Assembly: GCF_001194135.2 (NCBI RefSeq) | Contig: NC_068991.1 | Coordinates: 50,231,640 to 50,295,639, forward strand | Origin: Octopus bimaculoides | Taxonomy: Eukaryota | DNA: 64,000 nucleotides | Reading direction: 5' to 3' | Shown here: one piece after another, positions 1 to 64,000 of the stretch | Numbering within the stretch: the stretch's first letter is position 1 | How the letters are laid out: each line of letters begins with the position of its first letter | Position numbers and translations under genes: made by a program | The notes under the pieces: generated by a model | Seen by the model: the letters and a program-made list of their open reading frames with translations, nothing else | The model's database searches: none | What the model was told of the DNA's origin: nothing

Positions 1-11649: not shown

Positions 11650-12075
11650 GAAAAAAACGAGATCAACAATGTGTAATCCTCAGTAGGGAGGAGACGTTCG
11701 AGGGCTGCTCATGGGAAAACCCAATAAAAACCATGGGTGCCCTGACTTTCGGGGCAAGTACCTTTTTTCGTTTCCTTTCCTTTTTCTAACTACAGGTGTA
11801 TGCTCAGGGCAGGCCCATTCACTCGTACCATTCTCGCCACTTCCATCTCCCTTTCGGCAAACTGACTAGAAGACAACACTTCTCTCTCTACCCTTGTTTT
11901 CTTTTTCAAGTGAAACTTGAAGAAGTTCATCATGAATTGGCCAAAGAGAAAAGTGTTTGTCTACAGCCCCTTCAATCTCGTCCACCACACATCTTCTTTC
12001 GCGATGGCCACCAAGTATATAAAAACAGCTTTTCCTTCTCGGTTAAAGGAAGGCGATGGGACGATCTTCACGATA
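11650..12075 (-). mobile_element. L1/Tx1-like LINE 3' end (ORF2 C-terminus and 3' UTR)
   Basis: Minus frame reads VFIYLVAIAKEDVWWTRLKGL*TNTFLFGQFMMNFFKFHLKKKTRVEREVLSS, resembling the C-terminal AK..IW..R region of Tx1-type ORF2. Confidence 0.55.
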
Positions 12076-12090
12076 TATGATATTTATTAT

Positions 12091-12306
12091 TGTTTCTACT
12101 CTAGGCACAAGGCCTTGAATTTTTTTGAGAGAAAGGGGCTTGTCGATTACATCGACCCCAGTGTATAACTGGTACTTATTTCATCGATTCCAAAAGGATG
12201 AGAGGTAAAGTCGACCTCAACGGAATTTGAACTCAGAACGTAGCGACAGGCGAAATACCGCTAAGCATTTCGTCCAGCGTGCTAACGATTCTGCCAGCTC
12301 GCCGCC
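12091..12306 (-). mobile_element. SINE family A
   Basis: Reverse complement of GGCGGCGAGCTGGCAGAATCGTTAGCACGCTGGACGAAATGCTTAGCGG.... Confidence 0.9.
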
Positions 12307-12373
12307 TGGGTTTACTGGGCTCCGTATATTTTACCCCAGTGTCACTTTGATGTCATGCACTGCTCACTCACTC

Positions 12374-12443
<70 letters not shown>

Positions 12444-12556
12444 CTTTCAAACTTTGATATAAGGCCAGCAATTTATGGGGAAGGATAAGTCGATCACATG
12501 AACTCCAGTGCTCCAAGATATGGGACTGGTGAAAAGAAAGCCCTTCAATCTAGCAT

Positions 12557-13025
12557 CTCGGATACGAAACGTCGTAACAGAATCAGTGGTGGTTATAATT
12601 TCTATAGAAACTCTGTAGAGATAGCCTTAGCAAGTGATGTAATAGCACTGCTAACACAGTAGAACACAGTAGAACACAGTAGAACACAGTATTGACTTAT
12701 AAAACTTTGTAGTATATTTTGATTGCATAACGAAATACGGTGTCCCTATAGGTCATTAATATTTACCCACCAGCTTCCAGGAGTGTGTTTAATATGTAAA
12801 ATTGGTACATCCAAAAAGGCTACACCGATATATTTAGTAACCATTTAAGTAATGAGTTCGCGAATGGTTAATGGGTTGGATGGATACTGATGAAAAAGCA
12901 AAAACTCCCGAAATATGGCATATACGCCCATTACCCATTTTTCATTTTCGATCTCATCTGGTGTCTCGGATACGAAACCTCAGTGCTGGTTATAATTTCT
13001 GTAGAAAATCTGTAGGCCTTAACAA
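12557..13025. repeat. ~400-bp repeat unit plus the start of a second unit; same family as 36070-36800
   Basis: CTCGGATACGAAAC at 12557 and 12965. GTGCTGGTTATAATTTCT.TAGAAA is also repeated. An internal ACACAGTAGA occurs three times. Confidence 0.65.
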
Positions 13026-13883
13026 GTTCTTAGAGTAATCCAAACGAAGGCTGTGACTGTCATACTTTTTAATTGGTGAAAAATAAATCAACTTGGAATT
13101 GAAATTAAATTGCCGATCCAGCTTTGCGGAATGTCACCTCTGCTACATTTCAGCTTTCTTGTGCAGCAGAAATATTTTTAGAAAATCAAATAAAATGAAA
13201 CCTTTTGCCAAGTATTGTTGAGAAATATTGGTGTTTCATAAAATGGAAATTAAAAATAGGAGTAAACATTCAATTCTTTCCTATTGTTGTTGAATTATCG
13301 ACAAACAACTTATGACAAAACAGAAACTCGTGATAATCAATTCGGAGGAGTCTAAAACGAATAATGAATCAGTTAGAAAACCCTCTTGTCGACTAATCTA
13401 ATTATTTGGAATGTTGCCATGTCAAACACTTATTTGTCTTTAGGTCATACAAAGCTTAATACTTAGCCTCTGGTGTTGGACGAAAAGTTTAAAATATCAT
13501 TGATGATTATACGCCTGAGTAAACTGGTCACGTTAATGATTCTGCATCATCTTTACTGACCTTGTATAGTTTCCATAAACTCATTCTGAGAGCCTCGAAT
13601 GCCGGAGACAATCAGACAACGGAGGAAGAGTCATCAGTTTGTATTCCACCCTTATGCCGTAGATGGAAGAACGGAATAGTATGTATTTCTATATATATTA
13701 ATCCGGGCACTGTATACCCGATAAAGGTTTCGTTAGTTTATTAGTTTTCCCTACCAAATTCAAATGTTTTTATCACTTGGAGAGATCTGGGTCCATCTGC
13801 CTGACTGTTTTTGATACAAGACTTGAATCTAACTGTTATGGGACTCATTCACTTATTTTCCTGACATTATTTTACTGTCTTAG

Positions 13884-14090
13884 TCGGCGAGCTAGCAGAA
13901 TCCTTAGTGCTCTGGGCAAAATGCTCAGTAGCTTTTCTTTAGACTATGAGTTCAAATTCTGCCGAGGTCGACTTTGCCTTTCGTTCTTTCGGGGTCGGTG
14001 AAATAAGGACCAGTTGAACACTGCAGTAGATGCAATCGGCTTATCCCCAACCTATAACTGCTGATCTTGTGACAAAATTTGAAATCACTA
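13884..14090 (+). mobile_element. SINE family A
   Basis: GGCGAGCTAGCAGAATCCTTAG...GAGTTCAAATTCTGCCGAGGTCGACTTTGCC. Confidence 0.9.
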
Positions 14091-14529
14091 TTTTACTGTT
14101 TTCACACTTTCATTTGTTGTTATTTACCAAAATTTCATGGTCTTTTACTTAATATGAGTTGATATGTAACTTTGACAGCGAATATTTTCTTGTCTACAAC
14201 TCCATAGTTTGGCTGTATATTTCCGACTGATTTTCTCTCTTACCACTCTACAATATCTGAGCAACAGTTTTATATACGGATCCATCTCTACGAAGGAAAT
14301 ATACCAGCTGCAGCTAATCTCGCAAGACATATTGTCGATACTGATGCATAAATATTCGTGTATTAAAGCTGTAAACAATCTAATATGAAAATTAAAGTTA
14401 TTTTTAATGAAATCATGATTAACATAATTTATACAAGAATCGTAGTAGGAATAATTTTAAGAATTAAGTAAAAAAAAAATGTATCAATTATAACTGGATT
14501 GCCAGGTATAATATGCCGTCCCGGGAAGC

Positions 14530-14822
14530 ACAATAAAAAAAGTGTCAGGCCCCAATCCGTGTTATGATTATGGAAGCCTACAGTACAAAAAGGATTGTCC
14601 TTTTAAAAACAAGTGCTATAGCTGTCAGAAGCTGGGACACAGAAGTTCTCATTGTAGAACAAGAGCACGAGGCTCAAACACAAAAAGTTCTCAGGTGTTT
14701 TCAGCGGAGAGTGAATGCAACGGAAAAACAAGAAAATTCGTGCGCGTAAAAATAAATGATGTGAATACCAAATTACAGTTAGACACGGGTAGTGACATCT
14801 CGATTATAAATGCGGATTCTAA
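14530..14822 (+). pseudogene. Ty3/Gypsy gag zinc knuckles and aspartic protease remnant
   Basis: CYDYGSLQYKKDC and CYSCQKLGHRSSHC (CX2CX4HX4C), then VRVKINDVNTKLQLDTGSDISIIN (retropepsin LDTG). Truncated by (TA)n(GA)n at 14835-14946. Confidence 0.8.
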
Positions 14823-14831
14823 AATAAATGA

Positions 14832-15495
<664 letters not shown>

Positions 15496-15962
15496 TATAT
15501 TTTTNNNNNNNNNNNNNNNNNNNNNNNNNNNNNNNNNNNNNNNNNNNNNNNNNNNNNNNNNNNNNNNNNNNNNNNNNNNNNNNNNNNNNNNNNNNNNNNN
15601 NNNNNNNNNNNNNNNNNNNNNNNNNNNNNNNNNNNNNNNNNNNNNNNNNNNNNNNNNNNNNNNNNNNNNNNNNNNNNNNNNNNNNNNNNNNNNNNNNNNN
15701 NNNNNNNNNNNNNNNNNNNNNNNNNNNNNNNNNNNNNNNNNNNNNNNNNNNNNNNNNNNNNNNNNNNNNNNNNNNNNNNNNNNNNNNNNNNNNNNNNNNN
15801 NNNNNNNNNNNNNNNNNNNNNNNNNNNNNNNNNNNNNNNNNNNNNNNNNNNNNNNNNNNNNNNNNNNNNNNNNNNNNNNNNNNNNNNNNNNNNNNNNNNN
15901 NNNNNNNNNNNNNNNNNNNNNNNNNNNNNNNNNNNNNNNNNNNNNNNNNNNNNNNNNNNNNN

Positions 15963-16540
15963 GATACACGATAATCTCCACCTTATAGGCTATATCTTAG
16001 AAAGGGTAAATAAGATTCCTGGCAAAGGTTGGTTCATTTGATAGAGTAGCCTTTGATAGAGTAGACCATCTGGCGGCGGTCCTCGAGGCGGCCGGTTTTG
16101 GCGCGACATTCTGCGGCTGGATCAACGCTTTATATAGCAACATCAAGTCGATAGTTCAGCTGAACGGTTCCTTTTCGGAGCCGTTCAATATCGAACGCTC
16201 GGTTCGTCAAGGTTGTCCACTCTCGCCCCTGCTGTATGTATTGGTTCTCGAGCTACTACTGCCAAGATTGGAGGCTACGAGTGGAGATCCGCAAGATCTA
16301 GGGTATGGAAAGTCAGTCGCAGCATATACGGACAATATCACTGTCGTCGTATCTAGAGACCAGGACCTACAGAGGGTAGGTGAGGCCATGAAGGATTACG
16401 AAGCGGTGCCAGGAGCAAGAATTAATCGAGATAAGTCGGTGGGCATGTAGCTCGGCACCTGGAGAAGCAAAACAATGTCGTCCAACAGCGTTATCGGACG
16501 CTGGACAGACGGTTCGGTGAAAATGCATGGAGTCTGGTTT
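15963..16540 (+). pseudogene. L1/Tx1-clade reverse transcriptase fragment
   Basis: IHDNLHLIGYILERV, AFDRVDH.LAAVLEAAGFG..FCGWINALYS, SVRQGCPLSPLLYVLVLE, AAYTDNITV (decayed YADD), GARINRDKSVG. Confidence 0.9.
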
Positions 16541-16879
16541 AATCACTCTTTACAGAGTGAACCACTACTTCACCCGTTAACACCGCTTAACTAACTCGCT
16601 AATCCGATCTCTGTAAGCTTGATGCACCTACAATAACGCAGTCAGCTTCCAGTTATTGGGTCCTTGCCTATAAAAACCTATCTAGACGGACCGTTCATAT
16701 CACAAATTTGTGTTCTGTATAGTCGATGACTTTAAATTGTGGTCAATCTATTTATATCTACTGGTCTATAGAATTATCTACTTAGATACGATCTGAACGA
16801 CCCGATGCAGAGTGCTCATATTCATATTAGTACATTTGGGAAAGTCAGTGGGAACTGGTCAGATAGTTGTGAGCACTTA

Positions 16880-17210
16880 AGCAGATTTGTGAGGATCTTG
16901 CACTCCTCTCTCCTATCGGCTGTCCCACAGTCCCATCACCCTTCCACTTTTCCACTAACACTGGGTAGGATGTTCCCAAGAAAGACTTTAGATGCTAAAT
17001 CTGGGTGCTTGCTCTCTATTGGGACGTAGACGGTTACTAGTTGGAAGATATGGATTTCGCTGTTGGTCATCTCCAGCAGCTTCAGCTTATTCACTATGTC
17101 TAGGAAAATTGAGATCGAAATCCTTCAAAAAACGATTTCACCTCCCGATATTGGTCAACTTGGAAAAGAGAACTCCACGCAGCCATTCCACTCTCCTTAA
17201 AATCTACAAT
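16880..17210 (-). pseudogene. Decayed L1/Tx1 AP-endonuclease fragment
   Basis: Minus frame FLDIVNKLKLLEMTNSEIHIFQLVTVYVP...VFLG resembles the APE G.LV.LD....FRLV.VYAP region. Confidence 0.4.
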
Positions 17211-18669
17211 GAATTCTAACATAAGCACAAGACCAGAATTTGGTGGGAGGAGTTGATTATATCGACCACAGTATTTGCCTGGTATATAACAATTTCTTTT
17301 ATTTTGCCACCATTCTTACACACAAAAGAGTTGAATGAAGATACGAAGCATATGGAGACTTAGAACAAAGTTGAATCAAAACCAATGAGAGGTTGGGGTG
17401 ACAGATGCGTTTTACATTACATTGACGTAAACAAATTTCAGGTAACAAAAATAATTGGATTGTTCCTTGAAATATAGATGTAACTACAAAATACGTAATT
17501 TAAAAGAAACGACAAATACAAATTAACTTTCTCCTGTCTGGTTTTCCTCGAAGCACCGACCGTTTGTGCTCTTGAAATAATTGTAACAGCAGCAGTCATG
17601 ATCTTTACATCTAGGACTGATGTTGTTGCTATTTCAGTTACTGATTATCACCACACTCTCCCTTTCAGCTTTTCCATTTAATTTCGCTAGTTTTTGTTGT
17701 TATATCTCGGGAGGATCATTGTGCCAGTAATAAACACTCACATGCACAGGTTCTATTTCACTTCTTTTATTATTAATCGATTCGTTAACATTTTAATCAA
17801 TTAACTAATCGAGTGATTGATTAATCGTTCACTCTATCAATCAATCAGGTTTGTTAATGTCCTTTCGTCGTCATTCACGACCTCATCAATGACATGTCCT
17901 TTCGACTACAGGTCTACTTCAGGTCCTGCTTGTTTTCAACTCCTTTCCATTGTTTATCATCTTTCCAAGGAGTTTCAAGTGTATTAGCGTTTGTATGTTG
18001 ATTTTTCCTCCATTCTTTCGTTAGGTTCTATGTTTCTACTCCATAAACCATCGTTGAAATAACTCAACAGGGAAATATCTTGTATTTAAAAACGGAACTT
18101 GCCCACTCAAGTTCCCTGTGATTAGCCAAGGAAGCGTAGCAAGGGGCTTCACCTCGACTAAATTTTCTCGACGAAAATAACACAATGTTCAAATTAGAAA
18201 TATAATTAAATACTAGCTTTCTCAACGTGAAATATTAAATCACAGTATGATCAATAAGGAGGCGTTCGGCAAGCGATAGATGCGTGTTTCAAGTACCATC
18301 AGTGGGCCTGCTAGTCATTTTACGTATGGAGCTGAAGAATGCAACGTCTGATGTCATTTTAGACTGAAAATTGTAACATTTTATTCATAATTTCACCAGC
18401 AATGGAACTGAGGTGGTGCACAATGCCCTGTTAGACATCAATGCGTATGTAACTATATCATTGTGCTATATTATGATCAATTATCTGAAGAAGATAAAAA
18501 TAACCCACTTAAAAAGTAGCAAAGAAAATAGATTTACATATTGAGAATTGTATGTGTGAGTAGTTATGCCGTTGTACTGCGATCGGTAAAGCTGTCAGCC
18601 TACAGGTGATAGCGACCTTGTTCGTGTCCCGTTATGAAGTTTCTTGGTCTGTCCTGCTTCTATATTCAT

Positions 18670-18839
18670 ATGCATATAGATATACACACGCACACGCACA
18701 CACATATAGAAACATACATGCTTGCAAGCATACATACATACATACATACATATATAATACATATATGTGTACATATATATACATCTGTTTCTATATGTAT
18801 ATATATATATGTATATATATATGTATATATTTATATGTG

Positions 18840-18900
<61 letters not shown>

Positions 18901-19169
18901 NNNNNNNNNNNNNNNNNNNNNNNNNNNNNNNNNNNNNNNNNNNNNNNNNNNNNNNNNNNNNNNNNNNNNNNNNNNNNNNNNNNNNNNNNNNNNNNNNNNN
19001 NNNNNNNNNNNNNNNNNNNNNNNNNNNNNNNNNNNNNNNNNNNNNNNNNNNNNNNNNNNNNNNNNNNNNNNNNNNNNNNNNNNNNNNNNNNNNNNNNNNN
19101 NNNNNNNNNNNNNNNNNNNNNNNNNNNNNNNNNNNNNNNNNNNNNNNNNNNNNNNNNNNNNNNNNNNNN

Positions 19170-19242
<73 letters not shown>
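18670..19242. repeat. (CA)/(CATA)/(TA)n, gap, then (TG)n microsatellite block
   Basis: Seen directly. Confidence 0.95.
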
Positions 19243-19244
<2 letters not shown>

Positions 19245-19764
19245 ACCAGTAGACACCTACACACGCACAAACACCTATGCATCCACAAGTATGTCTACAG
19301 ATATCTCGGCAAAGGATGTTTTAAATGTATCCACACATAACACTTCCTTTGTCTAGAAATCTGTAATCGATAAATGAGAGATCAATGTTTTCCTTTTCTA
19401 ATAATGTAGTTGCTCGGAGGAGGCTGGCAGAAAGCAACATGATGCCATCTATAGATTTATCACCAAATATAGAACTGTAGCAATATCGAAGACAACACTA
19501 TATAGACAATATATCGCTTCTCTTTCTCACAGTCACTCTTTTCTATTGATTTAGTTTCTATATTTTCCTCGTAATTATCCATCCTTTCGTTGTTTATACA
19601 ACAATGTTTCATGAGATGGATTTCGGGCCATCCAAAGGATTTACATCAAATATCTACGTCCATATGTATAAATGTTTGTTTTCTTTGAGATTCAAATAAT
19701 TTTTTTCCTTTACAGAATTCAAGCCGATCATCATCAAAGTGGGAAAGCCCTTTTGTTTAAATGA

Positions 19765-19803
19765 AGGCAGCACTTGGGGTTTATGGTTATCTAAATTGGT
19801 TGC

Positions 19804-19846
<43 letters not shown>

Positions 19847-19980
19847 ATATATGTGCGCGTGTGAATAAACTTGCACTCTGGGAGTTTGTGGTTATCTAAA
19901 TTGGTTGGTGTGTGTGTGTATATGTGTACATATGTGTGTGTGTGTATCTATGTGCACATATGAATAACCTTGCACTCGTG
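19765..19980. repeat. Two-copy ~105-bp tandem duplication with embedded (TG)n
   Basis: GGTTATCTAAATTGGTT at 19785 and 19890; GAATAA.CTTGCACTC is also repeated. Confidence 0.85.
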
Positions 19981-20099
19981 CAGTGAGTGTTCATGTCAGG
20001 TTAACATACAAGTATGTGTGTGTCTTATTATTGTTTATATGTATGCTTCTACGTATATTTAATCTGTGTATGATTATGTGCATGTGTGCGGCCCACAAG

Positions 20100-20690
20100 C
20101 CTCAGATGTAGAATCACGAGAACGTTTTGCAAATGTTCCCGCTACAAACCAATCGATTGCATTTGGTGAATGTAAATTCATTTGCAGTGTCTTTTTTTCT
20201 TTCTAGAAAATCCTAACTTTTCTAGTTTTTTTTTTTGTTTTCTTTTTTACAGATTTGTTATGTAACCCTGTACACAATGATAACAGCAAATGAAAATCTA
20301 TTGCCTGGATATAGAGCCTGTAGTATTTTCTTTAGTCCTCTACCAGTGCCTGACGTTTGCTCTTTGTCCAATACACTAATATATGGCATGCTGTGATTAC
20401 ACAGGCTTTTAAAAGATGTTAATATATTCTGGCTCAGGAGTATCTCTGGTTGGCAGTCAGCGCAATCCTTCATGCGTATAGCATTGCAAACGGTTTCAGT
20501 GACAATGCCATGTCCGTGAGAAGGTACCTTGTAGACATTTTTAAACAGCTTCTGATGTGATGTGTTCCACAATGATATGGCATAAACGACATTTTAACAC
20601 AATATGGAGATCTAGTGGCATCCTCATCGCTTTTGCTTCTCAGTTATTTTATAGCAATCTCCTGTTTCTGGATATACACGCATACATGTA
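20100..20690 (-). mobile_element. RLE-type LINE fragment, subfamily ii
   Basis: Minus strand reads IQKQEIAIK*LRSK...KCRLCHIIVEHI, and later LEKLGFS. Homologous to 56530-56940, 58455-59800 and 63150-63830. Confidence 0.7.
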
Positions 20691-21215
20691 CTTGTATTAT
20701 ACAACTATATTTTATTTATATTCATGCTACAATTTTTTTTGAAAATTGCAGAGCTGCGTCCTAAATAATTTGCTGTATTCACCTTCCTTAAAATTTGGTG
20801 CTCAACTTATATCGTGGCTCAAATTTCCTTTCATCATTCTTAAATCAACTCTACTCTTCTTTCAAAACGTGTCCTCTCCAAAAATTGATCACTTCTGGCT
20901 TGGTAGAATCGTTAGAGGATTGAATTAAATATTTGCGTTATTTAGTTAGATTACGAGTTGAATTCAAAGACATCGGAGGCTTAAATTCAAAAGTTCACCT
21001 TTCCGATGTTGACGAAATATGTTCCAACGAAGTCGTACTTTAATCGACTTAAAAAGATTATATCTAGCCTCCGCTATAAGTCGCATTGTTTCCATGCTGA
21101 TAATTATTAATGTAATTAATGCAAAAAAATTATGTCAGCGCTGAAACGAAATCTGGCAGCTTTTGTTTGTCTTTAACTGGTTAAAAATAACATTTTCTGA
21201 CAGTCATATGCTTGT

Positions 21216-21399
21216 GGCATTTCTTTTGGTTCTTTACGTTTTGAGCTCAACTTTGCGTTTCATTCTTTCAGGGTCGATAAGTAGCAGTTGAACACTGGGA
21301 TCCATGTAACCGATTAAACCCTTCCTTTGAAGTTACTGGCCTTGTGATGAAATTTAAAACTATTATCATTATTATCATTATTATTATTATTATCATTAC

Positions 21400-21430
<31 letters not shown>

Positions 21431-21647
21431 GTTATTATTATTATTATTAAAGACGGCAAGCTAGCAGAATCGTTAGTGCGCCGGACGAAATGCTTAGCGG
21501 TATTTCGCCTGTCGCTACATTCTGAGGTTAAATTCCGCCAAGGTCGACTTTACCTTTTATCCTTTCGGGGTCGATAAGATAAGTACCAGCCGAACACTGG
21601 GGTCTATGTTATCGATTCATCCCCTCCCCCAAAATTGCCACCCTTAT
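21216..21647 (+). mobile_element. Two SINE family A copies separated by (ATT)n (21361-21448)
   Basis: A diverged 3' half at 21216-21360, then a full copy from ~21452 (GACGGCAAGCTAGCAGAATCGTTAG). Confidence 0.85.
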
Positions 21648-21935
21648 GNNNNNNNNNNNNNNNNNNNNNNNNNNNNNNNNNNNNNNNNNNNNNNNNNNNN
21701 NNNNNNNNNNNNNNNNNNNNNNNNNNNNNNNNNNNNNNNNNNNNNNNNNNNNNNNNNNNNNNNNNNNNNNNNNNNNNNNNNNNNNNNNNNNNNNNNNNNN
21801 NNNNNNNNNNNNNNNNNNNNNNNNNNNNNNNNNNNNNNNNNNNNNNNNNNNNNNNNNNNNNNNNNNNNNNNNNNNNNNNNNNNNNNNNNNNNNNNNNNNN
21901 NNNNNNNNNNNNNNNNNNNNNNNNNNNNNNNNNNN

Positions 21936-22292
21936 CTACTATGATAGGAATTGTTTCTGTTTTTAGATTCCACATTCGAGTTATCTCTATTTCCAGGTCT
22001 TTGTATTTTGAAAGTTTTTCCATTTCTTTTAGAGAAACGTTGTCATCTGCTGGTATTGATACATCAATTAGAAAGCATTTTTTTTCTTCATGATCTTTGA
22101 CAACTATATCTGGTCTATTTGCCTTAATTTCTCTATCTGTGTGTATTGGCATATCCCAGAGTATGGTTGCTTTCTCGTTTTCTGTGACCTTTTCTGGCGT
22201 GTGTTTATACCAACTTTTTTCTGTTGTTATTCCATAATGTTGGCATAGTTTCCAGTGTATATAGGTCCCAGCTCTGTCGTGTCTGTGAATCA
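21936..22292 (-). mobile_element. RLE-type non-LTR retrotransposon endonuclease domain (R4/Dong-like), frame intact up to the gap
   Basis: RHDRAGTYIHWKLCQHYGITTEKSWYKHTPEKVTENEKATILWDMPIHTDREIKANRPDIVVKDHEEKKCFLIDVSIPADDNVSLKEMEKLSKYKDLEIEITRMWNLKTETIPIIV. Confidence 0.9.
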
Positions 22293-22617
22293 GTTCCATG
22301 CGTATTTCTACCACTCCACTAGATGCGTCTACCAGAGGTGTGAGCTTCATTATCTTATGAAGGGGTAAAATTGTGTTGCTGTAAGATTTGCTTTGTTTCT
22401 AGTGTTAATTTTAATGCTTTGTCTGATTGTTAGGCAGAGAATAAGCTGTTCAAATTTTATGATGTATTTTAAGTGTCGGTCGTGATTGCGTCGAGTATGA
22501 GCGACATGGGTTGTGCTCTATGATTGGATAGCGATAGTGTGAAGTAGTGATTATTAGACTTGTTGTATGCAATATCAAAGAGTCGATAGGTTGAGATATG
22601 CTATTGAATGGTACTCA

Positions 22618-22735
22618 GTGGCTGTGTGGTAAGTAGCTTGCTTACCAACCACATGGCTCCGGTTTCNNNNNNNNNNAGGCGGTGCTCCAGCATGGCTGCT
22701 GTCAAATGACTGAAACAAGAAAAAGAGTAAAAGAG
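22618..22735 (+). mobile_element. SINE family B with an internal assembly gap
   Basis: GTGGCTGTGTGGTAAGTAGCTTGCTTACCAACCACATGG...AGGCGGTGCTCCAGCATGGC. Confidence 0.85.
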
Positions 22736-22749
22736 CATATGAAGCGTTG

Positions 22750-23250
22750 AGTTCCGTTATTCTATTGAGCCATGATTGTTTAGGAATTGTATGTCTTATG
22801 CTATTTACAAGGACACTGGTGCTGCATCATGAACTGCCAACGTCGTCTTTGTATTTTATTTCTCAGAGAATGGTAAAATATGTATCAGCAAATACTTGCT
22901 TTCGACTAGGAAATGTTAGCCTACAATTGAACAAGCATCTATTTACTATGCAAACCATGTGTTCGGTTTCTTATTTGTATCTTCATCAAGATTCGTGTTG
23001 TTTTCTTCTTATGTGTATCTATCCAATGGTTATCGCGAAATTGAATTGGAGTGCCATAATCACGTTATTCATCTTTCTGCACAGTCTTGAAACTTTAGTC
23101 ATAAGAAAATGTTAATATCTCGTCAATCGAATAAGTTTTAATGCCGTATCCTGTTGTGACAAGCAAGACGCATAGTGCCAATTCATCACCTGAAGTAAAT
23201 CATAGATTCGATATATAAGTGGACTTGGTTTGCGGACCGAACGTCTAGGA
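22750..23250 (-). pseudogene. Possible highly decayed Tc1/mariner-superfamily transposase
   Basis: Minus peptides NTWFA**IDACSIVG*HF and VHDAAP recall NVW..I....IGP.FF and QDGAP motifs, with many stops. Confidence 0.25.
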
Positions 23251-23979
23251 ACATAACCCACTCCCTCATTCTGCGGTGATCTCATACGTATAACAGGTGA
23301 AAAGCAGAAATTTCACAAGAATATTTGGTGAAATTAGGTTCGATGCAATTTACTTCCTATGCAATAATTTTTTCTCCAAATTCCATCAGTAGAAATTATT
23401 ACTTTAACAAACCTAATTTTCTTACGCCTTATAATATTTCCTTTCCATTTTGTTTTCTGGCTATTCTTGCGCAAATTATCATACAATCTCTTTATATGAT
23501 ATTTTCCATGTAAATTATTCAAATCGGAAATTAAAATAATTAAAAACGATTAAACAATGCAACTGTGTCTATTTTAACTTCTCTCAGTAATGTTGGATTG
23601 AAAAAAGTTTTTCGTCTTTAATTATAATATTGTGATGTCATGAACTAAATGAAGATGGTGTTTTTGCTAACATATTACCCGACAAAACTAGATGATGTAG
23701 TTTTCAGAGTTATTAATACAACCTGAAATGTCTGTCCTTTAGCAATCTTAACGGTCCTCACTTTCGCATTTGTGTTTATAACATTTTATTCCTGTTTAAT
23801 TAGTTTGTTTGAAGACTGGAAATTAAAAATTAATTTCTATCCAATCAGACTTTTTTTTTATTATTCTTATTATTTCACTTTGGTGAGTTTTAAGTTCTCT
23901 TACTTTACAGTTATTTTATTTCTGTCTTTCAGCTGTTCTATAATTAACAGCATCATTGTCAACGTTATCATTCTGTAAA

Positions 23980-24155
23980 GTGGTGAGCTGTCAGAATCGT
24001 TAGCACGCTGGACGAAATGCTTAGCGGCATTTCAGCCGTCTTTACGTTCTGAGTTCAAATTCTGCTGAGGTCGATTTTACCTTTTATCTTTTCGGGGTCA
24101 TCGTCTTACACCCTCTCCCTAAATTGCTGGTCGTGTACCAAAAGTTGAAATCAAT
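23980..24155 (+). mobile_element. SINE family A
   Basis: GTGGTGAGCTGTCAGAATCGTTAGCACGCTGGACGAAATGCTTAGCGGC. Confidence 0.9.
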
Positions 24156-24346
24156 ATTTTTCACTCTGTGATTGGTTTATTTGAATGATAGAAGCTACAA
24201 ACAATAAGGCTGGATGTTTTATAGCGTTTTGTTTCGCCCCACTCCATTCAATGTTCAAATCATGTCGGGAAAATGTTGATCCTAGCTAGTGTTAAGAATG
24301 TTATAAACGTCGCAACGTTTGAAAATTATCTGCTTCCTCAAAGGAA

Positions 24347-24375
24347 TTCTTCTTCTTCTTCTTCTTCTTCTTCTT

Positions 24376-24458
<83 letters not shown>
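24347..24458. repeat. (TTC)n-(TAC)n-(TAT)n compound microsatellite
   Basis: Seen directly. Confidence 0.95.
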
Positions 24459-24460
<2 letters not shown>

Positions 24461-25267
24461 AGATGACAAAGAAAAAATATCCTATACCCGGTTAATATTA
24501 TTCTAGAGGTAAGATCGGCAGGTGTAATGTGAGAGAGTAGCTACAAATTCATTTACAGTTTTGAGATAAGGAAATTTTTATTTTGAGCGAAAGGTAGTTA
24601 TTGCTTAGTTTTCCCTGTCTCTGAGGAATTACTTTCTTTAACTTGAATTCTTAATACGTTTTGTCAGATTCGAATAGGAATATGCAAAAAGCTTCTGTAT
24701 TCGTCAATGGAGAACACACGTCGTCTGAAAGGAGAAGTTGTTGTTCAATGATAAAATACAGCAACGATTAGCATATTCACGTCCGAATCTGACAGAACGT
24801 ATTAAGAATGAATATGTAAGACATCGTTTTGATTTTCGCTGTTCACCGTGCACATAACGACTTGTTATTTCCAGGACATTCTCAAAAATGACAACATTTT
24901 ATGCTGTAAATATCACAAAGAGCAAATCGATCACATTCTTCGTTGTAGTTTGAGCAGGTTCATAAATATACAGAATAGACGTGGTACATCGAACAGATAT
25001 GAATACTAGAAAGATGCTAATGTTACAACACTGCTACATAAATCAACGCAAATATATATACAACAAACACATCACAGTTATATATTAACAGAGAATGTGG
25101 CTGTACAGAATGAATCAGAGATGAAAGTAAACTGTCATACATTTATATTTGTATAAAGGTAGTTCAATGTCAGCAAATGAAAATATCTTTTTTTTCTGAA
25201 GAAACTGTTTTAACATAAAAACGTGAAAATGAAGATACATAAAAATATGATAGTAAAAATGTATAAT

Positions 25268-25306
25268 GTGTGACTAGTTTTTTCATTTTCCAGGTAAGGT
25301 ATGTAA
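25268..25306 (+). promoter_or_regulatory. Candidate recursive splice site 2 (3'SS fused to tandem 5'SSs)
   Basis: GTGAC branch-like motif (A at 25273), then TTTTTTCATTTTCCAG|GTAAG|GTATGT with AG at 25292-25293 and a second donor at 25298/25299. Confidence 0.5.
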
Positions 25307-25516
25307 CACTGTTAACCTCATTCTGCAATGAATGTTTTTCCTCACATATTTTAGTCTAACCTAGTTCTTTGATATTCCAACTATTAAATATATATTAAAT
25401 ATTGATGCTGAGCGGCTCGTACCAGTTGTTTTTGGTTGGGGTTTTTTTTTTTTTTTTTTGTATCTTGTATCATTGAAAAATACTTTCTCTTGTCAATTTG
25501 CTATTGCTGCGAACGG

Positions 25517-25553
<37 letters not shown>

Positions 25554-26112
25554 GAATTCCTCCACGGATATCGGGGAGTGTTTCTAATGGAGTATTATAT
25601 ATTTTTACTTTTATGTTTTTATGTTAAAACTGTTTCTTCAGAAAAAAAGATATTTTCATTTGCTGACGTTGAAATAAGTTTATGCAAATATATGACAGTT
25701 TACTTTTATTTCAGATTCCTTCTATACAACCATGTTCTCTCTATTAATATAACTATGATGTCTTTAGTATTGTTTGTTGCATATACTTGCGATATCTGAT
25801 TTATGTCAGGGGCGTAACATTAGCCTCTTCCAAGTATCTATATCTACATTTTTGAGACATACCATATCTATTCAGTATTTTATAAGTCTGCTCAAACAAC
25901 AACGAAAAGAAATGTGATCAATATGCTCTTTATGATATTTACATCAAATTTTATCAATTTTTTAAGAACGTTCTTGAAAGAGTTCTTGGTAAACTACTGC
26001 ATTGTTTAAATATCAGCACATCAAGGTTTCTCACTTTTTAGAGCAGATATTTTATATTATTTGTATATCATAAGTTTATATTGTTAGTTTATATTATTAG
26101 TATGCGGGAAAA

Positions 26113-26325
26113 GCCAGCGAGCTGGCAGAATTGTTTGCGCGTCGGGCGAAATGCTTTGCGGTATTTCGTCTGACATTACGTTCTGAGTTCAAATTCCACC
26201 GAGATCGACTTTGCCTTTCATCCTCTTGTGGTTGATAAATTAAGTACCAGTAGCTCACTGGGGCCGATCTAATCGACTGACCTCCTTTCCCAAAAAATTT
26301 CAGGCCTTGAACCTATAGTAGAAAT
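26113..26325 (+). mobile_element. SINE family A
   Basis: GCCAGCGAGCTGGCAGAATTGTTTGCGCGTCGGGCGAAATGC...GTTCTGAGTTCAAATTCCACCGAG. Confidence 0.9.
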
Positions 26326-26769
26326 AATTTTTTTGTACGCTGGAATAACTGTAGAATGGGTCTACATGTAGAGTTGAAATTCTCACGAGATAAACATCAT
26401 CTTTTCCCCACCAACCGTATCAGTAATATACTAGGGTACACTCAGTAGACTTTATTCTATAAATTTATGAGAAAATGAGGGGCACTAATATTAGGGTAAA
26501 CCATTAAAGATGCTACCTTAGTGAGAGCTGCATTTTCTTGTCTTTTGTGAATCTGATATTTACTATATCAACCCTGCTCAGGTAAAATTAATAAAAATAC
26601 TACATTTCTGTTGTAAAATAAACTGCAAATAGAAAAAATATGTTGGTTAAGAAAGTCAAAAGATACAGTAATGCCAGCAAGATTTGACCTCATAAATAAA
26701 ATAACCAAATAGTAGAAGGAATTTTGGTTGGAACTCGAGCCTTTTAAATCGCCAAAACTATAGAGATAG

Positions 26770-26975
26770 AGAGATTAATCCCAGTATTTATTTGTTGCCT
26801 ATTTTATCAGCTCTAACATGTTAAAAAGACTCCTTCATTGCTGAACTACAACTATTTGTTTTATCAAACCTGAGAAGTTGAAAGGAAAAGTTGGCTGCAT
26901 TGAGATTTGTCTGTAGAATGTAAATAAATATTAATAAATACCACAAAACATTCAGTTCGTGCCTTTATCATCTCT
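26770..26975 (-). mobile_element. Old, diverged SINE family A relic
   Basis: TTTTATCAAACCTGAGAAGTTGAAAGGAAAAGTTGG...AAATACCACAAAACATT aligns loosely to the reverse complement of family A. Confidence 0.45.
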
Positions 26976-27277
26976 GTCCGTTTATCTGAAATTGAATAAC
27001 TAGACATAATGGTTAGTGCAACCCTGGTGTGGACACAATATGATGAACTCAGAACGCTGTACAGCGTTAAATATTCCCTCCTGTTGACTACGCCATCTTT
27101 ATTATCGGTTTATTTCGATGGGATATAATGAGATTATATCTTAAACCTTTAACAGTGTAAGTGGAAAAGCATCTCAGGAAAATCGCAAATCGAAAAGTGC
27201 CAGAATTCGTGCAACTTTGTTCTTCCTTTCTCAGATGTGGGGTACTGAACTGAATCTACGTTGACTCAATTCTTTGT

Positions 27278-27341
<64 letters not shown>

Positions 27342-27524
27342 GTATGTCCGTGTGTCCGTGTGTGTATGTATGTATGTATGTATGTATGTATGTATGTATG
27401 TGCTTGTTCTTATATTTTGTCCGTATTTTCAGTATATTATCAGTAATTAATAATTTCATAAAGTATAAATGTCTATACAGAGAGAGGAGGGGAGATGGAG
27501 AGAGGGAGAGAGAGAGACAGAGAC

Positions 27525-27555
<31 letters not shown>

Positions 27556-27572
27556 TAGACAAAGAGAGAGAA
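27278..27572. repeat. (TG)n-(TA)n-(TATG)n and (GA)n-(GACA)n microsatellites
   Basis: Seen directly. Confidence 0.95.
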
Positions 27573-30500
27573 ATGAAAGAAATATATTCAGAAGCGAATC
27601 ACAAAACACTTGCTTCTATTATCAACTTCCTACGTCATCTCTACCATTGTTGATTATTTTCTTTTATAAACATCTGTAGAAGAATCTATTGTTTTACCTA
27701 AGAGTCCAACAGCTGGAGTGAGATACGAACTTATGTCAAGCGAGATAAGAGATCGTCAACTTGTGTTTCTTACTATTCTATTTCTCAGTAATTATTAATG
27801 AGGTCTGGACGAGTAGATCTAAATTCTTCAGCCAAGCATGTAATTGAAGATTACGTGGAGATATTCTAAACGTAAGCCAGGAAATAATTAACATCGATGA
27901 ACTGTTACTTTGGTGACAATCAATCTAACATTACAAGCAGATTATATCCTGGGTAGATGTTTTCATAATATTTATTTAACTGGATACAGAGGTAGAACAG
28001 CAGAAACACTAAAGCACCGCACTAAATGCTTTGCATTAAAAGCCTTATAGTATTTAAATTAATTCATGTAAATTCTGACTTGAAATAAGCATTATTTCGA
28101 CTCAGAATATACATTTAAAGATTTTCATTTTTCCAGGTTCTATAAAATGGATGAATTTTGAATTGGCTTCACCACTGTGTTTATCACTAAATAGGTTCAG
28201 TCGCCTCTATCTTTCTTTAGCGCAAGAAAATAATTTGGTCTTCTACTTCGCAAAAGAAATAGAATAATATTTAGTTTTACTTCCTAATATTCAGAATTCA
28301 AATTTATCTTTTGGAGGGACCCAGAATACTGCACTATGGTAATTATCCAATTATACACCCTTCCCCCTGTAACTAAACTCATAAAATCGAAGTCGTTTTA
28401 GGCAATGATTGCAATGAAATCGCATAATCGTTACCAATGGTAGACTAAAGTCGTTTTGAGTCGTTTGTTTTGTTGTGCTATAAATTCAAATTTTAGCTTT
28501 GATTTTCAAGCTATTGATTCGATAAAATAAGTTCCATTTGTCAACCATTTGGAGTGTTTCCGATGAATTATTCATCCCGTCAACAATATACGAAATTAAT
28601 GTAAGAAATTAATGTTTAAATAATGCAGTGCTATACATCGAACCAAGTTGAAGCCGGTTCATTTAATCAACGCCTTCATTCGCCTCTATAATAAATTTAC
28701 AGCCCAGACATTCGGGACAAAAATAAAAAATTAATATACATTACAGGTGGGTGATATCATGTATTATAAGGAATTAGTAACCATTAGACGGGCTAAATCT
28801 GCGACTATATCGATTCCTGTTCGAAACAACTCCCGTGACAGTAGTGATGCTCCGATGGCTTATTTGTCTTCTGTAGTGATATTGTAGACAGTAGTGTTTG
28901 TCTGAGGATTTATTCATCCCACTTATTTGTCTAATGTTTTATGCTTGTTCCATTGATTTATCATGTAATTTATATCTTCCGTTCTTGGATACTGAAGACC
29001 TAGAAGAGTTATGTTCCCTTGACTACAGAACTGTTATCTGCATAACTGCAAGTTTCAACTGATTTAATTATTAGGTGTATAAAACAATACCAACAAATAT
29101 CGAAGTGGCAGTCATTTAAGGATGAATTCCAAATATACAATAATATATCTAAGGATTTCTCAAGTGTGTTTATCATTGGATTCTAAAATAAAGTATGTAC
29201 AGTTATAGAAAACTATTGACCAAACGATGTATATGTTACATACTTCTTAAATAGAAACTAGGAAAATATCTGTTTTCATTTGATGCAAATATTGCCGCAG
29301 TTACAGGCTGATTAAGTTTAGATTCTTACTTGCAATGCTTATTATATTTGATTTTATCATCAAATGTCTATACATAGAACGTCTACAAACGTAGCCTTAG
29401 ACATAGGATGATTTTAAATATAGAGGACATACATCCAAAGCCGATCTGATATTTCACTAATAAGGAGGTAGTGTTAAAAATAGACTCACCGGAGCAGTAG
29501 CCAATAGTTAACAGTTCTCAGATGTTCATTTAATAACTCGTCTACAGAAACAGATATTTATCTACAATGACACCCTCCAGGAAATAAAATAAAATGTACA
29601 TTTTTCTTAATATAACATTGGTGGAACAGTTCAAATATACAATTATTTTCAATTTAATTGAATAAAGAGTCGCCTGATTTCCAACTAAATGATATATCCT
29701 TTAGTAACTCACTTTATTTAATGAAATTCATTCACTTCCAGCACAGTTTCACTGAGTGATGAACATAAGACAGCAAGCCAGGATGACGGTGTTAGCTACG
29801 TAACATTCGTTAAATACATAGTATCCCGCATTCTTACAGTGGTGTGAACTATCTACCAGTAATATCTACAAGGTGAACTAACTCAGCAAGACTTGTCTTG
29901 ACAGATGTTAACAGGGTACAAATGTTGAGAGTTGTCATGTTCATTGTTGACATGAGATTCCATTCTTAGATATACTCAATTAAAATTTAAAAGAACAATC
30001 CATATATCTACATGGGTGAGAGAAGCCCTATTCTGTTCAAGTACCACCGAGTTGTTCTCTTCATTAATGAAGTTTCCTACAATAAAGCATCTAATTTACA
30101 ACTAAGTGAACACGACCATTTGCAAGTTAAATGTCTTGGTTATGCACAACACTTACAAAACTATATAAAATATACTGATTACGTTTTGTCATTCTTTAAT
30201 ATTACGTTATCTTGTCACGGTTAAAGCAATAATTGAGAATCTAAGCTCGAGTCGATCCAGTGGATCAGTTTTAACACCTTGGGATGGACACCATAGAATG
30301 TGAATGCTTTTTGTCTGGATTGACAATAACATTTCTTCTTCGCTGTTTCTTTAAGTATGGTTTGAATAATACCAATGAATCCTTGTGTCAATGTATGTGT
30401 GTGTGTGCGTTTGTGTAAATTAGAGTTTGTACAGGGATAGAGAAACTATGTATGTATGTATGTATGTATGTATGTATGTATGTATGAGTAGGTGTGGGGG

Positions 30501-32129
30501 AGAGAGAAAAAGAGAGTTTCTTGGGTTAAAGGATTTTCACAGCTTGTATACAGATTAGAAAAAACTAATTGAAATTCTGTTCATTATCTTTCAGCTCAGT
30601 ATAGCAAATTTAATAACCGAGATATATCTTGTATAGTTTTCTTTGGCTCCATTGGCATTTTTCTTTGTTTTATTTTCCGCTTCGTCTCTTTTCATAGATC
30701 TATTTCTTTCGAAATTTGCCTTAAAAGAATCTGTTTTAGATTCACATTTGAAAAACATTGTCAAACATTTTGTTTGCTTAGGGAAATTTGACGAATTCAA
30801 TAATTCTTTGTAAAATAGATACACGCATCTGCAACCACACCGTCCTATCATCAATCCAGATTCATTATAGAGAACATAGAGAGTTCTATCAACTTACAAA
30901 AGTGTCATTATCACAACTAATTATTTCAACCCAGCCAAGGTGTAACTGTCTTCATCATAAGCACAGGAATCTCCTGAAGGATTTATTCATCCTTTTGTTG
31001 TCATAATAGCGCGTGATTCTACACATGCGCGCGCACACACACATACACACACACACATTCATTTGTCTGTAAAACTCACAATAAACCGCACTGGATTGTA
31101 ATCCTTTACTCTCACACTATTTAATTGTAGAAATGATTTCGGGCACAACATTGCATGTCTACTTTCAAGTTAATATAATTGAAAATCTCTGCATAAATCA
31201 GAACAGTAGCCCCACACAAAATCCTGCTTAATCGTATTGTGCTGATTACTGTTCTGATATCTAATTCAACATCACAAAAATATCTCGGAGTCACGGAGGC
31301 ATGGAAGAGCCTAAATCATACAGTGTTAGACTCCCCCTTATCGTGTACATCTGTGTCTATTTTATTTCTCCTACACATACTAATGACTACACAGACGAAT
31401 TATTTAATTGTATTTCGTTATCTGATTCCATTTCTAAAATGATCGCAATCATCCTATTTTAACGCGCGCACATTTCCAACGCTGATAATTTTGTTGCATC
31501 ATTGCTATGATATATTTTTGCACTCAGCAACTAAAATTATTTATATTACTGAAATGGTAGAACACTCTATATGATTCCCTTCGGTGTTGTTTCAAATCCC
31601 TTTGGTTCGGTGTGTGTGTTTGTGTTCGCGCGTATGTATGTATGTATGTATGTATGTATGTATGTATGTGCGTCCCTGTGGGTATGTATAAGTTTTATCT
31701 TAAAAACTAACCACTTATCATAACGTAGTCAGTTTCGTAAACAATACTCTCAATTTAACTCCCTCATTCACATCCCTTATAGAAAAGAACAAAGAAAATT
31801 ATAAATTATATTCATAAAGTTTAGAATAACCTGTCATCTATTCTGACAATTTTACCCAGAAATATTACAAATCATATTTTCTGAATAATTTCTAAAAAGA
31901 AGTGTTTACCTGTGCTGCTGTATTTTACAAAGCTCTAAACCGAAGCAACTTCGATCGAATACAATCCTCCGCATAGATTGGTTGATGTAATAATGCCAAA
32001 CATTTAGTCAGGAAATGCTTCCCTTCTTGCCATAAGTTCTACAAAATGCTTCACAGATGTAACCTAAAAGTAAATTACAGCTGTAAGGATAATTTTGTTA
32101 CTTTGAAAGAGAAAACTTACGAAAAAATT

Positions 32130-34060
32130 TTATAAATTCAAATTTCTTTTCCGTGGTTTTTATAATTAAAAAGGTTACAAAGAACATCCTTACCCTAGTT
32201 CATTAACAATAATATCCGTCATATAAGGCAAAACATGAACGGATTACATTATAAAATCTACAGAGACTAACTAATAAACGTAAATGACTATTAAGATTTA
32301 TAATGGACATCGGACAATATTAGGATTTCGACGAACATAACTACCGAGTTAAAATGTGTCAATAAATTTACTTAAATGCTGAAGAGCAACCACTAGAGAA
32401 TTTATCTCTATCATAGTAGAAAAGGAAGTTGCCATTGTGTCTACGTTAATAGACAGACAAAACGCTATCTATAAGATTTCCAATCTCATAGCAAAACAAT
32501 CCTTTTTGTTTACATTTGACAACTAGCCGATAATTACGATTCAACTTCACTAATACTCGAATCACTGCATACATACGCATGTGTGTGTGTATCTGTTTAT
32601 ATATACATATACAGGAATATATACACTGACATATGCATATACACACACATTTACAGATGTAAACATGTATACGCATATACTAGTATACATATATATATGT
32701 GTGTGTATGTGTGTGTGTGTGTGCGCGCGCGCGTGCGCGCAGGAGTGGCTGCGTGGTAAGTACCTTGCTTACCAACTACATGGTTCCGGGTTCAGTCCCA
32801 CTGCGTGGCACCTTGGGCAAGTGTCTTCTACTATAGCCTCGGGCCGACCAAAGCCTTGTGAGTGGATTTGTTAGACGGAAACTGAAAGAAGCCCGTCGTA
32901 TATATGTATGTATATATATATATATATATATATATNNNNNNNNNNNNNNNNNNNNNNNNNNNNNNNNNNNNNNNNNNNNNNNNNNNNNNNNNNNNNNNNN
33001 NNNNNNNNNNNNNNNNNNNNNNNNNNNNNNNNNNNNNNNNNNNNNNNNNNNNNNNNNNNNNNNNNNNNNNNNNNNNNNNNNNNNNNNNNNNNNNNNNNNN
33101 NNNNNNNNNNNNNNNNNNNNNNNNNNNNNNNNNNNNNNNNNNNNNNNNNNNNNNNNNNNNNNNNNNNNNNNNNNNNNNNNNNNNNNNNNNNNNNNNNNNN
33201 NNNNNNNNNNNNNNNNNNNNNNNNNNNNNNNNNNNNNNNNNNNNNNNNNNNNNNNNNNNNNNNNNNNNNNNNNNNNNNNNNNNNNNNNNNNNNNNNNNNN
33301 NNNNNNNNNNNNNNNNNNNNNNNNNNNNNNNNNNNNNNNNNNNNNNNNNNNNNNNNNNNNNNNNNNNNNNNNNNNNNNNNNNNNNNNNNNNNNNNNNNNN
33401 NNNNNNNNNNNNNNNNNNNNNNNNNNNNNNNNNNNNNNNNNNNNNNNNNNNNNNNNNNNNNNNNNNNNNNNNNNNNNNNNNNNNNNNNNNNNNNNNNNNN
33501 NNNNNNNNNNNNNNNNNNNNNNNNNNNNNNNNNNNNNNNNNNNNNNNNNNNNNNNNNNNNNNNNNNNNNNNNNNNNNNNNNNNNNNNNNNNNNNNNNNNN
33601 NNNNNNNNNNNNNNNNNNNNNNNNNNNNNNNNNNNNNNNNNNNNNNNNNNNNNNNNNNNNNNNNNNNNNNNNNNNNNNNNNNNNNNNNNNNNNNNNNNNN
33701 NNNNNNNNNNNNNNNNNNNNNNNNNNNNNNNNNNNNNNNNNNNNNNNNNNNNNNNNNNNNNNNNNNNNNNNNNNNNNNNNNNNNNNNNNNNNNNNNNNNN
33801 NNNNNNNNNNTATATATATACTTGCACAAATACATAAACTTCATTATACGAACTCATAACGCAAACATATGTACAAACGTATGTGTATATGTCTATTATA
33901 AATAATCTTGTTAGAAATATTTCGCTGCGAATAACTAAATTATCAGCAAATGAAGAAATATTTAATAATAGTGTAACGAAGCACTGGTGTAAAAGTGGAT
34001 TTAATGCAAACAGAATATTCCTCGCCATGAACAAGGAAGCCATACCGTGAAGATAAACAC
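32130..34060 (+). pseudogene. Penelope-like element RT C-terminal remnant, split by microsatellite, SINE B and a gap
   Basis: Weak left part at ~32130-32500 (IMDIG..DF, YVN). The right part at 33901-34010 reads NNLVRNISLRITKLSANEEIFNN, matching the PLE motif I..RLS.LS.NE.IFN. Confidence 0.45.
32741..32899 (+). mobile_element. SINE family B (5' module), tail running into (TA)n and a gap
   Basis: AGGAGTGGCTGCGTGGTAAGTACCTTGC...GGTTCCGGGTTCAGTCCCACTGCGTGGCACCTTGGGCAAGTG. Confidence 0.95.
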
Positions 34061-34149
34061 TTCCCTATGACTAAATAATAATACAATGAAATTTTACTCT
34101 CCTCCTAATCAATAATCAATTCAAAATACAACAGAGGTGCATTAAAAAC

Positions 34150-35270
34150 TGGTATACACGATACTAAACCTGCAATGCTAGCGATTATGGAATTACAATA
34201 AGGGGACATTGATAAAATAAAACGATAACATTCCTTACTACTGGTCAAGGATAAATGATTGATATGGCAATAAATAGACCTTGGAGACAAAAAGAGAATG
34301 AAGAAAACTACTATTACGGCAAAAAATAGGAATTCTATGGTCGGTGTTGTTCAACTAGTTAACAGCGATAGTGCTACGACGGTATTCAATAATAGAAGAA
34401 CCTAAATTCTACGCTTAGAATAATGTAAGATCAAACAGGAACCTTCCACCCTAAGAATGACAACGATAGGCTGCACTTGTTCAGAAGAAAGGCTGAAAGA
34501 GATTTAATCAGTTTCCGGGACTGTATCGAAGCAGAGGGAAACAACCTAGGATGGTATATAAAAAATGCAGGAGAGCCACTGTTGAAATACACAAAGAAAG
34601 CCGGCGTCATCAACTCTGAAAATTGTGTAACTAAAGAAAAATTTAAACAAGAAATGAACAAAAAAAAAGAAAAAAGAAAAAGCATGGAAGAAAAAATGTA
34701 CGGTCAGTTTGCAAGAGATGTGAACGCCAAGACAGACACAGAGAACCGGTAGCTATGGATCAGGAGGAGTGACCTGAAGATAGAAACAGATGCACTCATA
34801 TGCGCAGCTCAGGAACAAGAGTTAGGGACCAACTATATGAAATGCAGAATAACAACACTACTGACAGTGACAAACGCAAAATAAATGATGAGAGGGATGA
34901 AACGGTATGGCACATCGTTAGCGAATGCCCGAAATTGGCACAACGCGAATACAAAAGACGCCATGACAATATGGCAGGAATGATCCATTGGGAGCTCTGT
35001 CAAAATCATAGCCTACAAAGTGCAAAGGCGTGTTATGAGCAAACACCAGGAGTCACCGAAATGAGAATTGCAAAATCCTCTGGGATGCAATGATCCAGTG
35101 CAATCACCCGACCAGACATCGGAAACCAGACATTGTTGTGGTGAATAAAGAACAAAGAAAATGTATGATAATCGACATAGCATGCTCCGGTAACAACAGG
35201 ATCAATGTGAAAGAAGAATAACCGATAGTTATGAAGCACAGAAACTTTAAAAATTGCAAAAAAAGACATT
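34150..35270 (+). mobile_element. RLE-type non-LTR retrotransposon (R4/Dong-like): RT thumb, CCHC and endonuclease, frameshifted
   Basis: LHPKNDNDRLHLFRRKAERDLIS, KMYGQF, WIRRSDLKIETDALICAAQEQ, ETVWHIVSECPKLAQREYKRRHD..IHWELC, KILWDAMIQCNH..RHRKPDIVVVNK. Confidence 0.9.
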
Positions 35271-35539
35271 GTCACCCGAGAATTATCGAATGTAGAATCA
35301 TAGAAAATTTTAACAAACTAGTGAAGTAAACGTACTGAATAAAAGTTATTGAACATAATAAACAAAACACACGTTATCAACGCATAAAACAGAAACTAAT
35401 ATATTAATAATTAATCTAAGAACTACAAGCATATAAATTAATTAAAGAATATAAACCAATAGACATTAGCACCCCACAATTTGTAACACATATTTCAATT
35501 ACAGAAATATAACTAAAACGAACCAAACGTAAACTAGCG

Positions 35540-35940
35540 GAATAACATATCACTTCAATCTTCTTTAAGCAACGTAACATGGGAATAAACCAGTGCAGAC
35601 CAATATCTATTAAATATAAACTTTAATCATAGAAAATATATTTCAACGGAAATTTTCCCAAAAAGGACATATAAAATATATATAAAATTGTCTAAAACAT
35701 CCACATCGCATCGACAATAGCGACTAAAATACATAAAACGCGAAAATATAAATCGAACTAAATGTAAGGGAACAGAATGGCATATCATTTTCACTATCAG
35801 GTATTAATCACCAACGACGTGAGAATAGATCAATGTTGACCTATAACTATTAAATATAAACTTTAATTTAGAAAATTTATTTAAACCAATATTTTAAAGT
35901 AAAAATTTTTATATAATCTAAACTTAACTAAAAGTAACAA
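35540..35940. repeat. Degenerate ~240-bp tandem repeat
   Basis: TATTAAATATAAACTTTAAT at 35608 and 35848, with similar flanks. Confidence 0.6.
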
Positions 35941-36069
35941 ATCGCAGTGAAGATATTCATTATAAGAAAGCAAAACAGCACCACGTGCAGCAAGGAAAAT
36001 AACGACAATACACTTTACCTGTTTATTCAATTGCAGCTTGCCACCAAATGACCGTTAATAATCTATGAA

Positions 36070-36800
36070 TACAGCAAGTTATGACGTTTCGTAAACAAAT
36101 GTGTCTATGTAAAAAATTGCGATCGAAGATAGAAAAATATGTAATGGGTGTATATGCATATTTCAAAGATCATTACATTTTCATCAGCATCTCTTCTTAT
36201 CCGTCAAATAACTTCGGCTGTGAATTCTAAAGAAAATCTATGGTCATAAACTTAAAAGTGAAAATATTGCATTGCTAACACACTGTAAGACACTGTGTTG
36301 ACTTGTAAAGCTGTAATATACCTGGCAGTATATTATGGCTGCAAAACGAAATATTGTGTCCTTGCTAGCGACTAAATATACGTGCAAGTTGTCGGGAATG
36401 TGTTTAATATGTAAATACGTCTATCCAATAGTGTTACACCACTAAACTTAGTACGTATTAAACAATGTGTTCGTGGCTAGGTTAGATGAAGTGGTGATGA
36501 AAGGGCAATAACTGTTGAAATATGAAAATACGGCTATTACCTATTTTTTCCACCTTCGATCGCATTGTTTACATAGACGTATTTGTTTACGAAACGTAGT
36601 AATGTGTAGTGCTGGTTTTGAATTCAATAGGAAAATCTAGAGATAAACTTAAGACTGAAAATATTACACTATTAACAAACAGCAAGACACAATACTGACT
36701 CGTAAACCTTTAATATACTTCATAGTATTTTGAGGTTGCAAAAAGAAATGCTGTGTCTTTGCTAGCAATTAAATATACGTAGCAGTTTCCAGGAATGGTT
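36070..36800. repeat. ~400-bp repeat unit (about 1.5 direct copies) preceded by an inverted partial copy
   Basis: The direct repeat runs from GAATTC 36222 to GAATTC 36620. 36086-36190 is the reverse complement of ~36488-36597. Confidence 0.75.
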
Positions 36801-37904
36801 TCATAAAGTATCCTGCGCAGTATATGCATTATATATTAGTTAATTTTTTTAATTTAAAATGTATAACTATATTTCCAATTATAATTCGTATTTTCATTTA
36901 AAGGGCCAGCTTTTGTAATGCATCCTTAATGAGACTGCCAGCGTGATAGTCACCAGGCTCAATTAGAGTTAGATGTTCAAAGGGGATTGCAGATGAATTA
37001 AAAGTAACACATTTTTAAGAGTACAGCATTGCGATGTAAAAGGTTAACGAAAATACTCAACTAGAATTATCTGAAGAATGCTTGAAGCTTATGAAAATAA
37101 GATACTGGAATTTCTCAAAGACTAGAAAGCAAGTACATTTTGAAGTGACACAAATTTATAATTTATGATTTTTCTTTCATTGCGATAATTATTTTAAAAC
37201 ATGAAGCGAATGATTCTCTCTCCATTAAAAATGTCTTGCTACTTTTCCTTGTATTTGCCTGATTGACGTACAATATTGTAAGTATGTGGTGACAAAGTGG
37301 CTATTAAGAGTAGCTAAAACATTTTATATATTTGGCTTGTAATATATTAGCGTCTTATTTTTTGCCAAATTTTCTCCAAAATAAAAGTCGGAATTAGACG
37401 TGCATACGCATAATACTCTATGAAATTCGGTTTAATTGCCAATTTACATTATGTGTGTGTATATGTGTTTAATGAAGGAAAGTGGATTGAATAATTCTGG
37501 GCGAACATTTTAGTAAGCACTCCTTGTAAACAAACCTCGGCTAACAGGATACCCAAGATTATAATAACACGTATAGGTTGTTAATTCCGTGTGACAGGTA
37601 TAAACTGTAAATCCGAAGTTTGTCACCAATTAGTATTTGTGGTGTATTAATGATGGAGTATATTAATAAAGAAATAAAGAAGGAATATTTATAGTCATAT
37701 GCTGAATCCGTTATACATGTTGGTTTGTATGCTTAATCGATCCTTTAATTGATTGGTTAATCAAATTATTCACGGGGAAGTTGTTTCTCGAGTAATTTTT
37801 TTCAAAGCCCTAAAAGTATCTGATTTCTTTTAAGCATTCGCTCGTTACAAGATCTTTAGACCACTGAAAACGTAAGAACTACCAGAATAAAATGGACACT
37901 AGAC

Positions 37905-38185
37905 AGCAGTCAATAGGTGGCGATGTACATTAGTCTTAAAAGACTGGAGGTCATATTGAAGGTGAAAACAAGATTGTGGAAGGGAATTCCAAAGTTCAGA
38001 GGTGCGAGGGAAGAAACTGGTATTATAAAGTGCTTTACGACACTTAGGAGGTTGCACGGTATACTGATGAGAACTGGATGCAAGTCTAGTCGATTACTGA
38101 TAAATTCTTGATGGAGGAACCAGAGAAGAGAGCTCAGCTGAACAATGTCCATGAAAATACTTATAGAAAAGAGACAAGGAAGCTA
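37905..38185 (-). mobile_element. CR1/Jockey-group LINE 3' end
   Basis: Minus frame reads SLFYKYFHGHCSAELSSLVPP...YNTSFFPRTSELWNSLP...YDLQSFKTNVHRHL. Confidence 0.75.
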
Positions 38186-38929
38186 TATTTGAGAAGATAT
38201 GCACAATCAGAGTTAGTGGTAGAGGATAGCTGAAAGTACACATATCACATTTTTTTCTCATAATTTATTATCCTGTAGCGAGTTATTGGTCTCATGAGAT
38301 AGTTCTCTATTAGATTCAGGCGAAGTGTATGGGAAGAAGATAGCAATAGTATTTGTTTAATGTCAAAATAAATTTGCATTTATGCGTGTAAGGTTATTTA
38401 AGTGCAAATCAATTCACAATAGAAAACAGAATGTATAATAAAAACCTTGCCTATGAGGAATATTCAGGGAAATTCAAGTTTGCGATCATTCAATAAAATT
38501 ACATTAAATATATATATTTAAAAAAATTAAGTTACGTTAAAGAGAATTTTATTAGAAGAAATATATTCGAGAGAAAGAACACATCACATTACTTTAGTTG
38601 TTAGAATAGTAGACCGCGGTTGAAAATTGATGTAAATTTCCAAATCGTTAGGAACAGAATTCTTAAAAAGCTAATTAGTGGGTAAAACAAAAATGAAGGA
38701 AAGGAAGTAAATAAAAAAATGGAAAAAATGAAGAAAAGGAAGTAAATGAAGAACGGGAAAATATGATCCAAATATTGAATCAATTAATCCTAATTCAGGT
38801 TAGTAGGGACAGGATTTCTAATATTGTTATATAGATGGGTTCATAGGCAGAAATATAATCAAAAGTAACATAACTAAGGTATTTAATTTATCTATTTGTA
38901 CTAGAGTAAGCTATTTATTTCAGATTTCT

Positions 38930-39231
38930 TTTTTGAAAAAATATGAATTATGTTGTTGGGTTTTGTTGTTGTTGTTTTTATTAAAGCGGCTTTTGAGAAA
39001 TTCAAGTCTTTCCTCCCTGCACAAATTGTACATGGGATTCTTTCCATTATACGGAGGAGCACTACCTATTGCATGCCATCCAACAGAATATTTGAAATTA
39101 TTCTCCTTCAATCTACAAATAAATTTGTTTAATGACGCAACGTTTCTTTTATATTTAAAGAAAAAAGTGTATTCATAGATCTGGAAGTGCCTATATAATA
39201 ACATGCTTTTACAGGTGTCGTTACAGAACAT
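38930..39231 (-). pseudogene. Penelope-like GIY-YIG endonuclease C-terminus
   Basis: ASLNKFICRLKENNFKYSVGWHAIGSAPPYNGKNPMYNLCREERLEFLK matches the PLE pattern T.LSK.IW.LK....Y.I.W.I...A.PY.....C.LCL.EK..I. Confidence 0.65.
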
Positions 39232-39949
39232 TTATAAACTGTATTTTACCTTAGACATTGGTTACGGTTCCAACAGTTATATAATTCATTCAGCCTATGG
39301 TTATATGGATTTGTACTTATAAGTGCTGATGTTATTGGTAGTATGAGACATTGGGTGATTAACACCCCTGTATTTTCTTACATCTGACCAGATACATTTG
39401 TTTCATTAAAGTGAACTCAGACATTATATATATTCATAGTAAAGACTAGTTCCTTCCGTTGCTTCGAAGGTTTTCAATTTTCCCGTGTTTAGAGTTGCTA
39501 CAATAGCAATTATGTTCGGTGTTATCGAAAATGAAAATTTTGCAGTAAGCCAAATGAAAATCCTGCTATACTTGTTTGAAAGCCTTAAAGAATTTCCATG
39601 TGTAATTTGTGGCTACATGAGCCACACACGAACCATTATACAAGGTAATCCGTCTTTATATGCCTTAATATTCTTGGGCTGTTCTCATAATTAACATTAG
39701 TGTAGCTATTAGTTAGTATGTTGTCGTTTATAATGTTGCAGGGATAGATGCGTCCCTTCCCCTCTTTCCACAGTTATTCTTATTACCAGAGCTCTCATGG
39801 TATCCCTTTCGCAGACATACCGGACCAATACAGGACATACACAACTATATGTGCTATGCATTTCTTTTGTTTGTTATACTCATTATTATCTGATTTACTT
39901 CTCCTACTAATTCCCAAAAGCTTTTGCGTTTGCTTTTAGTATTTTTTTC

Positions 39950-40090
39950 CTTTGTTTGTTTCAGTTATTAAACAATGGTCATGCATGGACATCGCCTTGA
40001 AGAATTTTTTTACTGGAATGAGTAGGCCCTGGTACTTATTCTATCTGTCACTTTTTCTGAACAACACCGGTTGTCAAGCGGTGGTCACAC

Positions 40091-40144
<54 letters not shown>

Positions 40145-40275
40145 ATCCACAAGACGGACTCCTTTCAGTTTCAAAATCCACTCACAAGACTTTTAGACGG
40201 ACCGAGGATATAATAGAAGACACTTGCTTAAGGTGTCACGCACTGAAACCGGAACCATGTGGTTGTGAAACAAAC
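39950..40275 (-). mobile_element. SINE family B, diverged, with internal (CA)n
   Basis: CCTTTCAGTTTC..AATCCACTCACAAGAC...TAGAAGACACTTGC...GGAACCATGTGGTTG is the reverse complement of family B. Confidence 0.85.
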
Positions 40276-40504
40276 ATGTGTGTGTGTGTGTGTGTGCGTG
40301 TGTGTAAATCATTTGCTGTTAGTAGCGCTAGGAAAGGATGAGACAGGCTTTCTTTTATTACTGACATTAAAAACTTCAAAATTTTTATCATTTCACAGGA
40401 TGTGCATGCGTACACTGCTGCTGCTGCTGTTGTTGTTGTTGTTCTCGTTACTGTTGTTTGCCTTACCTCGTCATGGTTCGAGCTGATATTAGTGCATTCT
40501 GTAA

Positions 40505-40905
40505 GGCGGCGAGCTGGCAGAATCGTCAGGGCGAAATGCTTAGCGATATTTTGTCTGTCGCTACGTTCTGAGTTCAAATTCCGCCGAGGTCGATTTTACC
40601 TTTCATCCTTCCGGGGTCGATTAAATAAGTACCTGTTACGCACTGGGGTCGATGTAATCGACTTAATCCCTTTGTCCCCTCTATGTTTAGCCCTTTGTGG
40701 GCAATAAAGAAATAAGAATCGTTAGTACGCTGGACGAAATGTTTAACGGTTTTCGCCTGTCGCTACGTTCTGAGTTCAAATTCCGCCATGGTTGACTTTA
40801 CCCTTCATCCTTTCGGGGTCGATGAATTAAGTAGTAGTGGAACAGGGGTCGATGTTATCGACTTGTCCCCTAGCCCAACAAATTTCAGGTCTTGTGCCTT
40901 TAGTA
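40505..40905 (+). mobile_element. Head-to-tail pair of SINE family A copies
   Basis: Full copy at 40505-40715, and a 5'-trimmed second copy from AAGAATCGTTAGTACGCTGGACG. Confidence 0.9.
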
Positions 40906-42009
40906 AAAAGGATATTAGTGCATTTTGTCAACAAACCATATTTTTTTACTTTTTTTGAAATACCGCTAAGCATTTGTTTTTTACTTGTTTTATATACTGT
41001 AGTATATTCATTTAAGTTACTCGAAGGTGAGCAGGTCTATGACTTGAAAAAAAAATCTTCGGTTGAATGCAAACACAAAGAGAATTGACAAACATTCCAG
41101 AAAAGACAAACCTTTAGTTCTCACCGTTATGTGAGAGGTTTACGAAATCCAGAATTTCTCAGATGACATTAATTGAAGAATTACAGCTAAGTTCTTAATT
41201 GTGCTTGATTTAAATAGCTATTTTCTTCAAGTTTTCTCTATGACAAAGAAATGAAAGCCTACTTCAACTCTCATGAATGATCAACGTACCGTGAAAAACA
41301 ATCTCTTTGAAAAGTGAGGCCATAAAAGAATTCTTTACATCTGTTTTCACATTTGCTTAAAGTGCCACAGAAGACAATTTAATGTGTATAGTTTACTTGA
41401 TTTAAATTTAACTTTGAGTTTTAAAACAAAAGGTCTGGGTTTTTTTGTTTTTGCTTTTGTTTTTGCTTTTGTTTTTCTTTTTTTTTTTGCAGTCATGCTT
41501 GGTAAATATCCAATGTGCAGAACGATGAATCGCTCATCTTACGTCAAATCCAAAGCAAAATGATTTCGCCTGTGTAGGGGGAATAATAATTTTTAAAATG
41601 TTGTAGTAGTAGTAGTAGTAGAAGAAGAAAGAGGAAGAGGAGAAGGTGGAGGGGTGGATCAGGAAGAGCAGCAGCAGCAGTAGTAGTAGTAGTAGGTGGT
41701 GGGGATATGGTGTCTGTATTTAGTTTGTACCGAAACTGTCTGATATTCTTGTATCGTAGAAGCCAAGGAATCTATTAATTATCAATCAAATATTTTTTTT
41801 TTTCAAAGTAAATAATATTCAAATAATGAGCAAACGGTGGAATTTAAAGTGCTAATTTGATTTTTAATTTGTATTGATCCAATTACGTTGTAACGGCGAA
41901 GCTGAAATGTTAAAACTTCAATAAAATTGCAGTAACTACGTTGCTGACTAATTCAGTGAGATGATGGTAGTGAATAGAATGATCCATCGGGACACCGTGG
42001 TTCGATGGA

Positions 42010-42080
<71 letters not shown>

Positions 42081-42083
42081 GTT

Positions 42084-42365
42084 ATTACCTCCGCCTTCCC
42101 TAAGGCGGAGGTATTGTTGTCAGTCGTGTTTGTTTTTTTGTTTGTCTGTGGACAAGATATCTCAAGAACCGCTGGATGGATTCGGATGAAAATTTCAGGG
42201 ATGTTTTGCCTCGTGAAAATATATGAAATAAACTCGGCTGCTCTCAAACGAGAATTCTAAAAATGAACCCAACTGCTCTCAAAAATTAAATTAAAAAAGC
42301 AGGAAAAATAATCCAGAATCCTTGTCCGGTACCGGATCGAGCCCAAAATCTAATCAGTTTGTGCT
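42084..42365 (+). mobile_element. Non-autonomous Helitron/Helentron-like element (HINE/DINE-1/pearl-like)
   Basis: Perfect 12-bp hairpin TACCTCCGCCTT-ccct-AAGGCGGAGGTA (42086-42113), then a GTTT/GTCT microsatellite core, ACCGCTGGATGGATT..GATGAAA body and the GATCGAGCCCAAAATCTAATCAG end region. Confidence 0.65.
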
Positions 42366-42872
42366 GAGTAGAATATTTGCTGCAGCCCATCTTTTATACC
42401 AAAACAAAACAATGTACATGATAACACTTCCAATCAGTTGAGATCAAAAGCCATGAGATCCACTGCCTGGTACTGCATCAGGGCATTATCATCATCATCA
42501 TCATAAAGTAATAGGATCAAGCTCATCATACTCTAAATCTCACTTAAATAAAGACTTACACTGAATATTGTCAGCTAAGGACACAGTCACCAATTCTACA
42601 TTACGCCAGATCACCTTTACCAAGAGCAAATTTTATGAGTTGGCCCTCGACCTTGCATAAAATATGTGAAACTACATCTCATGTTGTGACGTTTAGTTTC
42701 TGGTCGGCTGTTCGACATTCGATAACTTCGATCAGCTGTGGATCCCGTTGCTTTTGCAGGATATGTGCGTGCGTGTGTGTGTGTGTGTGTGTGTGTGTCT
42801 GTGTGTGTCTCTGTGTGTGTGTGTGTGTGTGTCTGTGTTTATGCATTTGTATATATATATATATATATATAT

Positions 42873-43070
42873 ATTGGTTTCAAATTTTGGAACAAGGCCA
42901 GCGAGTTCGGGATAGAAGTAAGTTGATTACATCGACACCAGTGCTCAATCAGTATTTATTGTATCGACTCCGAAAAGGTGAAAGAATGAATTTGAACTCA
43001 AAATGTAAAGATGGACAACCGTCATGAAGCATTTCGCCCGGTTTGCTAACGATTCTGCCAGCTCACCGTC
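42873..43070 (-). mobile_element. SINE family A
   Basis: GCATTTCGCCCGGTTTGCTAACGATTCTGCCAGCTCACCG is the reverse complement of the family A head. Confidence 0.9.
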
Positions 43071-43141
43071 TTGTATACATACATACATACATACATACAT
43101 ACATACATACATACATACATACATACATGCATACATACATA

Positions 43142-44460
43142 TGAGGTGGTATCAAAAAGTTCCAGGACCAGTTTTGTAGCGCACCAACAGATGACAGCAC
43201 ACGGCTGCTTGCGCAGGGAGAGCTAGCAGTGACGTTCATGAGGTAGTGTGCTAAGTGACATCGCTGTGTTTACTTCGCAAGTTGTGAAATTTGTGTTTGT
43301 GATCACGTGTATGTTGTAATCTGCGATTTTGTCATGAACAAGAAGTTGGAACAAGGAATCAACGTGAAATCTTGCATTAAACTTGGGATGTCTGCTACAG
43401 AGACATTGAGCATGCTTCAACAAGATTACGGCGACGTGGCTATGGGTTGTATGCAATGTTTCGAGTGGTACGGGTGCATCAAAAGTGGAACAATGTCCCT
43501 GGGAAGATGATAAGCGATCTGGAAGACCTGCCAGGAGTGTTACCCCCGGAAATATGGAGACAATTTATCAGCTTGTGCATGAGGATCTTTGAAAGAAAAT
43601 CAACGACATTGCTGATGTTGTTGGTCTGTCATATGGGTCCGTGTATGCAATCCTAACGTATGAATTGAACTTGCGGCGTGTCTCTGCCAAGTTTGCTTCT
43701 CGCCCGCTGACCACTGAGCAGGAGGAACAAAGTCTGTCAAGAACTCCATCAGTGTGCCTCTCATAAATTATCCTTCGTGTCGAGGATAATCACCGGTGAC
43801 GAGAGTAGGGTCTACGGGTACGACCCTGAGACGAAACAGCAGTCGTTACAATAGAAGAGCCCTTCATCTCTGCGACCGAAGAAGGCACGACAGAGTCGCA
43901 GCTCAATCAAGAGCATGGTCATCGTTTTTCTTTTTTTTTTTAGACATCCGCGGTATTGTGCATCGAAAGTTCGTCCCCTAGAGTCAGACGAGATTTAATC
44001 GAGAATTCTACAGCGACGTTTTGAAGCGTCTGAGGGAGGACATTTGGCGAAAGCGACCGGATCTGCGAAGCTCAAAGGATTAGATTCTTCACGACAACAA
44101 TGCACCTTGTCGCTGATCTCTTCCTCAGTCGTGAGTTTCTCGCCAAAAACAACATGGTATTGCTTCCGCACCCGCCCTATTCGTCAGATTTAGCACCTTC
44201 GGACTTCCATTTCTTCCCGAAGCTGAAAATGCAACTCAAAGGTCGCTGTTTTAACACCGTTGTCAAGATCGAGAACAAATCACCTATTGTCCTCGACTCA
44301 TTTGCGGAAAATGATTTCCGGGCCGGATTCCAAAAGTGAAAGGAATGTTGGGACTGGTGTATTGCTGCGCAAGATGACTATTTCGAAGAAGACTATGTTA
44401 AAACTTAGGTAAATAAGTTATTTTTTATTAAACATAACTAGTCCGGAAACTTTTCGATAC
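43142..44460 (+). mobile_element. Mariner (DD34D-type) transposon, near full length, inactive
   Basis: TA followed by TIR TGAGGTGGTATCAAAAAGTTCCAGGAC; the right TIR GTCCGGAAACTTTTCGATAC runs into a gap. Transposase reads EQGINVKSCIKLGMSATETLSML, DDKRSGRP, ITGDESRVYGYDPETKQQS, LHDNNA, LPHPPYSSDLAPSDFHFFPKLK, with stops and frameshifts. Confidence 0.95.
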
Positions 44461-46296
44461 NNNNNNNNNNNNNNNNNNNNNNNNNNNNNNNNNNNNNNNN
44501 NNNNNNNNNNNNNNNNNNNNNNNNNNNNNNNNNNNNNNNNNNNNNNNNNNNNNNNNNNNNNNNNNNNNNNNNNNNNNNNNNNNNNNNNNNNNNNNNNNNN
44601 NNNNNNNNNNNNNNNNNNNNNNNNNNNNNNNNNNNNNNNNNNNNNNATATATATATATATAACGCGCATACATACAAACAAATATATATATATATACACA
44701 TATAATATACGCGCGTGCGCGTGTGTGTACATATATGTACCCATATTCCTCCAGACGCTTTTTAAACCTACCCATTGATTAAGAAGATATTTTGACTGAT
44801 GACTTTATTCACGTGGAAATGATATTTCGACTTGGCAATGGGTGATCACTCGGAATTATTGCACAGAATCCTTAAGAAAACACACACAACGTTAAAATAA
44901 TTATGCCTTTAATTAATGTGGTTTATTAGCTGAAAAAAATACTTCAAAGGATATGAATGAAAATGCAAGCTTAGGTGTAGTAGAGAAAAAGGATTATAAT
45001 TAAAAAGCTAATTTAAGAAGTTAATTACGGCTTTGTAACAAACTTTTGATGATGGCGTTGATGTAGACACCCTTCATCAAAGCTGACAGAGTTCACCCCC
45101 AGGAAAGTTATTCTATAACCATAAATTATGTTACTTTTGGTGTAAGATTATGTTAATCACCGAATTTAATGACTAACCTCTGATATTCAAGTGCTCTGGT
45201 TCTAGTTCCTTCACTGCATCGAAATAACACCTCGTATTCTAAAGTCTTTACTGCTGATTTAGTTTTTTTACCCGCGAAACAAATACAAGGAACATCATCA
45301 GAAGAAAAAATATTGTAGAACACCGGATTTAAAGACAACGTTATAGTATTTAGAGTTGTTATAAATTGCTGTTTCAAGTTCCAGTGTGATCAGCTTTGTT
45401 TCTCAACCCTCCCTCATTCGGAATGTATTGATATAATACCATTAGACTTTATAATACCGCTTGTATTTATGCACATCACTGCTTAGTGCTGTCTCCCTGT
45501 ATTTTATTTACAGCAAGCCGCTGAATAGTATAACTAGTATAACTAGTATAACAGTGACGGGAATATCATAAGAGGGGTCTATCTCTTGGGTCAGTTTGCA
45601 GTGTCTACCTTTCCGATGTCTGTTGCAGCAGAGGAGATAACCACTCCGAAATGCATACATTTAACAGTCTGGTTAGGGATCACTTTGAACTCACTCGGTG
45701 TATTTACGCCTATTTGTCTACAGTGAGAAATTTTCTCCTTGACAAAACACAGTGAATAGCTTTCTTGCAGGTTTGAATATGCCTCAGGTATATTTAAACT
45801 GGTAAAAAGTTTGTATTATATACATCACTATTTAGCGCTGTTACCTCGTCATACCTCTAATATACTGGCGGTATTTAATAGATTTCATTCTGTCCAACAA
45901 TCGTTTACTTTGTCTCAAATAAAGTAAATATGTAATTGCCTGCTTGGTGGTTTGTGGACGTCTTATGTTTGTGTGTTCATGTGTATATGTATGTGCCTAT
46001 GTGTGTTTACACGTACGCGTGTCTGTGTATGTGATATAGTCTTCATGTTACACAATCAAGTAATCTTCAAGCCTTAGAAAAACATTATTCAGATTAAACT
46101 TTTCGATCACTTAAAAATATGTTTGGGACATATCTAACCTGAAAATAGATCATTTTTACTGCGGTTTGCCATGGAGATACTCGCTAGAATTTTTCGTCAC
46201 TGCAATACTACTTTGCATGCCAACCATGTTTATGTTAAGATCAATTCCAAAGTAATTTTAGCCTCAAGTAAGTTTTTAATATTAGTCTCTATTAAA

Positions 46297-46511
46297 GCGG
46301 AGAGCTGGCAGAATCGTTAGCAAGCCGGGCAAAATGCTCAGCGGTATTTCGTCCGTCTTTATAATTCTTAGTTCAAATTCCGCCGAGGTCGATTTTACCT
46401 TTCATCATTCCGGGGATGATAAAATAGGTACCAGTTGAGAACTGGTGTCGATATAATCGACTTATCCCCTCCTCAAAGTTGGTGGCCTTGTGCCACAATT
46501 TGAAACCAATC
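46297..46511 (+). mobile_element. SINE family A
   Basis: GCGGAGAGCTGGCAGAATCGTTAGCAAGCCGGGCAAAATGCTCAGCGGTATTTCG. Confidence 0.9.
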
Positions 46512-46777
46512 TTAGTCTCCATCTGTGTGAATGCGCATTGTGCTGAAACGTCACAAGAACGATCGAAAGCCGGCAGCTTGGCCTCATCATCCCATTCCAC
46601 AATGTGCATATCTATAATACTTAAGTCTTTGATACTTCAGGTCACTAAGCAGCAGAAATGTACCATTGATAAACGTAATTAACACTATAAATAGCGAAAT
46701 TACCGTCTGTTTGACGTAGTGAATCCTAATTGTCATATTTACCAATTAGACGATATCCGCAAGTGGCGTACACCATC

Positions 46778-47085
46778 GCACTTTGAGCAAAAGTCTTCTA
46801 CTATGTCTTCGGGCCGTTCAAAGTCTTGTGAGTAGGTTTGGCAGATGGAAACTGAAACAAACCTGTTGTGTGTGTCTTTTTGTCTATGTTTGTCCTTCAC
46901 TGCTGCATGACAACCGATGTCGGTGTGTTTACGTCCCCGTCATATAGCGGTTCGGCAAAAAGAGACCGATAGAATAAGTACTAGGCCTACAAAGAATAAG
47001 TCCTGGGGTCGATTTATTCGACTAAAGGTGGTGCTCCAGCATGACCGCAGTCAAATGACTGAAACAAGTAAAAGAGTAAAGAGTA
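46778..47085 (+). mobile_element. SINE family B, 5'-truncated
   Basis: GTCTTCTACTATG...GGAAACTGAAAC...GAGACCGATAGAATAAGTACTAGG...GGTGCTCCAGCATGACCGCAGTCAAATGACTGAAAC. Confidence 0.9.
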
Positions 47086-47367
47086 ATATATATANNNNNN
47101 NNNNNNNNNNNNNNNNNNNNNNNNNNNNNNNNNNNNNNNNNNNNNNNNNNNNNNNNNNNNNNNNNNNNNNNNNNNNNNNNNNNNNNNNNNNNNNNNNNNN
47201 NNNNNNNNNNNNNNNNNNNNNNCAATACCAAGTGAAGTGTATCTGGATTCAAGTGAAACTTGATGTTTTGCAATTTAATTTATGTTTGCATCTTGAGATT
47301 TCACCCATATTATTTGGTCGTTATTTCCGTCGTGACTGTTTTTATAAAATGTTGCCCATCTCTTTAA

Positions 47368-47587
47368 CCCTTTAGTGTTCAGATTACTCTGTTAAATGTA
47401 ATACTTTTTCACTCAAATTGTTTTGAATTAATCATGCATTATCTTATAGCTTCAAGGTTTCAGTGATGTGATTGTTTATTTTTAGAATGTCAATGTAGGT
47501 TAGGTGTGAGAGGCTAGATATGGTCAGTTTGAATATAAAACATGTATAATATCTGGGCCAGATACGGCCGGTTTAAACAATAAAGGG
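47368..47587. mobile_element. piggyBac-type MITE with TTAA target-site duplication
   Basis: TTAA|CCCTTTA ... TAAAGGG|TTAA, with TSDs at 47364-47367 and 47588-47591; 220 bp, no ORF. Confidence 0.9.
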
Positions 47588-47958
47588 TTAAAGTGGTTCT
47601 CATGTGCGGTGTTAAGGTTTTGGTGACAACCAATAAGAAATGAAAAGAAAGCTGGTAAAGCGGGAGTCAAAAGGAATTGAAATAATAAGAAAAAGAAACG
47701 TTTTTGAATTACGAATCAGAAACGTCTTGAGAGAGATGGAAAACAATTTAAATCATGTCTCTTAAATATATATACCTTTTCACATAAACACATATATGTA
47801 TATACATCCCTCGCATGTGCACACACACACACGTACACGCACGCACAATCTATATTTGTACGTATACACAGACATGTATAAAGACGCCCACATATATGCG
47901 TAGATATGCGCACACATGCACACATCAGAGCATACAAAAGCACACGTATACAAATACA

Positions 47959-47990
<32 letters not shown>

Positions 47991-49112
47991 AATTGCTTTT
48001 GTTTTTGATTCTTATTGAAATTGATTTTCTTTAAAGAAATCAATAACTGACAAATTTCCTTTCTAATTCCAATTCTGCTGCTTATAAACGAAAAATCGTC
48101 CTTAAACTTTCATTTAATGCCATTATAAAGTATTCTCTGCTCACTACTTTCCCGAAGATACCAGAAAAGAATATTTTGCTGGAATATAAGAATAAAAGAA
48201 TATTCAGCACATTGCTTGCTTTAAATTATGATTTTTTTTAAAAATCTTTATCGACCACATAATTTTATGAACTCTTTCAAAATCTTATACTAATCACATA
48301 AATAGTGATTTGAGCGCATTAAATCTTTTATATTATATTNNNNNNNNNNNNNNNNNNNNNNTATATATATATATATTCAGAGGGTGGGGAGAGAGAGATG
48401 CTGTGATAGATACACCACTATATCGTATCCACAGATAGATGGAGGTGAACAAAGATATGTAGACAGAGACACCTTAGACTATTATATTTAATCAGCTTTC
48501 AAAGAAAAATTCAAACCAAATTAGAAATTATATATTTTATATAATCTAATTTCGGTAAAATAGATATAACTTGAAAATATTAAAAATACATTAATGCCAG
48601 AGTGCCAGGACAGTGTATAAGTTACGCATAGTCTTCACTCTTTTATATTCTTCATTTCTGTTGTTCAAAAAAAGATTCTAAATCATGATATAAATGCCAT
48701 TTGTTTCGGCTTTGTGGGATAATGCAATACGTACAGCTTCATAAATATTTCATATTCTACATATGGCTGTGGAAAATTTATTGATAGGATTACTTTACGG
48801 GAATAACGAAATGCTATCACACTAGCAAACCTCTTCTGAAGTCTGGTTTATGGCAACAGAAATGAATATTTCTAAATTGCTTAGCAAAAATACTGTGTTG
48901 CCTTTCATTACCAATATAATCGAAGATATAATCCTGGAAATGAAAAGAACCAGATTAGTCTGAAAGCGATTTCAAATCTTTTGCTAGAAATGTTTTAAAG
49001 CTTACCAGCATTCTGAATTAAAACTGTTTTCCGCATTAGACGGAATCAGGAATGCGAGCTAACGGGTTTCGAATATGCCAAATTATCATAACGAAGTGTT
49101 GGAAGCATATTT

Positions 49113-49376
49113 TAATTAAGAAATAGAATAATTACACTAATTAGACTATATTCTTGTGACCATTACTAAATAAGGTTAAGTAGCGGCTAATCAAAGCTGT
49201 AACTCAATAAGACCTTTTCTAACTATTAATAAAGGTGATTATCGTTACTAATTAATGAGGGTGATTGTAACCTTGCGTTAAATTGTAGTTATGGTTACCA
49301 CAAGAGAGAGAGAGAGTCCATTAATTATCAGCAATATACTTATAATTATGTAATCAGAAGAAATATTTTATAATTA
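49113..49376. promoter_or_regulatory. Cluster of seven TAATTA homeodomain-type sites (candidate enhancer)
   Basis: TAATTA at 49113, 49129, 49138, 49249, 49322, 49343 and 49371, in a stretch without recognisable TEs. Confidence 0.3.
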
Positions 49377-51251
49377 AGAATATTTTCGTTTGGTACGAAG
49401 TTTAATTCGTGGGTTTGCAGAAAGCAACAGGAAACTATTTATTCCAATGTATTATTCTTTAAAATCCTGAAATAATCAAAACTACCATCTCTTTGCAACA
49501 CGACAGATTTGACGGTCGATATACAGTTAACAACGCACAACAACTAATTATTTTCCATTTTAATTTTATGCTCATCAAATAGTGATTATTAACTCACTTT
49601 ATTATCAAAAATTAATTAGTTCCTTATATAAAGACGAAATTACAAAGACTTGAGTGAAACGAGAAGTAGTTCCCCAAGAATCTGCACTCACGATTTTGAT
49701 TGATGTGAAACGATATAACTATTTAACATTCTCTGTTTAAATCAATCTTTTCATAGACTTTAAATAATCAGTAAATAACCTAAAACAGATAAAATAAATA
49801 GATTAGAAGTCCCACAAAAATGTTTGTATAATAGAAATGGAAGACAGTGGTTCTGCAAGGTTAAATGCAAGAAGGTATTTCTAATGATAGGTTATTGAAT
49901 CAATTGGAATCAGCTTTCAAATCGACACCATCAGAATAGAAAAGATGAAGATGCTGAGAGCGATATCTCTATTTGAATAGACACTTACTGCAGTCCTTCA
50001 ACTACGCATCGAGTCTAAATAGAGAAATTGAACATACTAGACAGTAGGAATATGCTGGAAGCAAGTTATCATTGAGAATCGCTGATACCATTTAGGAGTG
50101 TGTAATATGGCAACTGATTGCATAACAATAAAAACAAGTGAGTTGTTACATCTTAGCTCGAAATGCATTAACTTCTATGACTTCTGTTTGTAATGAATTT
50201 TAGGTATAAAACAATCCTCATTGAAATAGGTATCCTGCGTTTATTAAGAAGTCTGTGTCGGTCCATCTAAACAATCGAACATTAGCAGAGTAAAAGATAT
50301 CTATGCATGTATAGGGGATCAAATTTGATCAGTTATGTAAATTTGTAGGGAGTAAAGCTTCAAGAGAACCTTTTGAACCTCTTTCTAGAAGTTACATATG
50401 TTGAAATATCGAGAGATATCTACCGTTATTTCCTGTATGTACCATATACCCCTTCGTATACTTAATCTTATCGGTTACTTGGTTTAATGGATTAAGTCAT
50501 ATTGCTCTCATTTTTTTGCTTTTAATTTTAATACCCTATAATTGCTTCGTTTTCTATTGCTACTTTATCTTTACGAATAAAATATGTTCCTTTTAATTCA
50601 ATTTCGATTTCCAAAAACAATGTTCGATCAACTGATTAATGTCATATTAACTAAAAACTGATGCACTTCACATTCTTAAAAGTTTTATCAAAAGCAGACA
50701 TAACGAACGACTCCTAGCTTGCAGAAAGCTAAGATATCGTAATGAAATCAACTGTTCCGACCTTTGTAAGTTCTACAAAGGATAGGAAATGAATGCAATC
50801 GTATTACATTAATACACTATTCAATGAGATTATTTCGGTAAAGGAAATAGAAGAGATACAATCATGATTTTAATCATACAATATAGGAAAACATATAGGA
50901 TTTTTCGTGGTTTTGTTTTCAGTTTCAACTTCCGGTTATAAATATTTCACATCATATGACTTGCAGCGCCAGGAATTTTGTGTGTGGCATGAAGAACAAA
51001 AACTGACACTTTCCACGCCCGACACATTACAAACAACAAAACACAGCGTAAAGAATTTGGATGTTCCATTTTATTGAAATATAAATATAAGACACGAATA
51101 TATATATAAATTTCGTTTGTGTGACTACGTACATGTGAGTGTGTATGTGTGTATGCATACATACACACGCGCACGCACACACACACATACACACATACAT
51201 ACATACATCGAGAAAGAGAGAGAGCGTGAGAGATAGAAAGAGAGAGAGCGT

Positions 51252-51284
<33 letters not shown>

Positions 51285-64000: not shown

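What the first reader, a model, noticed from the sequence alone, without database searches (positions are those of the whole stretch)
25265..25310. Second AG|GTAAG site with tandem donors (5-nt exon GTAAG, then GTATGT)
The sequence reads GTGACTAGTTTTTTCATTTTCCAG|GTAAG|GTATGTAA. It has a branch-like TGAC 20 nt upstream, 12 of 13 pyrimidines before CAG, an immediate GTAAG donor and a second consensus donor AAG|GTATGT five nucleotides later. Inference: competition between the two donors would give either a zero-nucleotide recursive event or inclusion of a 5-nt frameshifting microexon, which could act as an on/off splicing switch.
Basis: partly seen in the sequence, partly recalled or inferred. 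Interest (0 to 1): 0.72.

Follow-up and report, generated by a model that had tools for sequence, protein, structure and literature searches.

The report
Splice-site look-alike in octopus DNA
A short stretch of octopus non-coding DNA really does look like a textbook 'recursive' splice site with two overlapping donor sites, and it is somewhat better than chance predicts, but nothing available here shows that it is transcribed, conserved or used, so it remains an untested candidate that is most likely a chance look-alike.

Summary
The sequence is exactly as described. A branch-like TGAC (25271-74) precedes a tract with 12 of 13 pyrimidines, then CAG|GTAAG|GTATGT, with the AG at 25292-93.

It is the best acceptor-plus-donor juxtaposition in the window: 20.0 bits on a textbook matrix. 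A second site, 18.2 bits, lies 21 kb upstream on the same strand at 4237. One such site is expected by chance in about 1 window-strand in 20. A same-strand pair has P about 0.01. This is suggestive, not decisive.

The window is octopus-like, rich in repeats and transposon remnants, with 11 assembly gaps. I found no coding exon, so the host gene and transcribed strand are unknown.

The motif lies in the unique spacer of a 1.1-kb inverted duplication. It is not part of any repeat I could detect. No good donor lies 10-250 nt downstream, so the short exon that known recursive sites use for recognition is missing. GTAAG|GTATG is simply a 5-nt tandem duplication with one mismatch.

RNA-seq and orthologous octopus introns could not be reached. 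My estimates:
- chance, unselected motif: about 0.55
- real recursive site: about 0.30
- the proposed 5-nt frameshift switch: about 0.04

If real, it would be a new member of a known kind.

The parts
25271..25274 (+). Branch-point-like TGAC. The A is at 25273, 20 nt upstream of the acceptor G.
   Evidence: Read directly. It matches 4 of 5 positions of yUnAy. This is a weak feature, because such matches are common.
25278..25290 (+). Pyrimidine tract TTTTTTCATTTTC (12 of 13 Y), with TT at -6/-5 relative to the junction.
   Evidence: The acceptor part scores 7.6 bits, the 99.7th percentile of all + strand AG sites.
25291..25293 (+). CAG acceptor-like trinucleotide. The putative junction follows 25293.
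   Evidence: The combined acceptor+donor score is 20.0 bits, the best in the window.
25294..25299 (+). Donor-like site 1, GTAAGG. It would be the regenerated recursive donor.
   Evidence: CAG|GTAAGG scores 8.2 bits, the highest donor score of all GT on the + strand.
25299..25304 (+). Donor-like site 2, AAG|GTATGT, 5 nt downstream. Its U1 footprint overlaps that of donor 1.
   Evidence: It scores 5.4 bits, the 99.6th percentile. GTAAG+GTATG is a 5-nt tandem repeat with one mismatch, read directly from the sequence.
24868..25247 (.). Left arm of a 1.1-kb inverted duplication.
   Evidence: BLAST gives about 75% identity over 398 aligned columns to 25595-25979 on the opposite strand. No target-site duplication was found.
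25248..25593 (.). Unique 346-nt spacer of the inverted duplication. It holds the motif, which starts about 25 nt inside, and two T runs (T19 at 25442-25460, T33 at 25519-25551).
   Evidence: The spacer has no match elsewhere in the window or in 41 kb of other octopus DNA.
25594..25979 (.). Right arm of the inverted duplication.
   Evidence: As RNA, 24925-25924 folds into one long hairpin at -349 kcal/mol, against -192 +/- 6 for shuffles.
4214..4280 (+). Companion recursive-like site, TTTTTATTTTCTTTTATATTGCAG|GTAAGA, with its junction after 4237. Strong donors follow at +28 (4266) and +37 (4275). It lies 21,056 nt upstream on the same strand.
   Evidence: It scores 18.2 bits, second best in the window. 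It has TT at -6/-5. Its flanks share no homology with those of 25293.

Best explanation
Most likely this is an unselected splice-site look-alike in repeat-rich, non-coding octopus DNA. A T-rich tract happens to end in CAG and is followed by GTAAG. A 5-nt tandem duplication, GTAAG to GTAAG-GTATG, created the second donor. It sits in the unique spacer of an old inverted duplication flanked by SINE copies. On this reading it has no dedicated function. If the + strand is transcribed through it, it could at most be used occasionally as a cryptic site.

Shown: the sequence, its score, its repeat context, and the lack of a downstream exon-defining donor. Inferred: the lack of function.
For: - A site of this quality is expected about once per 20 window-strands (0.05 expected on +). 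That implies roughly 2,000-3,000 chance sites of at least 20 bits in a 2.7-Gb genome (my extrapolation).
- Looser versions occur 0.25-0.4 times per strand per window.
- No coding exon or host gene was detected. The 70 most protein-like unique ORFs had no relative among 5.8 billion proteins. No splice-flanked open exon was found on +. The only domains found are transposon domains.
- The neighbourhood is neutral-looking: an inverted duplication at 75% identity, SINE copies at 23985-24088 and 26111-26332, and long T runs.
- Known recursive sites start with definition of a short exon by a donor typically tens of nt downstream (PMC8605326; PMC6224609). Here no GT at +10 to +250 has a positive donor score.
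- Donor-like motifs cluster within 100 nt in control strands too: about 5% of strong donors outside tandem arrays.
- SINEs (10 of 13) and most retroelement ORFs lie in sense on the + strand. This is not what mammalian sense-strand introns show, but it is weak evidence and uncalibrated for octopus.
Against: - The site is the single best acceptor+donor juxtaposition among 306 AGGT in the window. The second best lies on the same strand 21 kb away, a spacing typical of Drosophila recursive segments (mean 18 kb; 10.1101/006163).
- P for such a same-strand pair is about 0.01 under nulls that keep the real pyrimidine tracts.
- No site of at least 18 bits occurs in about 325 kb of control strand.
- Both sites carry TT at -6/-5, and both are followed by another top-1% donor within 40 nt.
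- The two sites share no flanking homology, so they are independent.
- The motif is not in a detectable dispersed repeat.
Confidence: 0.55

Rival explanations
1. This is a genuine intronic recursive splice site (ratchet point). The window lies in a long intron of a + strand gene. The upstream exon is first spliced to 25294, which regenerates a donor (exon|GTAAGG). That donor is then used to remove the next intron segment, leaving no trace in the mRNA. Site 4237 would be the preceding ratchet point of the same intron.
For: - It has the top combined acceptor+donor score in the window, 20.0 bits. The partner at 4237 scores 18.2 bits on the same strand, 21,056 nt away, with pair P about 0.01.
- Controls reach at most 17.1 bits.
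- TT at -6/-5, found in 99.5% of Drosophila ratchet points, is present at both sites (10.1101/006163).
- Site 4237 has donors at +28 and +37, the canonical short-exon layout (PMC8605326).
- The absence of detectable exons in 64 kb is compatible with a very long intron.
- Recursive splicing exists in both insects and vertebrates (PMC6110457; PMC6224609).
Against: - There is no evidence that the region is transcribed, or on which strand.
- There are no conservation data.
- At 25293 the only downstream donors are at +5 and a weak one at +9, so the exon-definition step known from flies and vertebrates has no obvious substrate.
- The held literature has no report of recursive splicing in cephalopods.
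- The statistics partly rest on choices made after seeing the sites.
- No further strong site lies in the 39 kb downstream.
Confidence: 0.3
2. After splicing into 25294, the two overlapping donors compete. Use of GT 25294 gives a zero-nucleotide event. Use of GT 25299 includes the 5-nt exon GTAAG, shifts the reading frame and acts as a regulated on/off switch.
For: - Both donors are strong, at 8.2 and 5.4 bits, and both are in the top 0.4% of + strand GT sites.
- Their U1 binding sites overlap, so binding is mutually exclusive. This follows from established U1-donor pairing.
- An internal donor 6 nt into a recursive exon gave a 6-nt microexon in a reporter after the first splicing step (PMC6224609).
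- A 4-nt exon is constitutively spliced in human MPC1 (PMC9929638).
- Tandem splice sites 2-12 nt apart are widespread (PMC2878309).
Against: - Everything that counts against the recursive-site rival applies here too.
- In the reporter work a further canonical downstream donor was needed to define the exon for the first step. None exists here.
- Nothing shows that the host intron interrupts a coding sequence, or that the choice is regulated.
- The second donor is most simply a 5-nt slippage duplication, with about a 0.6% chance for that offset given GTAAG.
- The acceptor has no UGC-type microexon enhancer motif upstream.
Confidence: 0.04
3. This is an ordinary, non-recursive splice signal of an unannotated transcript. 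Either CAG|GTAAGG is the donor of a non-coding or UTR exon that ends at 25293, or the acceptor opens a cryptic or poison exon or a short intron.
For: The acceptor part and the donor part are each in the top 1% of their class in the window. A moderate acceptor lies 60 nt downstream at 25354 (3.6 bits).
Against: - No open reading frame runs on either side, and stops occur within 21 codons in all frames downstream.
- No partner splice site of comparable strength lies within 600 nt.
- The sequence upstream of 25293 is a pyrimidine tract, which is atypical for an exon end.
Confidence: 0.06
4. The motif is carried by a mobile or dispersed element, for example a foldback-type element made of the two inverted arms plus the spacer. 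It would then be repeated across the genome for reasons unrelated to host splicing.
For: The motif lies inside a structure with 380-nt inverted arms. The window is dense in SINEs and transposon fragments.
Against: - There is no second copy of the arms or spacer in the 64-kb window or in 41 kb of O. sinensis and O. bimaculoides DNA.
- No target-site duplication was found.
- There are no exact matches in metagenome contigs.
- ORFs across the spacer have no relatives.
- The sample of octopus DNA is too small to exclude families of low or moderate copy number.
Confidence: 0.05

Closest known systems
Drosophila intronic ratchet points (zero-nucleotide recursive splice sites; Hatton 1998, Burnette 2005, Duff 2015, Joseph 2018)
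   Same: A long pyrimidine tract, TT at -6/-5, and a CAG|GTAAG juxtaposition. A second such site lies about 21 kb away on the same strand, within the range of recursive segment sizes (mean 18 kb, 2.6-64 kb; 10.1101/006163).
   Different: Fly ratchet points are defined by junction and lariat reads, by strong conservation, and by a cryptic exon of about 50 nt with its own downstream donor (PMC8605326). None of these is shown here. The nearest further donor is only 5 nt away. The organism is a mollusc, where the mechanism has not been reported in the literature I could search.
Vertebrate recursive exons and EJC-repressed cryptic microexons (Sibley 2015; Blazquez 2018, PMC6224609)
   Same: The idea is the same: after the first splice, the regenerated donor competes with a donor a few nt downstream. 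Use of the latter inserts a microexon, 6 nt in the KPNA1 reporter.
   Different: There the internal donor lies inside a normal-length exon whose canonical donor drives exon definition. Here there is no such exon or donor. EJC behaviour in cephalopods is unknown.
Tandem donor sites (GYNGYN and other 2-12-nt tandem sites; PMC1779574, PMC2878309)
   Same: Two consensus GT donors lie a few nucleotides apart with overlapping U1 registers.
   Different: Known cases sit at the ends of real exons and mostly differ by 3 nt, which preserves the frame. Here the offset is 5 nt and no exon is known.
Ultra-short microexons (for example the 4-nt MPC1 exon, PMC9929638)
   Same: They show that exons of 3-5 nt can be spliced.
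   Different: Such exons depend on strong flanking definition elements and are conserved parts of coding sequences. Neither property is known here.

Membership tests
Recursive splice site (ratchet point) | Juxtaposed strong acceptor and donor consensus around AG|GT. | tested here: met
   The site scores 20.0 bits on a textbook matrix, the best of 306 AGGT in the window. The acceptor part is at the 99.7th percentile, and the donor part is the top-scoring GT on +.
Recursive splice site (ratchet point) | TT at positions -6/-5 (99.5% of Drosophila ratchet points). | tested here: met
   TT is present at 25288-25289, and also at the companion site 4237 (10.1101/006163). This hallmark comes from flies and has not been calibrated for molluscs.
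Recursive splice site (ratchet point) | Located in a long intron, on the sense strand of a transcribed gene. | tested here: inconclusive
   No exon or host gene was detectable in the window. That is compatible with either a very long intron or intergenic DNA. The strand could not be established.
Recursive splice site (ratchet point) | A further donor less than 100 nt downstream that defines a short cryptic exon (about 50 nt in flies). | tested here: inconclusive
   A strong donor exists at +5 and a weak one at +9, but none with a positive score from +10 to +250. The literal criterion of less than 100 nt is met. An exon long enough for exon definition is not present.
Recursive splice site (ratchet point) | Sequence conservation of the motif in related species, above that of the flanking intron. 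| not testable with these tools
   No orthologous cephalopod DNA could be retrieved. The collections hold prokaryotic, viral and metagenomic DNA. Octopus DNA was reachable only by protein look-up, and no annotated protein maps to the window.
Recursive splice site (ratchet point) | Junction reads, a sawtooth nascent-RNA profile or recursive lariats. | not testable with these tools
   No RNA-seq access.
Tandem donor / recursive microexon switch | Two usable donors within 15 nt of the junction, both with consensus quality. | tested here: met
   CAG|GTAAGG scores 8.2 bits and AAG|GTATGT scores 5.4 bits, 5 nt apart. Whether either is used is untested.
Dispersed repeat / transposable element | Additional copies elsewhere in the genome, terminal repeats with a target-site duplication. 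| tested here: not met
   The only match is the paired inverted arm. No copy is found elsewhere in the window or in 41 kb of O. sinensis and O. bimaculoides DNA, and there is no target-site duplication. The sample is small, so low-copy families are not excluded.
U1 snRNA gene or pseudogene on the - strand (the reverse complement of a perfect donor resembles the U1 5' end), or another structured RNA | A match to an Rfam covariance model. | tested here: not met
   No Rfam hit at gathering score in the window, and none at E<=1 in 24700-26100. The local 96-nt hairpin is not significant, with z = -1.2.

The most novel reading that the evidence does not exclude
Sites 4237 and 25293 are two ratchet points of one very long octopus intron. 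To my knowledge, and in the literature I could search, recursive splicing has not been described in a mollusc. At 25293 the regenerated donor competes with an overlapping donor 5 nt downstream, so the same site either vanishes without trace or inserts a 5-nt frameshifting exon without needing a conventional recursive exon.
Probability: 0.04. Interest if true: 0.65.

Novelty: not a real feature. Interest (0 to 1): 0.3.

Why it matters
Cephalopod genomes have many very long introns in neural genes, and how these are removed accurately is not known.

If these sites were used, recursive splicing would extend from insects and vertebrates to molluscs. A recursive site with a 5-nt 'exon' would also challenge the current view that a short exon of tens of nucleotides is needed to recognise such sites.

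As it stands, the value of the finding is practical. It gives two concrete coordinates and a simple score. With stranded total RNA-seq and the published octopus assemblies, these would let anyone test within a day whether octopus uses recursive splicing at all. If the test is negative, the site is one of a few thousand chance look-alikes expected per genome.

Tried and rejected
- **Dispersed repeat.** Self-BLAST of 24800-26100 found only the inverted partner arm. BLAST against 41 kb of O. sinensis and O. bimaculoides DNA found only the neighbouring SINE and microsatellites. Exact-pattern scans of metagenome contigs for the motif and for the arm core gave 0 hits.
- **ORFs across the locus.** ORF 25365-25796 had no relatives among 5.8 billion proteins. 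The ORF across the motif, 25173-25355 on the - strand, gave only spurious hits to an internally repetitive protein.
- **Transposon with terminal inverted repeats.** No target-site duplication was found.
- **U1-like or other RNA gene.** Rfam found none and there are no tRNAs.
- **Pre-miRNA-like local hairpin around the motif.** z = -1.2, so not significant.
- **Intron inside a hairpin-RNA gene.** The idea was a donor at 25294 with an acceptor at the edge of the right arm. No strong acceptor lies there; the best downstream ones are 25354 (3.6 bits) and 26046 (4.9 bits).
- **Host-gene search.** Pfam on 10 long ORFs found only transposon domains. A 4,088-aa concatenate of the 70 most protein-like unique ORFs had no hit. 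Ten ATG-to-stop ORFs are not in the 15-billion-protein collection. A splice-aware exon scan found nothing on + and one SINE-derived candidate on -.
- **More octopus background DNA.** ENA locus L003 turned out to be from an unrelated organism.
- **Common origin of the two sites.** Flanks of 4237 and 25293 show no homology; the alignment score was 25, against 23.4 +/- 3.2 for shuffles.
- **An over-optimistic null.** The block-wise order-1 Markov null gave P = 0.003 for the top site and under 0.0005 for the second. It destroys real T runs, so I relied on the empirical nulls instead.

Full report
**1. The observation**

One search shows window 25270-25307 (+) as GTGACTAGTTTTTTCATTTTCCAG|GTAAG|GTATGTAA. 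The parts are:
- TGAC at 25271-25274, with its A 20 nt before the acceptor G
- 12 of 13 pyrimidines at 25278-25290
- CAG at 25291-25293
- GTAAG at 25294-25298
- AAG|GTATGT, with the second GT at 25299

It is the second of three AGGTAAG on the + strand (4236, 24507, 25292); the - strand has one. GTAAG followed by GTATG is also a 5-nt tandem repeat with one mismatch. That is the simplest origin of the 'tandem donors'.

**2. What kind of DNA this is**

- The window has 31-35% G+C, 11 runs of N (assembly gaps) and abundant microsatellites.
- A reverse-transcriptase ORF at 16010-16447 (Pfam RVT_1, E = 9e-14) has its best named relatives in Octopus sinensis (57%), Acanthosepion pharaonis (50%) and O. 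bimaculoides (42%).
- Dispersed repeats in the window match a 20-kb piece of an O. sinensis chromosome at up to 96% identity.
- The O. bimaculoides locus I fetched has variable-length N gaps like those in the window.

So the 'coleoid' premise holds: this is an octopus-type genome. Besides the reverse transcriptase there are other transposon remnants:
- a weak Mos1-type HTH match at 43259-43507 and a gag-like zinc knuckle at 14512-14997
- a four-member transposon ORF family
- 13 copies of a SINE-like repeat

**3. The immediate surroundings**

The motif lies about 25 nt inside the unique 346-nt spacer of a 1.1-kb inverted duplication. The arms are 24868-25247 and 25594-25979, about 75% identical. 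The spacer also holds a T19 run and a T33 run.

- As RNA the region would fold into one long hairpin: -349 kcal/mol, against -192 +/- 6 for shuffles.
- The motif would sit in a weak local stem that is not better than chance, z = -1.2.
- There is no target-site duplication.
- No other copy of the arms or spacer occurs in the window or in 41 kb of other octopus DNA.
- There are no exact matches in metagenome contigs.
- ORFs across the locus have no relatives.
- No Rfam family matches.

SINE copies flank the structure at 23985-24088 and 26111-26332.

**4. Is it more than chance?**

Patterns written after seeing the site look rare: YYYYNCAGGTAAG has 0.04 expected. That comparison is circular, so I used three definitions fixed from the literature.

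(a) *Loose definition: YAG|GTRAG with at least 10 of 15 upstream pyrimidines.* Two sites occur on the + strand (4237 and 25293) and none on the - strand. One occurs in 82 kb of control strands. Markov and block-wise nulls expect 0.25-0.4 per strand, giving P(+>=2) = 0.03-0.07.

(b) *A textbook acceptor (-20..-1) plus donor (+1..+6) log-odds matrix, scored at every AGGT.* The results:
- 25293: 20.0 bits, the best of 306 sites on both strands
- 4237: 18.2 bits
- third best on the + strand: 13.7 bits
- best on the - strand: 15.3 bits
- the two other octopus loci: at most 15.9 bits
- reversed and complemented control strands: at most 17.1 bits, in a CT microsatellite

(c) *Nulls for (b).* An order-1 block-wise Markov null gives P = 0.003 for the top site and under 0.0005 for the second. 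It destroys real T runs, so it is too optimistic. An empirical null combines the real upstream scores of all AG with the real downstream scores of all GT. It expects 0.05 sites of at least 20 bits and 0.15 sites of at least 18.2 bits on the + strand, so P(>=2) = 0.010. Stratifying by 2-8-kb blocks gives 0.010-0.013.

Conclusions from the statistics:
- A single site like this turns up about once per 20 window-strands. That means a few thousand such sites per 2.7-Gb genome (my extrapolation).
- A same-strand pair is about a 1% event.
- The two sites share no flanking homology, so they are independent.
- Both carry TT at -6/-5, which 99.5% of fly ratchet points do, and they are 21,056 nt apart. 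Fly recursive segments average 18 kb (10.1101/006163).
- Both are followed within 40 nt by another donor in the top 1% of all GT sites.
- Strong donor-like motifs also cluster in control strands, at about 5% outside tandem arrays.

The statistics are suggestive. They are not decisive, and they rest partly on choices made after seeing the data.

**5. Gene context**

Recursive splicing requires a long intron transcribed from the + strand. I could not establish this.
- The long ORFs carry only transposon domains.
- A concatenate of the 70 most protein-like, non-repeat ORFs (4,088 aa) found nothing among 5.8 billion proteins, which include the annotated O. sinensis and O. bimaculoides proteomes.
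- Ten ATG-to-stop ORFs are not in the collection.
- A scan for open frames bounded by strong acceptor and donor motifs found none on + and one SINE-derived candidate on -.

This fits either a very long intron or intergenic DNA. Short or untranslated exons would have been missed. SINE copies are 10:3 in sense on the + strand, and four of six retroelement ORFs are on +. In mammals, sense-strand introns tend to show the opposite bias. I give this little weight, because it is not significant and is uncalibrated for octopus.

**6. Mechanism**

Current understanding is that recursive splicing begins with definition of a short exon that starts at the ratchet point and ends at its own donor. This exon is about 50 nt in flies, and most fly sites have a donor less than 100 nt downstream. 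After the first ligation, the regenerated donor competes with that downstream donor (PMC8605326; PMC6224609).

Blazquez et al. also showed that a donor placed 6 nt into such an exon is used after the first step and yields a 6-nt microexon. In that experiment the canonical downstream donor was still needed for the first step.

It is not a new principle.

At 25293 the only GT sites with a positive donor score within 250 nt are at +0 (8.2 bits) and +5 (5.4 bits). Nothing there can define a normal-length exon. Recognition would have to work across 5 nt. That is not impossible, since a 4-nt exon is constitutively spliced in MPC1 (PMC9929638), but such exons need strong special context. Site 4237, by contrast, has donors at +28 and +37 and looks canonical. 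The two donors at 25294 and 25299 have overlapping U1 footprints, so mutually exclusive use is a sound inference if the acceptor is used at all.

**7. Weighing**

- *For chance:* the base rate of such motifs, the neutral-looking repeat context, no detectable gene, no exon-defining donor, and a trivial origin for the second donor.
- *For a real recursive site:* the best score in the window, a same-strand partner at a typical distance with a canonical layout, the TT hallmark, and absence from repeats.

A rough Bayesian estimate depends heavily on how common recursive splicing is in octopus, which is unknown. I found no report of it in the held literature. My estimates are:
- unselected look-alike: about 0.55
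- genuine recursive site: about 0.30
- the specific 5-nt frameshift switch: about 0.04
- ordinary splice signal of an unannotated transcript: about 0.06
- motif carried by a repeat: about 0.05

**8. Comparison with what is known, and novelty**

The site works like, or would work like, a Drosophila ratchet point or a vertebrate recursive exon with an internal donor.

| Membership feature | Result |
|---|---|
| Juxtaposed consensus | met |
| TT at -6/-5 | met |
| Downstream exon-defining donor | inconclusive (only +5) |
| Long sense-strand intron | inconclusive |
| Conservation | not testable here |
| Junction or lariat reads | not testable here |

I therefore do not file it as a recursive splice site. 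If it were confirmed, it would be a new member of a known kind in a new phylum. The 5-nt version would be a new variant.

As a functional element it is unproven, and more likely than not it is not real. The decisive tests are simple and are listed under next steps: annotation look-up, stranded total RNA-seq, cross-species alignment, and a sense-versus-antisense census.

Noticed in passing
window 4214-4280 (+): A companion recursive-like site, TTTTTATTTTCTTTTATATTGCAG|GTAAGA, has its junction after 4237 and scores 18.2 bits. Strong donors follow at +28 (ACG|GTAAGC) and +37 (AAG|GTAAAT). This layout is closer to a canonical ratchet point plus short cryptic exon than the site at 25293.
   Followed up: partly
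window 24868-25979: A 1.1-kb inverted duplication has arms of about 380 nt at about 75% identity and a 346-nt spacer containing T19 and T33 runs. As RNA it would form a very long hairpin (-349 kcal/mol, z = -24). No target-site duplication or other copies were found. Its origin is unknown: a local inverted duplication, a foldback element or a hairpin-RNA locus.
   Followed up: partly
window 5215-59170 (13 places, e.g. 23985-24088, 26111-26332, 40503-40909, 46302-46470): A SINE-like dispersed repeat is shared with O. sinensis and O. bimaculoides loci at 75-86% identity. Ten copies are in one orientation (sense on +) and three in the other.
   Followed up: partly
window 10726-11316 (+), 21936-22350 (-), 34773-35218 (+), 59224-59757 (+): Four diverged copies of one ORF family (30-56% identity to one another) have no Pfam match. 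They are probably the C-terminal part of a retroelement protein.
   Followed up: partly
window 16010-16447 (+); 43259-44336 (+); 14512-14997 (+): Transposon remnants: a reverse-transcriptase fragment (RVT_1) truncated by an assembly gap, a frameshifted mariner/Mos1-like transposase (weak HTH_48 match), and a gag-like zinc-knuckle ORF running into a microsatellite.
   Followed up: partly
window 32737-32919; L001 18600-20400: This stretch is 94-96% identical to a tandem array of about 87 nt in the O. sinensis locus. In the window it abuts the 875-nt N gap at 32936-33810, so a satellite array probably caused the gap.
   Followed up: no
whole window: There is a strand asymmetry. Donor-like motifs of at least 5 bits number 21 on + and 8 on -, and G exceeds C on + over most of the window (mean skew about +0.04). 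GT-rich microsatellites explain part of this. Whether it reflects transcription is unknown.
   Followed up: no
window 9403-10111, 15505-15962, 18901-19169, 21649-21935, 22667-22676, 32936-33810, 44461-44646, 47095-47222, 48340-48361, 51763-51936, 61225-61842: Eleven assembly gaps of variable length total 3,736 N, mostly next to microsatellites. Any feature hidden in them, exons included, could not be assessed.
   Followed up: no
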